A stretch of 64,000 nucleotides of DNA from Thermoanaerobaculaceae bacterium (lineage in GTDB: Bacteria > Acidobacteriota > Thermoanaerobaculia > Multivoradales > UBA5704): assembly GCA_963712665.1 (NCBI GenBank), contig CAVQIV010000021.1, forward strand, positions 161,922 to 225,921, written 5' to 3'. The notes beneath the pieces are model-generated. The model was not told the DNA's origin. It worked only from the letters and a program-made list of their open reading frames with translations, and did no database searches. Shown here piece by piece: positions 1-64,000 of this stretch; position 1 is the stretch's first letter, and every line of letters begins with the position of its first letter. The position numbers and the translations under genes were made by a program.

Positions 1-408
1 GTCCGCGGCGGCGAGCAGGGGGGAGAGACGGCGCAGCACCTGGCGGGCCCGCCAGGGCGGGATGACGAGGCCGTCCGGCGCATCGTAGACGATCCGCTCG
101 ATGGCCGGACCCGAGGGGAAGGCCACGGCCGGCTGGGGTGCCCCGGGGTCTCCCTCCACCAGGCTCTGGCCGTAGAGACGGAGGCGGAGGTCGTCCCGAT
201 CGCTCAGATGGAGGAGGATCTGGTGGAGGTACCAGCCCACGCCGGTCAATTCCTCGTAGAAGGAATTGACGTCCACCGCCACGGTCAACCGCGGCTCGGC
301 ACGCCGGCGGCGGATCTCTCCGACGATCTCCTTGAGCCAGCGCCACGTCTTCCGCAGCCGGCGGGGAGAGCCGAAGCGGAGGACGGCGCGGACGATTTTC
401 TCGGGCAT
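1..408 (-). CDS. Glycosyltransferase (GT4/GT-B-like), N-terminal part; the gene runs off the left edge
   Basis: Not in the ORF track. My translation from the ATG (complement of 406-408) reads MPEKIVRAVLRFGSPRRLRKTWRWLKEIVGEIRRRRRAEPRLTVAVDVNSFYEELTGVGWYLHQILLHL... The 'VAVDVNSF..ELTGVGWY' start is typical of GT4 N-termini. The gene is divergent from the membrane protein at 456. Confidence 0.45.
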   Translation of the reverse strand, partial: MPEKIVRAVLRFGSPRRLRKTWRWLKEIVGEIRRRRAEPRLTVAVDVNSFYEELTGVGWYLHQILLHLSDRDDLRLRLYGQSLVEGDPGAPQPAVAFPSGPAIERIVYDAPDGLVIPPWRARQVLRRLSPLLAAAD

Positions 409-455
409 TTGGGAAAGAGTGTATCGTTGACCCTCGACGGTTGATCCTCGACGAA

Positions 456-2174
456 ATGCGCTTCCGAGCCCGATACCTCCTCTTTTCGGTCCTTTTCCCC
501 TCTCTCCTCTTGCTGGGGCTCGCGGGAACGCTCTCGGGCGTATCGTCCTACCTCCCCTCCGGCGACAGCGCCACGGATCTGATGATCGTCCAGAGCCTCT
601 GGCACGATCACGACCTTATCTATACCCGGGCGGACCTGGATCGCGCCGAGCGCCTCTGGCCCGGCGGTCCGGCTGGCCTCACCCTGTTCACGAACGATGG
701 TGGCAAGACTCTGTGCTACGGCCAGCCCCTGGCCTGGCCCCTGATCGTCTTGCCCTTCTACGCTCTGCTGGGTGTGACCGGCATGATTCTTTTCAACGCG
801 GCCTTGTTCCTGGCCATGGCTGCCGCCGCCTTGTGGCACCTGCGGGAGGAGCCGGGAGCGGCCCTGTTCACGGGCGGCTTCTTCTTCGCTTCCGCGGCTC
901 TGGTCTATGCCTTCCGCCTGGAATCGCAGACGCTCGTCATGGCCTGCGTCTTCTTCCCGCTCGTCATCTGGCAGCGCCTGCGGGACCGCCCTGGGGCCTT
1001 GGCCATCGCGGGGGCCCTCCTCGGCCTGCTTCTGGTGGCGAGCCCCTGGGCCGCCCTCCTGGGTCTGCCGATCCTCGTGGATCTGGCCTGGCGTCGCCGG
1101 GTCCGGAGCCTTCTGGCTCTGGCTCTCGCGGCCCTCCTCGTCGCCGGGCTCCTGATGGGCCTTCAGCGTCACGCCACGGGGGAGAGGCGCACCTTTGAAG
1201 CCGAGTTCCCTCTGGAGAGCCCTCGCAATCTCTGGCAGGGTGCCGCCCGGGACGACGGCCATCCCCTCGATCTCGCCGCCGGCCTGCGCCTCCTGCCGCG
1301 GAATCTCGGGTATCTCGCGGTGGGCCGCTTCACGGGATTGCTGCCGTACTTCCCGTTCGCCCTCTTCGCCCTGGGACTCTACGTGCTGGGTCCGAGAGAT
1401 CGCTCCCGGCACCTCCTGGCCGCCTCCCTCGCCGTCTATGGGATCGCCATCCTGCTCGTTCATCCCAACGACTTCGCGGGCGCTCCGGGTTTCGTGGGGA
1501 GCCGGTACTGGGCCGCCGTCTATCCGGCCTTCCTCTTCCTCCCGGGCCGGCTCGACGTCCGCCGCAGCCTCATCCTTCCCTATCTGGCTGCCGGATTGTG
1601 GACGGCCCTGGCCGTGGCGGGCTCGCTGCCGCGGGTGGTGCCCGATTCCTTCCGGGCGCAGACCGCGGCGCCCGTCTTCCTGCGTCTGCCCCTGGAGCTG
1701 ACCCTCATCCCAGGCGGCAGGCTCCCGGGCTACGAGGCCCAGACCTGGAACGGAGCCGTCTGGATCGTGCCGCGGCGCACCTTCTTCACGGACGCGCGCC
1801 AGCCGGAGGGAGTCTGGGTCCGGGGCTCCTCCCGCTCCGAGGTGATCGTCGTGTCGCCGCGGCCGATCGCGAGGCTCACCTTCCTCGCCTACTCGTTCGC
1901 CGCGCGCAACGAGCTGCGTCTGGACTCCGGAGCCGACCGCCTGCGGGTCCGCTTCGACACCCAGGGGAAGCGCGAAGGCACGCCCATCACCCTAGCCGTC
2001 CGTCCCGCGGCGCAGGATCTGGGCTTCTTCTCCCAATTCTCTCAGACAGGCGAGCGATTCTACCGATTCACCCTGGAGACCACGGGCGGCCTCGTCCCCG
2101 CCCGGCACGATCCCCAGAGCCGCGACACGCGCGATCTCGGCGTCTTTCTCGACTTCACTCCCCAGGCCCGATAG
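456..2174 (+). CDS. Polytopic membrane protein with a soluble C-terminal domain; possible GT-C-fold glycosyltransferase, function unassigned
   Basis: Track ORF 441..2174 starts at a TTG; I prefer the in-frame ATG at 456 (MRFRARYLLFSVLF...). It has many hydrophobic helices, sensible codon usage and sits in a glycosyltransferase neighbourhood. Confidence 0.6.
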   Translation: MRFRARYLLFSVLFPSLLLLGLAGTLSGVSSYLPSGDSATDLMIVQSLWHDHDLIYTRADLDRAERLWPGGPAGLTLFTNDGGKTLCYGQPLAWPLIVLPFYALLGVTGMILFNAALFLAMAAAALWHLREEPGAALFTGGFFFASAALVYAFRLESQTLVMACVFFPLVIWQRLRDRPGALAIAGALLGLLLVASPWAALLGLPILVDLAWRRRVRSLLALALAALLVAGLLMGLQRHATGERRTFEAEFPLESPRNLWQGAARDDGHPLDLAAGLRLLPRNLGYLAVGRFTGLLPYFPFALFALGLYVLGPRDRSRHLLAASLAVYGIAILLVHPNDFAGAPGFVGSRYWAAVYPAFLFLPGRLDVRRSLILPYLAAGLWTALAVAGSLPRVVPDSFRAQTAAPVFLRLPLELTLIPGGRLPGYEAQTWNGAVWIVPRRTFFTDARQPEGVWVRGSSRSEVIVVSPRPIARLTFLAYSFAARNELRLDSGADRLRVRFDTQGKREGTPITLAVRPAAQDLGFFSQFSQTGERFYRFTLETTGGLVPARHDPQSRDTRDLGVFLDFTPQAR

Positions 2175-2183
2175 CCTCTCCCC

Positions 2184-2588
2184 ATGTCCGCCGACTCTCC
2201 TCCTCCCTCCTCCCCCGACCTCCGCGTCGCCGAGGTCCTCCAGAAGGTCCGTTCCGGCGTGCGCCAGCGCCAGGCCGAGTCCACCACGCTCTCGGCCGGC
2301 GGGGAGGAGACGAGGAGCGGTCTGCTGGCCCTGAAGGCGAGAGAGTACGTGCAGGAGCCGGTGGCATTCTCCCACCGTCCGCGCTGGGGGAGGCTCATCG
2401 TCCTTGCCCGCAAGGCGTTCTACAAAGCCTTCCTCAAGTGGTTCCTGCGGCCCGTGCTGGAGCAGCAGAACGGCTTCAACCAGGCGGCGGCGCGCCTCAT
2501 CGAGGACCTGGTGGAGGCCAATGACCGGCTGGCGCGCGAGCTGCGGCAGTTGGAGCAGCGACTGAAGGACCGCGAGGGCGGCCCGTGA
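2184..2588 (+). CDS. Hypothetical coiled-coil protein in the glycosyltransferase operon
   Basis: 134-aa ORF whose stop overlaps the GTG start of the next gene (2585). The C-terminus 'LIEDLVEANDRLARELRQLEQRLKD' is coiled-coil-like. Confidence 0.55.
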   Translation: MSADSPPPSSPDLRVAEVLQKVRSGVRQRQAESTTLSAGGEETRSGLLALKAREYVQEPVAFSHRPRWGRLIVLARKAFYKAFLKWFLRPVLEQQNGFNQAAARLIEDLVEANDRLARELRQLEQRLKDREGGP

Positions 2589-3643
2589 AACCCCGTATCG
2601 TCATCTGCGCCACCCAGGTGCCGTTCTCCTACGGCGGCGCCGAGATGCTGGTGGATTCGCTCCGCGACGAGCTCAAAGCCCGGGGCTTCGAAGTGGACGT
2701 GGCGGCCATCCCCTTCCACTGGCCCACGCGGGTGGAGCTGCTCAAGGGGAGCCTCGCCTGGCGGCTGGTGAACCTCGAAGAGGGGGGAGGCAAGCGCATC
2801 GATCGGGTGATCGCCACGCGCTTCCCCTCCTATCTCGTCAAGCATCCCAACAAAGTCGTCTGGCTCATCCATCAGCTCCGGCAGGCCTACGACCTCCTGG
2901 GCACGCCCTACAGCGACTTCACGGATCGGGAGCCGCGCGACGCCAAGGTGCTGGAGATGATCCGCGCCATGGATCGCCGCACCCTTTCCGAGGCCCGGGC
3001 CGTCTACACGATCTCCGGCAACGTGACGGAGCGCCTGCGCCGCAACAATCAGGTGGAAGCGGAGGTGCTCTATCCGCCGCCGAAGCTCGATCCGCTCTAT
3101 CACCCTGGACCGTCCGGCGACTATATTTTTACCGTCGGCCGTCTCGATCCCCTGAAGCGTTTCGATCTCCTGGTCCGGGCCATGAAGCACACCGAGACCC
3201 CCGTGCGCTGCCGCATCGCCGGTACCGGTCCCGAGCGCGAGGCCTTGAGCGATCTGATCGCCCGCTTGGGATTGCAGGAGAAAGTCGAGCTCCTGGGCTG
3301 GGTGGAGGATCGCGACGTCGTCGAGCAATACGCCAACTGCCTCGGCGTCTACTACGCGCCCTACGACGAGGACTACGGCTACGTCACCGTCGAAGCCTAC
3401 AAAGCGGCCAAGCCGGTGATCACCACCGCCGATTCCGGCGGCGTCCTGGAGTTCGTGGAAGACGGCAAGAACGGTTTCGTCTGCCCGCCCGACTCACCCC
3501 GCGAGATCGGAGCCCACATCGACGCGCTCTACCAGGATCGTGAAAAAGCCCGCGCGATGGGGCTCGCGGGGCAGACGAAGGTGCGGGGGATTACGTGGGA
3601 TCGGGTGATTGAGAGGTTGACGGGAGGGAGAGATGGCTGCTGA
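2585..3643 (+). CDS. Glycosyltransferase family 4 (GT-B fold)
   Basis: 352 aa. The N-terminus 'KPRIVICATQVPFSYGGAEMLV' and the C-terminal half '...YYAPYDEDYGYVTVEAYKAAKPVITTADSGGVLEFVEDGKNGFV' carry the typical GT4 EX7E-type region. Confidence 0.85.
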   Translation: MKPRIVICATQVPFSYGGAEMLVDSLRDELKARGFEVDVAAIPFHWPTRVELLKGSLAWRLVNLEEGGGKRIDRVIATRFPSYLVKHPNKVVWLIHQLRQAYDLLGTPYSDFTDREPRDAKVLEMIRAMDRRTLSEARAVYTISGNVTERLRRNNQVEAEVLYPPPKLDPLYHPGPSGDYIFTVGRLDPLKRFDLLVRAMKHTETPVRCRIAGTGPEREALSDLIARLGLQEKVELLGWVEDRDVVEQYANCLGVYYAPYDEDYGYVTVEAYKAAKPVITTADSGGVLEFVEDGKNGFVCPPDSPREIGAHIDALYQDREKARAMGLAGQTKVRGITWDRVIERLTGGRDGC

Positions 3644-3812
3644 TCATAAGGATGTACCCATACCTGCCTGGCATTGGGAGGTGATCGAGGAGCGCCTTAA
3701 GGCTCATCGAGCGAATCCCTCTGAGGTAGAAACGTGGGAGGAGGTTCGCCGGGAGCTCCTGGAAAAGCTACGGCGACAGCGTGCGGATCGAGTTTCGCGG
3801 CCTCCGCGTTGA
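3633..3812 (+). CDS. Small addiction-module-antitoxin-like protein (59 aa), with no recognisable toxin partner
   Basis: Below the ORF-track size cutoff. My translation is MAADHKDVPIPAWHWEVIEERLKAHRANPSEVETWEEVRRELLEKLRRQRADRVSRPPR. It resembles the 'putative addiction module component' family and the second copy at 52283-52513. Its ATG overlaps the last codons of the GT4 gene. Confidence 0.5.
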   Translation: MAADHKDVPIPAWHWEVIEERLKAHRANPSEVETWEEVRRELLEKLRRQRADRVSRPPR

Positions 3813-3876
3813 CCGCCCGCGGGTGTGGTCCTAGAATCCCCTCAAGCCCTAGCGCCATCCCCCAGGAGGAACCCCC

Positions 3877-4275
3877 ATGAGCTCGGCTCTCTATATCGTT
3901 CTTGATCGCGAGGTCCCCGGCCTCGACACGTTCATGAACGGCAAGGCGCTGGCTGCCGCAGAGGAGGTGGTGACGGCCCAGTGTGAACGTCTGGGCGTGC
4001 GCGACCTCTGGTCGTTCTACAGCGTCGATCCGCTCGACGTGGCCGATCCGCTGGACGACCTCGACGATTTCGGCGAGCCGGACAGCCGCGAGGTGGGCTC
4101 CGTGACGGAGTCCTGGTTCCCGCCCACCGACGGGCTGGCCACCATCCGCGCCCTCCGGGAGGCGCTGCGAGGGAAAGCCGTTTCGGCTGTGCTGGAGGAC
4201 CTGGGCGACATGGAGCGCATCCTCGCCGAAGCGGAGCGGGCCGGCGCCCGCTGGTATCTGGCGGTGGATCACTGA
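3877..4275 (+). CDS. Hypothetical acidic protein
   Basis: 132-aa ORF with an AGGAGG RBS 7-8 nt upstream and plausible codon usage. I recognise no family. Confidence 0.5.
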   Translation: MSSALYIVLDREVPGLDTFMNGKALAAAEEVVTAQCERLGVRDLWSFYSVDPLDVADPLDDLDDFGEPDSREVGSVTESWFPPTDGLATIRALREALRGKAVSAVLEDLGDMERILAEAERAGARWYLAVDH

Positions 4276-4640
4276 GTCGACCCGGCGAGACGTTATTTCT
4301 GCTTTGTCGGATGGCCCGGCTCAGCCGGGGCTCTTCCGCATGGCGCAGAGCCCCGGCGTTGCCCTGGCGCAGAACCGCCGGCCGTGCGGTTGGCCCAGGG
4401 CTCCGGAACGGTCCGCCGCTCCCACGGCCCGCTCCAGGGATCGCCCGTAGGCGATCGGCCGGGAGCTACGGCGCGACGGCCGCCTCCCGGCGTGTTCAGT
4501 TTTCAAAGATCCACGCTTCCCCTTCCCGCTGGTCTCGCTCGACGACTCTTCCGGAGGTCGGATCTTCTTACGTCGCCGGCGGGCCGGCCGTCCAAGGCAG
4601 AGAAAAGGGAAATGTCGGAGAAACGGTCTTCGGAGTCGGC

Positions 4641-4871
4641 TGGCCGGCGTTCGCGAGGCTCCGACCGGCGTTCGCGATCCTCTGGCCGACGTTCGCGAGC
4701 CTCGCGTGAACATCGGTGAGCCTCTGGCCGACGCCGGCCGGACCCTGATGAGCGCCGGCCAGTCGTTCGCGAACGTTCATCGGTCGATGGCGAGCGTCGG
4801 CCCGTCGCTGATGGGCGCCGGCCGATCGATGGCGAACGCCGGCGAGACGATTTTCAATCGGGAGAATTGGA
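4641..4871. repeat. Array 1: eleven tandem 21-nt degenerate units in strict phase
   Basis: Units start at 4641, 4662, 4683, 4704, 4725, 4746, 4767, 4788, 4809, 4830 and 4851. Examples: tggccggcgttcgcgaggctc / cgaccggcgttcgcgatcctc / tggccgacgttcgcgagcctc / tgatgagcgccggccagtcgt / tgatgggcgccggccgatcga. Looser 24-26-nt 'tggcgcaga...' units lie upstream (4312-4420). Confidence 0.8.
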
Positions 4872-5006
4872 CGCCAGCGGCCGGCGCTCCGTATGCCTGC
4901 TTTGAAGTGGACAGCGCGGCTCCGAGGATCTCTGGATCCGAGGGGGCAGCGTGCTCTTTGACAGACGACGTAAACGATGCCGAGGACAGCCGTCTCGGGC
5001 GGCGGC

Positions 5007-5085
5007 GGCTGTCCTCGAATAGGCTGTCCTCGAGTAGGATAATGCAGGCCAGCATAATGCTTGGCTGCATAATGTCGTGGCTCTC
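5007..5085 (+). promoter_or_regulatory. 15-nt tandem repeat block directly upstream of the GT4 start; three phased ATAATG (-10-like) boxes
   Basis: ggctgtcctcga(a/g)ta occurs twice (5007, 5022), followed by three g(g/c)ataatg units (5037, 5052, 5067). gcaggccagc-ataat-gcttggctgc is an imperfect palindrome. The ATG of the GT4 gene is at 5093. Confidence 0.3.
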
Positions 5086-5092
5086 TCCCCCT

Positions 5093-6467
5093 ATGCGCGT
5101 CGCCCTCTTCAGCCCTCTGCCCCCCATGAAGTCGGGGATCGCCGACTACACGGCCGAGCTGCTGCCCTGGCTGGCCGAGGAGTGCGAGGTCGAGCTGATC
5201 GTGGACGCGGGGCTCCGTCCCGATCCGGCCCTGGCCGGGCGCTTCCCGGTGCACGGCCACCGCGAGCTGCCCGAGATGCTGCGGCAGGGACGGTTCGATG
5301 TCGTCCTCTACCATCTCGGCAACAATCCGGATTACCACGCCGAGATCTATCGGACGCTGCTTAAGCATCCCGGCGTGGTGGTGCTGCACGAGGCTGTGAT
5401 CCACCACATGGTGCGGGAGATCACCCTCCATGCCGGCGAGCCTGAGGATTACGTGCGCGAGATGCACTACGCCTACGGCCGCACGGGCGAGGCCGCGGCC
5501 CGGCGGTGCGTGGCCACCGGCGTGCCTCTCGATCCCTGGAGCTATCCCCTGTTCGAGCGGGTGGTGGACACGAGCCTGGGGGTGATCGTCCACAACCGCT
5601 TCACCCGCGACCGGGTGCTGGCGAGCCGTCCCCTGGCACGCCTCGCGATCGTTCCCCATCATCTGAGCCTGGAGGGGCTGACGGTGCCCACCGCGGAGGA
5701 AGCCCGGGCGGCGCTGGGGATCGAGCCCGGCACGTTCGTCATCGCCACGTTCGGATTTCTCACCGCGTCCAAGCGTCCCGAGGTGCTGCTGCGCGCCTTT
5801 GCCCGGCTGCGGCGAGAGATCCCCGCGGCCCGCTTCCTGATCGTGGGGGAGGTCTCGCCCCACTTCGACTTCGCGCGGATCTTCAACCCGGAGCTGCGCG
5901 AGGGCGTCACCGTCACGGCCGTCTGGATCTCGACCGCTTCCTTCTCTATATGCAGGCATGCGACGTGGCCGTGAACCTGCGCCACCCCACGGCCGGCGAG
6001 ACCTCGGGCACGGTGATCCGCCTGCTGGGGATGGGCAAGCCGCTGATCGTCAACAACACCGGCGCCTTTGCCGAGATCCCGGACGACTGCTGCGCCAAGG
6101 TGGACCTCGACGATACCGAGGAGGATCTGCTGCTGGCCTATCTGCGCGCCTTGGCCGGCGACAAGGGCTTGCGCCGCCGCATGGGCGACAACGCCCGCCG
6201 TCACATGGCCGAGCACCATACCCTCGCCGGCTCGGCCCGCGGCTATGCCGACTTCCTTCGTGAGACCGTGGCGATGGACGTCCAGCCTTTCCGCGCCGTG
6301 CCGCCGCTCGCCGCCTATCCGGAGGACGACCTGCTCTCCGATCTCGTCCGCGACGTCACGGCCGAGATGGTGGACTTGGGGTCGGCGAAGAGGATGACGA
6401 TCTGTTGCGGGAGGTTTCGGCGGCGATGGTGGAGTTGGATCTGGATCGCGCGGACTCAACCGTATAA
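5093..6467 (+). pseudogene. Glycosyltransferase family 4, interrupted by two 1-nt frame changes (or assembly indels)
   Basis: The gene starts MRVALFSPLPPMKSGIADYTAELLP. Frame 1 reads to ...REGVTVT (~5917) and frame 2 continues GRLDLDRFLLYMQACDVAVNLRHPTAGETSGTVIRLLGMGKPLIVNNTGAFAEIP. A second shift falls in the GGGG run at 6378-6381, after which it reads ...VDLGVGEEDDDLLREVSAAMVELDLDRADSTV*, with the stop at 6465-6467. Confidence 0.7.
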
Positions 6468-6474
6468 TTCACTC

Positions 6475-6891
6475 ATGCCCGCCATCCAACGCATCCTCGA
6501 AACCGCTCTCTATTGTGACGATCTCGAGCGCGCCACGGCGTTCTACCGCGACGTCATGGGGTTGCGCATCCTCGACGCCGGACCGCGGTTGGTGGCCCTG
6601 GACGCCGGGCAGGCCAGCGTTCTCCTCCTCTTCCAGCGCGGCGCCACGGTCCAAGGCGTGAGCCTCGGCAGCGAGGGATACATCCCCCCTCACGACGGCA
6701 ACGGCCCCGTCCACCTCGCCTTCGCCATCCGCCGCGAGGAGCTGGAGGAATGGGAGCGCCACCTCCTGGAGCACAGCGTCTTCGTGGAGAGCCGGGTGCA
6801 GTGGGACCGCGGCGGCAAGAGCCTGTATTTCCGCGATCCCGAAGGCCACTCGGTGGAGCTCGCGACGCCGGGCGTGTGGGCGACGTACTAG
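6475..6891 (+). CDS. VOC family protein (glyoxalase/bleomycin-resistance/dioxygenase fold)
   Basis: MPAIQRILETALYCDDLERATAFYRDVMGLRILD...YFRDPEGHSVELATPGVW. This is the typical VOC beta-alpha-beta-beta-beta module. Confidence 0.85.
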   Translation: MPAIQRILETALYCDDLERATAFYRDVMGLRILDAGPRLVALDAGQASVLLLFQRGATVQGVSLGSEGYIPPHDGNGPVHLAFAIRREELEEWERHLLEHSVFVESRVQWDRGGKSLYFRDPEGHSVELATPGVWATY

Positions 6892-7616
6892 GCCGGCCGC
6901 ACCGGCTTCAAATCCTCCCAGCGAGCCGGCTCGATCTCGACTTCGTAGAAGAGGTCTTTGGTTTTCTCCGCCGCCTTGAGAGCGGTGTCGATCTGGTCCG
7001 CGGCAGGCTGGAAGATGAAGGGCCGGCGGGGGTAGAGGCGATCGTTGACCCAGAAGCGGTTCCATTCGTGGGTGGTGGCGATGAACTCCTGGGTGAAGCC
7101 GGCGGCGGTGGGATATTTGCCTTCGACCTCGAGGCAGCCGTGGATGCAGATGTCCACGTAGGACTGCACGATCGGGAACTGGAAGGTGGGCAGGTTGTTT
7201 TCGATCTGGTCCGGCGGGATCAGATTGATGTAGGCCCACACCAGCCCCTCGATCGGCTTGTCGCGACCGTCGAGCATCTCGATCTGATCGCTCTCGATAC
7301 GGCAACGCTGATAGCCGGCGCTCTCCCGCCGGTCCGTCGCGGCGAGCTCCTCGGCGGAGACCTTGTAGATCACGCCGTTGCACGTTGCTGGAGGGAGCGT
7401 CTCGGCGATGACGGCGCCGAGGTAGGTCGTGGTCAATCCGCTCTTCCCGCCGCGTGCCCACCAACCCCGGCGGATGCCGCGCACCCGCGCCGGCCAGGCG
7501 TCGCGCGCCGACGGCGTGGTCCGCTGCCGCGACTCGTCCTCGATGAGCGAGCCGTAGCCGAAGATGTAGTTCTGTGGTCCCTTGGGTCCGCTGTTGCTGA
7601 TGTTGACGCAGTCCAT
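6888..7616 (-). CDS. Gamma-glutamylcyclotransferase-like (GGCT/AIG2-like) protein
   Basis: 242 aa. It has the N-terminal 'YIFGYGSL' motif characteristic of the GGCT fold. It converges on the VOC gene with a 4-nt overlap. Confidence 0.7.
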   Translation of the reverse strand: MDCVNISNSGPKGPQNYIFGYGSLIEDESRQRTTPSARDAWPARVRGIRRGWWARGGKSGLTTTYLGAVIAETLPPATCNGVIYKVSAEELAATDRRESAGYQRCRIESDQIEMLDGRDKPIEGLVWAYINLIPPDQIENNLPTFQFPIVQSYVDICIHGCLEVEGKYPTAAGFTQEFIATTHEWNRFWVNDRLYPRRPFIFQPAADQIDTALKAAEKTKDLFYEVEIEPARWEDLKPVRPA

Positions 7617-7628
7617 CTCTTTCTCCCC

Positions 7629-8519
7629 TCAGCCGTTCGCCTTCAGCTCGCCGACGATCATCTGGATCTGTTGATCGGGCTCTTCCATCAACGGGATGCT
7701 GCCGGCGCCTTTGTGGCCGCCGCCGCCGTAACGGGCCGCGAGCTCGCCGACGTTGGTCTTGCAGGTGCGCCGGAAGATGCTGTGGCCGAGGATCAGCAGC
7801 GGGAACTTGCGGTCCGGACCCCAGTGGATGCGCGCCGAGACGTTGACCTCGGGGTAGAGCGCATAGATCAGGAAACGGTTGCCGATGGGCGTGTGGTCGA
7901 GGCCGCGGAAGTCGGTGATCACCACGTTGCCGTCCACCCGGCTGTGCTCGCGTAGCGCCTCGCAGAAGTGCTGGTTCTCGCCCTCGATGAGCAGGCAGCG
8001 GGCCTTCACCGAGGGATCGTCGAGAACGTCTTCGATCGGCGTCTCGTTGCGCAGCAGGTCCACCAGGTCGTGGAAGTAGTCCTCGAAGTGGCCGATGCCG
8101 GTGCGGCCGTCGATGGTGAACCCAAGCTTGATGTAGCCCTGGGGATCGAGCACGTCGCTCGGCGTCAGGTCGGCCGAGTCGAGGCGGTCGGTCTCGCGCA
8201 CCAGCTCCGCGAACTGCGGCATGGCCGCCTCGCCGCCGTAGTACTCGTAGACCAGCCGCGCCGCCGACGGCGCCTGGGCGAAGGCGCCCTTGAAGCCCAC
8301 GGGCACGTGCGGCGTCGCCGTGTGCAGGTGGTGGTCGAACCACAGGGCGCAGTTGGGGTGGTAGGGGAGGTTGGCGATGACGTCGTCCGGCCGGATGTCC
8401 GCCCGCCCGTCGCTGATGTCCTGGGGATGGATGAGCGAGATGCCGGTGATGTCCTCGTTGACCGAGAGCAGCACGGCGCACGTCAGACCGTCGAGGTCGC
8501 CACGAGTTACGAGTCGCAT
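7629..8519 (-). CDS. DHH/DHHA1-family phosphoesterase (COG2404-like)
   Basis: It starts MRLVTRGDLDGLTCAVLL and contains 'WFDHHLH' (DHH motif) and 'YGGGGHKGAGS' (DHHA1 GGGH motif). Confidence 0.75.
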   Translation of the reverse strand: MRLVTRGDLDGLTCAVLLSVNEDITGISLIHPQDISDGRADIRPDDVIANLPYHPNCALWFDHHLHTATPHVPVGFKGAFAQAPSAARLVYEYYGGEAAMPQFAELVRETDRLDSADLTPSDVLDPQGYIKLGFTIDGRTGIGHFEDYFHDLVDLLRNETPIEDVLDDPSVKARCLLIEGENQHFCEALREHSRVDGNVVITDFRGLDHTPIGNRFLIYALYPEVNVSARIHWGPDRKFPLLILGHSIFRRTCKTNVGELAARYGGGGHKGAGSIPLMEEPDQQIQMIVGELKANG

Positions 8520-8609
8520 GGTGGCTAACGATTATAGCCTTATCGGATAGAATCTCCCCCAGCTATCCCAGTTTCATCGTCGCCGTCTCCTTCTTGGGAG
8601 GGCTCCACC

Positions 8610-10112
8610 ATGCTTCGCGAACGCCGCTGGTTTCGCCTCGTTGCCGGCCTGCTGCCGGCCTTGCTGCTGCTCGTCGCCGGGTGCTCGGCCAATCCGGCCA
8701 CGGGCAAGCAGCAGCTCAGCTTCTACAGCGAGCAGGAAGAGATCGCCATGGGCAAGGAGGCCGACGCGGACATCGTCCGCCAGGTGGGTCTCTATGACGA
8801 TCCGGCCGTCCAGGCCTACGTCTCGGACCTGGGGAAGAAGCTCGCCGCGGGCTCGGAGCGGCCGAATCTGCCCTGGAGCTTCAAGGTGCTGGACGACTCG
8901 GCCATCAACGCCTTCGCCCTGCCCGGCGGCTACGTCTACGTCACCCGCGGCATCCTCACCCATCTGGGATCGGAGGCGGAGCTGGCGACCGTGATGGGGC
9001 ATGAGATCGGCCACGTCACGGCGCGCCACAGCGTCAACCAGATGAGCAAGAAGACCCTGGCCACGGCGGGCCTGGGGATTGCCCTGATCCTCGCGGACTC
9101 CCAGGAGGCGGAGCTGGCGGCCGGGGTCGTCGCAGCGGGTCTGGGCCTCGTGTTCCTCGCCTACAGCCGGGGCGACGAGAGCCAGGCCGACGAGCTCGGG
9201 ATGCGCTATGCCCAGCGCTCGGGCTTCGACCTGCGCGAGAGCCCCGAGGTCTTCCGCCTCCTCGACCGCGCCCAGAAGGTCGAGGGGGCCGGCGGGCGGC
9301 TCCCCCGCTGGCTCTCCACCCATCCGGACCCGGGCTCGCGCCGCCAGCGCCTGGAGGAGAAGGTCACCAAGATGGAGAAGGAGGGCACGAAGTTCGACGG
9401 CACCACCGTCAACCACGACGGGTATCTCGCCCGGCTCGACGGCATGCGGTTCGGCGACGACCCCCGGGGCGGCTTCGTCCGTGGCGGTACGTACTTCCAG
9501 CCCCTGATGAAGTTCCAGCTCGCGTTTCCCGCCGGCTGGAGCCCTGAAAGGGAGAAGGATTCGATCCTGGCCCGGAGCCCGAAGGAGGACGCCTTCCTCC
9601 AGGTCGGGCTGGCGGGCGAGGGCTCGCCCCAGGAGGCCACCGAGGCGTTCTTCAAGGACGGCGACCTGACGCGGGAGAAGTCCTGGGAGCGCAAGGCGAA
9701 CAACGATCCCGCGGTCTGGACCCGCCTCGCCGCCAAGGTGAGCGGCAAGGAGGTCCGCGGCACGGTGGTCTTCGTCTCCCACCAGGGGGTGCTCTACCAG
9801 ATCCTCGGAGTGGCCAAGAAGGACGCGTGGCCCGGCTATCAGGCCGCTCTCGATCAGGCCATGGAGAGCTTCGCCCGCACCACCGATCCCAAGATCCTCG
9901 GCATCCAGGCGTGGCGCCTGAAGATCGTCCAGCTCAAGAAGGCCATGACCCTGGAGGAGTTCAACCACGCCTACCCCTCGGCCGTGCCCATCGAGACCGT
10001 GGCCCTCATCAACCACGTGGAGCCCGGGGGCACCCTGGAGGCCGGCCGCGCCGCCAAGCAGGTGGTGGAAGGATCTGTGGAGCCGCCGAAGCCAGCAAAG
10101 AAAAAGAAATAA
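8610..10112 (+). CDS. M48-family zinc metallopeptidase lipoprotein (BepA/YfgC-like)
   Basis: Lipobox 'LLLLVAGCS' and HExxH motif 'MGHEIGHVTARH'. 500 aa. Confidence 0.9.
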   Translation: MLRERRWFRLVAGLLPALLLLVAGCSANPATGKQQLSFYSEQEEIAMGKEADADIVRQVGLYDDPAVQAYVSDLGKKLAAGSERPNLPWSFKVLDDSAINAFALPGGYVYVTRGILTHLGSEAELATVMGHEIGHVTARHSVNQMSKKTLATAGLGIALILADSQEAELAAGVVAAGLGLVFLAYSRGDESQADELGMRYAQRSGFDLRESPEVFRLLDRAQKVEGAGGRLPRWLSTHPDPGSRRQRLEEKVTKMEKEGTKFDGTTVNHDGYLARLDGMRFGDDPRGGFVRGGTYFQPLMKFQLAFPAGWSPEREKDSILARSPKEDAFLQVGLAGEGSPQEATEAFFKDGDLTREKSWERKANNDPAVWTRLAAKVSGKEVRGTVVFVSHQGVLYQILGVAKKDAWPGYQAALDQAMESFARTTDPKILGIQAWRLKIVQLKKAMTLEEFNHAYPSAVPIETVALINHVEPGGTLEAGRAAKQVVEGSVEPPKPAKKKK

Positions 10113-10126
10113 GCTGAGCGGAGAGA

Positions 10127-10162
10127 CCCCCTGGGAGCGCCGGCGTCCCCGCCGGCAACTTA
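10127..10162. repeat. REP-like hairpin element, copy 1 (GCCGGCG-TCCC-CGCCGGC followed by AACTTA)
   Basis: Stem 10139-10145 pairs with 10150-10156. It lies between the convergent M48 and cytochrome c genes. Related copies are at 51936-51970 and 53541-53573. Confidence 0.7.
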
Positions 10163-10690
10163 CTTGGCTTTTTCTTCCTTCGCTTTTTCCTCTTTTCCCG
10201 GAGCCGCTGCCGGCACCGCGGCCTTCTGCTCCAGCAGATAGGCCAGGAGGTCCGCCGCGTCCTGAAGGGTGACCAGGGTGGAGTACTCGGGCATGGCGCT
10301 GGGCCCTCTGGCAGGGAGCGCCGCCCTTGCACTCCGGCGCGATGAAGGAGTCCGGATTGAGGATCGACTCGTAGATGTACTGCGCCGCCGGCTCGCCCTG
10401 GACCCGGTGGTCGGCCACGAGGCCGATGCTCCCCAGGTGGGGGCCGATGTTGTTGCTCTCGGGCACGTGCGGGTCGCCGTGGCAGGCGCTGCAGCCGTAG
10501 ACCTCGTCGTAGAGCCGCTCGCCCCGGCCGGCGTCGGCGATGGGCAGCAGCAGCCGCGCGTCGGGAGGCAGGGCCTCGCCGCCCCGCGGCCGCAGGTGGA
10601 AGTGCTCGGGAGCTTCGGGGATGGCGAAGTACGCCGTCTTGCGCCCCCGCTCGGTGGCGACCGCTGGCGGCGCAATCCCGATGCCGATCC
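10160..10690 (-). pseudogene. Cytochrome c domain gene: no start codon or signal peptide, plus one frame change
   Basis: The minus strand reads ...GERLYDEVYGCSACHGDPHVPESNNIGPHLGSIGLVADHRVQGEPAAQYIYESILNPDSFIAPEC (CxxCH haem motif). After a 1-nt shift (~10300-10330) it continues MPEYSTLVTLQDAADLLAYLLEQKAAVPAAAPGKEEKAKEEKAK*. Upstream, the frame runs without any ATG/GTG/TTG into the antisense of the MCO gene. Confidence 0.6.
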
Positions 10691-13600
10691 CAACAGCAAC
10701 TTCTGGAAGGGCCTGACCAAGGTCCCGAAGCAGACCTTGACGTCGGTCATGCTCGACTCGCAGTCGATCGGACCCGGCGCCAGCTACAACCTCGAGCACG
10801 AGTGCGGCGCCGGTGGCTGCCAGCAGGGCGAGGGCGAGTTCCTCTACCACTGCCACATCGGCCACCACTACGTCGGCGGTATGTGGGGATTCTGGCGCGT
10901 CTTCGCCACTACGCAGACGGAACAGTCCGACATGCACGGCCACGGGCTGTACGTCGAGCCCCGTCTGTATCAGGAAGACAACGTGTTCTCCAACGATGAG
11001 GCGCCGTCCAATACGCCGCCGCTGGCGGGCGTCTCGGCCGGGCAGCTCATCGGCGTCAAGGTGGACTGGAACCGCACCATCGTCGCCGACAGCAGCTTCA
11101 GCAACCCGTTCACCCAGGTCAAGCTGAGCGACTGGGTCTTCGGGCAGCTTCCCCCGCAGGGCGTGCGTCTGGACAACAGCGACGCCACGGTGTGGGACTG
11201 GACCTCCACCGGCGCCAACGACGCGACCCTCAAGGTGTTCGGCGAGCCGGAGGAGACCCGGCAGATGGCCAACTGGAAATCGTCCAACCCCGGGGTGAGA
11301 CCGGAGGTGATGTTCAACCCGAAGAACGGCCGCTACGCCTGGCCGCTGTTCCGGCCGCACGCCGCGGCGCGGCCACCGTTCTCGGCCCGTCACTCCGGGG
11401 CGCCGTGGCTCGGCGAGCAGATGATCCCCGGCCGCATGGACGGCCTGTGCGCCAACAACTTCGTGAAGGACGGCGTCAACGTGGGCTTGAAGGCGCAGCG
11501 GTTCTATCCGGTGAGCGCCATCACTCTGCCCATCCAGGTGGCGCGCACCACACCTCCCGCCGTGCCGGGCGGCCCGCCTGCGGGTCTCGCCGGGGGTATC
11601 GATCCCAACGGCATGATCTACGTGCTCAACGAGCAGAAGAACGACGTCCGTGCCGGCCTGCGGCCCGCTGAGCCGCTCACCCTGCGCTCCAACGTCGGCG
11701 ACTGCGTCGAGGTCATCTTCACCAGCGAGATCCCCGACGGGCCGCTCAACAACAACTACTCGAAGGTCAACATCCACAGCCACTTCGTGCAGTTCGACAC
11801 CCAGGCCTCCGACGGCGTGGTCACCGGCTTCTCCTACGAGCAGTCGGTGCGCCCGTACGCCACCGAGAACCGCACGCTGACTCAGGCGGTGACCCCCCTG
11901 ACCAGCACCCTCAAGGTGACCAACGTCAATCGGCTGCGGGTCGGAATCGACATCGGCATCGGCCTCGGGGAGGGGACCTGCGGCAGCATTCTGGGCCAGC
12001 CCTTCCCGTGCACCGAGGTCCGCAGGATCACCTCGATCACGGCGCCCGGCACCATTACCGTCGACCTGCCGCTGCTGCTGAACCACCCGGTCGGCCAGGC
12101 GGTGGGCGTCGAGTTCGTCAAGTACGACTGGTACTCGGACGTCGACGTCGGCACGGTGTTCTTCCACACCCACGTCGAAACCAAGGACTGGGATCACGGC
12201 CTCTTTGGCGCTCACATCGTGGAGCCGAAGGGCTCGACCTACCACGACCCGACGACCGGTGCCGAGATCCGCGCCGGCACCATCGCGGACATCCACGTCA
12301 ATCCGTTCTTCGGCGGCAAGCCGGTTGCGGCCGGCGTCAACGGCTCGTTCCGCGAGTTCATGCTCTTCCTGCACAACATGAACCCCGTGGTCGGCCAGTT
12401 CCAGTTCGGCGGCGGCACCATCAACCTGCGCGCCGAGCCCTGGTCGATACGGTTCGCGACGAACCCCGACCCGGCGAACCTGTTCTCGTCGACCGTGCAC
12501 GGGGATCCCATCACCCCGACGGTCCGTGCCTACGGGGGAGACCCGATCGTCTTCCGCGGCCTGGGCCTGGTCGACAAGGTGGGCGGCATCCGGGTGACCG
12601 GACACCGCTTCAACATCGAGCGCCACAGCGCGAATTCGGACCTGCGCGACACCACCTTCATCGGCATCTCCGAGCGCTACGACTTCGCGCTGGACGGCGG
12701 GGCCGGCGGGCCGAAGAAGTATCCGGGCGACTACCTGTACTACTCGACTCTGACCAAGGACTTCCAGTCCGGCGCCTGGGGCCTGATGCGCGTCTACGAC
12801 CAGTTGCAGGGCAATCTCCAGCCGTTGCCCGACCGGGATTCCCCCAGCGGCACGTCGGGCTTCCCGGCGTTCGCGCCGGGAACCGGCACGCCGGCGACAT
12901 CGCTCGCCGACGGTCCAGGCAACGCCTGCCCGCCGGCCGCGGTCCGCAAGACCTACAACCTGTCGATCGCCGACACGACCATCATCTACAACAACCTGGT
13001 TCCCTCTCCGGCCACTCCGGGACAGCCCGGCACCGCCTACTTCCTGAACGGCGACCCGATCACCAACACCAGGACGCCCATGGTGGTCCGCGTCAACAAG
13101 GGGGATTGCCTCCAAGTCAACCTCACCAACCTGCGCGCCACCAAGCGGTCGGGGTTCAGCGTCGGCAAGCTGCTCTTCGATCCGCAGCGTTCCTACGGCG
13201 CCGCCATCGGGCTCAACTTCGACTCGTCAGTGGCTCCGGCGGCGACGCGGACCTACGAGTACTACGCCGACAAGGACCTCAGCCTGGCGCTGGTGCTCAA
13301 CCTCTCCGACGTCAACTCCATCCTGACCGGCGGCTTCGGCGGTGTGGTGGTGGAGCCTCAGGGCTCGACCTACCGCAGCCCGGGAACCTTGAGTCCGCTG
13401 CCGGGTGACGGCGCCGGCGTCCAGGCCGACATCGTCACAGGTGGGCTCGCCTCCCGCGAGGTCGTGTCGCTGATCACCGACAACGAGCTCAACATGTCGC
13501 AGGACCACATGCCGTATCCCGACGCCAACCAGAACAACACCGCGGAGAGCTACACCAACGAGCCGTGGACCCTGCGCAACTTCGTGGCCGACCCGGCCAA

Positions 13601-14345
13601 CGTCTACGCCTCGCCGCTGTGGGGCGACCCGCGGCATCTGGTGACGTTGCCCAAGGGTGCATCACTCACCTACCGCGTCGGCTCGGTCTGGGGTCAGATG
13701 CCCCACGCGCCGATGGTCGAGGGTCACCGCTATCGCCAGGAGCCGGGCATGCCCGGCTCCGAGGTGCTGTACAGCGACGTGGTGGCTCCCGGCATGACCC
13801 TCACCATGGAGTACTTAGGTGGCGCCGGCGGTGACCTGAACGCTCCCGGCGACTACCTCTACTTCGATCGCGGCCTGCTCTTCGCCCAGGGCGGTGTGTG
13901 GCACATCGTGCGGGTGACCGATGGCTCGGGGGCCTTCGCCGCCACCGACGCCATCACCGTCACCGGTGGCAGCAGCGGTGCCGGCAAGACCACTCTCCGC
14001 GGCTTCGTCAGCACCAAGCCGGCAGGCGACACCGTCGGCCGGCTCGCGGTGTTCGACGGTATCGAAGCCAAGGGCAAGTGCACCGGCAAACGCCTGGGCA
14101 ACGTCCAGGTGGACCGTGGCAGCGGCCGTTGGCAGCTCGACCTCGGGGCCCAGGCTCCGAAGCAGGTCTGCCTCCAGTCACCCGGCGGCGGCGTGGTCAG
14201 CGCTTCAATGGCCAACCCGGTGGCGGAGCGGACGCAGAAGATGCTCGCCTCGGCCGCTGAGGTCAAGCGGCAGCAGGATCTACAGCAGAAGTTCCTGAAG
14301 GAGTTCGACGAGTTGGAGAAGATGCAGGAGGAGGAGCAGCAGTAA
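10674..14345 (+). CDS. Very large multicopper-oxidase-like protein (>1200 aa), apparently 5'-truncated
   Basis: Sensible sequence begins at NPDADPNSNFWKGL. It carries a type-1/trinuclear Cu motif 'LYHCHIGHHYVGGMWG' (HCH at 10848-10856), 'NIHSHFVQFD' (11775-11783) and 'VFFHTHVETKDWDHGLFGAHIVEP' (12164-12172). There is no signal peptide. The upstream part of track ORF 10269.. is antisense of the cytochrome c gene. Confidence 0.65.
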   Translation, partial: NPDADPNSNFWKGLTKVPKQTLTSVMLDSQSIGPGASYNLEHECGAGGCQQGEGEFLYHCHIGHHYVGGMWGFWRVFATTQTEQSDMHGHGLYVEPRLYQEDNVFSNDEAPSNTPPLAGVSAGQLIGVKVDWNRTIVADSSFSNPFTQVKLSDWVFGQLPPQGVRLDNSDATVWDWTSTGANDATLKVFGEPEETRQMANWKSSNPGVRPEVMFNPKNGRYAWPLFRPHAAARPPFSARHSGAPWLGEQMIPGRMDGLCANNFVKDGVNVGLKAQRFYPVSAITLPIQVARTTPPAVPGGPPAGLAGGIDPNGMIYVLNEQKNDVRAGLRPAEPLTLRSNVGDCVEVIFTSEIPDGPLNNNYSKVNIHSHFVQFDTQASDGVVTGFSYEQSVRPYATENRTLTQAVTPLTSTLKVTNVNRLRVGIDIGIGLGEGTCGSILGQPFPCTEVRRITSITAPGTITVDLPLLLNHPVGQAVGVEFVKYDWYSDVDVGTVFFHTHVETKDWDHGLFGAHIVEPKGSTYHDPTTGAEIRAGTIADIHVNPFFGGKPVAAGVNGSFREFMLFLHNMNPVVGQFQFGGGTINLRAEPWSIRFATNPDPANLFSSTVHGDPITPTVRAYGGDPIVFRGLGLVDKVGGIRVTGHRFNIERHSANSDLRDTTFIGISERYDFALDGGAGGPKKYPGDYLYYSTLTKDFQSGAWGLMRVYDQLQGNLQPLPDRDSPSGTSGFPAFAPGTGTPATSLADGPGNACPPAAVRKTYNLSIADTTIIYNNLVPSPATPGQPGTAYFLNGDPITNTRTPMVVRVNKGDCLQVNLTNLRATKRSGFSVGKLLFDPQRSYGAAIGLNFDSSVAPAATRTYEYYADKDLSLALVLNLSDVNSILTGGFGGVVVEPQGSTYRSPGTLSPLPGDGAGVQADIVTGGLASREVVSLITDNELNMSQDHMPYPDANQNNTAESYTNEPWTLRNFVADPANVYASPLWGDPRHLVTLPKGASLTYRVGSVWGQMPHAPMVEGHRYRQEPGMPGSEVLYSDVVAPGMTLTMEYLGGAGGDLNAPGDYLYFDRGLLFAQGGVWHIVRVTDGSGAFAATDAITVTGGSSGAGKTTLRGFVSTKPAGDTVGRLAVFDGIEAKGKCTGKRLGNVQVDRGSGRWQLDLGAQAPKQVCLQSPGGGVVSASMANPVAERTQKMLASAAEVKRQQDLQQKFLKEFDELEKMQEEEQQ

Positions 14346-14455
14346 GGCTCTCTCCCTCTTTGGATTGCAATCCGCCGTGGCCGGGTGCTTGGACACCCGG
14401 TCATGGCTCCGCCCCCGGCGGGGGGTTTTCACTTTTCGCTCTGGAGATTCGCACG

Positions 14456-15331
14456 ATGCGCCAAGCTGTACGCAACAAGCTGTTCATCGCCGCCTGCGCC
14501 CTCCTCACCATGGCTGCCCTGCCGGTGCCGCCGAGCGGCACACGCCAGGGCTGGCACGGCGAAACCATGCCGGAGGGTCTCGAACGCGGCAAGAAGGAAG
14601 GGGAGTACGTCTGGAAGAAGGACGGCACCATCATGGTCTACGTCCCTCCCGGTCCATTCACCATGGGGAGCGACAAGGGCGAGGTCGCCGAGAAGCCGGC
14701 CCACACGGTCGAGCTGGACGGCTTCTACATCGACAAATACGAGGTCTCGTGGCGGAAGTGGAAGGCCTCGGGCCTCCCTTACCTGGAAGGGCGCGACGAC
14801 CGGCTGCAGACCGTCCAGGCGCCGGACTGGGGGATCCACGACGGCCAGCCGGTGGTCAACGTCTCCTGGATCGAGGCCAAGAAGTACGTCGCCTGGGCCG
14901 GCAAGCGCCTGCCCACGGAGGCGGAGTGGGAGAAGGCGGCCCGCGGCACCGACGGGCGTGAGTATCCGTGGGGCAACGAGCCGATCACCAACGAGCGCGC
15001 CATCTCGCGCGAGCACCCCATCTCGGAGATCTCCACCGCACCGGTCAACTGCTGCCAGGCGGGAGCCTCTCCCTATGGCGCCGTCAACATGGCCGGCAAC
15101 GTCTGGGAGTGGTGTGAGGACTCCTACACTCCCGCCTACTATACGGTCTCGCCGCGCAAGAATCCGCTCAACCAGGAGGGGGGCAACATCAAGATCGTGC
15201 GCGGCGGCGCCATGCAGCTCAACTCCAGGTACCTGCGCACCTACAGCCGCTACTGGCTCGCCGACGTCGAGCGGATCTCCGACGTCGGTTTCCGCACGGT
15301 GGTGAGCGGGGTCGAGGCCCCAAAACCGTAA
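14456..15331 (+). CDS. Formylglycine-generating-enzyme family protein (FGE-sulfatase/SUMF1 domain; NirV-like context), secreted
   Basis: Starts at MRQAVRNKLFIAACALLTMAALP (signal peptide). It contains 'FYIDKYEVS', 'RLPTEAEWEKAARG', 'YPWGN', 'NVWEWCEDSY' and 'RGGA'. Confidence 0.85.
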   Translation: MRQAVRNKLFIAACALLTMAALPVPPSGTRQGWHGETMPEGLERGKKEGEYVWKKDGTIMVYVPPGPFTMGSDKGEVAEKPAHTVELDGFYIDKYEVSWRKWKASGLPYLEGRDDRLQTVQAPDWGIHDGQPVVNVSWIEAKKYVAWAGKRLPTEAEWEKAARGTDGREYPWGNEPITNERAISREHPISEISTAPVNCCQAGASPYGAVNMAGNVWEWCEDSYTPAYYTVSPRKNPLNQEGGNIKIVRGGAMQLNSRYLRTYSRYWLADVERISDVGFRTVVSGVEAPKP

Positions 15332-15350
15332 ATTTCGGGAGAGATTCCGC

Positions 15351-17909
15351 ATGCTTGTCTGGCTTCGCCCTCTGCTGGCCGCTCTGGCCCTGCTCGGCGC
15401 CACGACTTTAGGATCGGGCGCGGCGCTCGACACTCACCTCGTGAAGGACGTCAATCCCATCCCCCGGGCTCAAGGCTCCGATCCGCAGGGAGTCGTGATG
15501 GTCGGCGGTCTCGCCTTCTTCGTCGCCGGGGATGGCGAGACGGGCCGGGAGCTGTGGCGCACGGACGGCACCGCGGCCGGGACCTTCCAGCTCGTCGACG
15601 CCTGCCCGGGGGCGTGCAGCGGCAACCCCGTCGTGGTGGCGCGAACCGAGAGGTCCGTGTTCTTCCGTGCTTTCTCCCAGGGCTTCAGCACCGTAGACCT
15701 GTGGGTGACGGACGGCTCGGCCGCGGGCACGGTCCGGCTCGCCCGCTCCCTTCTCCTCTCGGAAGCCGGGGGCCGGAGCCTCTGGATGGCCAGCCAGGGC
15801 GTGCTCTACTTCACCGCCAACGACCTCGTCCATGGTGCCGAGCTCTGGCGCTCCGACGGAACGCCCGCCGGGACCTTCCAGGTGACGGAGCTGCGCCCGG
15901 GGTTCGCCGGCTCCGATCCCGCCGAGCTCACCGCCGTGGACGGGCACCTCTACTTCCGTGCCGACGACGGCGTGCTTGGGCCCGCGCTGTGGACGAGCGA
16001 CGGCACGGCCGCGGGCACCCGGTTGGTCCGCGATCCCCTCCCGGGCTCGGCCGCGCACGCCGGCCCCTCCCTGCTGCGAGCCGTGGGGCGGACCCTCTTT
16101 TTCGTCGCCCCGGTGACCCGCAAGCGGGACGCTCTGTGGAAGAGCGGCGGCACCTCGAAGGGCACCTCGCCGGTGATCGATTTCGTCTCCTCGCCGCAGG
16201 CCCCCGCCTTCCGCGACGCCATGGTGCTGGGAAACCGCCTGCTGTTCGTGGGAGGGAGTGGCGCGGAGCTGTGGGTCTCAGACGGGAAGAAGAACGGCAC
16301 CACGCCCCTGACCCACCTCGCTCCGGCCTCGCCCTTCCTGCCGCTCACCGGCACCGGTCGCCTGCTGCCCGAGACCTCTCTCAACGGCCGGATGGTGCTG
16401 CGGGTGGACGACGGCGTGCACGGCGCCGAGCCCTGGGTCACGGACGGCACCCGCCGGGGCACCCGGCTGCTGCGCGACCTCTGCCCCGGCGTCTGCATCG
16501 GAGCCCTGGCCCTCGATCCGGCCGGAATCGTGCGCTCGCCGGCCGGCGACCTCCTCCTGTTTTCCGGCAACGATGGCACCGACCTCGGTGATGGGGTCGA
16601 ACCCTGGGTGACGGACGGCACGCCGGCCGGCACCCGGAAGGTGGCGGATCTCTGTCCCGGCCCCTGCAGCTCCTCGCCCGCAGCCATGTCCGTCCGCACC
16701 GCTGGAGGCAAGGCCTTCTTCTTCGCCGACGACGGCACCCACGGCTTCGAGCTGTGGGCGAGCGACGGCACGGCCGCCGGCACGCGGCTGGCTGCGGAGC
16801 TCACCCCGGGGGAGGAGCCCGCGGTCGCCCCGGAAATCACTGCCGCCGCCGACAGCGACGGCAGGCTCTTCTTCGTGATCCGCCGCCTCGGCGAGCCGGG
16901 CTCCGGGCTCTGGCGATCGGACGGCACGCCGGAAGGCACCGTGCGGCTGACCCCTCTGGAGTTGGAGGTGAGCGCCAGGGAAGCCGTCCGTGCCCTGGGC
17001 AGTCGGGTTTTCTTCGTTGCCGCCGACGCCGACCATGGCGAGGAGATGTGGACGAGCGACGGCACCCCCGAGGGGACCCGGCTGCTGGCGGACCTCGAGC
17101 CGGGCGCCGCGGGCTCGCAGCCGCAGGGCCTCACCGTGTTCAAGGGCCGCCTCTACTTCTCCGCCGACGTAGGGGAGAGCGGTCGCGAGCTGTGGGCGAG
17201 CGATGGCAATCCGGAGGGGACCGTCCTCGTCAAGGACGTCGATCCCCGGCCCGGCCACGGGTCCTCGCCCCAGCTCCTCACCGAGCACGCCGGCCGGCTC
17301 TTCTTCTTCGCCGCCGACGAGGAGCACGGCCAGGAGCTGTGGGAGACCGACGGCACCGCTGCCGGCACCACCCTCGCCGCCGACCTGGCGCCGGGCTCCG
17401 GCGGATTCTCCATCTCCCACCTCGTCTCCGCGGGCTCCCACCTCTTTTTCTCCGGCGGTCCCAGCGACCTGTCGCAGCAGGGCCTGTGGGTCAGCGACGG
17501 GACCGCTGCCGGGACTCGCCTGCTCGTCGACGTCCTCATCCAGCCCGACGTCCGGCCCATCCAGGCTCCGGCGGCGCTCAGCGACCGGATCTTCTTCGCC
17601 TCCATCGGGGACCAGGTCTTGTGGACGAGCGACGGCACCGAAGAGGGGACGGCCCCCCTCTTGACCGCCAACGGCATGCAAATCTGCGAGCCGGAGTCCT
17701 ACCAGGTCTTTGCGGGCCGGCTGATCTTCAGCGCCGAGGGCGGGCTCTACGAGTCCGACGGCACGGAGGCCGGGACGGCCAAGGTCCTGGACCTGGCGGC
17801 GCCTTCCGACGCCTCCTTCTTCGAGGTGGTTCCAGCCGGCTCCCGCCTGGTCTTCCGCAAGTGGGACCGGCTCACGGGCTCGGAGCTCTGGGCCCTGGAG
17901 GCCGAATGA
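15351..17909 (+). CDS. ELWxxDGT-repeat protein, secreted
   Basis: Signal peptide, then more than 12 repeats of the form 'G.ELW.SDGT.AGT.LV.D..PG'. Confidence 0.85.
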   Translation: MLVWLRPLLAALALLGATTLGSGAALDTHLVKDVNPIPRAQGSDPQGVVMVGGLAFFVAGDGETGRELWRTDGTAAGTFQLVDACPGACSGNPVVVARTERSVFFRAFSQGFSTVDLWVTDGSAAGTVRLARSLLLSEAGGRSLWMASQGVLYFTANDLVHGAELWRSDGTPAGTFQVTELRPGFAGSDPAELTAVDGHLYFRADDGVLGPALWTSDGTAAGTRLVRDPLPGSAAHAGPSLLRAVGRTLFFVAPVTRKRDALWKSGGTSKGTSPVIDFVSSPQAPAFRDAMVLGNRLLFVGGSGAELWVSDGKKNGTTPLTHLAPASPFLPLTGTGRLLPETSLNGRMVLRVDDGVHGAEPWVTDGTRRGTRLLRDLCPGVCIGALALDPAGIVRSPAGDLLLFSGNDGTDLGDGVEPWVTDGTPAGTRKVADLCPGPCSSSPAAMSVRTAGGKAFFFADDGTHGFELWASDGTAAGTRLAAELTPGEEPAVAPEITAAADSDGRLFFVIRRLGEPGSGLWRSDGTPEGTVRLTPLELEVSAREAVRALGSRVFFVAADADHGEEMWTSDGTPEGTRLLADLEPGAAGSQPQGLTVFKGRLYFSADVGESGRELWASDGNPEGTVLVKDVDPRPGHGSSPQLLTEHAGRLFFFAADEEHGQELWETDGTAAGTTLAADLAPGSGGFSISHLVSAGSHLFFSGGPSDLSQQGLWVSDGTAAGTRLLVDVLIQPDVRPIQAPAALSDRIFFASIGDQVLWTSDGTEEGTAPLLTANGMQICEPESYQVFAGRLIFSAEGGLYESDGTEAGTAKVLDLAAPSDASFFEVVPAGSRLVFRKWDRLTGSELWALEAE

Positions 17910-17962
17910 CAACTGTCACCCCAAAGTCCTGACATCCCTCCCTGGGTCCCTTCCGGGCGTGC

Positions 17963-17981
17963 TTCCAGAATGTCTCTGGAA
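17963..17981. promoter_or_regulatory. Palindrome TTCCAGA-N5-TCTGGAA just upstream of the ABC operon RBS
   Basis: The 7-bp arms (17963-17969 / 17975-17981) are perfect. It lies 14 nt before the ATG at 17995. It could be an operator or a terminator for the upstream gene. Confidence 0.25.
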
Positions 17982-17994
17982 ACGGAGGGACCTC

Positions 17995-18924
17995 ATGAAT
18001 ACACAGAGACAGATCGACGACGACCGGCCGCTCGCGGAGCTGGCCCGTGCCGTCAAGCGCTACGGGGCCGTGACGGCCCTGGCAGGGATTGACTTCGCGG
18101 TCCGCCCCGGCGAGGTGGTGGCCCTGCTCGGCCCCAACGGTGCGGGCAAGACCACGGTGGTGCAGCTCCTGCTGGGCCTCATCCGCCCCAGCGCCGGCGA
18201 GGCCCGCCTCTTCGGCCGCGATCCCAAGAGCACCGAGGCCCGCGTGCGGGTGGGGACCATGCTCCAGGTCTCCAAGGTGCCGGAGACGCTCAAGGTGCGC
18301 GAGCACGTGGACCTCATCTCCAGCTACTACCCCAAGCCCCTCGCATCGCGGGAGGTGATGGCCGCGGCCGGGCTCGAAGGCTTGGAGGAGCGGCTCTTCG
18401 GCAAGCTCTCGGGCGGCCAGCGCCAGCGCGTGCTCTTCGCCCTCGCCCTGTGCGGCGATCCCGACCTGCTGTTCCTCGACGAGCCCACGGTAGGCCTCGA
18501 CGTCGAATCCCGGCGCGGCCTGTGGACGGTGATCGAAGGCAAGGCCGCCGAGGGCCGGTCGGTGCTCCTCACCACCCACTACCTGGAGGAGGCGGACGCC
18601 CTGGCGGATCGCATCGTGCTCATCAACCAGGGCCGGGTGATCGCCGAAGGCACTCCGGCGGAGATCAAGGCCCGGGTGGTGGGGCGGAAGATCCGTTGCC
18701 GCACCTCTCTGACCCTGGAGGCGGCCGCCGCCGTGCCCGGCGTGCGCAGCGCCCGGCGGGACGGGGAGATGACCGAGCTGTTCACCAACGAGGCGGACCG
18801 CGCCGTGCGCGAGCTGCTGGCCCGCGATCCCGGGCTCTCGGGCCTCGAGGTCCAGGGAGCCGATCTCGAAGAAGCGTTCCTCGCCCTCACGGGGGCGGAT
18901 CAGAAAGAGGAGGTGGCGGCATGA
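17995..18924 (+). CDS. ABC transporter ATP-binding protein
   Basis: Walker A 'GPNGAGKTT', signature 'LSGGQRQR' and Walker B 'LLFLDEPT'. The ATG at 17995 is preceded by GGAGGGA. Confidence 0.9.
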   Translation: MNTQRQIDDDRPLAELARAVKRYGAVTALAGIDFAVRPGEVVALLGPNGAGKTTVVQLLLGLIRPSAGEARLFGRDPKSTEARVRVGTMLQVSKVPETLKVREHVDLISSYYPKPLASREVMAAAGLEGLEERLFGKLSGGQRQRVLFALALCGDPDLLFLDEPTVGLDVESRRGLWTVIEGKAAEGRSVLLTTHYLEEADALADRIVLINQGRVIAEGTPAEIKARVVGRKIRCRTSLTLEAAAAVPGVRSARRDGEMTELFTNEADRAVRELLARDPGLSGLEVQGADLEEAFLALTGADQKEEVAA

Positions 18925-19727
18925 GCACCGAGACGATCCAGACTCCATTGACGATGGCGCCGGTCCGGCGGCGGGTCGTCCGGATCTACGCCCTGGAGAC
19001 GAAATACGAGTTCCTGAAGCTGCTGCGCATGCCGGCCTACGTGATCCCCACGCTGACCTTCCCCCTGGTCTTCTACATGCTCTTCGGGGTGGCCCTGAAG
19101 CAGGGGCCGGGCGGGTTCAACTTCCCCACCTATCTCATCGCCACCTACGGCGCCTTCGGAGTGATGAACGCCGCCCTCTTCGGCCTCGGCGTGGGCCTGG
19201 CGGTGGAGCGCGGCCAGGGGTGGCTCCTCTTCAAGCGGGCGACTCCCATGCCGCCGCTCGCCCACTACCTGGGGAAGCTCGCCATGTGCATCCTCTTCGG
19301 CTCGCTGATGGTGAGCCTGCTGTTCGCCCTGGGCGCCACGGCCGGCGGCGTGCGCCTGCCGCTCACCACCTGGCTGGCTCTCGCCGGGGTGCAGATCGCC
19401 GGCGCCGTGCCCTTCGCCGCCTTCGGTCTCGCCATCGGCTATTGGGCGGGTCCCAACTCGGCGCCGGCCCTCATCAACCTGATCTCGCTTCCCGCCGCCT
19501 TCGGCTCGGGCATGTGGATCCCCATCCAGATGATGCCCGGGGTGGTGAGGAAGATCGCCCCGTTCCTCCCCTCCTACCACTTCGCCCAGCTCGCCTTGAA
19601 GACGATCGGCATGGACCGTGGGGAATCGGTGGGGCAGGGGGTGGCCGTGCTGGCCGTCTTCACCCTCCTCTCCCTGGTCCTCGCCTGGGCCGGCTGGCGG
19701 CGGGACGAGGGAAAGACGTACGGGTAG
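18921..19727 (+). CDS. ABC-2 type transporter permease
   Basis: MSTETIQTPL...; it has six predicted hydrophobic segments. Its ATG overlaps the ATPase stop (ATGA). Confidence 0.85.
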   Translation: MSTETIQTPLTMAPVRRRVVRIYALETKYEFLKLLRMPAYVIPTLTFPLVFYMLFGVALKQGPGGFNFPTYLIATYGAFGVMNAALFGLGVGLAVERGQGWLLFKRATPMPPLAHYLGKLAMCILFGSLMVSLLFALGATAGGVRLPLTTWLALAGVQIAGAVPFAAFGLAIGYWAGPNSAPALINLISLPAAFGSGMWIPIQMMPGVVRKIAPFLPSYHFAQLALKTIGMDRGESVGQGVAVLAVFTLLSLVLAWAGWRRDEGKTYG

Positions 19728-19764
19728 ATCGGCCCGCGTATATAAATAAGGTCGAGGGAGACCC

Positions 19765-20909
<1,145 letters not shown>

Positions 20910-20913
<4 letters not shown>

Positions 20914-21512
20914 TCCGCGTGCTCCTGGCCGAGGACCAGTCCATGGTGCTGGGCGCCCTCGCCGCGCTCCTCGAGCTGGAGCCGGACATCGAGGTGGTGG
21001 GGCGCGCCCACGACGGCCGGGAGGCCCTGGCCCTGCTCGAGACGGCGCGGCCGGACGTGGTGCTCACCGACATCGAGATGCCGAACCTCACCGGCCTCGA
21101 GCTGGCCGCCGAGCTCAAGCGGCGGGGGAGCCCGGCGCGGGTGGTCATCCTCACCACCTTCGGCCGCAGCGGCTACCTGCGCCGGGCCCTCGACGCCGGA
21201 GCCGCCGGCTATCTGCTGAAAGACGCTCCGGCCGAGAAGCTGGCCGAGGCCGTCCGCCGCGTCCACGCCGGACTGCGGGCCATCGATCCCGAGCTGGCCG
21301 CGGCCGCCTGGGAGGAGGCCGATCCGCTGACCGACCGCGAGCGCCAGGTGCTCCGCCTCGCCGGTGAGGGTCTCGCCAGCGCCCGCATCGCCTCCGAGCT
21401 CCACCTCTCGGAGGGGACGGTCCGCAACTACCTCTCCGAAGCCATCAGCAAGCTCGGCGCCGAAAACCGCGTCGAAGCCGCCCGCATCGCCCGCCAGAAG
21501 GGCTGGCTCTGA
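20910..21512 (+). CDS. Response regulator, NarL/LuxR family
   Basis: Receiver domain 'MIRVLLAEDQ...DVVLTDIEMP' and a LuxR HTH 'LTDRERQVLRLAGEGLASARIASELHLSEGTVRNYLSEAISKLG'. It overlaps the kinase stop. Confidence 0.9.
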
Positions 21513-21551
21513 GGCGCTCTGAGCCCGGATCGTCACCGGCTCTCCCGAGAC

Positions 21552-21579
21552 TTGACGTATCCCCATATTGGAGTAGGAT
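21552..21579 (+). promoter_or_regulatory. Sigma-70-like promoter candidate for the S8 peptidase gene
   Basis: TTGACG (21552-21557), a 16-nt spacer, then TAGGAT (21574-21579). Confidence 0.3.
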
Positions 21580-21610
21580 TCTCCCCTAACTCTGCCTTAC
21601 TGCGACCATC

Positions 21611-21624
21611 GCGCAACGTTGCGC
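21611..21624. promoter_or_regulatory. Perfect 14-nt palindrome GCGCAACGTTGCGC in the peptidase 5' leader
   Basis: Read directly from the sequence. It lies between the candidate promoter and the ATG at 21690, directly downstream of the NarL-type regulator gene. Confidence 0.3.
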
Positions 21625-21689
21625 TGGCCTTATCGTTGAATTTGCTACGGATCTCAATCTCGAACGATCGAGGAGAGGGAGTCATCACC

Positions 21690-24600
21690 ATGGTCAAACG
21701 TGTCCTGTCTGGTTGCAGCCGGCTGCTGATGCCGGTGGTCCTGGTCCTGCTGGCGTTGTCGATTCAGGGCCCCGCCTTCGCGCAGGAGGGAGAGGAGATC
21801 GCCATCACGCCTCCCACGGCGGGTCCTATCAACGTCCTGGTGGAGCTCTCGGAAGCGCCGGCGGCGTTGGTCTACGGCAACACCCTGCGGCAGAACGCTG
21901 CTCTGCCCCGGGCCCAGGCGCAGACGCTGGCCGTTACCGCCGCCAGGAAGCAGCTCGCGGCCATCGCGACGCAGCAGGCGCGGTTCGACAGCGCTCTCGC
22001 TGCCGTGCCGGTGCCGCTGCATGAGATCTACCGGGTCGACAAGGCCTACAACGGCGTTGCCTTCCTGGTCGATCCCTCGGCCATCCCCGCGCTGCGCCGG
22101 CTGCCGGGCGTGCGCAACGTGCACGTGATCGTGCCCGAGCTCCCCACCAACTCCACGAGCGTCCCCTTTCTCGGCGTGCCCAACCTATGGGGCAACACCA
22201 TCGGGCTGCCCCAGGGAGTGACGGGCACGGGGATCAAGATCGGCGTCATCGACACCGGCATCGACTACCAACACGCAAACTTCGGCGGCACGGGCCTGCT
22301 GGCGGACTACCAGGCCAACGACCGCACGATCATCACCGACACGATCGGCGGCAATCCCATCTTTCCCACTCCCAAGGTAGTGGGCGGCACGGACTTCGCG
22401 GGCGACGCCTACACGGGCAACAACGCGCCGGCGCCGGACCCCGATCCCATGGACTGCGGCGGCCACGGCAGCCACGTCTCCGGCACGGCCGCGGGCCTGG
22501 GAGTCACGGCGGCCGGCACCACCTACGGCGGTCCCTATGACGGCAGCGCGCCGTTCGCCTCGCTGCGCATCGGTCCCGGCGTGGCCCCCGGCGCAACTCT
22601 CTATGCCCTGCGGGTCTTCGGCTGCACGGGCAGCACGGGATTGACGGTCCAGGCCATCAACTGGGCCGTGGACCCTAACAACGACGCCGACTTCTCGGAC
22701 CACCTCGACGTCATCAACATGTCGCTGGGCTCCAACTTCGGCGGCGTCAACAACACCACGACGCAGGCGGCCGAGAACGCCGCCGCCGCCGGGGTGATCG
22801 TGGTCTGCTCGGCCGGCAACGCCGGCGACACCTACTTCATCACCGGCGCCCCGGGCGTCTCCAGCCGCACCATCTCCACGGCGGCGAGCGTCGACTCCGG
22901 CATCGGCGGCGCGGTCCTCAACGTCAACTCGCCGCCGGTCATCGCCGGCGGCTACGCGGTCTCGGCCACCAACACCTTCGCGCCCACGCCGGCGCCCGCT
23001 CCCAGCGGCCAGACCGCCAACATCGTGCAGGGGATCGATCCGGCGGACGGCGCCGGTCCCCTCACCACGGATGGCTGTTCCCCGCTGACCAACGCCGCGG
23101 CGGTGGCCGGCAACATCGCTCTGATCGATCGCGGCACCTGCGGCTTCCAGGTCAAGGCGAACACCGCGCAGGCCGCGGGCGCCATCGGCGTCATCATCGC
23201 CAACAACGTGGTCGGCGATCCAAACCTGATCGCGATGGGCGCCACGGGTGTCGTTCCCGTCACCATCCCGGCTCTCTTCATCTCGCTCGCGGATCGCAAC
23301 ACCATCGTCGCGAACCTGCCGGCCAACGCCACGCTGGGCGCGGCGACCGCCGCCGACACCCTGGCGGGCTTCTCGTCGCGCGGTCCGCGGCGGGCCTCCT
23401 CGCCCATCCGCCTCAAGCCCGACATCGCGGCCCCGGGCTTGAACATCACCTCCACCCAGACCGGCATCTGCAACAGCACCTGTCTGCGCGATGCCGCGAC
23501 GCCGAACGGCGCCTTCATTCCCGGCAACCTGTCGCTGACCATCTCCGGCACCTCCATGGCGAGCCCCCACATGGCGGGCATCATGGCGCTGCTGCGGCAG
23601 ATCCACCCCAACTGGTCGGTCGAGCAGCTCAAGGCCCTGGCCATGGACAACGCCATCCATGACGTCTCCATCGGCGCCAACGGCGCCGGCCTCAAGTACG
23701 GCCCCGGCCGCATCGGCGCCGGCCGCGTCGATCCCTCGGCCTCGGCGACGGCCAAGGTGGTGGCTCTGAACGACGACGACACGGGCCTGGTGAGCGTCTC
23801 CTTCGAATCCACCGAAGTGGTGGGCGCGGCCACGGAGGTCAAGAAGGTCCGACTGGTCAACACCGACACGTCCGATGCCACCTACGATCTGAGCATCACG
23901 ACCTCGGTCAACGCGCCGGGCATCGCCTTCTCCCTGCCCGGCGGCAGCTCCGTCACCGTGCCGGCGGGTGACTCGGTGGGGATCGACGTCCAGATGGACG
24001 CCAATGGAGCGTTGATGGACCACGCGCGAGAGGCGACGGTAGCTCCGTTCCAGACCGCGCCGGCCCCGCTCGCCGCGCTCGGCAACCTCGCCCGCCACTG
24101 GCTGACGGAGGAGGCCGGCTACCTGGTGCTGAGCCAGAGCGGCGTTCCCAAGCTGCGGGTGCCCCTCTACCTGAACAGCCGTCCGGCCTCGACCATGTCG
24201 GCGCCGGCCACCATCGTCACCGGCGGCGGCGCCAGCGGCTCCACCACCATCCCCCTCTCGGGCTCGGACGTCTGCACCGGCACCCTCGGCGCCGGTCCGA
24301 CCTGCACCGGTACCTTCCCGAACGACGAGGTCTCGCTGGTGACGCCGTTCGAGCTCCAGGTGGTGAGCCCGCAGGATGAGACGGTGGCCCCGCCCTACGC
24401 CGACCTCCAGTACGCCGGCGTGGCGTTCTCGCCGGCCAGCAACGTGCTGATGTTCGGCGTCTCCACCTGGGGCGACTGGTCCACCCCCACCGACGTGGCG
24501 TTCAACGTCTACATCGACACCAACGAGGACGGCACCTGGGATCGCATCCTCTTCAACAGCAACCCGGGCACCATGGCGCAGGCGCTGTTCGGCAACGCCG

Positions 24601-26714
24601 CCGCCACGGGGCAGGACAGCTTCCTCACCGGCGTCCTCACCATCGCCACCAACGGCGTGGGCACCCAGCAGTTCGTCAACCGCCTGAGCTCCGCGGGCTT
24701 CGACTCGGCGCTGTTCAGCAACAACGTCATGTTCCTGGCGGCGACGCCGGCATCGCTCGGCCTGCCCGCGGGCGACACCACCTTCCGCTGGAAGGTCGTC
24801 ACCTGCCCGGGCTTCGCGCCTCTGTGCCTGCAGCTCAACGGCTTCAAGGACGACGAAGCGCCGGGACCCTTCTTCTTCAACTACAACGCCCAGGGCCTCA
24901 ACTTCAACGGCACCAACCTGGCCCAGGACCTCAACGGCGCCACCCTGCCGGTGACCTGGAACACGGCCAACATGACGACCAACGGCGCGCTCGGCGCGCT
25001 GCTCCTCCACCACCACAACAAGGCCGGCCAGCGCGCCGAGGTGGTGGTGCTCGACACCGCCCAGCAGGCCGACCTCTCGATCACCAAGTCGGTGAATCCG
25101 CCCACTCCGACCCTCGGGCAGAACGCCACCTTCACCGTCACCGTCACCAATAACGGCCCGAACCCCGCCACCGGCGTCCAGGTGACCGACCTGCTGCCCG
25201 CCGGCCTCACCTACGTCTCCGACGACGGCGGCGGCGCGTACGTCCCGGGCACCGGCGCGTGGACCGTGGGTGCGCTCGCCGTCTCCGGCAGCGCCACGCT
25301 CAACATCGTGGCCACGGTGGACACCAGCGACAAGGTGTGCAACCTCGCCCAGATCACGGCCGCGACGCCGCTCGATCCCAACCCGGTGAACAACTCCTCG
25401 CAGGTCTGCGTCATGGCGCCGCGCGCGGCCGACCTGGCCGTGAGCATGAGCGTCAGCAGCCCCACGGTGCTGGTGGGCAACAACGTCACCTACACCATCA
25501 CGGTGACCAACAACGGCGACGATCCGGCCTACGCCATCGACCTGACGGAGACCTTCCCGGCCTTCCCGCTGCTCAACCCGACCTCCTTCACGGCGTCGCA
25601 GGGCACCTACAACCCGGCCACGGGCCTGTGGAACCTGGCTACCCTGGGGACGGGATTCTCGGCGACCTTGAACATCACCCTGGCGGCGCCCAACATGGCC
25701 GGCGCGCTCACCGATCAGAGCACGGCCGCGGCCGGCACCGGCGATCCGAACAACGCCAACAACACCGCGAGCGCCACCACCACGGTGCTCTCGCCGGCCA
25801 CCATCACGGCCACCAAGAACGTCGCCGGCAGCTTCGTCGAGGGCGGCACCGTCACCTACACGATCGTCCTCACCAACAGCAGCAACTTCGACCAGCAGGA
25901 CAACCCCGCCAGCCATGAGCTGGTGGACGTGCTCCCCTCGCAGCTCACCCTGGTGAGCGCCACCGACGGCGCCAGCCCCGGCACGTTCTCCAACTCGGGC
26001 AACACCGTCAACTGGGACGGCGCCATTCCGGCCAACAGCTCGGTGACCATCACCATCACCGCCACCATCAATGCCGGCACCGCCCTCCAGACGGTCTCCA
26101 ACACGGCCACCGCCAACTTCGACTCCGACGGCAACGGCGTCAACGAAGCCGTGGCGAACTCGACGGGCAACTCGTCCTTCGTGGTCGTCTCGCCCTCCTC
26201 GGTCGGCACCCACAGCAAGACCGTCTCCGGCACCTTCGTCGAGGGTGGGACCATCACCTACACGGTGATCATCTCCAACCCGAGCGCCTCGGCGCAGCTC
26301 GACAACCCCGGCGACGAGCTCACGGACGTGCTGCCGTCCAGCCTCACCCTGGTCAGCGCCAACGCCACCATCCCCACGGCCACGGTGGACCTGCCCATGA
26401 ATACGGTGCACTGGAACGGCACCATCCCGGCCGGCGGCTCGGTGACCATCACCATCACCGCGACCATCAAGAACGGCACGGGCAGCCAGACCATCAGCAA
26501 CCAGGGCACCGTCTTCTTCGATGCGGACGGCAACGGCACCAACGAGTCGTCGGTCCTCACTGACGATCCGGCGGTCGGCGGCGTCAACGATCCGACGTCC
26601 TTCCGGGTTGCCGGCGTCACCGAGATCCCGACCCTCTCCACGGTCGGCCTCGCGATGCTCGCTCTGCTCCTGCTGGGCGGCGCGATGCTGATTCTGCGAC
26701 GGCGGCAGGCGTAG
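21690..26714 (+). CDS. S8 (subtilisin-family) serine peptidase with PA domain, DUF11-type repeats and an IPTL-CTERM sorting signal
   Basis: Signal peptide MVKRVLSGCSRLLMPVVLVLLALSIQGPAFA. Catalytic D 'GVIDTGID', H 'GHGSHVSGTAAG' and S 'GTSMASPHMAG'. PA domain 'IALIDRGTCGFQVKANTAQAAGAIGVIIANN'. Repeated 'ADL.ITKS.....GQN.T.T.TVTNNGP..A'. C-terminus 'EIPTLSTVGLAMLALLLLGGAMLILRRRQA'. Confidence 0.9.
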   Translation: MVKRVLSGCSRLLMPVVLVLLALSIQGPAFAQEGEEIAITPPTAGPINVLVELSEAPAALVYGNTLRQNAALPRAQAQTLAVTAARKQLAAIATQQARFDSALAAVPVPLHEIYRVDKAYNGVAFLVDPSAIPALRRLPGVRNVHVIVPELPTNSTSVPFLGVPNLWGNTIGLPQGVTGTGIKIGVIDTGIDYQHANFGGTGLLADYQANDRTIITDTIGGNPIFPTPKVVGGTDFAGDAYTGNNAPAPDPDPMDCGGHGSHVSGTAAGLGVTAAGTTYGGPYDGSAPFASLRIGPGVAPGATLYALRVFGCTGSTGLTVQAINWAVDPNNDADFSDHLDVINMSLGSNFGGVNNTTTQAAENAAAAGVIVVCSAGNAGDTYFITGAPGVSSRTISTAASVDSGIGGAVLNVNSPPVIAGGYAVSATNTFAPTPAPAPSGQTANIVQGIDPADGAGPLTTDGCSPLTNAAAVAGNIALIDRGTCGFQVKANTAQAAGAIGVIIANNVVGDPNLIAMGATGVVPVTIPALFISLADRNTIVANLPANATLGAATAADTLAGFSSRGPRRASSPIRLKPDIAAPGLNITSTQTGICNSTCLRDAATPNGAFIPGNLSLTISGTSMASPHMAGIMALLRQIHPNWSVEQLKALAMDNAIHDVSIGANGAGLKYGPGRIGAGRVDPSASATAKVVALNDDDTGLVSVSFESTEVVGAATEVKKVRLVNTDTSDATYDLSITTSVNAPGIAFSLPGGSSVTVPAGDSVGIDVQMDANGALMDHAREATVAPFQTAPAPLAALGNLARHWLTEEAGYLVLSQSGVPKLRVPLYLNSRPASTMSAPATIVTGGGASGSTTIPLSGSDVCTGTLGAGPTCTGTFPNDEVSLVTPFELQVVSPQDETVAPPYADLQYAGVAFSPASNVLMFGVSTWGDWSTPTDVAFNVYIDTNEDGTWDRILFNSNPGTMAQALFGNAAATGQDSFLTGVLTIATNGVGTQQFVNRLSSAGFDSALFSNNVMFLAATPASLGLPAGDTTFRWKVVTCPGFAPLCLQLNGFKDDEAPGPFFFNYNAQGLNFNGTNLAQDLNGATLPVTWNTANMTTNGALGALLLHHHNKAGQRAEVVVLDTAQQADLSITKSVNPPTPTLGQNATFTVTVTNNGPNPATGVQVTDLLPAGLTYVSDDGGGAYVPGTGAWTVGALAVSGSATLNIVATVDTSDKVCNLAQITAATPLDPNPVNNSSQVCVMAPRAADLAVSMSVSSPTVLVGNNVTYTITVTNNGDDPAYAIDLTETFPAFPLLNPTSFTASQGTYNPATGLWNLATLGTGFSATLNITLAAPNMAGALTDQSTAAAGTGDPNNANNTASATTTVLSPATITATKNVAGSFVEGGTVTYTIVLTNSSNFDQQDNPASHELVDVLPSQLTLVSATDGASPGTFSNSGNTVNWDGAIPANSSVTITITATINAGTALQTVSNTATANFDSDGNGVNEAVANSTGNSSFVVVSPSSVGTHSKTVSGTFVEGGTITYTVIISNPSASAQLDNPGDELTDVLPSSLTLVSANATIPTATVDLPMNTVHWNGTIPAGGSVTITITATIKNGTGSQTISNQGTVFFDADGNGTNESSVLTDDPAVGGVNDPTSFRVAGVTEIPTLSTVGLAMLALLLLGGAMLILRRRQA

Positions 26715-26735
26715 GAAGTCGGAAGCAAGCCCTCA

Positions 26736-26763
26736 CCGGGCGGGGGCTCTCACCCCCGCCCGG
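26736..26763 (+). terminator. Strong GC hairpin after the S8 peptidase gene (11-bp stem, 6-nt loop), no U-tract
   Basis: ccgggcggggg-ctctca-cccccgcccgg, 22 nt after the stop codon. Confidence 0.4.
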
Positions 26764-26942
26764 CCCTCACTCCCCCAGCCCCTCTCTCCCGCTCCCTCGC
26801 CACCCCCCTCACCGGGAGAGAGGGGAGCGGTTAGCCCTGTAAAAGCAAGAAGATCCGTCTTTTCTTCAGACAAACCTCTCCCTCTTCTCCCGGTGAGGGG
26901 GGTGGGAGGGGACGGGAGAAGAGGGCCGGGGTGATGAGGGTC
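26762..26942. repeat. Long extragenic palindromic element, copy A (two ~65-nt imperfect arms)
   Basis: The left arm (26762-26827) is the reverse complement of the right arm (26876-26942). The right arm and loop are near-identical to copy B, including 'gggagaagagggccggggtgatgaggg' and 'ttcagacaaac(c/t)tctccctcttctcccgg'. Confidence 0.8.
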
Positions 26943-27101
26943 TTACTTCGGCCGCGGCGCGCGCCCGGCCTGCTTCAGGGCGCGCGCCAGGAGGAACTCG
27001 ATCTGCGCGTTGACGCTGCGCATCTCGTCGTCGGCCCACTTGCGGAGGGCTTCGTAGACCTCCGGATCGAGCCTCAGGGGATAGTTCTTCCGCTCTGCCA
27101 A
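26943..27101 (-). CDS. Arc/MetJ-type ribbon-helix-helix DNA-binding protein (52 aa)
   Basis: Below the track cutoff. TTG start, then (M)[51 protein letters not shown]. It lies 13 nt downstream of the SPFH gene, and an in-frame TGA just upstream closes off longer starts. Confidence 0.55.
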
Positions 27102-27114
27102 GGCCTCGGTCCTA

Positions 27115-27981
27115 CTAGTAGAGGCTGCCGGCGTTGATCACCGGCTGAGGATGACGGTCGCCGCAGAGCACCACCAGCAGGTTGCTGACCATGGCGGCCT
27201 TGCGCTCGTCGTCGAGCTGGACGACCCCCTTCTCCGAGAGCATCTGGAGGGCGTGCTCGACCATGCCCACGGCGCCTTCGACGATCTTCGAGCGGGCGGC
27301 CACCACGGCGCTCGCCTGCTGGCGCTGCAGCATGGCGGAAGCGATCTCGGCCGAGTAGGCGAGGTGGCTGATGCGGGCCTCGACCACCTTGACGCCCGCC
27401 TGCTCCAGTCGCTCCTGGATCTCCCGGGCCAGCCCCACGGACATCTCCGCCGTGTGGCTCGACAGGGCCATCTCCCCCTCGTGGTCGGCCACGTAGGCGT
27501 AGTGGGTGGCGAGGTTCCTCAGGGCCGACTCGCTCTGGACGTGGACGAAGTTGATGTAGTCGTCGACGTTGAACAGGGCCTCGGCCGTGTCCACCACCTT
27601 CCACACCACGACGGCCGCGATCTCGATGGGGTTGCCGCTCTTGTCGTTGACCTTGAGCTTGCCCGTCTCGAAGTTGCGGGTGCGCACCGAGATCGCCTTC
27701 TTGGAGTAGAAGGGGTTGGCCCACCGCAGCCCGGCCGTCCGGGTCGTGCCGCGGTAATCGCCGAAAAGCTGCAACACCTTGGACTGATTGGGGTTGACGA
27801 CGTACAGCCCCGCCAACCCGATGATCGCGATCAACATCAGCAGAATCGAGCCGAGGATCCCGATCCCCGATCCCGCGCGTGCGGACGCGATCAGCCCATA
27901 GCAGGAGGCGAAGAACAGAACCAGGAACACCAGCAGCATCCCGAGCCCGGGGCTGCCGTTGAACTCCTTCTCGCGAATCAT
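27115..27981 (-). CDS. SPFH/band-7 (stomatin/prohibitin-like) membrane protein
   Basis: Starts at [24 protein letters not shown] (TM segments), then the SPFH core '...[17 protein letters not shown]...[29 protein letters not shown]...'. Confidence 0.9.
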
Positions 27982-28008
27982 GGTGACGTATCTCCCTTTC
28001 TTGGATAC

Positions 28009-28026
28009 CAGAGTGATATCACTCTG
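28009..28026. promoter_or_regulatory. Perfect 18-bp palindrome CAGAGTGAT|ATCACTCTG in the divergent SPFH/HEAT intergenic region
   Basis: Read directly from the sequence. It is 28 nt upstream of the SPFH start. It is a candidate operator, for example for the RHH protein co-transcribed with the SPFH gene. Confidence 0.35.
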
Positions 28027-28114
28027 ATGCCAGATACGCAAGGGGGAGGGGAAGGTTGCAGGACGTTGCCTCTGAGGAGGAGCGGCGGCTCTCGATGTGC
28101 CCTGATAGGATTCG

Positions 28115-29488
28115 ATGATGAGCCAACTCTTGGCCCGAGTACGCACGTTGATCGCTCGTGCGTACGAGAAGCTCACCCGAGGGGTGGGATCGAGGGGGAA
28201 TGGAGCAGCACTGTTCGAGCTCTCTTCTCACCCCAACGGCTTTCTACGGGAAAAAGCCGTCAGACGGCTCAGACTCGTCTCCAATGGAAGTGAGCTTCCT
28301 TACCTTCTCCTGCGTCTCAACGATTGGGTTCCCGAGGTGCGGGAGGCGGCTCGTGCTGCCGTCCTCGAACGCGTCAAGGCCGACTACTTCAACCACTTCG
28401 TGAGGAATCTGGCTCTGGTCGTTCGCCTGCGGCAGGCGAGACGAGCCGACCATCACGACGTCTTGGAGCGGATCTCGCAGCTTCTTTCGAGCCCAGCCGC
28501 CCGCGTGGCGATGCTCGCCGAGATGAACGGCGGCTCCAGGGAAGTCCGGCGGGAAAGCTTTCGCATCCTCGTTGCTGGCAAGGTCGCCGAGCTGCCGCAG
28601 ATTCTACTTGCAACTTTGGAGGTAGAGGATCCAGTGATCAGGCTCTGGAGCGCTCGCGCGATGGCGACCGCTCTATCCCGGGAGCAGCTCGTCACGGTGC
28701 TTCCCAAGCTGTCCGCCGATCCCTCCGCGCCGGTCCGCCGGGAAGCCCTGCAGATCTGGGTGACCTCGTTTCCCGAGCAAGCCGGCGGAAAACTGACCGC
28801 CGCTCTGCTGGACCACAACCCTTCGGTGCGAAGCCTGGCGCGCTTCCATCTTCGGAAACAGGAGGATCTCGATATCGTCCGGTTCTACCGGGACGCCCTG
28901 GAGACTCCGCGCACTGATCTTCTCGTCGCGTCGATCCGGGGCCTCGCCGAGACGGGGGCGCGAGCTGACGCCGAAAGTCTGCTTCCCTACCTGTCGCATC
29001 CGATCGCAAAGGTCCGGAAAATCGCGATCAAGTGCCTCATCATGCTCGGCAACGCCCAGTACCTGGACTCATTACTGGACAGGGTGCTGGATACTTCTCC
29101 GGGCGTGTCGACTCAGGCTAGGCAAGTCGCGCAGCCGTACGCGGCGATCCTGGGAGCCCCACGGTTGTGGGATCTGTTCAAAGGGACCACTTCGGCGCAT
29201 GCACGCAAGAATCTGCTTCATCTCCTGACCGCCCTTCCAAAATGGGACAGCGTCGTCTACCTCCTGCGAGCCGTGAGCGAGGGGGACGAAGTCACGGCAG
29301 AGCAGGCGCGAGACCACCTGCTGCGCTGGGTCTCCCTGTACAACCGGAACCAAACGGCTCCGTCGAAAATGCAATTGGAGCAGCTCAAGACAGCGCTGTC
29401 GGAGGCGCAAGACGGACTCGATGTGCCAGCCGCGAAGTCAATTCGCTTCACGATCCAATTCGCGCTCCATTTCTTTACCGGGAGTTGA
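28115..29488 (+). CDS. HEAT/PBS-lyase-like repeat protein, function unknown
   Basis: 457 aa of repeated '...P.VR..A...L' helical units. G+C is lower than the surroundings (~57% in a hand-counted line). Confidence 0.65.
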   Translation: MMSQLLARVRTLIARAYEKLTRGVGSRGNGAALFELSSHPNGFLREKAVRRLRLVSNGSELPYLLLRLNDWVPEVREAARAAVLERVKADYFNHFVRNLALVVRLRQARRADHHDVLERISQLLSSPAARVAMLAEMNGGSREVRRESFRILVAGKVAELPQILLATLEVEDPVIRLWSARAMATALSREQLVTVLPKLSADPSAPVRREALQIWVTSFPEQAGGKLTAALLDHNPSVRSLARFHLRKQEDLDIVRFYRDALETPRTDLLVASIRGLAETGARADAESLLPYLSHPIAKVRKIAIKCLIMLGNAQYLDSLLDRVLDTSPGVSTQARQVAQPYAAILGAPRLWDLFKGTTSAHARKNLLHLLTALPKWDSVVYLLRAVSEGDEVTAEQARDHLLRWVSLYNRNQTAPSKMQLEQLKTALSEAQDGLDVPAAKSIRFTIQFALHFFTGS

Positions 29489-29549
29489 TCGAGAAAAGGG
29501 CGCCACCCCGCCCCGTTTCAGGACAGGGTGGTCCGTTCTCGTCAGGCGA

Positions 29550-29828
29550 CTAGGAAACTGGCGGGCACCAGATGCAAACCGGCACCGGCTCGCAGGTGAA
29601 GAAGGGGCTGGTGACTCCCCAGTCGATCGAAGCGCCGCAGCAGTCCACGCCGCGCTGCCCTACCACCTGGGAATGAGATTCGTCGCTGAAGTAGGTGCAG
29701 TCCTGGTTCTTGATGGCGGCGGCGTCCGCCGGCCGCGGCGCGGTCGCCAACACGGTGAGAGCCAGGGCGCAGGTCAGGCCGAGGGCGACGATGAGCTTGC
29801 GCGGGGCCGAGAGGGTCTTTTCGGTCAT
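29550..29828 (-). CDS. Small secreted cysteine-rich protein (92 aa)
   Basis: Signal peptide 'LIVALGLTCALALTVLATAPRPADA'. The mature part has 7 Cys (CTYFSD...GVDCCGASIDWG...FFTCEPVPVCIWCPP). An AAGGAG RBS is present. Confidence 0.6.
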   Translation of the reverse strand: MTEKTLSAPRKLIVALGLTCALALTVLATAPRPADAAAIKNQDCTYFSDESHSQVVGQRGVDCCGASIDWGVTSPFFTCEPVPVCIWCPPVS

Positions 29829-29994
29829 GGTGTGGGATCTCCTTCAGTGCGAGCGGAACAGAACTGTTTCGACTCGGTCTATTAACGCAGGTGCGCGAGA
29901 GATCCCCTCACGACCCGCCTCGAGGAGGCGATAGGATAGAGCTGGCTTTACGCGCAATTTCCTGATTTGGAGTTGGTCTTTCATCGTTTGGGGC

Positions 29995-30235
29995 TCATCT
30001 TCCGCCGGATGGAGCTCGTTTTTTGAAATTTGAATTCCATCCGCCGCCGTTTGGGTTCCATCTTTTGCCGCTTGGATTCCATCTCCGGACGTTTGGACTC
30101 CATCCGCCGGCGTTTGGGGTCCATCTTCCGCGGTTTGAACTCCATCTTCCGAAAGTCGGCTCCAACCGCCGGCGGCTGAAGTCCAACCGGCAGCGGTTGA
30201 GGTCCAACCGTTGCCGGCTGTGACCCAACCGTCGT
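29995..30235. repeat. Array 2: about eleven tandem 20-21-nt degenerate palindromic units
   Basis: 'tcca' unit starts are at 30036, 30057, 30078, 30099, 30120, 30141, 30161, 30182 and 30203. Examples: tccatccgccgccgtttgggt / tccatccgccggcgtttgggg / tccaaccgccggcggctgaag / tccaaccggcagcggttgagg. Track ORFs on both strands here are repeat artefacts. Confidence 0.8.
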
Positions 30236-30320
30236 CCTAGGGACTCGAAGCCGACGATGCGCGGGTCCTTTCGCGCTCAGATGCGGCCCAGCGGCGGGGT
30301 GCTGTCCTGATCATCGGATG

Positions 30321-31013
30321 TCAGCCTTCCCGGTGCTCCAACCGATAACGCCAAGTCCCCAACCCCGGCCGGCGATGGCGGACGAGGTGGAAAGCATGCC
30401 CGAGGATCGGGGAACGGGTCCACCCGTCGGCGTCGGGTGCGACGGGCTCGTACTGGCCGTCGCGGAGGGTGAAGATGTCGAACCGGAGGTCCTCACCGCG
30501 GGCATCGACGAGCCACAGCTCGGGGACGCCGGTCTTGGCGTAGAGGAGGGGGAGACGGGAGGTGTCCTTCTTCACCGAGCTGTCGCTGACGATTTCGACC
30601 ACTAGGTCAGCGGGCCCCTCGAGGGCGACGAAGCGGTCGGGTTTTCTCCGGGACGGAACTGGGCGAACCTTCCCCTGGCGAAGCGAGTCGAGCAGCACCA
30701 TCACCAGGTCCGGTTCGACGGAGAGCCCGGCGAACCGGGAGATGTTTCGCGTGCGGTCGATGTGGAGCTCTCCAAAATCCGGATCGACGACAAGCTTCAT
30801 CAGCGTCGAAGCAATGGCCGTCTTGGGAGCGGAGTGGGTGTACAGATCCTCTGGGCTCATGTCGACGTCAACGGTCCCCTCCAGATAGTCGATGCGCCCG
30901 TTCTCCGGAAAGTCGTCGGACTCCACCCAGCGCTGGAATCCCTCGAAGGTGAAGGCGTCGTCGGGAATCTGGAGCTCGTCTTCTTCGACGATGAATTTGT
31001 GTCTGTGGCTCAT
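30321..31013 (-). CDS. Uma2-family (DUF820) endonuclease
   Basis: Starts at MSHRHKFIVEEDELQIPDDAFTFEGFQRWVESDDFPENGRIDYLEGTVDVDMSPE... and continues ...PDLVVEIVSDSSVKKDTSRLPLLYAKTGVPELWLVD. This is the typical Uma2 PD-(D/E)xK core. Confidence 0.85.
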   Translation of the reverse strand: MSHRHKFIVEEDELQIPDDAFTFEGFQRWVESDDFPENGRIDYLEGTVDVDMSPEDLYTHSAPKTAIASTLMKLVVDPDFGELHIDRTRNISRFAGLSVEPDLVMVLLDSLRQGKVRPVPSRRKPDRFVALEGPADLVVEIVSDSSVKKDTSRLPLLYAKTGVPELWLVDARGEDLRFDIFTLRDGQYEPVAPDADGWTRSPILGHAFHLVRHRRPGLGTWRYRLEHREG

Positions 31014-31081
31014 GGACTTTTCTCTCCTGGAGAGTACACCACCCGCCTGGCTCTGCCAAGCCCCTCCCCAGAAGGATACTC

Positions 31082-33501
31082 CTACCGCCGCAGGCTCAGC
31101 GCCCGGAAAAACTCCTCCGCCACCTCCGAGGGGTTTCCCACCAGCGCCCCCGCTCCTTCCTCGGGAAGCCAGTCGGCGGGGAGGTAGTGGCGGTAGGGGG
31201 CGTGGAGGAAGCGCTGATCGAAGAGGGCGATGACGCCGGTGTCGTGCGGCGATCGGATCAGACGGCCGGCGGCCTGGACGACGCGGGTCATGCCCGGCAC
31301 TACGAAGGAGTATTCGAAGCCGCGTTCGAAGCGCTCTTCGTAATAATCCTTGAGGAGCTGCTGCTCCAGGCTCAGCCCCGGCAGGCAGGGTCCCACCACA
31401 GCCACGGCCTTCAGCACCTCGCCGGGGTAGTCCACCCCTTCGGCGAAGACGCCGCCGGCCACGGCCACCAGGAGGATGTCGCCGAAGATGGCCGAGCGCA
31501 GGGCCTGGAGGAGGAGGTCCCGCTCCTGCTCGCTGTCCGCCTGGCGCTGGATGAGGATCCGCTTGTTGCGCAGGCGCATGCGGCCCGTGATCTCGGAGAG
31601 GAAGGCGTAGCTGGGGAAGAGGGCCAGGCAGTTGCCGGGCACCGAGTCCGCGAAGCCCGCGAGACGCTCGGCGATGCGCTCGTAGTTCATGGGCCGCTCG
31701 CGGTAGGTGGTGGCCACCGAGGGATCGATCACCACCCGCCGGTTCTCCTGCGGGAAGGGGTTGGCGATCTCCACGAAGGCCGTGCGGCCGGTCTCGAAGC
31801 CCAGGAGACCGGTGTAGAACTCGGGCGGCGACAGGGTGGCCGAGAGGCCGATGGCGGCGTGGGCGCGGTTGATCACACCGCCCAGGAAGCGGCTGGGATC
31901 TTTGCAGAGGATCTTGATCCGCCCGTCCCCCTTGCGGTATTCGACGACGTGGCTGAAGGCGGCGTCGGAGACCATGAGGCCGTTCAGGAAGCGGAGGAAG
32001 TTGAAGTAGAGCTCGACGAAGGGATCGTCGGCGCGGAAGGTGCGGGTCTCGCGCTGGTGCTCCAGATAATCGACGAAGGCGGCGTCGAGCTCGGAGCGCA
32101 GGCGCCAGAAGCGGGACTCGGGGAGGGGCCACTCGACCGCCCGGTCGCCCGGCGGGCCTTCCTCCAGAGCGTCTGCCACGAGGCCGTCGATCAAGGCCGC
32201 GAGCTTCAGGCACAGAGTCTCGATGTGGTAGTGGACGGGCTCGCCCCAACGGCCCACGACCTCGCCGGCCCGGCGCGCATCCTGCGAGGAGAGCTCCGGG
32301 CTGTAGTAGCCCCGGCCGCGGCTCACGAGGTTGTGGACCTCGTCGATGACGAGGATGACGTCCGAGAGGTCCTCGCCGGGGCCGAAGGCGGTGAGCGAGA
32401 CGTAGGGATCGAAGACGTAGTTGTAGTCGCAGATCGTGACCTGGACCCGGTTCGACAGCTCGAGGCTCACCTCGAAGGGGCAGACCTCGGCCGCCTGGGC
32501 GGCGCGGTAGACGTCGTCCGGCTCGATGGCGGCGTGGGCGTCGTAGATCTGGGCGAGGACGCCGGAGGTGACGAGCTTCAAGCCGTAGTCTTTGGCGAAG
32601 CGGCAGTACTCCTCGTGGCAGAGGATCTGATCGTTGGCGCACATCTTGGCCTTGGCCCTGAGGCGCAGGGAGCGGAAGGAGCCGTCCTGATTGAGGAGGT
32701 TCAGGACGGCGGTGGCCATCTCCTGCTGGGTGTTCTTGGCGGTCAAGACGTAGAGGCGCTTGTCGTTCGCGAGGGCGTAGCGCAGGGCGGGGTAGAGGGC
32801 GGCGACCGTCTTGCCGATGCCGGTCGTGGCCTGGAGGAGGAGGTGCTCGCGATTGGCGATCGCGGTCTCGACCGCGGCGAGGATCAGCTCCTGGCCGGGC
32901 CGGGTCTCGCGATAGGGGAAGACGAGACGCTCAGCAGCCGCCCGGCGCTCGGCCGCGCGCTGGCGGGCCGCCTCCCAGCCATTGATGATGCCGTTGACCC
33001 GTCGGCGGACGGAGGCCTCCAGGGCCTCGAAGTTGGGCTCCAGGCCCTCGCGTTCGGTTTCGTCGCTGCCGATGGCGATGAGCACCAGCTCGGCGCGGAC
33101 GGGCGCTGCTTCAGCCCGGGAGAGCATCCACGCGTAGAGGAGAGCCTGGCGCTGGTAGCTCTCCCGGACGTGGGGGGGAGGGCGCCGCCGCGGCGGACGG
33201 ATTTGATCTCTTCGATCACCAGCGTGCCATCCGGCTCCTTGCGGATGCCGTCCGCCCGGCCCTGGACGGTGACCTTCCATCCCCGGTGATCGAATCTGTA
33301 GGTGACCACAACCTCCCGCCGATACGACGGGTCCTCCTCCAGCCGCTGCTCCTGATACCGTCCATGAATGGCCTGCCCCAGCCACAGCCGCTCATAGCCG
33401 CCGCGGCTGGAAAACCCCAGGCTGCGCAGCAAAGGAGCGTCCAGCAGGTCGGCGACGGAGAGGTCGAGGGTGAGGTTCTCAGGATCGAAGCGCGGCGCCA
33501 T
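31082..33501 (-). CDS. RecB/Cas4-like PD-(D/E)xK nuclease fused to an XPD/DinG-family Fe-S DNA helicase; one frame change in a C7 run
   Basis: The N-terminus (track ORF 32884..33642, true start MAPRFDPENLTL at 33501) contains 'LVIEEIKS'. After the homopolymer at 33172-33178 the frame switches to 'PHVRESYQRQALLYAWML' (QxxxY). The helicase part has 'LLQATTGIGKT', Fe-S cysteines 'KMCANDQILCHEEYCRF...EVCPFE' and 'VIDEVHNL'. Confidence 0.8.
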
Positions 33502-33551
33502 CAGAGGGAGAGTATACGGCGCATTACCGCGCTGGGGATTACAATACTCCC

Positions 33552-35213
33552 ATGCCCTCCCAAGACGGCCGCACCTCGCTCCCTTGTCGTCTCCTCCTCG
33601 CCCTCCTCGTCCTGGCCTCCACCCAGGCTCTGGCGCAGTCACCGCCGACCCAATGGGATCACGATTGGGCGCGGGGAGCCGTCTTCTACGAGGTCTTCGT
33701 CCGCAGCTTCGCGGATTCGAACGCCGACGGCATCGGCGATTTCCGGGGGCTGACGGCCAAGCTGGACTACCTGAACGACGGCGATCCCAAGACCGATTCC
33801 GATCTCGGGGTGGACGCCCTTTGGCTGATGCCCGTCTTCCTCTCCCCGAGCTACCACGGCTACGACACCATCGACTACGAGACCATCGAGCCCGGCTACG
33901 GCACCGGCCAGGACTTCGACCATTTCATCGCCGAGGCCCACCGCCGGGGGATCAAGGTGATCCTCGACCTCGTCGTCAACCACACCAGCAGCCAGCACCC
34001 GTGGTTCGTGGACTCCGCCTCCTCACCGAAATCCGCCCACCGCAACTGGTACGTCTGGCGCAGCGACGATCCCGGCTGGACCCAACCTTTCGGCGACAGC
34101 CGCGGCGGCCCCACCTGGCACCTCAACGACAAGGACGGCCAGTATTTCTACGGCATCTTCTGGAGCGGCATGCCGGACCTCAACTACGACAAGCCCGCCG
34201 TACGCGAAGAGATGAAGCGCATCGCCACCCACTGGCTCGCCAAAGGCGTGGATGGCTTCCGCCTCGACGCCACCCGCCACCTCTTCGCCAGCGGTCCCGG
34301 CGAGCAGCAGAACAACCAGCCCAAGACCCACGCCTACTTGAAGGAGCTCTCAGCCGCCGTGCGCAAGGCCAAGCCCCAGGCCGTGATGGTGGGGGAAAAC
34401 TGGGTGGACACCGAGGAATTGATCGCTCCCTACTTCGGCTCCACCGCCGAGGTGGCCGGGGGCGACGAGCTGCCCATGAACTTCGACTTCCCTCTGTCCA
34501 AGGAGATCCTGGACGCTCTCAGCGCCGGGGATGCCGCGAGCCTCGGCGCCCGGCTCGAAGAGGTGAACGAGGTCTATCCGCACGAGGTGATCGACACCCC
34601 CTTTCTCACCAACCACGACCAGACGCGCCTCGCCACCCAGCTCGGCAACGAGTCCTCGAAGCAGCGGCTTGCCGCCGCCATCCTCCTCACCCTTCCCGGC
34701 GCCCCCTTCCTCTATTACGGCGAGGAGCTGGGTCTCCAGAATGGACCTGGCGGTCAGGACCCGTTCAAGCGCACCCCCATGCCGTGGGATTCAACCCCTG
34801 GCGCTGGCTTCACCACGGCTCCCAAGCCCTGGTTCGATTTCGCCCCGGGCCGCGAGACCGCCAACGTGGCCGCGGAGACGGGCGACCTCGGCTCCCTCCT
34901 CTCCCACTACCGTCGCCTGATCCACCTCCGGCACTCTTCGCCGGCCCTGGTGAAAGGGACCCTGACCGTCCTTTCCCCGACGCGCTCCAGCACCCCGGTC
35001 CTCGCCTTCCTCCGCGAGACCGGCGGCGAGCGCGTGCTAGTCCTCCACAATGTGGGCACGGCGGAGATCGAGGCCGGACCCTACGATCTCAAGGCCGGCT
35101 CGGCCGAGCGCCTCTTCGGTCCCGAAGCCCAGCCTATGAAGGGGGCCGAGGGATGGGCCTTCTACCTCCCGGCCAGGGCCAGCGGAGTTTGGCGGCTGAA
35201 GCCCGGCTCCTGA
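33552..35213 (+). CDS. Secreted GH13 alpha-amylase-family glycoside hydrolase
   Basis: Signal peptide, then 'GAVFYEVFVRSFADSNADGIGDFRGL', 'GIKVILDLVVNHTS', '[12 protein letters not shown]', 'MVGENW' and 'FLTNHDQ' (GH13 regions I-IV). Confidence 0.9.
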   Translation: MPSQDGRTSLPCRLLLALLVLASTQALAQSPPTQWDHDWARGAVFYEVFVRSFADSNADGIGDFRGLTAKLDYLNDGDPKTDSDLGVDALWLMPVFLSPSYHGYDTIDYETIEPGYGTGQDFDHFIAEAHRRGIKVILDLVVNHTSSQHPWFVDSASSPKSAHRNWYVWRSDDPGWTQPFGDSRGGPTWHLNDKDGQYFYGIFWSGMPDLNYDKPAVREEMKRIATHWLAKGVDGFRLDATRHLFASGPGEQQNNQPKTHAYLKELSAAVRKAKPQAVMVGENWVDTEELIAPYFGSTAEVAGGDELPMNFDFPLSKEILDALSAGDAASLGARLEEVNEVYPHEVIDTPFLTNHDQTRLATQLGNESSKQRLAAAILLTLPGAPFLYYGEELGLQNGPGGQDPFKRTPMPWDSTPGAGFTTAPKPWFDFAPGRETANVAAETGDLGSLLSHYRRLIHLRHSSPALVKGTLTVLSPTRSSTPVLAFLRETGGERVLVLHNVGTAEIEAGPYDLKAGSAERLFGPEAQPMKGAEGWAFYLPARASGVWRLKPGS

Positions 35214-37111
35214 GAGACGGTCGGCAGCAAGGGCAAAAGGGACCACCGCCACAATTGCAGCCGGAATCTCGTGGGATCGGCCTGCGCCGAGCCCGGAATC
35301 CGGATCTCCACACCCGGGGTATACCGGAAGCGCGGCGTCAGGAAGCGGATCACCCGGTTATGGTTGCCGCCGTAGAGGAGAGGGAGGCTCTGGTTTCCCG
35401 GCTGCAACTGGAGGGCGGTCGTGGGGATCTCGACAGGCCACAGGATCTCGATCGAGAGGATGTCGCCCGTTGCAAGGGCGGCCGGCAACGAAGCCACCAG
35501 GTCTCCCGGCGGGGTGCCGGTGGGCTGGAGATCGAGGGGGACGGTATCGCCGGCCTGTGTCCAGGGGTGGAGGAGAACGAGGAGCGGCGTGCCGCGATTG
35601 GTAAAAGGCTTCGCGGGGATTTCGACGGCGTTGCCCTCGGCCACCCGCCGCCGGCGATCCTGATAGAAGGCTGCCTCTGGACCCCGGGTCTGCGCGAGGG
35701 GGAAGACCTCGGCGTCCGTCAAGTCGAGCCAGGAAGGTGGAAGCGTGGCCAGGCTGGGCACCCCGGTCGTGGTGGTGCGCCGCCAGTCTTCCAGGGGTCC
35801 AACCTGTTTCACGACCAAAGACTCATAGGTTATGTGTCTTTCTCTCAGAGGAGCGAGCCGCGTGCGCAGGATCTCCTGGGCTCCGTCCCAGGTCGTGGGG
35901 ACGATTTCCGTGTAGGCGTAGTCGAAGGGCTGGGCCAGCAGCACGGAGGCGGGCACCAGGCCGGCGAGGACGATCAGCCCTGGCGCCCTTGTGAAGGCGC
36001 GCGACCGACGGAGCCACTCCCCGCAACGCACCAAGCCGTAGGCGCAGATCAGCGCCGCGCCCGCCATGGCCGGCATGAGGTTCTGCCGGCGAAAGAGGGT
36101 CATGACCATGGCATGGAGGAGGGGATAGCCGAGGAAGAGTCCCAACAGCAGGAGCGCCGCCGTCCAGTCAGTTCGCTCTCCGTTCTCCGTCTTGCGCCAG
36201 AGCTGAACGATCAACAGGCCGAGGCCCAGCAGCAGGAAGGCGCCGAGAAACCAGCCGTGCGAGGAGGCGATGAACTCGATCTCCCTACGCAGGACCGTCC
36301 AATGATCGCTCTGGTCCTGCCGTGCATGGGCTGCGTAGCCACGGACGAGCCGGGGCGCGTAGTAGAGGACGGTGGTGATGAAGGGGTTCATGGCGAAGAA
36401 CGTGACCACTGCCGTCACACCCGCGAGCACCAGCCAGCCCCAGCGGCGACGATCGTGCCATCCCGTCCACAGGGCCCAGGCCGTGAGCGGCAGGGCGGAG
36501 GCCACCCCGGTGTACTTGGCCGCCGTGGCCAGCCCGACTCCCAGGCCGGCGAGCAGGAACCGGGAGAGCCGTGGGGACCGGGTGGCGCCTGCTGTCCAGT
36601 AGAGGGTGACCACGGTGAAGAGCAGCGCCAGCATGTCGGGCTTGAGCTCGACCGAGCTTCTGAGATGCCGCGGATAGGCGGCGAGCACCGCCGCGGCAAT
36701 CACGCCCACCCAGGGCGAGAACAGGCGACGGCCCACGAGATAGGTCATCAGGATGCTCAGCACCCCGTAGGCCAGCACGAACATCCGCGTGAGCCGGTAG
36801 GCGCCGAGAGTAAGCCCCTGGAAGTCCGTGCCGTGGACCGCGAACGCGGCGATCCCCGTCCGGGAATGGAGGAAGTCGCAGAGGGACAGCACGATCGCCT
36901 GCGGCACGTACGACAGGGTTCCGTAGTAGGCGTGCCGGGGGCGCAGCGAGCCCTTGAGGAGCCCGAGGATGTTGCTGATCACGTAGTGATCGTCGAGAAA
37001 GAACGGCAGCTTCAGGCTCAGCCAGAGCCGCAGGCCGAAGGCCGTGGCCAGCACCGCGGCCAGCGCCCAGACGATCGCAGGGCGAGCGCGTTGGGATTTC
37101 TCGGAGGTCAC
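35162..37111 (-). CDS. GT-C fold glycosyltransferase (family 39/ArnT-PMT-like) membrane protein
   Basis: 649 aa with more than 10 TM helices. The first loop carries the 'FFLDDHYV' acidic motif. Its 3' end overlaps the amylase 3' end by ~50 nt (convergent). Confidence 0.75.
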   Translation of the reverse strand: MTSEKSQRARPAIVWALAAVLATAFGLRLWLSLKLPFFLDDHYVISNILGLLKGSLRPRHAYYGTLSYVPQAIVLSLCDFLHSRTGIAAFAVHGTDFQGLTLGAYRLTRMFVLAYGVLSILMTYLVGRRLFSPWVGVIAAAVLAAYPRHLRSSVELKPDMLALLFTVVTLYWTAGATRSPRLSRFLLAGLGVGLATAAKYTGVASALPLTAWALWTGWHDRRRWGWLVLAGVTAVVTFFAMNPFITTVLYYAPRLVRGYAAHARQDQSDHWTVLRREIEFIASSHGWFLGAFLLLGLGLLIVQLWRKTENGERTDWTAALLLLGLFLGYPLLHAMVMTLFRRQNLMPAMAGAALICAYGLVRCGEWLRRSRAFTRAPGLIVLAGLVPASVLLAQPFDYAYTEIVPTTWDGAQEILRTRLAPLRERHITYESLVVKQVGPLEDWRRTTTTGVPSLATLPPSWLDLTDAEVFPLAQTRGPEAAFYQDRRRRVAEGNAVEIPAKPFTNRGTPLLVLLHPWTQAGDTVPLDLQPTGTPPGDLVASLPAALATGDILSIEILWPVEIPTTALQLQPGNQSLPLLYGGNHNRVIRFLTPRFRYTPGVEIRIPGSAQADPTRFRLQLWRWSLLPLLPTVSQEPGFSRQTPLALAGR

Positions 37112-37141
37112 CCTACTGCTCAGCCGGTACCACGCCGGGGA

Positions 37142-38068
37142 TCACCACCGGCGCTTCTGATGGGCGTTGAAGTCGGAGAGGATCGTTTCCTGCTTTTTCC
37201 CCTTGGGCACGATGACGTCGATGAGCGGCGGCTGGTTGGGCGCGTTGTCGCGGCCGCCGCCGAAGCGGTCGTGCCAGCGGCCTGGAGAGACGGGGAGGAT
37301 CATCAGCGACTTCATCTTCTGCCCGGGGGAGAGCAGCGAGCGGCTCGGGTCCTGCCACTGGAGCAGGTCGGAGCCGGAGGAGGCCACGACGTAGGCCCAG
37401 TTGGCCTTGGCGGGGCCGCCCAGGAAGAGGGCCGGCACGAAGAAGCTGATCTTCTGCCCCAGGACCCGGATCTGGGTGGGGAAGAAGATCCGGCTCTCGA
37501 TGTCGAGCGGGATCTGCTTCTTCAGGGCCTCGACGTCTTCGTCCTTGAGGTCGTCGCCGCGCCGGGAATCCTCGTTCAGGGTCCTGACGAGCATCCGCTG
37601 GAGCTCCGACTTGGCTTCGTGGGGACGGGGGGTGAGGATGATGGCCTTCTCCCACGCCGTCGCTGGATCGATCTCCGCCAGCCGGCCCGGCAGCATGGTG
37701 ACGCCGCCCGAGCCCGGCACGCGGTCGGTGTCGATGTAGACGTCCAGGTTCAGATTGTAGAAGCCGTAGCGGGCCACGTCCGGGAGCTGGGTGCCGAGAT
37801 CGTCGATGGCCTGCCGCTCCGGTTTCTTCACCGCCTTGGAGAAGGTCACCTCGAAGCGGGTGCCGTCCCCCTCGTCCACGGCCGCGAAGGAGAGGACGTC
37901 CAACTGCCCCGGATCGAGATCGGAGTTGTCTGGATAGATGTAGTTGCCGTCGCCGTGGTCATCGCCCCGAGGATCGGTGAGAGTGAAGATCGGCTTCTTC
38001 GCGATGACTGCGGAGGGCACCGCGAGGAGAGCGGTGACGACGAAAGCGGCGAAATACTTGAGTCTCAT
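37142..38068 (-). CDS. Secreted Glucodextran_C-like (glucodextranase C-terminal binding module) protein
   Basis: I prefer the ATG at 38068 (MRLKYFAAFVVTALLAVPSAVIA; GGAG RBS). It carries the 'DPRGDDHGDGNYIYP' hallmark. Confidence 0.65.
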   Translation of the reverse strand: MRLKYFAAFVVTALLAVPSAVIAKKPIFTLTDPRGDDHGDGNYIYPDNSDLDPGQLDVLSFAAVDEGDGTRFEVTFSKAVKKPERQAIDDLGTQLPDVARYGFYNLNLDVYIDTDRVPGSGGVTMLPGRLAEIDPATAWEKAIILTPRPHEAKSELQRMLVRTLNEDSRRGDDLKDEDVEALKKQIPLDIESRIFFPTQIRVLGQKISFFVPALFLGGPAKANWAYVVASSGSDLLQWQDPSRSLLSPGQKMKSLMILPVSPGRWHDRFGGGRDNAPNQPPLIDVIVPKGKKQETILSDFNAHQKRRW

Positions 38069-38125
38069 GAACGTCTCCAAAGAAAAAAGCCGGGCGGCAG
38101 GGTCGCCCCCGCCGCCCTTTCTACA

Positions 38126-40327
38126 CTAGAACCGGATCTTCATGAACGCCTTGAGGCGGTTCTGGGTGAAGTCCCGCTTGATGAGGCTGTTCCAGCCGCC
38201 GAAACGGCCGCGGAAGCCCGGCGAGCCCACGGGCACGCCGAAGTCGCGGGAGATCTGGTCGTCGGCGAACTGGGTCACGAAGCCGCCGCCGAAGTTGGGA
38301 TCGAAGGTGCCGAAGTTGTGCTCGTAGTTGAGCCCGAACTCGGCGCCGCCCAGCGTGTACTTGGCCGCCAGCATGACCTTGTTCTTCTTGCTCTTGCCCG
38401 ACGCCATGCTGTGGAGCTGGTAGGCCTGGAACGCCGTGTTGCCGTCCTTCAGGTCCACGTCGTAATACTCATAAGTCAGCGACGTGTAGAGGTCCCCCGT
38501 GAACTGGTAGCCGGCGCCGATCTGATACATCTTGTAGTTCATGTCGCGGTCGTCGTCGGACAGGCTGTCGAACGGCTTCCACTGGTAACCGGTGACGCCA
38601 TTGACGACGATCACCGGCGGGTTGCCGTAGATCGAGGCGGTGGAGAAGCCGTTGTTGTAATTGTTGACGTTGTTGTGGCACGCCACACCGCCCCCCGGGC
38701 AGTCGCCGGGCTTGAAGGGGAGGAAGAGGGAGTCGTTCATCCGCTTGTCGGTCTCGTCGATGAATTTGATTTTGCCGAAGACGTCCACGCCCTTGCCGAC
38801 GTCGAGCAGGTACTTGCCCTTGAGGACGTAGAGGTCGGTCTTCTTGTCCTGGAACGGCGCGTAGGCGTTGCGGAAGGAGCCGATGCCCGCGTCGGACTCG
38901 AAGTTCGGATAGATCGTGTTGTCGATGGCCCGGCTGGTGTCGCCCCAGGCTTGCCAGTTGGTGTTGTAGTCGATGTGGCTGTACTCGCCCGAGAGGTCGA
39001 CGCCGCCGATCGTCCAGGTCGGCACGATGGTGACGCCCTTCCAGCCGATCACCGTCTCCGCCATCGGCTCCTCGAAGTCCGTGAACTCGTTGTCCACGTT
39101 GATGGTGGCCACCTGCTGGGCCGTACCCTCGAAGCCGCCATAGCCGATGCGCGTGGGGTTGCCTGGGAACACGCCGAAGGCCGAGTTGTCCGGACCAGGG
39201 AAGACGAAGGCGCCGTCGTGGCCCTCGGTCAGCAGCACGTCGGACTCGCGGCGGGCCGACAGGATGGATTCATACTGGGCGCCGAGGTTGAAATATTCGA
39301 GGTTGAACGACAGGCCGATGCCGAATGGATCGTTCAAGTCGACGTCCGCCTTGTAGGCCGGATCGCTGATCTTGCCGGCCGGCGTGGGCGAGAAGCCCGA
39401 GGTGCCGAAGCCCGTGGGCACGCCGAAGCGGGAGTCGGACTCGGCCGTCGAGTAATAGTAAAGGCCGCGGATGTCGATCATGCTCGACGGATGGATGCCG
39501 AAGCGGGCGCCGTAGACGTCGTTCTTGAAGCGGTCGGCGACCTTGCGGCCATTGTCGAAGTTGCGGTCCGTGGGATCGATCTCGAGATCGCGCGTGGCCT
39601 CGTAGACGCCCACGACGTCGAACATGGGCGACGGCGAGAGCTTGAGCTGCAGGCCGTAGGTGCCGTCTTGTCCCGTGTAGTCGCCGGTGTTGAAGTTCGG
39701 CCCCGCGAAGAGCCGCGGCAGCGAGACGCGGATCAGGTCATAGCCAAGCGTGCGGTTGAAGAGCGAGCCCTGGAACAGGATGGCCTTGGCGTTGTCGCGG
39801 TCGATGTAACGGATCTTGCCGATGGTGAAGGCATCGAACATGCCGAGGTCGGTGGAGCCGATGGTGGCGGAATCCAGCCACTTGAAGCCCGGCGTGAAAC
39901 GGGCCGTGAGACCCCGCAGCTTGATGTATTCGTTCGACCGCGGATCGAACTCGCCGCAGTCGCCGCCGATGCAGGGCGGCGGGTTGTCCTCGAAAGCCGG
40001 GTTGCGGCCACCGAAACCACCGTAGTTCGTCCACTGGTTCTGGTTGAACCGCGACTGCAGGCGCCCCTGGACCTCGACGTACTTGTTGGGCTTGGAGAAC
40101 AGGTAGAGATCGATCTCCGTGCCCTGGCCGTTGTCGCCGTAGCCCTCGCCGGGGATGGTGGTGAAGTTGTAGACGCTGCCGTCCGTGTGCTGGTTGCCCC
40201 ACAGCCACTTGGTGTAATCCTCACCGGTGATGACCATCGTCTGGCCGTCCACGGCGAACGCCGGCGCCGCGGCCAGCGCCGCCGCAACGGCCAGCAGGAC
40301 GATCGCGAACCCTCTCGAAAATCTCAT
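38126..40327 (-). CDS. Large outer-membrane beta-barrel protein (putative glucan/maltodextrin porin)
   Basis: Signal peptide MRFSRGFAIVLLAVAAALAAAPAFA. It is rich in alternating aromatic/Gly beta-strand patterns, and the C-terminal 'LKAFMKIRF' ends in Phe. Confidence 0.75.
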   Translation of the reverse strand: MRFSRGFAIVLLAVAAALAAAPAFAVDGQTMVITGEDYTKWLWGNQHTDGSVYNFTTIPGEGYGDNGQGTEIDLYLFSKPNKYVEVQGRLQSRFNQNQWTNYGGFGGRNPAFEDNPPPCIGGDCGEFDPRSNEYIKLRGLTARFTPGFKWLDSATIGSTDLGMFDAFTIGKIRYIDRDNAKAILFQGSLFNRTLGYDLIRVSLPRLFAGPNFNTGDYTGQDGTYGLQLKLSPSPMFDVVGVYEATRDLEIDPTDRNFDNGRKVADRFKNDVYGARFGIHPSSMIDIRGLYYYSTAESDSRFGVPTGFGTSGFSPTPAGKISDPAYKADVDLNDPFGIGLSFNLEYFNLGAQYESILSARRESDVLLTEGHDGAFVFPGPDNSAFGVFPGNPTRIGYGGFEGTAQQVATINVDNEFTDFEEPMAETVIGWKGVTIVPTWTIGGVDLSGEYSHIDYNTNWQAWGDTSRAIDNTIYPNFESDAGIGSFRNAYAPFQDKKTDLYVLKGKYLLDVGKGVDVFGKIKFIDETDKRMNDSLFLPFKPGDCPGGGVACHNNVNNYNNGFSTASIYGNPPVIVVNGVTGYQWKPFDSLSDDDRDMNYKMYQIGAGYQFTGDLYTSLTYEYYDVDLKDGNTAFQAYQLHSMASGKSKKNKVMLAAKYTLGGAEFGLNYEHNFGTFDPNFGGGFVTQFADDQISRDFGVPVGSPGFRGRFGGWNSLIKRDFTQNRLKAFMKIRF

Positions 40328-40363
40328 CGTAATCTCCTCTCCTCGACGCGAGGTCGGGGTTTG

Positions 40364-41185
40364 CTACTTCTTGGCGTAGACCAATTTCACGGCGCCGCCC
40401 GACTTGCGGGTGCCGTCCGGGTTGCACTCATACTTCAGCCACTGGTGCTGGAGCTCGGCCTCCTCGGGGGCGCCGGTGCCGTTGCCCGCCAGGATGTCCA
40501 TGACGTGCGGATCGCAGTCGGAGTCGGTGCCGCCGCCGAAGCGGTGCTGGCCCTCGTACTCGTTGACCTTGCGGGTCAAAAGATCCTTGCCCTCGGGGAA
40601 GCCCTCGTTCGACTGGATGGCCACCTGATAGCCCCATTGCGACGGATCGCCGCCCCCGAGCTGGTCGAGGTCGACCGAGGCGCTGAGCGTGCGGGCGGTG
40701 CCCTTGACGCGGATGGGAATGATGACCGCCGACTGCTCGCCCGAGGCCACCTTGGCCTCGACCTCGGTCTTCACCCGGCCGGGGGCTTGCGGCGAGAGGA
40801 TGACGAGCTTGTTCCACTCGTTGCCGTCCTGGAACGCGAGGTTGACGCCCGGCGGGCTATCCTTGAAGCCGCCCTCGGCGCCCGTCTTGACGAAGATGAA
40901 CACCTCCTGCACGGAGAAGCCGACGCCCATGCGCCACGGATCCTCCAGGGTGGTGTTGAAGGTGACGGCGAATTCCACTTTCTTGCCGCTCACCTTGACG
41001 TCGAAGCCCGTCATGTCGAACGAGCCCCGCTTGTAGACGCCGTCGGTCGGGTAGGTGTAGTTGCCCGGCCCGTTGTCGTCGCCTACGGGGTCTTTGAAGG
41101 AGACGCCGCTCTGCGCGAGCGCGGCCCCTGCGAGCAGCAGGCCGGCCACGACCGCCACTCCCACTTTCCAGTTTTTCTTGAGCAT
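40364..41185 (-). CDS. Secreted Glucodextran_C-like protein (paralogue of 37142-38068)
   Basis: ATG at 41185 (MLKKNWKVGVAVVAGLLLAGAALAQ), 9 nt after AGGAGG. Contains 'DPVGDDNGPGNYTYPT'. Confidence 0.65.
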   Translation of the reverse strand: MLKKNWKVGVAVVAGLLLAGAALAQSGVSFKDPVGDDNGPGNYTYPTDGVYKRGSFDMTGFDVKVSGKKVEFAVTFNTTLEDPWRMGVGFSVQEVFIFVKTGAEGGFKDSPPGVNLAFQDGNEWNKLVILSPQAPGRVKTEVEAKVASGEQSAVIIPIRVKGTARTLSASVDLDQLGGGDPSQWGYQVAIQSNEGFPEGKDLLTRKVNEYEGQHRFGGGTDSDCDPHVMDILAGNGTGAPEEAELQHQWLKYECNPDGTRKSGGAVKLVYAKK

Positions 41186-41222
41186 GAGATTCAACCTCCT
41201 TCTCTCTGATTGAGGATGGGCG

Positions 41223-42116
41223 TCAACCCTTGACTGAGCCAGCCGTGAGACCGGAAACGAGATATTTCTGCAGGAACAGGAAGAGCGCCATGACAGGGAT
41301 GGCGGCGATGATCGAGCCCGCCGCGAAATATCCCCATTGGTTCGCCTGATAGCCGCCCACGAAGAAACGCAGGCCCACCGGCGCGGTGTACATATCCAGC
41401 CGGTTCATGAAGGTGGCGGCCTGGACGAACTCATTCCATCCCGTCATGAACGAGAAGAGCGCCGTCACCGCCACGGCAGGCTTGGCGAGCGGCAGCACGA
41501 TGCGGAAGAAGATCGTGGCCTGCGACGCGCCGTCGATCAGCGCCGACTCCTCGAGCTCCTTGGGAATGGTGTCGAAATACCCCTTCATCATCCAGACGCA
41601 GAAGGGGATGGCCGTCACCGTGTAGACCAGGATCACGCCGACGAACGTCGAGCCCAGGCCCAGCAACTGGACGATGATGATGTAGAGGGGGATGAGCATC
41701 AGCGTGCCCGGGAACATCTGCGACACGAGGAACGACATCAGCCCCGCCCGCCGGCCAGGGAAGCGGAAGCGGGAGAAGGCGTAGGCCGCGGTGCAGGCCA
41801 GGAACACGCCCAGGATCGTCGTCATCCCCGCCACGATGGCGCTGTTGAGCAGCCAGCGGGCGAACGGCTGAGCGGTAAAAAGCGAGCGGAAGTTTTCGAA
41901 CGAGATCTGCTTCGGCCACGGCACGATGGCCCGGAGGCGGTCGAGCGCCGTGGGATTGGGCGGGATGTCGACGATCGACAGGCTCTGGCCGCCGGAGAAC
42001 GCGATGGTCAACACCCAGAGGATGGGATAGACGGTGACGATCACCATGAAGATGACGAACAGGTGGAGCGGCCAGTGGGCCGGTTCATCCCCGTTGCGAT
42101 TGCGTCGGGATCTCAT
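41223..42116 (-). CDS. Carbohydrate ABC transporter permease (MalG-type)
   Basis: Starts at MRSRRNRNG. EAA loop 'ELEESALIDGASQATIFFRIVLPLAKP'. Its ATG overlaps the stop of the upstream permease (ATGA). Confidence 0.9.
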   Translation of the reverse strand: MRSRRNRNGDEPAHWPLHLFVIFMVIVTVYPILWVLTIAFSGGQSLSIVDIPPNPTALDRLRAIVPWPKQISFENFRSLFTAQPFARWLLNSAIVAGMTTILGVFLACTAAYAFSRFRFPGRRAGLMSFLVSQMFPGTLMLIPLYIIIVQLLGLGSTFVGVILVYTVTAIPFCVWMMKGYFDTIPKELEESALIDGASQATIFFRIVLPLAKPAVAVTALFSFMTGWNEFVQAATFMNRLDMYTAPVGLRFFVGGYQANQWGYFAAGSIIAAIPVMALFLFLQKYLVSGLTAGSVKG

Positions 42117-44155
42117 CCGATGGCCTCCGTGGCTCCCGTCACCCGGTTCTGCCAGGTGCCGTAGGCGAACAGGATCAGGAAGATGATCGTCGAGTAGGCG
42201 GCGGCGTAGCCGTACCGGTACTGCTCGAACGCCATCTTGTACGCCTGGGTGATGAGGATCTCCGTGGCGTGCCCCGGCTCGCCCGCCGACACCAGATAGA
42301 TCACGTTGAACTGGTTGAACGTCCAGATCACCGACAGGATGACGGCCGGCACCAGCGCGGGCTTGAGCGACGGCAGGGTGATGGATTTGAACTGCTGCCA
42401 GCGCGAGGCGCCGTCCACCCGCGCCGCTTCGTAGAGATCGGACGGGATCGACTGCAAAGCCCCCAGCGAGATCACCATCATGAACGGGAAGGAGAGCCAG
42501 CCGTTGGTGGTGAGCACCGCGAGGAACGAGGTCAAGGGTTTGCCGAACCACGCCACGGCCGGACCGCCGAAGAGCTGGATGATCTGATTGACGACCCCGA
42601 ACTGCTGCTGGAACATGCCCTTGAAGATGAGCGCCGTGATGTAGTTCGGCGTCGCCCACGGCAGGATCAGCAGCACCCGGTAGAGCGGCTTCAGGGCGAA
42701 GCCCTTCAAGTTCAGGATCAGCGCCAGGATCAACCCGAGCGTGACGCCGATGACCACGTTCGACACCGTCCAGACGATGGTGAAGAACAGGGTGTAGTAG
42801 AAGTTCTGATAGTTCCAGACGAGACCGTTGGGCGTGTGCTGGAAAACGTGGTAATCGCTCAGGATGTCCACGTAGTTCTGGAGGCCCACCCAGGTCTCGG
42901 AAAATGGCTTGCCGGTGTTGTAGATGTTGTTGTTGGTCAACGACAGGGCAATGCCGTAGAAGAAGGGGAAGAAGACCAGGACCAGCATGCCGATGAGCGC
43001 CGGCAGCGTGTAGGCATAGGCCACCCGGTAATCCACCAGGGCGCGGCGGGTGCGGTAGGCGAAGCCATAGCCCACGAAGGCCAGCAGGGCGAGCCCCAGG
43101 ATGGCGAGGGTGATCAGGGTGCTGTGGAGCCGCCCGGCGTCGGCCGCGCGCAGGTCCGGCAGATCGTTCTTGAGCGGCTGGCGGAATTCGTCCACGTCCC
43201 AGCGCGCGGGAGCGAGAGGCGGACCTTGGATCCCGAGCTCGGAGATCAGTCCCCGGGCCTTCGTCTCCTCCGCGGAAACGTGAGCGGTCACGGCCTCGGC
43301 CGAGGTCTGCCGCTCCCGGCTGAGCACGTTGAGCGAGGAGTGGCCGTAGGCCGCGAGGCCCACCAGCAGGGCGAGCGTTGCCGCGGTGGCGAGCAGCCAG
43401 CGGCGCTCGCCCAGGACCAGGGAGAGAAGGAAGAAAATCACGACCGGCACCAGCCAGGCGGCGAGGAACGGCAGCCAGGAGAAGCTCACCGTCTCCTTCG
43501 GGACGGCGGTGTCCATCTCGACCATCCCCACCACCTCGCCTCCCCGCTCCACGGGAGAAGCCAGCGACAGGGTGCCATCCTCGTTGCGCGCCACGGAGAT
43601 CTCGGCCTGGCGGGCCGCGCCCTCGGCTCCCTCGCGATTGTTCTGGACGGCGGCCCGCAGCCGCTGGCCGAGGTCGTAGACGTCCTTCTCCTCCCGCTCG
43701 AGCCGCCGGGGAGCGGCCTTCGCCCCGGTGTCCTTGGGCGAGGTGGAGGCGGTGAGCTGGATCCCTTCGAAATCGATGACACGGATGGCCTTGACCTCGG
43801 GGTGACCGGCGGCAAAGCGGGCCACGGCGCGGCGCACGGCCTCGCCCGAATCCGCAGCGGGCTTCGCTTCCCCCTGCTGCTCGACGGCGGCGATCTCGGC
43901 GCCGAGCCCCATGCCACCACTGTCTGCAGGAGGAGCCGAGGCGGCCGGAGCCGCCGCGCCGCTACCCGCCCGATCCACCAGGTCCGTGAGGGCCGAGAGA
44001 GTGACCACGGCCTTACGCTGAGCCCGATTCCCGCTCTCGGCCGTCTGCGCCCCGTGGAGGAGCAGGGCCGCGATCCCCACTCCCAGCAGGGCGGCCACGG
44101 CCAGGCCGGTGAGGAACCGGCGGCGGTGCGACACGGGGCGGGTCGGATCGATCAT
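42113..44155 (-). CDS. Carbohydrate ABC transporter permease (MalF-type) with a ~370-aa N-terminal extension
   Basis: The C-terminal half has 'DLYEAARVDGASRWQQFKSITLPSLKP'. The N-terminal half has one TM helix plus a soluble Ala/Glu-rich domain. Confidence 0.85.
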   Translation of the reverse strand: MIDPTRPVSHRRRFLTGLAVAALLGVGIAALLLHGAQTAESGNRAQRKAVVTLSALTDLVDRAGSGAAAPAASAPPADSGGMGLGAEIAAVEQQGEAKPAADSGEAVRRAVARFAAGHPEVKAIRVIDFEGIQLTASTSPKDTGAKAAPRRLEREEKDVYDLGQRLRAAVQNNREGAEGAARQAEISVARNEDGTLSLASPVERGGEVVGMVEMDTAVPKETVSFSWLPFLAAWLVPVVIFFLLSLVLGERRWLLATAATLALLVGLAAYGHSSLNVLSRERQTSAEAVTAHVSAEETKARGLISELGIQGPPLAPARWDVDEFRQPLKNDLPDLRAADAGRLHSTLITLAILGLALLAFVGYGFAYRTRRALVDYRVAYAYTLPALIGMLVLVFFPFFYGIALSLTNNNIYNTGKPFSETWVGLQNYVDILSDYHVFQHTPNGLVWNYQNFYYTLFFTIVWTVSNVVIGVTLGLILALILNLKGFALKPLYRVLLILPWATPNYITALIFKGMFQQQFGVVNQIIQLFGGPAVAWFGKPLTSFLAVLTTNGWLSFPFMMVISLGALQSIPSDLYEAARVDGASRWQQFKSITLPSLKPALVPAVILSVIWTFNQFNVIYLVSAGEPGHATEILITQAYKMAFEQYRYGYAAAYSTIIFLILFAYGTWQNRVTGATEAIG

Positions 44156-44159
44156 GACG

Positions 44160-45374
44160 CTATTTCTTCAACAGGCTGTTGATGCGCTCGACTACCTCTT
44201 TCTGCGCCTGGTCCATGGCCGCCTTGGGTGTGGCCGCCTTCTTGACGATGACGTTCATGGCCGTGGTCGCGGGCGACCAGGTCATCGACATCTCGGGCAG
44301 GTTGGGCATGGGCACGGCCACGTCCACCTGCTGGCGGAAGGCCTTGAGGATGGGGTCGGCCGCCACCTGCGGATCGGCGTAGACCCCCTTGTTGGCCGGC
44401 GTCTGCCGTCCCTGGAGGGCCATCACCTTGCCCGCCGGCACGTCGGTCAGGTACTTGGCGAGCTCGAACGCCGCGTCCTTGTTCTTCGACGGCGCCGCCA
44501 CGTAGACCCCCTCGACCGTGATCCACGGCCGGATGGGCTTGTTGCCCGCCTCGGAGATGGTGGGCAGCGGCGCCAGGCCGTAGTCCACCCCCTTGGCGAT
44601 CTCGCCCAGGAACCACGGGCCGGAGAACACCATGGCCGCCTTGCCGTCGTTGAACAGCGAGGTGATGAGGGACACCGAAGGCTCACCCGGCAGGAAGCCC
44701 ATGTCGATCCACTTCAACAGGTATTGCAACGAGGCGATGTTCTGGGGCGAGTTGAGGGTCGGCTTGCGATTGGGACCGAAGACGCCGCCGCCGAAGCCGT
44801 TCATCAGCGCCGCGTGGTAGTAGAAGTCCGAATAAGCGTAGGCGAGGCCGAACTTGCCGGCCGGGGCGTTGGTGAGCTTCTTCGCCACGGTCTCGAGCTC
44901 GGCCGTGGTCTTGGGCGGCGTGGGCAGCAGCTTCTTGTTGTAGATGAGGGTGATGACCTTGAAGTCGAGAGGCAGGCCGTAGGTCGTGCCCTGGTAGGTC
45001 ATGGCGTCCAGGGTGGCCTTGAGATAGCGCCCCTTGGTCGCGGGATCGAGGAAGAAGTCGAGCGGCTCGACCGTGTTGCCCGCCGCGATCCAGCCCCCCA
45101 GGCGGTCCTGAGCGTAGATGAAGACGTCCGGCCCCTTGCCGCGCGGCACCGCGGCCGTGATCTTGTCGGCCAGGGCGTCGAAGGGCACGGCGAGCGAGGA
45201 GACGTGGACCTTGCCCGCGTTGGCTTTGTTGAAGCTCTCGATGACCTGTTCGAACGCCTCCTTCTCACCGCCCCGGTAGCTGTGCCAGACCACGACCTCC
45301 TTGGCCTGGGCCAAGGCGATGACGGGAAAGGCAAGGAGCAGGGCGAGCGCGCCCAGGATACGAGTGGATTTCAT
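44160..45374 (-). CDS. Extracellular solute-binding protein (MalE-type, maltodextrin-like)
   Basis: ATG at 45374 (MKSTRILGALALLLAFPVIALAQ), 7 nt after AGGAGG. Contains 'VVWHSYRGGEKEAFEQVIESFNK'. Confidence 0.9.
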   Translation of the reverse strand: MKSTRILGALALLLAFPVIALAQAKEVVVWHSYRGGEKEAFEQVIESFNKANAGKVHVSSLAVPFDALADKITAAVPRGKGPDVFIYAQDRLGGWIAAGNTVEPLDFFLDPATKGRYLKATLDAMTYQGTTYGLPLDFKVITLIYNKKLLPTPPKTTAELETVAKKLTNAPAGKFGLAYAYSDFYYHAALMNGFGGGVFGPNRKPTLNSPQNIASLQYLLKWIDMGFLPGEPSVSLITSLFNDGKAAMVFSGPWFLGEIAKGVDYGLAPLPTISEAGNKPIRPWITVEGVYVAAPSKNKDAAFELAKYLTDVPAGKVMALQGRQTPANKGVYADPQVAADPILKAFRQQVDVAVPMPNLPEMSMTWSPATTAMNVIVKKAATPKAAMDQAQKEVVERINSLLKK

Positions 45375-45401
45375 GCTGGACCTCCTGTCGATCTGGTTCA
45401 A

Positions 45402-46500
45402 TCAGCTCCCGAGCCGCTTTTCAGTCGTGGCGTCGAAGAGGTGCGCCGCCTCCACCTCGATCACCAGTTGGATCTGCTGGCCCATCTCCGGCGCCTTGTG
45501 CGGCTCGACCTTGGCCACCAGCAGGTCGTCGCCCACCTTGCCGTGCACGATCACCTCGTGCCCCAGGGGCTCGACGAACTCCACTTTGACCGTGATGGGC
45601 ACCGTACGGTCTCCCGGCATCCCGGGGCGCTTCGCGGACGTTCTCCGGCCGGATGCCGAGCACCACCTTCTGCCCCTTGCGCTCGCGCCGCGGCGTCGCG
45701 GAAAGCCTGGGGGACCGGGATCGTAAATCCCGAGGCCGCCACCGACGCGCCGTCTGCTCCAATCGTGGCGGGAATGAAGTTCATGGGCGGCGTGCCGATG
45801 AAGCTGGCGACGAAGAGATTCGACGGGCCGGTCGTAGACTTCGAGCGGCGTGCCCGACCTGCTGCAGCTCGCCGGTCTTCATCACCGCGATGCGGTCGCC
45901 CATGGTCATGGCTTCGATCTGGTCGTGGGTGACGTAGACGGTGGTGGTCTGGAGCGTCTTCTGGAGCTTCGAGATCTCGGCCCGCGTCTGCACGCGCAGC
46001 TTGGCGTCGAGGTTCGACAGCGGCTCGTCGAAGAGGAACACGGCGGGCTTGCGCACGATGGCGCGGCCGAGGGCCACGCGCTGGCGCTGGCCGCCGGAGA
46101 GCTGCTTGGGCTTGCGATCCATGAATTCGGTGATGCCGAGGATCTGCGCCGCCTCGTTCACCCGGCGGTTCATCTCCTCGCGCGGGGTCTTTCTGATCTT
46201 GAGGCCGAACTCCATGTTCTCCCGCACCGTCATGTGGGGATAGAGCGCGTAGCTCTGGAAGACCATGGCGATGTCGCGGTCCTTGGGCGGCACGTCGTTG
46301 ACCACCCGGCCGCCGATCGAGATGGTGCCGCCCGAGATCTCCTCGAGCCCGGCGATCATGCGCAGGGCGGTCGATTTGCCGCAGCCGGACGGTCCCACCA
46401 GGACCATGAACTCATGGTCCCGGATATCGAGGTCGAAGTGGGGGATGACCGTGACCGGCCCATAGACCTTCCTGATCCCTTTGAGCGTCACCTCAGCCAT
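45402..46500 (-). pseudogene. MalK/MsmX-type sugar ABC ATPase; the C-terminal regulatory domain is split over four frame changes
   Basis: The intact N-terminal part reads [14 protein letters not shown]...GPSGCGKST...[14 protein letters not shown]...[12 protein letters not shown]...[15 protein letters not shown]. The remaining pieces [10 protein letters not shown] / [24 protein letters not shown]...ARAQG / QKVVLGIRPENVREAPRDAG / DRTVPITVKVEFVEPLGHEVIVHGKV...HLFDATTEKRLGS* lie in different frames. Confidence 0.8.
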
Positions 46501-46568
46501 GTTGGCCTCTTCCTCCGCGTACTGTATCGGACCCGCGCCATCCCAGCCCCGCCCTCCGGGGTAGTTCC

Positions 46569-48152
46569 CTAAGGGGCCCGTTCGACGGCGAAGATCCGGG
46601 CACTCCGGGGCGCGACCGGGGCCTCGATCCGTCCGCCCGTGGGGCCGCCCGTGCGAGGGACGGCCTCGCCCTTCCACAGGTCGCGCACCGGAGCGCTCCC
46701 CCAGGCCGCGGGAGCGTCGAAGCTCGCCGTCGCCGGCATCGCGCCCCGGTTGATCGCCACCACCACGGCGTCCCCGCTCGCCGCGTCGCTCTGGAGGAAG
46801 ACCAGCAGGTCTCCATCCGTGGCGAGGCCCGTGTGGACCCCGCGTGCGAAAGCCGGATGGGCGCGGCGGATGGCGATCAGCTTCTTGTAATCCGCCCGCA
46901 GCGCCTCGTCCCGCGGCTTGCCCGCTCCGGGGAGGATCCGGCGATTCCCCCAGGGCATGTCGCTGCGGTTGTCCGGCCAGTCCCCGCCCGGCCTTCCCAC
47001 CTCTTCGCCGTAATAGATCATTGGAATGCCGCCCGCCGTCAGCTCGAGCAGCGCCGCCAGACGGAACAGCTCCTTGTCGCCGTTCAGCAACGAAAGGGCT
47101 CCCTGGACGTCATGCGAGGAGAGATAGGGAGAGAGGAGATGACCGGCGCGCACCTTCTCGCGCGACTTCAGATACCGGTCGAAGGCGATCGTCCGCCCGC
47201 GCCCCCCTACCCAGCCGAGGACGCTGCCCTGGAACGAGAAATCGAATCCCGCGTCCATCTCATCGGGAGCGAACCACGGATCGAGCGACTGGGCGTCGCC
47301 CCCCCAGACCTCGCCGATCAGGAAGAAGTCCTGCCCCAGTTGCTCGCGGGTCTGCCGCCGGTGCTCCTGCCAGAACGGGTGGTCCACGTGCTTGACCGTG
47401 TCCAGCCGGAAGCCGTCGACCCCTACCCGCTTGGCGAGGCCGAGGTGGGCCTTCAACAGGTAATCGTCCACCTCCGGCAGCTCGGTCTTGAAGTCGGGGA
47501 GCCCCGAGACGCAGAGCGTCAGGTCGTCGTGGCCGCAGGCGCCCTGCGAATCGATGCGGAACCAGCCCCGGGTCCTGGGGTCCTTGAGCAGGTTCGAGTC
47601 ATAGCCCGCATGGTTGTAGACCACGTCGAGCAGCACCTTGATCCCCCGAGCATGGGCGTCGTCCACTAGGGCCTTGAGCTCCGCCTCGCTGCCGAAGCGG
47701 GGATCGAGGCGATAGAAGTCGTCCCCCCAGTAGCCGTGATATCCCCAGTCCGGAAAGCCGGCGCCGGTGACGAAGCCGTCGATCTGCTTCACCACCGGGG
47801 TGATCCAGATCGCCGTGGCCCCCAGGTCCGCGATCTCGTCGAGCTGCTGGCGCAGACCCGCGAGGTCGCCGCCATGGAAGGTCCCCTTGGCGTTGCGATC
47901 GACCCCCTGATCGTTGTTGGGATCGCCGTCCGCGAAACGGTCGGTGATGACGAAATAGAGGATGGCGTCGCGCCAGCTCTCCTGGGGCACGACCGTCTTG
48001 ATGGCCGGGGCCAGCTCCGCGGCGGTGGCAGTCGGAGGGGGTGGCGGCGAAGAGGTGGTCGGGCGCGTCGTGCCGGCGCAACCCGCCAGAGCCAGAGCTG
48101 ACGCCAGGAGCGCGGGCCTCAACGGGAAGCGGTCAAACAGGGATGATCGCAA
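46569..48152 (-). CDS. GH13 alpha-amylase-family lipoprotein
   Basis: TTG start at 48152 after GGGAGGGAGG: (M)[26 protein letters not shown] (lipobox). Contains '[15 protein letters not shown]', '[14 protein letters not shown]', '[13 protein letters not shown]', 'LIGEVWG' and 'YLSSHD'. Confidence 0.85.
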
Positions 48153-48184
48153 CGAAGCCTCCCTCCCCAGGCGCAGACAGCCTG

Positions 48185-48199
48185 GATCCTGCCAGGATC
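48185..48199. promoter_or_regulatory. Perfect 7+1+7 palindrome GATCCTG-C-CAGGATC upstream of the GH13 lipoprotein gene
   Basis: Read directly from the sequence. It starts 33 nt upstream of the TTG start, within a 367-nt divergent intergenic region. Confidence 0.25.
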
Positions 48200-48519
48200 G
48201 CGCCGATTCTAGGAAGCGCGTTACAACGGTGTCAATGCCGGATGACGCCCTGCGGCAACGCCCTTTTGCCGGGTGTCCACCGTTTTTTGCCGCTCGGCGG
48301 GTAGAAGACCTGGACAGGCCCCTGTAGCTCCAATCTGGAGGAATTTTGATGCCTCTGAAGTGACGGGAGCGCCGGAATTTGGGGACAGCCTGGAGATGTA
48401 AACGCTTACTGCGGCCGGTCCCACCCAATCTGCCCCCTGGCACAGAACATGGTAGGGTTCCGAATGGACCCTCGGGAAGCCGCGGCTCCCCGCCGCGAGG
48501 GTCGGAAGGAGATCGAACA

Positions 48520-50561
<2,042 letters not shown>

Positions 50562-50568
50562 AAAGATG

Positions 50569-50732
50569 GACCCTCACTCTCCCAACCCTCTCTCTCCCAG
50601 CCTCCCCCCCGTCCGCCGGGAGAGAGAGGGCTTAAAGAGGTTTGTTTCCTGCTTTTTCCTCAGACAAACTTCTCCCTCTTCTCCCGGCGGACGGGGGGGA
50701 GGCTGGGAGAAGAGGGCCGGGGTGATGAGGGC
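50569..50732. repeat. Long extragenic palindromic element, copy B
   Basis: The arms 'gaccctcactctcccaaccctctctctcccagcctcccccccgtccgccgggagagagaggg' and '...ctcccggcggacgggggggaggctgggagaagagggccggggtgatgagggct' are inverted copies of each other. The element is homologous to copy A at 26762-26942. Confidence 0.8.
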
Positions 50733-50765
50733 TAGGACGGTGCGGCTTGCGGTAGAGGTCTTTTA

Positions 50766-51929
50766 ATGGCCAAGCGAGTCGGCATCCTCACCGGCGGCGG
50801 CGACGTGCCGGGCCTGAACGCGGCCATCCAGCAATTCGTCTGGAGGATGGAAGACGAGGGTTATGAAGTGCTGGGGCTGCGCCGAGGCTGGGCTGCCCTC
50901 TTGAACGTCAAGCCCTACCACGCCGAAGACAACTCGAGCTGGCTCGTCCCCCTGACCAAGGCGAACACCCGCACCATCGACCGGAGCGGCGGCACCATCC
51001 TCCACAGCTCCCGCATCAATCCCGCCCTCACCAAACCGGATATCATCCCCGAGCACCTCCGGGACCGCGAGAACAAACGCCTACCCGACGGCCGCTTCGA
51101 TTTGACCGACGCCGCCCTGGAAGTGCTCCGCTACCTCCACCTAGACACCCTGGTGGCCATCGGCGGCGACGGCACCCTCTCCTTCGCCCGCCGCCTCCAC
51201 TTGGAAGGCGTGAAGATGATCGGCCTGCCGAAGACCATGGACAACGACGTCTTCGGCACCGACTACTGCATCGGCTTCTCAACCGCCATCACGAGATCGG
51301 TCACCTTCATCAACGATCTGCGGACCGTGGCAGGCTCCCACGAAAGGTATCTCGTGGTGGAGCTCTTCGGCCGCAACTCCGGGGAGACCTGCCTCCTCTC
51401 CTCCTACCTCGCAGGGACCGACCGGGCCTTGATCGCCGAAGTGCCCTTCGACGCCGAAAAAGTGGTGGCGATGCTGGCCGAGGACAAGCGCACCAATCCC
51501 AGCAACTACGCCGTAGCCACCATCTCCGAAGGAGCTTTCCCGATCGGAGGCAAGCCCTTCGAGACCGGAGAAGCCGACGCCGTGGGCAACCGTGAGCTGG
51601 GAGGAGTGGGGAGATTCCTCCGCGAAGAGCTCCAGAGGAATACCAGCGACCGCGTCATCTACCAGCGCTTGGGCTACCTCATGCGCTCCGGAGCCCCTGA
51701 CTCCTTGGACCGCCTCGTCGCCAAAAACTTCGCCGCCTTGGCCGCCGACCTCATCCTCGCCGGCAAAACCGGCCGCCTCATCTCCATCCAAGGAGGCCGC
51801 TACACCACCGAGCCTCTGGACATCGTGGGAGAAGGCAAGAAGCAAGTGGACGTCGAAAGGTTCTACGATCGCGAGAGATACCGGCCGAACATCGTGGGAG
51901 TGATGGGGTTGCCGATGTTTTTGTGCTGA
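50766..51929 (+). CDS. pfk: 6-phosphofructokinase (ATP- or PPi-dependent; not distinguishable by eye)
   Basis: MAKRVGILTGGGDVPGLNAAI, 'LVAIGGDGTLS', 'IGLPKTMDNDV' and 'VELFGRNSG'. Confidence 0.9.
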   Translation: MAKRVGILTGGGDVPGLNAAIQQFVWRMEDEGYEVLGLRRGWAALLNVKPYHAEDNSSWLVPLTKANTRTIDRSGGTILHSSRINPALTKPDIIPEHLRDRENKRLPDGRFDLTDAALEVLRYLHLDTLVAIGGDGTLSFARRLHLEGVKMIGLPKTMDNDVFGTDYCIGFSTAITRSVTFINDLRTVAGSHERYLVVELFGRNSGETCLLSSYLAGTDRALIAEVPFDAEKVVAMLAEDKRTNPSNYAVATISEGAFPIGGKPFETGEADAVGNRELGGVGRFLREELQRNTSDRVIYQRLGYLMRSGAPDSLDRLVAKNFAALAADLILAGKTGRLISIQGGRYTTEPLDIVGEGKKQVDVERFYDRERYRPNIVGVMGLPMFLC

Positions 51930-51935
51930 GGAGAC

Positions 51936-51970
51936 CTTCCGGGACCGCCGGCGTCCCGCCGGCCAACTAA
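51936..51970. repeat. REP-like hairpin element, copy 2
   Basis: gccggcg (51947-51953) - tcc - cgccggc (51957-51963), followed by caactaa. It lies between the convergent pfk and ParE-like genes. Confidence 0.7.
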
Positions 51971-51989
51971 CTCCTCTTCTTTTCAAGCC

Positions 51990-52286
51990 TCAGGTTCGCC
52001 CGAGCCAGTATCGTGGATGGCGCTTCTGATGCCCGACAGCCAGGATCCGAAGTTTCCCGGAGCTCAACGGCCGATACAGGAGATAATAGGGAAAGGTCGG
52101 TAGAACGAGCCGGCGGATCATTTCCAAGACTCGCGGCGCCGCCTCGGGATAGCGCCGGATGAAGGTTACAGAGTGCTCGACCTCGTCAAGAAATCTCTCG
52201 CCGAGCCCTGCGGCTTGCTGTTCATAGTACTGGAAGGCTTCGGCAAGCTCCCGCTCCGCCAGCCGATTGAAGCGGACACCCTTCAT
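51990..52286 (-). CDS. Type II toxin, RelE/ParE family
   Basis: True start MKGVRFNRLAERELAEAFQYYEQQAAGLGERFLDEVEHSVTFIRRYPEAAPRV...LLYRPLSSGKLRILAVGHQKRHPRYW. It overlaps the antitoxin stop by 4 nt. Confidence 0.8.
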   Translation of the reverse strand: MKGVRFNRLAERELAEAFQYYEQQAAGLGERFLDEVEHSVTFIRRYPEAAPRVLEMIRRLVLPTFPYYLLYRPLSSGKLRILAVGHQKRHPRYWLGRT

Positions 52287-52513
52287 TGAAGGGACAAACG
52301 CAGCCTTTTGAAGACTTCTTCCGCGGGGACTCCCGGCTCTTCGCCGATCTCCATGGCGTGGTCGCGTCTCGCCGCTTCCTCCGTCCAAGCGCGGGCGACC
52401 TCCGTATCCTCAGGATCTTTGAAGCTGAGGAGCAGGCGCTCAAAGAGGCGCGCCCGGTCCCCTTCGGGCAGGTTCAAGGCCTCGGCTTCGATTTCTTCTA
52501 CGGTACGTGCCAT
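52283..52513 (-). CDS. Type II antitoxin ('putative addiction module component' family)
   Basis: True start MARTVEEIEAEALNLPEGDRARLFERLLLSFKDPEDTEVARAWTEEAARRDHAMEIGEEPGVPAEEVFKRL. Confidence 0.75.
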   Translation of the reverse strand: MARTVEEIEAEALNLPEGDRARLFERLLLSFKDPEDTEVARAWTEEAARRDHAMEIGEEPGVPAEEVFKRLRLSLQ

Positions 52514-52526
52514 AGGGATCTCCTCG

Positions 52527-53450
52527 TCACCTCCTAGCGTAACATCGCCCTGAGATCTCGGCAAGTGATGGCCTTTCGACGAGAGCATAGACCGTCGAAG
52601 CCAGGGTGCTCGCCTGGGGAGACCGGTTGAGCCAGCGGTCCAGGGGGCGCAGAGGCCTGGTCAGCAGCAGGGCCGCCGCGGAAACCGCGCGCGCCAGGGG
52701 CTTCGAGGGGATGCCGTTGCGGAGGTAGAGCGAGACGAGGTCCAGGATCATGAACGTCGGACCCACGCAGGTCCCGGCGTCAAGTACGCGGAAGCCGCTT
52801 CTCCGGAGCAGGTGGTTGTGTCCTTCCAGTGTGTAGTTCTGGTAGTGATTGGGATAGGCGTGGTAGGCCTGAAGGAACGGAGTCGCGAAGTACCCGAGGC
52901 CACCGGGACGGAGGACCCGCCACATCTCCCGAAGCGCCCCGTCCGGCTCGGCCAGGTGCTCGAGCACGGCCTCGCAGTGCACGGCATCGACCGCCCCGTC
53001 CGCATAGGGAAGGGCATAGGCGTCCCCTACGACGTCGACATTCGGGAAGAGGTCGATATTGAGGTTGGTGAGGCTCTCGTGCGGCCTGCCGGGCCCGCCT
53101 CCGACCGACAAACAGAGGCTGCCCGGAGGCTGTGCCGCCGTGACAGCCTGAAAGGCCCTGCCGGACGCTTCGGAGCGATAGTCGTTGCCCGGCTGCACCA
53201 GAGAAGCCAGGAATCGCCTGGGCCAGGCTGGCCGCCGGGACAAGTACTCCTCATACATCTGCCCTCCCGCCTCCTGGCAGTAGCTGGCCTGCCGCTCGGG
53301 ATCGGCAATGAGAATCGGTACATCACCCTTGAAGGGGTACGTCCGCCCGCTGTCCAGAGTGACGAGATCCTCATCCACCACGAGCAGCCTCTGATGAGAG
53401 ACGGGGCAGACGAGTCTTCCCTGCGCAACCTGCTCCTGGATGCCCAACAC
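52527..53450 (-). CDS. Class I SAM-dependent methyltransferase with an N-terminal Trm112-like segment
   Basis: 'LVCPVSHQRLLVVDEDLVTLDSGRTYPFKGDVPILI', then 'CLSVGGGPG' (motif I) and 'DAVHCEAVLEHLAEPDGALREMWRVLRPGG'. Confidence 0.85.
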   Translation of the reverse strand: MLGIQEQVAQGRLVCPVSHQRLLVVDEDLVTLDSGRTYPFKGDVPILIADPERQASYCQEAGGQMYEEYLSRRPAWPRRFLASLVQPGNDYRSEASGRAFQAVTAAQPPGSLCLSVGGGPGRPHESLTNLNIDLFPNVDVVGDAYALPYADGAVDAVHCEAVLEHLAEPDGALREMWRVLRPGGLGYFATPFLQAYHAYPNHYQNYTLEGHNHLLRRSGFRVLDAGTCVGPTFMILDLVSLYLRNGIPSKPLARAVSAAALLLTRPLRPLDRWLNRSPQASTLASTVYALVERPSLAEISGRCYARR

Positions 53451-53540
53451 ATGCCTAATTGTATGGGAGAATCTCGTGGGAGCCGGTCACCCGAGGAGGG
53501 AGAGGGCGCCTTCAGCGAGGTCGAATGGGACCGGCACCTC

Positions 53541-53573
53541 CCCTGGGTCCGCCGGCGTCCCGCCGGCAACTAA
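53541..53573. repeat. REP-like hairpin element, copy 3
   Basis: ccctgggtcc-gccggcg (53551-53557) - tcc - cgccggc (53561-53567) - aactaa. It lies at the left flank of the low-GC islet. Confidence 0.7.
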
Positions 53574-53750
53574 GGCGTCCACCGTCGGTTGGCCGACGCC
53601 GGCCAATGGCCGACGTGCAGTCCTCTGCCGGGGGCGGAGACGTGGAAGCCATTAACACCCGAACGACTCCGACTCAGAGACTGCGTGCAAGATGTACGAC
53701 TTGGCCCTAAGGGATCGATTCTCGGCTCGAACCTGCTATGCTACTCATTA

Positions 53751-54596
53751 ATGACTGACTCATCCCGTCCCGGAGTTCGCCCTCAAGAGGGCTTCAGGCC
53801 TGATACGATTCATGCACCGCTTCTCAAGTGGCCAGGCGGAAAGCGCAGGCTGTTGTCAGCAATAATACCCTTAATACCAATGGACTATCGGCGCTATTAT
53901 GAGCCGTTTGTAGGCGGCGGTGCAGTCTTCTTCGCCCTTAGGCCGCGCCGAGCATGGCTTTCGGATACCGATGCTGATCTCATCAATTGCTACCAGCAGG
54001 TTCGCGACAACCCTGAGGCGGTCATCCGACGGCTCCGCACTCTAAGAAATTCCGAAGGTGACTATTACTGCATACGAGCTAGCCGGCCTCGCGTCCTCGA
54101 CATCCGAGCCGCTCGGCTTATCTACCTGGCAACACTTTCATTCAATGGGATCTTCCGCCGCAATCGCAACGGAGACTTCAATGTCCCCTATGGATACAAA
54201 ACTCATCTAAAACCATGTGATAGAGAACGCATTTTGTCCGCCAGCACTGCACTCCGAACCGCTCGTCTCGAGTGTTCTGATTTTGAGGATGCTGTGAAAT
54301 CGGCGGGTCCTGGCGACGTAGTCTACTGCGATCCGCCATACACAGTGGCTCACGGGACCAATGGCTTCTTGAAATACAACGCTCGCATTTTTTCTTGGAA
54401 TGACCAAGAGCGCCTTGCGGCTCTTGCGCGTAATCTTGCCAATAGAGGGTGTCGCGTATTAATCAGCAACGCTAACCATCCCTCCCTTGTCGATCTATAC
54501 AAGGACTTTGATCGATTGGTCGTGTGTCGCCCATCCACCATTGCAGCTAATATTGCGCATCGCCAAGAAACAACAGAGTGCCTGTTCTTTGCATAA
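53751..54596 (+). CDS. Dam-family (D12 class) site-specific DNA N6-adenine methyltransferase
   Basis: Start at MTDSSRPG (ATG 53751). Contains 'LLKWPGGKRRLL', 'YYEPFVGGGAVFF' (SAM motif I) and 'VVYCDPPY' (DPPY at 54330-54341). Confidence 0.9.
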   Translation: MTDSSRPGVRPQEGFRPDTIHAPLLKWPGGKRRLLSAIIPLIPMDYRRYYEPFVGGGAVFFALRPRRAWLSDTDADLINCYQQVRDNPEAVIRRLRTLRNSEGDYYCIRASRPRVLDIRAARLIYLATLSFNGIFRRNRNGDFNVPYGYKTHLKPCDRERILSASTALRTARLECSDFEDAVKSAGPGDVVYCDPPYTVAHGTNGFLKYNARIFSWNDQERLAALARNLANRGCRVLISNANHPSLVDLYKDFDRLVVCRPSTIAANIAHRQETTECLFFA

Positions 54597-54611
54597 GGAA
54601 GGACGCTTAAC

Positions 54612-56915
54612 GTGCCAGAGAACATTGCTTCACGAGATGCCCTTCGTGGCCTAGCTCGCTCCCGTTCGCGCAGTTATGAAACGCAGACCGTACATACTTC
54701 TCACATAGAAGAAGCAATATCAGACGGCTGGACAATAGACAAAAAGAATCGAAAATCTGTCAGACTGCGCCGTCCTAAGTCTCTGGCGACGCTTCTCGAA
54801 GATCGTGTCTGGACGCTGCTATATAGAACAGGATTTTCTTTTTTGTCTGGTTCTGGCGGGGAAAGTTTCCTGCTCGACCCAAAGAATCAATCAGGTCCGT
54901 GCCGTAATTTGGACATTATTGGAATAGACGACGAACTGGTACTCGCAATTGACTGCGAGGCAAACGACAATTACGGCAGAGTCTCTCATCTAGCGAAAAA
55001 ACTAGCTAGCTATACTTTGATACGGGAACGCTTCGCAAACCTCGTTAACAAGGAATATCCAATTGCAACTAAAAGACAGGTTGTATTTGCAATGTTCCTT
55101 GCAAATGTAGCGCTGTCGGAGAATGACCGCGCCTGCGCAAGAGAAAATCAGGTGCTTCTCTTCGATGAACACGACTTGGATTACTACGAAACACTTGTAG
55201 GCCATCTAGGCCCAGCTGCCAAGTATCAGCTTTTCGCTGACATGCTTCCGGGTAAGACCGTAGCAGGCCTAGCGATCAGGATTCCAGCTGTTAGAACGAA
55301 AATGGGGAGCACTAACTGCTATACCTTTTGTATCACGCCAAGCTACCTCCTCAAAATATCCTATGTGTCGCATCGAGCGAAAGGAAGAGCGTCTGACGTT
55401 CATACATACCAGCGGATGCTCAATAAGGGGCGCCTTCGCAGGATTCGAGAATACATAAGCCAGGATGGAATTTTCCCCACGAACATAGTAGTAAACTTTG
55501 AGGCAAAGCGGCTGCGCTTTGAGAGAATTCAGCAGGAGGACCAGGAGAACGGTGTTCTAGGCTGGCTAGATATTCGACCAACGTACCGATCAGCTTGGAT
55601 AATAGACGGACAGCACCGTCTATTTGCTTACTCAGGGCACGAAAGAGCAAATACCAGTCGCTTGTCGGTGTTGGCTTTCGAAGGTCTTCCTCCAAGTAAG
55701 CAGGCTGGACTGTTTATCGATATTAACGCGAAGCAGAAAAGCGTCAAGCAGTCCCTTCTTCAGGAGCTTTACGCCGAACTGCATTGGGATGCAGAGGAGC
55801 CTGAGGTACGAGTAAGGGCAATTGTTTCTAAGGCAATTCAGATGTTAGATGCAGACCCTGAGTGTGCGCTGTATCATAGAATTCAGACCGCGGATGCCGC
55901 GAAGAGCGAGACCCGATGTATTTCGTTGACGAGTCTCTATGGCGCTGTCGAAAAGAGAGAATTCCACATAGCCAAAGAGCGAAAGGGGCAAGTCCTGGAG
56001 TATGGCCCCTTGTGGGGGGGCGATAACGACGAAACACTTCGCCGGACCTTCTTCGTACTAAAGAATTGGTTCGATGTTATACGGAGTGGTGCTCCAGAGT
56101 GGTGGGACAGGGGGGCCGGCGATGGCGGTGGCCTTGCTATGAATGATGGTGTGACAGCCTGCGTGAACGTCTTGAGGTCGGTTTTTGTCCATCTTGCGGA
56201 GCAAGGCCACAAGCTAGTGCATTTAGACTCTGAGGACTTGTTCGCTGTGATCCGGAAGTATGGAGAAGAATTGGGAGCCTACTTCGGCTCATTCACAGAG
56301 CAAGATAGGAGAGCCTTTCGTGACCTTAGAGGCGTCCAAGGCCAGACACGACGTACAAGGATGTGCCAGCAGGGATTGCACGCCAGATGGCCGGAGTTTA
56401 GTCCTCCAGGATTAGAAGAGTTTCTGCGCGAGCAGAAGGCTCAGACTAATACAATGGCAAAAGAAATAGTAGATCGAATCGAAACTTCTCTACAGAGGGT
56501 GGTTTTTGAGGAACTAAAGAGAGAATATGGGCCCGACGACTCGCAGTGGTGGATTCTTGGTGTTCCCAAGCCTGTTCGGCTTAAGGTTACCCAGCGTCGC
56601 GAGGATGACGATGGAGCACGTGGTGGAAAAGAATACTATTTTGATTTGATCGATTACAGAACGATTGCAACACAACCTCAGAATTGGCCTATATTCGAAT
56701 CTCTTTTTGGTTTTGAGAAGGGGAGCAAGGAGAAGCGAACCGCCTGGATGGTATTTGTCAACGAGAAGCGAAGGATTGTTTCTCATGCTTCGTCGGCTGT
56801 TACCATCTCAATCGAGGACCTCGGGAGATTACAAGAATATGACCGGTGGCTAGCTTCTCGCTTGGCGGGAGAGGAGATCGTCGGCAGTGAAGAAGCGAAT
56901 GAAGGAGATGACTAG
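54612..56915 (+). CDS. DGQHR-domain (DndB/ParB-Srx-like) protein with a C-terminal HEPN-like (Rx4H) domain and an unassigned N-terminal domain
   Basis: GTG start 8 nt after AAGGAAGGA. Contains 'YQRMLNKGRLRRIREYISQDGIFPTNIVVNF', 'AWIIDGQHRLFAY' (55605-55619), 'GLFIDINAKQKSV' and the C-terminal '...NWPIFESLF...WMVFVNEKRRIVSH' (R720..H725, 56769-56786). Confidence 0.85.
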   Translation: MPENIASRDALRGLARSRSRSYETQTVHTSHIEEAISDGWTIDKKNRKSVRLRRPKSLATLLEDRVWTLLYRTGFSFLSGSGGESFLLDPKNQSGPCRNLDIIGIDDELVLAIDCEANDNYGRVSHLAKKLASYTLIRERFANLVNKEYPIATKRQVVFAMFLANVALSENDRACARENQVLLFDEHDLDYYETLVGHLGPAAKYQLFADMLPGKTVAGLAIRIPAVRTKMGSTNCYTFCITPSYLLKISYVSHRAKGRASDVHTYQRMLNKGRLRRIREYISQDGIFPTNIVVNFEAKRLRFERIQQEDQENGVLGWLDIRPTYRSAWIIDGQHRLFAYSGHERANTSRLSVLAFEGLPPSKQAGLFIDINAKQKSVKQSLLQELYAELHWDAEEPEVRVRAIVSKAIQMLDADPECALYHRIQTADAAKSETRCISLTSLYGAVEKREFHIAKERKGQVLEYGPLWGGDNDETLRRTFFVLKNWFDVIRSGAPEWWDRGAGDGGGLAMNDGVTACVNVLRSVFVHLAEQGHKLVHLDSEDLFAVIRKYGEELGAYFGSFTEQDRRAFRDLRGVQGQTRRTRMCQQGLHARWPEFSPPGLEEFLREQKAQTNTMAKEIVDRIETSLQRVVFEELKREYGPDDSQWWILGVPKPVRLKVTQRREDDDGARGGKEYYFDLIDYRTIATQPQNWPIFESLFGFEKGSKEKRTAWMVFVNEKRRIVSHASSAVTISIEDLGRLQEYDRWLASRLAGEEIVGSEEANEGDD

Positions 56916-57033
56916 TCGCGAGCTTTTCGCTTGCGGAAGAAATGACGACCTGACCGTAAAAACGCGACAGAAGATCCGTCTGCTCCAGGAGGATGAGGTA
57001 ATGAAGTGGCCCGCTGTCTGCAACAACGATCAT
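56916..57033 (-). pseudogene. DUF3368 (PIN-like) toxin gene remnant, cut after ~39 codons at the islet boundary
   Basis: MIVVADSGPLHYLILLEQTDLLSRFYGQVVISSASEKLA... is a typical DUF3368 N-terminus. Its ATG overlaps the antitoxin stop (ATGA). The reading then runs into antisense of the DGQHR gene. Confidence 0.55.
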
Positions 57034-57313
57034 CGGCCCGAGAGGATTCCGAGGCTCCGGTGGGAGGCGAGGTCCTCTTCCAGATCGGCTTGCGTGCAGT
57101 GAAGGGTGAAGGGGCACCTTGTGCTCCTTCAACAGCGCGTGGACCTCGAACCGTGTCTCCAACCCGAGGAGACGCCGAACCTGCGTCTCGGTCAAGGCTC
57201 CCGTCCTGTAGCCCTCCACGGCGAGGGCCTCCAAGGCGTGGCGCGACAGGTTTCCCCCAGCGGCCCCCAAGGGATTCGGAGAGGTCTTCTGGCAGGCTGA
57301 TGGTGACTTCCAT
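57030..57313 (-). pseudogene. UPF0175-family antitoxin with two frame changes
   Basis: Three pieces in three frames: MEVTISLPEDLSESLG | AAGGNLSRHALEALAVEGYRTGALTETQVRRLLGLETRFEVHALLKEHKVPLH | ..ADLEEDLASHRSLGILSGR*. The shifts fall near the C5 runs at 57254-57268 and near 57103-57116. Confidence 0.55.
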
Positions 57314-57421
57314 GGCATGAGCCTCCCCGATCTGCCCGATGCCAACTCAGAAGGACGGAGGTGCCATCTTTCTCCACTGAAATCCCCCTGAGACGGGCTG
57401 AGAAGCTGCAAAAAGCCGTGA

Positions 57422-57600
57422 AACGCCGTCTTTTGGCTTTAGACGCCGTCTTTTCCCAAAAGACCCCGTCTCAATCCAAAAAGACCCCGTCTTTTCCCAA
57501 AAGACGCCTTCTTTTTCAAAAAGACTTCGTCTTTTTGGATTGAGACGACGTTTAAATCCAAAAGACGGGGTCTCATCGGATTTATTCAGGGTCTTTTGGC
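57422..57600. repeat. Array 3: about nine tandem 20-21-nt units, each an AAAAGAC-N3-GTCTTTT-type palindrome
   Basis: Units start at 57441, 57461, 57482, 57502, 57522, 57542 and 57563. Perfect examples: AAAAGAC-CCC-GTCTTTT (57479-57495) and AAAAAGAC-TTC-GTCTTTTT (57518-57536). Confidence 0.8.
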
Positions 57601-57961
57601 ATTCAGCCCGGCTTCGTGGACCCGTTCCACGATCTTCTGGCCCAGGCGGGCCCAGGCCGCCGCCCCTGATCCGGAATCTCCTCTCGGCCGCCGTGGATCT
57701 TGCTTCTGGGTTCTGCGCGCAGGTTCCCAGGATTGACGTTGCCACCCGCCAGGCCGTCTGCCCTGGCTGGGCACGGCTTCTAGCTCACGGCGCATTCACC
57801 AGCGAGAGCTCGATGCCAGGAGATGGCGAGCATGCCGCCCGTCATTCCCGGTGCAGCGTGCCCAACGGCCGCCAGGGTGAGGGCTTCGGGCCATTCGCTG
57901 CGTTGTTTCTAAGGTAGTGAGGACGAATCCGAGAAACCCGATCCCGAAAGGAGAACTGTCG

Positions 57962-58138
57962 ATGTCGAAGCTCAATCCCCGTCGGAAGCTGTTCATTGCG
58001 CTGGCCCTCTTGACCGCGGCCCTGGGCTCTCTGAGCTCTTACACCGTCAAGAAGGCGGATGCGCTCATCTGCTGCTCGGCCTGTGATGTCAATCCAAACT
58101 CGGCTCCCTGCCGGCATGGCTGCTCGCCGAGCTGCTAG
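57962..58138 (+). CDS. Small secreted Cys-rich peptide (58 aa)
   Basis: ATG at 57962, 6 nt after AAAGGAGAA. The sequence is MSKLNPRRKLFIALALLTAALGSLSSYTVKKADALICCSACDVNPNSAPCRHGCSPSC*, with 7 Cys in the last 22 residues. Confidence 0.55.
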   Translation: MSKLNPRRKLFIALALLTAALGSLSSYTVKKADALICCSACDVNPNSAPCRHGCSPSC

Positions 58139-58266
58139 ACGTTGAGCAGGCGATACGGCCGGCGGCGTCTCGAGAGGGCACCGCCGGCCGTCCTCGAGTC
58201 CGCTCGCCTCGGGTGTCGATCGAGGGACGCAGGGTTTCCACGAAACCCGCGATCTGCGTTGACTCA

Positions 58267-59227
58267 TCAGCCCGCGAAGAAATTGAGGCTGAAATCTCCC
58301 AGCAGGTGGGTATTGCGCTCCGTGCAGTAGACCTCGACAACCTTAGACGTAGGCGTAGAGGCGCACGCGCCATATCGGAAATGAGGCTTGAGCTTCCCCA
58401 CGTTGCCGCCATGGGTGTACATGTGTCTCGGGCCTGCGACGAGCTGTGCCTTCTGGTTGTGCATATCGATCCGATACAGGTCCATGAAGTCGGCGAAGGA
58501 TGTGGACTCGGGCTCTGAGCGGAAGCCCATGATGTAAAAATTGAGATCTGTGTCCACCAGCCCGGTCATATCGTCGTAGCCGTAATCGATCGTGCTCCGG
58601 AAGCGATAGTTGAAGGCGAAGCCGGGAGCCTTGGGATCGGGGCCGTTGCTCTCATAGAGGTCGAACGCTCTCTGTTCACCGGTTGGGTAATTCGACGTGT
58701 AGAGTGCCAGAAAATATTCGATCACGAGGAATCCCTATGGCAGCACAGCTCGCGCCGCCGAAGACCGATCCGCTACCAGGCGTACGGTTGATGGTGAACG
58801 GCAGTAGCACCGGAGTCGTGTGGCCTCTGGCCAAGGAGTAGAACTGGATGATCGATTGGGGGCGTCCGTGCTGATCCGGCTCAACTGGGACGACGAGCAG
58901 ATCATTGGAGGCATCCAGGCCGCCTGGATGCCTGAAGCCGTTGCAGACCACGTCATGCTTACTCAGCTTGTTTCCGGCAAAGACGAACAACCAGCCGTCC
59001 GTCGTTACTCCATTGTGACTGAAGACCCAGGTCGGGTCACCTATGGAGTCATGCATTCGAGTCGCACCTTGGATGTGGCTCTCCTGATCGGTGAGCGGAA
59101 TGTTGTAGTGCATCGGCAGGTTCAGGAGTTTTCCTTGATCTTTGACGTTATTGAACAGGTTGATGATGTTGACCGTTTCTTCGCTCATGAGATCTCCAGA
59201 GTATCTGGTGCGCGGCTTCAATTTCAT
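58267..59227 (-). CDS. Hypothetical protein (~320 aa) of lower G+C; an apparent frame change near 58700-58725 (or two overlapping ORFs)
   Basis: The upstream part is MKLKPRTRYSGDLMSEETVNIINLFNN...GGASCAAIGIPR. The downstream part is VIEYFLALYTSNYPTGEQRAF...LGDFSLNFFAG*. The first ATG overlaps the HupE stop (ATGA). I recognise no family. Confidence 0.5.
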
Positions 59228-60222
59228 AAGCTCGCCAACCGCTCGAACATCCAGAAAGCCGCAAGGGTGCCGATGAGGTAGGTCGGGACCGCGGCGCTCC
59301 AGGCGGGAAGCCGGCGCAGGAGCGGGCTCAAGACGAGGCCGAGGACGAGGACGGCGAGGACGAAGCCGATCTGGCCCAGCTCGATCCCGACGTTGAACGA
59401 CAGAAGTGCGAGCGGGATCTCCCGGACCGGCAGCCCCACCTGAGCGAGCGCGCCCGCGAAGCCCAGTCCGTGAAGCAGGCCGAAGCCCGCCGCCATGAGC
59501 CACGGCCGGCGGCCGAGCGCCGTGGGGCGCTCCCGCGCCAGCTCCACGGCCAGGATGAGGATGCTGAGCGCGATGGCGGCCTCGATCGGCGCCGGCGGCA
59601 GGCGGACGAATCCCAGCGCCGCGAGCGAAAGGGTTACGCTGTGCCCGAGGGTGAAGGCCGTGATCGTGCCCAACAGCCGGCGCCGGCCCCCGACCAGCAG
59701 GACGAGGCCGAGCACGAAGGCCAGGTGGTCCGGGCCGGTCAGCAGGTGCTCGATCCCCAGGGTGAGATAGCCGGCCGCCACACCGGCCGGGCTCTGCGCC
59801 GCCGGCAGGATGAAGGACGGCGCATTGGGACGGAGCACGGTCCGCAGGCTCCGGCCATCCGCCAGGATGACGCGGAGGAGGACATCCGAGCCGGCGTCCG
59901 CGAGCCCGCTCACCGCGATGCTCGCACCCGTCAGGCCGGCACGGCCGCAGTCGACCGTCCAGCGCGTTACCAGGGCGTCTCCTTCGGGAATCTCGACCGG
60001 CGGCGCGACCGTGCGGCAGGAGGAGGGCAGAACGGGCTCCGGGTGGGCTCCGACCGGCATGAGCTGCGGCGTCCTCCAGAGCACCGCGATGCGGCCCGGA
60101 GCCTTCTCCCGCAGGTCCAAAAGCGACGGGGCGAGCGGGTGGGCCGCCGCCGGGCCGGCCCCCAGCAGGAACAGGAGAGCGCCGAGAGCGGCACGGCGAA
60201 GCCGGGAGACTTGGGACCTCAT
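59224..60222 (-). CDS. HupE/UreJ-family membrane protein (putative Ni/Co transporter family)
   Basis: Signal peptide, an N-terminal soluble part, then 'GIEHLLTGPDHLAFVLGLVLL' and 'FTLGHSVTLSLAALG...GLLHGLGFAG' (HupE_UreJ_2-like). Confidence 0.8.
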   Translation of the reverse strand: MRSQVSRLRRAALGALLFLLGAGPAAAHPLAPSLLDLREKAPGRIAVLWRTPQLMPVGAHPEPVLPSSCRTVAPPVEIPEGDALVTRWTVDCGRAGLTGASIAVSGLADAGSDVLLRVILADGRSLRTVLRPNAPSFILPAAQSPAGVAAGYLTLGIEHLLTGPDHLAFVLGLVLLVGGRRRLLGTITAFTLGHSVTLSLAALGFVRLPPAPIEAAIALSILILAVELARERPTALGRRPWLMAAGFGLLHGLGFAGALAQVGLPVREIPLALLSFNVGIELGQIGFVLAVLVLGLVLSPLLRRLPAWSAAVPTYLIGTLAAFWMFERLASL

Positions 60223-61274
60223 CGGGAGGCCTCCCGTCGGAGCGCTACGGACGCCGCGGACACCGTCGGCAGCTCGACTCGCACCGTATAGCGCCGCCGC
60301 ACGTCGCGCAGGTAGGCTGCGAGCCTCGCCTCCTGCCGCTCATGGGTGAGCTCGAGGGTCAGCCGGCTGCGGACGTCGGCGAGTTGCGGCGGCTCGCCCG
60401 GCAGGCTCTCGTGAACCCAGACGAGATGCAGGCCGTAGGCCGAGCGCACCGGCCCGGACCAGACCCCCGCCGGGAGGCGCATCACCGCCGCCGCGAAATC
60501 GGGCCCGTAGATCTTCGCCAATTCTCCACGCGCGGCGAGCGCAGGGTGGTGGCCGGGGAGGAAAGGATCTCCGAGCTCCGGGGCCATCTCCGGAGAGACG
60601 TGGCCGGCGCGCAGCCGCGCCAGGAGCCGGCGGGCGTCCCTCTCCAGCGTCTCCCCCCGCCGGTCCGCGTCCAGGAAGACGTGGCTGAGGCGCACGAACG
60701 CAGGCAGCGAGAACCGCTCCGGGTTCCGGCGCAGATAGTCCTCCAGCTCAGCGTCGGTGAACACGTCGGGCTGGTTCCCCGCCTGGGCCAGCAGCCGCAT
60801 CTGCTCGACGAGGAATCGCCGCACCACCGGATCGGTACGGTCGAAGCCGATCTCCACCGCCTGCGCATAGAGGTCGCGGCCGCCGCCGCTCTCGTCGATC
60901 CGCAGGAAGCGCATGTTCTGGATCAGCCTCTGGCGCACCGGGTCTGCGCGGTCGAGCCCCCGCGCCAGCGCCTCGCGGTAGAGCATCTCCTCGTCCGCCA
61001 GCCCCGCAATCAGGGGGGCCTCCTCGGCGGTCGAGGGGAGTCTCCTCCGGCTCCTCTTCCAGGCCTCCCGCAGGCGTTCGACCTGCAGGGCCGAGATGGT
61101 TACAAGCCGGGGGTCGGCCGCCGGTGTCGCAAGCTCAGCCGGAGGGCCGGACGGGGTGGCGGCAGCGGCCGGACGGGGGGCCGGCGGCGGGGGGCCCAGG
61201 CCGGCCCGCAAGAGGTAGAGGATCCCGCCCAGCACCAGGAAGTGCAGGGAGGGGCTCCGGGCAAGGCCGCGCAT
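60219..61274 (-). CDS. PpiC/parvulin-type peptidyl-prolyl isomerase (SurA/PrsA-like)
   Basis: 'VRLSHVFL...' and 'GVWSGPVRSAYGLHLVWVHE' (rotamase core). An N-terminal TM anchor is present. Its stop overlaps the HupE start (ATGA). Confidence 0.8.
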   Translation of the reverse strand: MRGLARSPSLHFLVLGGILYLLRAGLGPPPPAPRPAAAATPSGPPAELATPAADPRLVTISALQVERLREAWKRSRRRLPSTAEEAPLIAGLADEEMLYREALARGLDRADPVRQRLIQNMRFLRIDESGGGRDLYAQAVEIGFDRTDPVVRRFLVEQMRLLAQAGNQPDVFTDAELEDYLRRNPERFSLPAFVRLSHVFLDADRRGETLERDARRLLARLRAGHVSPEMAPELGDPFLPGHHPALAARGELAKIYGPDFAAAVMRLPAGVWSGPVRSAYGLHLVWVHESLPGEPPQLADVRSRLTLELTHERQEARLAAYLRDVRRRYTVRVELPTVSAASVALRREASR

Positions 61275-63326
61275 CTACTCCCGGCCGCCCTGCGGCCGGT
61301 ACCAGACCGGAGAGGTCCAGGCCCGTTGCTGCGTCACGCGCGGGATCTCGGTCGGCTCGACGACCGGGCCCGGAACCATGGTGCAGCAGGGTTTGAACAG
61401 GTCGCGTGGCGACACGGGGTTGGAGTTCGCCGGGGTCGCCCGCGGCTTCTCTTTCGAGTACTTCGTGAGCTGCTGCATGCACTTTCCGCGGTCGAAGGGG
61501 TCGAGGCCGATCTGCTTGCAGGTGTAGGTGCTCCAGCGGCAGGTCGGGTTCTCGAGCACCCGGGCGTAGTAGAAGGCCGGCTGGGCGGGATTCCACTCCG
61601 GGTCCTCCCAGACGTTGCAGAGCGAGTTGTGGCCGGGGCCCACGGGAGCGCAGGTCACCGGGTCCACCGTGGCGGCGGGATCGGCGCCCCCCACCACGGT
61701 GACCACCTTCTCGTGCGTCGCTCCCTGAGCGTCGAGCCAGCCCTTGACGATCTCGATGCGCTGCAGCTTCGCCGCCGCGTGGTGGACGGTGCAGACGTTG
61801 GGAAAGGCGTCGCTGTCGCCTTCGCTGCCCGGGTCCTTCATGGCCATCACCGCGAAACGCGGGCTGCCGGTGGCGCCGGCAGGGCGCGGCTTCAGGTCCG
61901 CGCCCATGGGGACGCCCCGGTCATAGCCCACCCGGGCGAAATCGGTCTTGCCGCAGAGGTCCCGCGGCAGGTCCCAGCCGGCGAAGAAGCGGACGATGGG
62001 ACGCGTGCCGCTGGTAGCATAAGTCTCGCGCCGCCGCATGGCCTCGAAAATGGCGTCGCGCGAGTTTTCCTCGGCCCACACCACCGCCAGGGCTCCGGGG
62101 TTGAAGAGGATCTGGTTGAGGAGGCCTTCGGGACCGGCGCTCGTCGTAGCATGAAGGCCCACGAAATTCACCTCGTCGGTGCCGCCCGGAGTGGCGTTGT
62201 GGCTGTCGGTGCCGCCCACGAAGCCGAGCTTGAACGGGTTGGCTCCGACCTTGGCCTCATGCACGAGTCCTTCCTTCAGCACGTTGCGCAGGAAGGAGTT
62301 GGGCTTGAACCTGCGGTCGGTGTCCGAGGTGCCGGTGAAAAAGCCGAGGTCTTGAACCTTGAGCTGCTCGAAGCCGCACTCGGGATCGACGACGCTGGCG
62401 GGGACGCCGGTCCGGCATTCGGAGCTCCCTTTGCCCTGATGGATCTCGGACAGGGGCTCCCAGAACGAGCGCAGGCGCGCGTAGGCGGCAGTGTTCTCCT
62501 TCTCCGGGACCACGTAGAGCCTGCCTTTGCTCAGGTTGCCGTTGTGCGGGATGGTGAGCACGTCGCAGCCATTGCCGGCGTCGAGGCACTCCTTCTGCAG
62601 CCGCGTCCAGAGGACCTGCGCGTCGTTGCCGGTGTCGAAGTTGCTGATCGGCAGCTTCGGGACCTTGGCGTTGCGGAAGATGACATTGCGATGCAGGTTG
62701 GCGCTATCCGGGTTCGCGGTCCACTCGTAACCGACGAAAGAGGTGAAGCGGCAGGCAGGGCTGCGGTCGTAGGCCTCCTCGGCGGCGTCCTGGATGTCCT
62801 GCCAGAGGCTCAGCGACTGGGCGTGGCAGTTGCCGTTGTCCGGGCCGCAGAAGGCGGGCGGCGTCGGGGGCTCGGCGACGGCACCCTTGCCCCACAACTG
62901 GCCCACCGCGGCCGTAGACTTGCGGTAGAGCTGGCACTGCGGCGAGTCGTATCCCGGCGCCCCTCGGGTCGTGCAGATGTGGATCTCGCCGAAGAACTCC
63001 GCGTGGTCGGTGATGACGGCGAAGTCCACCGGCCGGGGCTGCTGCGCGCAGATCGTCGGGTTGCCGGCCGCGTCCACGACGTAGACCGCGTCCCCCTGGG
63101 CGTAGCGGTAGGCGTCGCGGGGACGGTCGACCGTGCCGATGGAGATGGCATCGAAGGAGTAGGCGGTGTGCGAGTGGGTCTCGCCGAACAGGGGCTTGCG
63201 CAGCGGATCGTAGTCCCGGCACGTCGCGCGCTGCTCGGTCCTCTTCAGCGAGGAGGATGGACTCTGTGCCGCTGCCAGCAGGGGGAGGAAGAAAAGGACC
63301 AGGATGCAGCGAGCTGTGGTCTTCAC
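61275..63326 (-). CDS. DUF3604-domain protein (PHP-like metallo-dependent fold), secreted
   Basis: Signal peptide MKTTARCILVLFFLPLLAAAQ. Contains 'FGETHSHTAYSFDA', 'FVGYEWT' and 'GGTDSHN'. It directly abuts the PPIase start. Confidence 0.85.
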   Translation of the reverse strand: MKTTARCILVLFFLPLLAAAQSPSSSLKRTEQRATCRDYDPLRKPLFGETHSHTAYSFDAISIGTVDRPRDAYRYAQGDAVYVVDAAGNPTICAQQPRPVDFAVITDHAEFFGEIHICTTRGAPGYDSPQCQLYRKSTAAVGQLWGKGAVAEPPTPPAFCGPDNGNCHAQSLSLWQDIQDAAEEAYDRSPACRFTSFVGYEWTANPDSANLHRNVIFRNAKVPKLPISNFDTGNDAQVLWTRLQKECLDAGNGCDVLTIPHNGNLSKGRLYVVPEKENTAAYARLRSFWEPLSEIHQGKGSSECRTGVPASVVDPECGFEQLKVQDLGFFTGTSDTDRRFKPNSFLRNVLKEGLVHEAKVGANPFKLGFVGGTDSHNATPGGTDEVNFVGLHATTSAGPEGLLNQILFNPGALAVVWAEENSRDAIFEAMRRRETYATSGTRPIVRFFAGWDLPRDLCGKTDFARVGYDRGVPMGADLKPRPAGATGSPRFAVMAMKDPGSEGDSDAFPNVCTVHHAAAKLQRIEIVKGWLDAQGATHEKVVTVVGGADPAATVDPVTCAPVGPGHNSLCNVWEDPEWNPAQPAFYYARVLENPTCRWSTYTCKQIGLDPFDRGKCMQQLTKYSKEKPRATPANSNPVSPRDLFKPCCTMVPGPVVEPTEIPRVTQQRAWTSPVWYRPQGGRE

Positions 63327-63439
63327 GTCAGAGCTCCTTTCTTCTCAAGCGAGTCTTACCAGAGTCTGGACGCCGTGCCCGCAGCACGGATTCGCAGTCG
63401 ATGGAGGGAGGGAGCACACTACCAGCCGCGGAGTATAGC

Positions 63440-63985
63440 TCAAGCAAGTGCGAAGTGCGGCGGCTCAAGCCCCGCGAGCATCTGGGGCACGGAAAGCCCG
63501 ATTCCCGGCAACGAGTCCCAGCGCGGATCGCCCGGCTGGACGCGGACCATGTAGGCCCAGTGAGCCGTCCTCTCCTGGTTCCCGGACGACATCTGCATCT
63601 CCAGGCTCCAATCGTCCCGATGCGGGACGGCGCGTCCAATGCCGATCGTGGCGGATTGCGAGGACGACGCCATGCCGGGGATGAAGGTCAGATGAACCCG
63701 GCCCTCGGGAGTGATGCTGCCGAGCATGACGAAGCCGACCGGTCGTGAGCCCCGGCCATGTTGCGGCGTCTCCTCTCCCGCATCCCGGATCAGCGTCGCC
63801 GAGACGCCCCAGAAATAGCCGTCCCGGTACCCGGTGATATTCCAGACCGTCTGGTCGACGACCCAGGAGAGAGTGCTGTCAGCGGGGTCGAGCCGCAGAG
63901 CTGGCAGGTTTTCTGGAGGCACGCACCAATACGTGCCCTCCAGCCACCTCCAATCGGACTGATCAACATGGGTCTGCTCTGTCAT
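63440..63985 (-). CDS. Hypothetical protein (181 aa)
   Basis: Clean ORF with host-like codon usage, MTEQTHVDQSDWRWLEGTYWCVPPENL... I recognise no family. Confidence 0.5.
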   Translation of the reverse strand: MTEQTHVDQSDWRWLEGTYWCVPPENLPALRLDPADSTLSWVVDQTVWNITGYRDGYFWGVSATLIRDAGEETPQHGRGSRPVGFVMLGSITPEGRVHLTFIPGMASSSQSATIGIGRAVPHRDDWSLEMQMSSGNQERTAHWAYMVRVQPGDPRWDSLPGIGLSVPQMLAGLEPPHFALA

Positions 63986-64000
63986 GGGTTTCTCCTTGAG

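Follow-up and report, generated by a model that had tools for sequence, protein, structure and literature searches.

A mobile two-gene cassette pairing a Dam-family methylase with a protein of PD-(D/E)xK, DGQHR and Swt1-like HEPN domains

The 767-aa protein encoded in the window (the whole stretch of 64,000 nucleotides that was analysed) consists of a PD-(D/E)xK domain, a DGQHR core and a Swt1-like HEPN tail, and its gene lies next to that of a Dam-family methylase on a unit of 3.2 kb that is widespread and horizontally mobile. The reading that we favour, with somewhat more confidence than doubt, is that this unit is an R-M-like two-gene defence or addiction cassette in which the methylase would serve as protector and the 767-aa protein as effector. 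The features of the cassette are collected in Table 1.

Table 1. Features of the cassette and of the three-domain protein, in window coordinates.
Feature	Position	Strand	Basis
Mobile two-gene cassette (methylase and three-domain protein)	53705..56919	+	blastn against L005, GC dip
Dam-family (D12 class) N6-adenine DNA methyltransferase, about 281 aa from ATG	53751..54596	+	PF02086, TIGR00571, PADLOC
Shine-Dalgarno-like GGAAGGA	54597..54603	+	8 nt before the GTG start, directly after the methylase stop codon
767-aa three-domain protein	54612..56915 (stop included)	+	GTG start
Residues 1-56, small alpha/beta N-terminal subdomain	54612..54779	+	AF2 model, pLDDT 86-96
Residues 57-215, PD-(D/E)xK nuclease-fold domain, Hjc/Card1-like	54780..55256	+	AF2 model, Foldseek, Pfam in relatives
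Codon 116, GAG (Glu) at the family Lys position	54957..54959	+	sister copy in L005: AAA (Lys)
Residues 222-531, DGQHR domain (DndB/DpdB-like, ParB-fold)	55275..56204	+	TIGR03187, PF14072, PADLOC DpdB
Residues 532-634, helical linker	56205..56513	+	AF2 model of residues 564-767
Residues 635-750, Swt1-like HEPN domain	56514..56861	+	PADLOC PDC-M34B, PF18731 via homologues, motif conservation
HEPN motif N717-x2-R720-x4-H725	R codon 56769-56771; H codon (CAT) 56784-56786	+	
Residues 751-767, variable acidic tail	56862..56912	+	low conservation, pLDDT 58-59

The open reading frame and the motifs quoted in the initial annotation were recovered in the ORF list and the translation: YQRML, FPTNIVVNF, IIDGQHRLFAY and FIDINAKQKSV are all present in the 767-aa product, as are EDRVWTLLYRTGFSFLSG, NLDIIGIDDELVLAIDCEAN, WWILGVPKPVRLKV and WMVFVNEKRRIVSH. 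The GTG start is supported by the upstream GGAAGGA run and by the alignment of homologues, which begins at residue 1, and the position of this run immediately behind the methylase stop codon implies an operon. The three-part layout is colinear in at least 120 full-length homologues (755-808 aa, 58-70% identity) and also in more distant full-length relatives with identity down to 27%; thus, it is not a product of chance. In the AF2 models, the N-terminal subdomain comprises strands 5-7, 22-28, 41-45 and 49-55 and helices 8-18 and 29-37, while the linker includes two long helices (about 565-592 and 601-639). Searching the PDB by sequence, whether with the complete protein or with profiles of its N- and C-terminal domains, gave nothing meaningful.

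The central part is a DGQHR domain. The TIGR03187 profile matched residues 226-520 with an E-value of 3.6e-43 and 148.3 bits, well above its curated cutoff of 58.85, as expected from the DGQHR core recognised in the initial annotation, and the same region was matched by PF14072 (2.6e-15, 56.8 bits, cutoff 29.1) and the PADLOC DpdB model (5.2e-26). The QR pair, the DGQHR pentapeptide and FxxxN are the defining motifs of the DGQHR domain (PMC4619093); here they correspond to Q267-R268, residues 332-336 and F368-x3-N372, all invariant in alignment A4. Likewise, diverse relatives show no change in DGQHR or N372, and the genome copies show none in Q-H-R. The name DndB (TIGR03233) was rejected, as the protein reached only 17.5 bits where the cutoff is 328 and the cassette carries no dndCDE; DpdB (NF041060) was also rejected (86.7 bits against 300, no dpdA/TGT-like neighbours). 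The profile search at E<=1 yielded no match to DUF262 or DUF1524/HNH. On phages, only DGQHR cores were matched and no full-length homologue was found.

The restriction-endonuclease-like core suspected at the N-terminus proved to have a PD-(D/E)xK nuclease fold, as judged from the AF2 model (pLDDT 91.2), in which the elements follow the expected alpha-beta-beta-beta-alpha-beta order. The best Foldseek matches in the PDB were Cdn1 (8.9e-6) and VC1899 (8.1e-5), followed by Card1, Can2, R2 RLE, Nt.BspD6I, McrC, AF1548 and Hjc; nearly all top matches are PD-(D/E)xK nucleases, with a Foldseek probability of 1.00 for Cdn1, VC1899 and Card1. Among 71 relatives, Pfam Hjc (PF01870) matched 49 (best 7.4e-6) and Card1_endonuc (PF09002) matched 13, and the domain of the window copy itself gave no match to either profile at E<=1. 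Most of the short N-domain matches end in out-of-frame junk or at contig ends and are fragments of full-length genes, so a stand-alone N-domain architecture was rejected.

The family catalytic set is E63, D101 and E114-x-K116, and the window copy has E63, D101, D114 and E116. A check of the motif columns thus bore out the remark that no clear catalytic Lys could be seen: the Lys of the E...D...(D/E)xK set is replaced by Glu, a K-to-E substitution seen only here in the set of 120 closest homologues, and the sister copy in L005 (90% identity) retains the Lys. Of the acidic residues named in advance, D101 was correct, while D113 and E115 were off by one and are really D114 and E116. Because of the K116 replacement, the DNase activity of the putative E63/D101/D114/E116 site is uncertain. 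BamHI functions with D94/E111/E113, and by this precedent Glu at position 116 would not necessarily be inactivating. Across the family, about two thirds of the copies keep the canonical E-D-ExK site, whereas E63, E114 and K116 are lost together in 14 of 44 other genome copies (about a third of the species copies), 13 of which still have an adjacent Dam methylase. Pseudogenisation of the N-terminal domain was rejected on the basis of its dN/dS of 0.10 against the sister copy; the core and the C-terminal domain have values of 0.02 and 0.03, respectively.

The Swt1-type HEPN tail that had been proposed is supported transitively, through the homologues of residues ~635-750. PF18731 (HEPN_Swt1) was matched by 29 of 60 distant C-domain homologues (best 1.7e-8); homologue P0255 reached 27.7 bits, just above the gathering score of 27.5, and P0223 reached 26.8 bits with a match that spans the Rx4H motif. 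The window sequence itself lies below detection for this profile. R720 and H725, whose numbering in the initial annotation was correct and whose conservation had been put forward there as a test of the assignment, are invariant in all 120 closest homologues and occur in 127 of 133 and 127 of 132 representatives at 50% identity, respectively (about 95%). Moreover, neither the HEPN R/H pair nor DGQHR was lost in any of the 45 genome copies compared. The AF2 model of residues 564-767 is all-alpha (pLDDT 90). Its Foldseek comparison with the PDB gave no significant match, the best being HEPN 4nqf (E=1.9) and the IRE1 KEN domain (E=4.5), and nothing significant was found in the viral library BFVD; both searches may have been weakened by the inclusion of the two long helices of the linker in the model. 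Models of component B of the PADLOC candidate system PDC-M34 matched residues 601-732 (2e-8, 4e-4 and 0.03), that is, the HEPN-like part only; neither cassette gene matched PDC-M34A, and the searchable literature yielded no description of the system. Most C-domain matches of 280-660 aa are family members truncated at the N-terminus and were rejected as a separate architecture. One short stand-alone HEPN relative (P0176) lies on a contig of only 1.2 kb, and its genomic context is uninformative.

The neighbouring gene encodes a methylase with scores of 4.4e-52 for PF02086, 212 bits for TIGR00571 (cutoff 114.85) and 2.8e-74 for PADLOC MTase_II, and with FxGxG-like (PFVGGG) and DPPY motifs. Its longest ORF begins at 53589, and homologues align only from residue ~71-77 of that frame. 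In the window, 15 nt, including the Shine-Dalgarno-like run, separate it from the 767-aa gene. Of the 53 species-representative genomes that were informative, 49 have a Dam-family methylase gene immediately beside the effector gene and on its strand; it lies upstream in 46 (usually at a distance of 12-25 bp) and downstream in three, and in two of the remaining four genomes an MT-A70 methylase is present instead. The divergence of the methylase correlates with that of the effector (Spearman 0.75, n=39). Several observations count against an R-M-like reading. The copies in L001 and L016 have no adjacent methylase at all, and distant plasmid homologues adjoin a set of DGQHR, radical-SAM-like and GHKL-ATPase genes, not a methylase. 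In addition, GATC is not avoided in the window (526 observed against 384 expected), so there is no restriction footprint, although these counts carry no information on the specificity of the methylase.

The boundaries of the mobile unit were given by a blastn comparison with L005, a Thermoanaerobaculia MAG, in which exactly the cassette aligns (83% nucleotide identity) and the flanks are unrelated; the cassette thus occupies a different site in this related genome. Its GC content is about 0.50, compared with about 0.67 for the host genome. No terminal direct or inverted repeats were found at its ends, no convincing promoter or terminator was found for it, and its surroundings are free of tRNA and Rfam features. 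Homologues of about 60% identity are patchily distributed over more than 10 bacterial phyla, and the cultured carriers include strains of Paenibacillus, Cohnella, Lysobacter, Terrimonas and Ktedonobacter.

In the proposed mechanism, the Dam-family methylase would mark host DNA with N6-methyladenine, and the 767-aa effector would be restrained on such methylated (self) DNA. The central DGQHR (ParB/DndB-like) domain would bind DNA, possibly with NTP turnover, and signal a missing mark, after which the flanking domains would act, the PD-(D/E)xK domain on DNA and the Swt1-like HEPN domain on RNA. Given the conserved adjacent methylase, it is reasonable to regard the protein as a putative modification reader and sensor-effector, as the initial annotation suggested; a point against a methylation-reading DGQHR domain is that DndB, the characterised protein, regulates transcription (PMC4507180). 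Since the PD-(D/E)xK residues are dispensable across the family and the DGQHR and HEPN R/H residues are not, this conservation pattern places the activity that needs methylase protection most probably in the DGQHR and/or HEPN parts.

A more specific form of the R-M-like explanation, to which we attach a modest minority of our confidence, is methylation-gated abortive infection, in which DGQHR would sense unmethylated DNA, the HEPN RNase would provide the essential output (growth arrest or suicide) and the PD-(D/E)xK domain would be an accessory DNA-binding or DNase module, inactivated in many lineages. It would account for the persistence of R720/H725 and DGQHR alongside the joint loss of PD-(D/E)xK residues in about a third of the copies that keep the methylase, as well as for K116E in the window copy, and HEPN domains in R-M contexts have been proposed as suicide RNases (PMC3710099). 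However, the HEPN RNase activity is itself predicted from sequence, the DGQHR/ParB-fold domain could be a DNase or nickase that needs methylase protection, and the canonical E-D-ExK site in about two thirds of copies, together with the purifying selection on the N domain (dN/dS 0.10), indicates that a DNase matters in most lineages. We advance only tentatively the claim that the cassette would gate an RNase, not a DNase, by Dam or MT-A70 self-marking, with HEPN indispensable and the PD-(D/E)xK domain optional and inactivated in about a third of lineages, perhaps including the window copy.

Another explanation, an improbable one, is that the 767-aa protein is a regulator, not an effector, which would bind DNA as DndB does and, like a C-protein, control how strongly the neighbouring methylase is expressed or how active it is, while the nuclease-like domains would only bind nucleic acid. 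DndB, the founding DGQHR protein, does negatively regulate transcription of the dnd operon (PMC4507180), and the PD-(D/E)xK site is degenerate in the window copy and many others, but 767 aa far exceed the needs of a regulator, the score of 17.5 is far below the DndB equivalog cutoff of 328, and neither the HEPN R/H pair, invariant in the 120 closest homologues and kept in about 95% of distant ones, nor the complete E-D-ExK site of most copies would be expected. We also give little credence to a Type IV-like role akin to that of GmrSD or SspE, in which a modification-dependent enzyme would attack modified DNA of foreign origin and the methylase next to it would be unrelated or an orphan. Here the adjacency in 49 of 53 genomes and the co-divergence fit a cognate pair and not a chance neighbour, and DUF262 and DUF1524/HNH matches are missing, although DGQHR has a relative in the DGQQR domain (DUF262) of Type IV enzymes of the GmrSD type (PMC4619093) and both architectures fuse a ParB-fold domain to nucleases. 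A housekeeping repair or recombination factor, in which an Hjc-like junction resolvase would be joined to a ParB-like domain for DNA binding, was already disfavoured and is very improbable. The Pfam Hjc matches in 49 of 71 relatives and the label 'Holliday junction resolvase' on fragments in one source speak for it. Against it, the gene belongs to a mobile cassette of low GC content whose insertion site differs between related genomes, its occurrence is patchy and its identity between phyla is high, it is closely coupled to a methylase, and its product has a HEPN tail and has often lost the resolvase-type catalytic residues.

If the R-M-like reading is right, the cassette would be a compact and very widespread defence or addiction module that combines methylation self-marking with one effector bearing up to three nucleic-acid-targeting domains, and many proteins that now carry no annotation beyond 'DGQHR domain-containing protein', or are wrongly called 'DndB', would gain a function. 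The repeated erosion of the nuclease site with methylase, DGQHR and HEPN persisting is a natural experiment that would point to the essential activity. Moreover, it has long been proposed that HEPN RNases serve as a backup to R-M systems, and a two-gene construct would allow this idea to be tested directly.

The cassette was also compared with known systems. It resembles classical Type II R-M systems of the DpnII/MboI type, which also have a Dam-family methylase, in being a mobile two-gene operon of a D12-class m6A methylase and a PD-(D/E)xK-fold protein, and, as in Type II systems, the cognate genes are adjacent and co-inherited (49/53; rho 0.75; cassette common to L005). The effector is, however, three times larger and adds DGQHR and HEPN, and its PD-(D/E)xK residues are dispensable in about a third of lineages, a condition incompatible with a classical restriction endonuclease. 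GmrSD/BrxU/SspE-type enzymes act according to DNA modification status and target modified DNA, except that SspE depends on host phosphorothioation. They are likewise single polypeptides of a ParB-fold DGQ(Q/H)R domain and a nuclease effector in defence contexts (PMC4619093), but carry the NTPase domain DGQQR/DUF262 and HNH-like DUF1524, in contrast to the DGQHR, PD-(D/E)xK and HEPN domains and Dam-family methylase partner found here. DndB of the Dnd phosphorothioation system and DpdB of the Dpd 7-deazaguanine system are stand-alone DGQHR proteins with a homologous core (PF14072 2.6e-15; DpdB model 1.4e-24), but they are about 350 aa long without the two flanking nuclease-type domains, and the cassette has no dnd or dpd genes. 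In Card1, Can2 and Cdn1 of type III CRISPR/CBASS-like signalling, the closest structural matches to the N-domain (Foldseek 8.9e-6 to 4e-2), a sensor domain also controls a PD-(D/E)xK nuclease in one polypeptide; the likeness is confined to the nuclease fold (TM 0.27-0.38), as the protein has no CARF domain and no cyclic-oligonucleotide system is nearby.

The literature on DGQHR, on DndB-like proteins with HEPN and on PDC-M34 yielded no biochemical or genetic study of any family member. Fusions of COG1479/DGQHR to PD-(D/E)xK, HNH and HEPN domains were noted earlier (PMC3632139), and such ParB/DGQHR fusions have been linked to R-M systems (PMC3632139; PMC3710099, Table 1). The 2013 HEPN survey includes ParB-fused Swt1-like HEPN proteins with Saro_3948 as the prototype (PMC3710099, Table 1), which show the same ParB/DGQHR and Swt1-family HEPN combination with an active-looking Rx4H and the same R-M association. 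This is a one-line computational listing without mechanism (PMC3710099), and it mentions neither an N-terminal PD-(D/E)xK domain of the prototype nor a near-obligate Dam methylase partner. Plasmid pNL1 of Novosphingobium aromaticivorans encodes a 769-aa homologue with 33% identity over residues 38-725, which is probably Saro_3948 itself; unlike the window copy, it adjoins the DGQHR, radical-SAM-like and GHKL ATPase set and not a Dam methylase.

The translation of the window confirmed the 767-aa open reading frame of the initial annotation and all of the peptide strings quoted from it; the residue numbers R720 and H725 were also right, but the acidic pair D113/E115 has to be renumbered D114/E116. 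A Shine-Dalgarno-like run, GGAAGGA, lies 8 nt 5' of the GTG start, right behind the stop codon of the previous gene, and the alignment of homologues begins at residue 1. A search of a 5.8-billion-protein collection, in which 8000 candidates were scored, gave at least 1479 matches at E<=1e-3. The best 120 of these are 721-808 aa long and share 58-70% identity with the query at 93-100% coverage, and the three-part layout is kept in remoter full-length relatives with identity down to 27%. Source records label family members no more precisely than 'DGQHR domain-containing protein' or 'DNA sulfur modification protein DndB'.

The central domain (residues 226-520) matches TIGR03187 (DGQHR; 3.6e-43, 148 bits, cutoff 58.85), as well as Pfam DndB (2.6e-15) and the PADLOC DpdB model (5.2e-26). 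The three signature features of DGQHR domains, i.e., the QR pair, DGQHR and FxxxN (PMC4619093), are present as Q267 R268, residues 332-336 and F368...N372. All three are invariant across the family alignment, and DGQHR and N372 are still invariant among distant relatives. The identification of the protein as DndB (17.5 bits against an equivalog cutoff of 328) or DpdB (86.7 bits against 300) was rejected, since these scores are far under the cutoffs and no dnd or dpd genes lie beside the 767-aa gene.

For the N-terminal part, a restriction-endonuclease-like PD-(D/E)xK core had been proposed, in which no catalytic Lys was seen, and both observations were borne out. The AlphaFold2 model of residues 1-226, built from 71 sequences (mean pLDDT 91.2, pTM 0.88), consists of a small alpha/beta subdomain (residues 1-56) followed by an alpha-beta-beta-beta-alpha-beta core. 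Nearly all of its Foldseek matches in the PDB are PD-(D/E)xK nucleases, with hits to Cdn1 (8.9e-6), VC1899 (8.1e-5), Card1, Can2, the R2 retrotransposon restriction-like endonuclease, Nt.BspD6I, McrC, AF1548, Bax1 and Hjc. A Pfam scan of 71 family members detected Hjc in 49 (best 7.4e-6), Card1_endonuc in 13, and NERD or Mrr_cat in a few. The family consensus, LEDRVW...QID...AIECKS, is the predicted Hjc-type set E63, D101 and E114-x-K116. The window copy reads D114-C-E116, which explains both the missing Lys and the lack of a Pfam Hjc match to the window sequence alone. Of the best 120 homologues, 106 have Lys at position 116, where Glu occurs in the window copy only; at position 114, 107 have Glu and 3 have Asp. 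The nearest relative (90% amino-acid identity), a sister copy in another Thermoanaerobaculia MAG (L005), has D114 and K116 (codon AAA against GAG in the window copy), which indicates that the Lys-to-Glu change is recent. As the corresponding residue of BamHI is also Glu (D94/E111/E113), K116E is no proof of inactivity; the dN/dS of the N-domain against L005 (0.10; core 0.02, C-domain 0.03) argues that this domain is not decaying.

For the C-terminal module, the sequence evidence is stronger than the structure-search evidence. The model of residues 564-767 is all alpha-helical (pLDDT 90.3), and Foldseek returned no significant match in PDB and BFVD, the insignificant ones including the HEPN domain protein 4nqf (E=1.9) and the IRE1 KEN domain (E=4.5). 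Residues 601-732 match PADLOC PDC-M34B (2e-8). With residues 591-767 as the query, an exhaustive HMMER search over 1.84 billion cluster representatives gave 586 relatives at E<=1e-3, and the Pfam scan of 60 C-domain relatives detected HEPN_Swt1 in 29 (best 1.7e-8), HEPN_Apea in 11, DUF4145 in 4 and HEPN_RiboL-PSP in 3. One homologue, P0255, scores 27.7 against HEPN_Swt1 (Pfam gathering score 27.5); in another, P0223 (26.8 bits), the matched region includes the motif NKIRNKVAH, which aligns with NEKRRIVSH of the window copy. N717, R720 and H725 are each present in 120/120 of the best 120 homologues, and in 118/134, 127/133 and 127/132, respectively, of the 50%-identity representatives. The Rx4H residues on which the initial annotation had staked its call are thus conserved, and the assignment to a Swt1-like HEPN domain, transitive through the Pfam matches of homologues and the conserved motif, stands as a sequence-based prediction.

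The neighbouring methylase (PF02086 4.4e-52; TIGR00571 212 bits against 114.85) contains the PFVGGG and DPPY motifs and probably starts at the ATG at 53751. Of 60 species-representative genome loci, 53 had enough flank to be judged; in 46 of these the next gene upstream, in the same orientation, is a Dam-family methylase, usually at a spacing of 12-25 bp, and in 3 such a methylase is directly downstream. The four exceptions are L032 and L034, in which an MT-A70 methylase is the adjoining gene, L016, with housekeeping neighbours only and a C5 methylase at a distance of 2.4 kb, and the partial copy L056. Methylase identity and effector identity, each measured against the window pair, rise and fall together (Spearman 0.75, n=39). 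The homologues in L001 and L016, which lack an adjoining methylase, have non-canonical PD-(D/E)xK residues (D-V-K and D-K-Q) and may be orphaned or domesticated.

The GC content falls from ~0.67 to ~0.50 across the two cassette genes. In the blastn comparison with L005, only 53705-56919 aligned (83% nucleotide identity), with no homology in the flanks, so one and the same two-gene unit occupies a different site in each of these related genomes. The family occurs at 45-65% identity in Acidobacteriota, Chloroflexota, Bacteroidota, Bacillota, Pseudomonadota, Verrucomicrobiota, Gemmatimonadota, Actinomycetota, Planctomycetota and others; no full-length homologue was found on phages. Beyond the right end of the cassette (56919), the PIN-like toxin shows homology over no more than its ~34 N-terminal residues (57033 down to 56932), and insertion of the cassette seems to have cut this gene short. 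The region 48379-51929 is an ordinary housekeeping context with host GC. A 62-nt stretch shared with L005 is 94% identical and inverted between otherwise non-syntenic contigs; it gave no tRNA or Rfam match and may be a small dispersed repeat of the lineage.

Features of the cassette, its surroundings and selected homologous loci (window positions unless a locus is named)
Feature	Position	Strand	Remarks
Two tandem glyceraldehyde-3-phosphate-dehydrogenase-like ORFs, 390 and 337 aa	48379-50561		Assigned by eye
62-nt stretch	50670-50731; L005 13229-13290		
Phosphofructokinase-like ORF	50766-51929		Downstream of the two ORFs above
ParE toxin (PF05016, 1.3e-9) and Unstab_antitox antitoxin (PF09720, 1e-10) pair	51990-52588	minus	Just upstream of cassette
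Class I SAM methyltransferase (Methyltransf_11)	52527-53450		Similar gene also near the homologue in L001
Dam-family D12-class N6-adenine methylase (PF02086, TIGR00571)	53589-54596 (longest ORF)		Directly upstream of 767-aa gene
767-aa ORF, GTG start	54612..56915	+	Translation of window
UPF0175 antitoxin-like gene, then PIN-like toxin (PADLOC PDC-S70)	56932-57313	minus	Adjoins right cassette end
Tandem array, period ~20 nt, 5.6 copies, consensus ACGCCGTCTTTTCCCAAAAG	57423-57535		Just past cassette and toxin-antitoxin remnant
Homologues without adjoining methylase	L001 8001-10301; L016 6001-8274		
Trio beside three-domain homologue	L065 (N. aromaticivorans pNL1) 7215-11355; L066 (Agrobacterium plasmid) 7368-11591		

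The comparison of 45 full-length genome copies, the window copy included, showed that DGQHR and the R and H of the HEPN domain are invariant (45/45). The canonical D-ExK site is found in 29 of the 44 other copies, and L005 has D-DxK. E63, E114 and K116, at times with D101, are replaced together in 14 of the 44 (e.g., by R/D-K-I in Cohnella, S/D-K-I in Paenibacillus peoriae and R/M-N-I in a Pseudomonas MAG), and 13 of these 14 retain the adjoining Dam methylase. In a diverse representative set, the canonical site is present in 34/57. Were all the danger to come from the PD-(D/E)xK DNase, its loss should relax selection on the methylase and the remaining protein; as both persist, it seems more likely that the activity needing methylase cover sits in the DGQHR and/or HEPN parts.

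As to overall logic, we lean slightly towards the cassette being an R-M-like self/non-self module, and hold any particular division of labour between the effector domains with less confidence. The methylase would mark host DNA, and the DGQHR (ParB-fold) domain would bind DNA; if DUF262-type enzymes are a guide, this domain may also use NTP and be sensitive to modification status. Contact with DNA that lacks the mark would set off the effector domains, PD-(D/E)xK cutting DNA and HEPN cutting RNA; HEPN domains in R-M contexts have been suggested as a suicide back-up (PMC3710099). Readings of the protein as a DndB-like regulator, as a Type IV-like enzyme or as a repair factor agree less well with the mobility of the cassette, its linkage to a methylase and the invariance of the catalytic motifs.

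The fusion itself has been noted before. Among Swt1-like HEPN fusions, the HEPN survey of 2013 has the entry 'ParB (Saro_3948), mostly active' (PMC3710099, Table 1), and the 2013 defence-systems review describes the COG1479/DGQHR family as 'often fused to' HNH, PD-(D/E)xK-like and HEPN nucleases and ties it to DNA modification systems (PMC3632139). The literature searched contained neither an experimental study of the family nor a named system for it, and no account of the Dam methylase as a near-obligate partner, of the mobile two-gene unit or of the PD-(D/E)xK erosion pattern. We place the cassette with the known methylase-linked ParB-fold/nuclease effectors.

Distant homologues with 33% identity are carried by plasmids, N. 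aromaticivorans pNL1 and an Agrobacterium plasmid. In place of a methylase, their conserved neighbours are a DGQHR protein of 335-342 aa, short in comparison, a radical-SAM-like protein of ~540 aa and a GHKL/HATPase_c_3 ATPase of ~510 aa. This trio may represent another DNA-modification module, so far undescribed, that works with effectors of this family.
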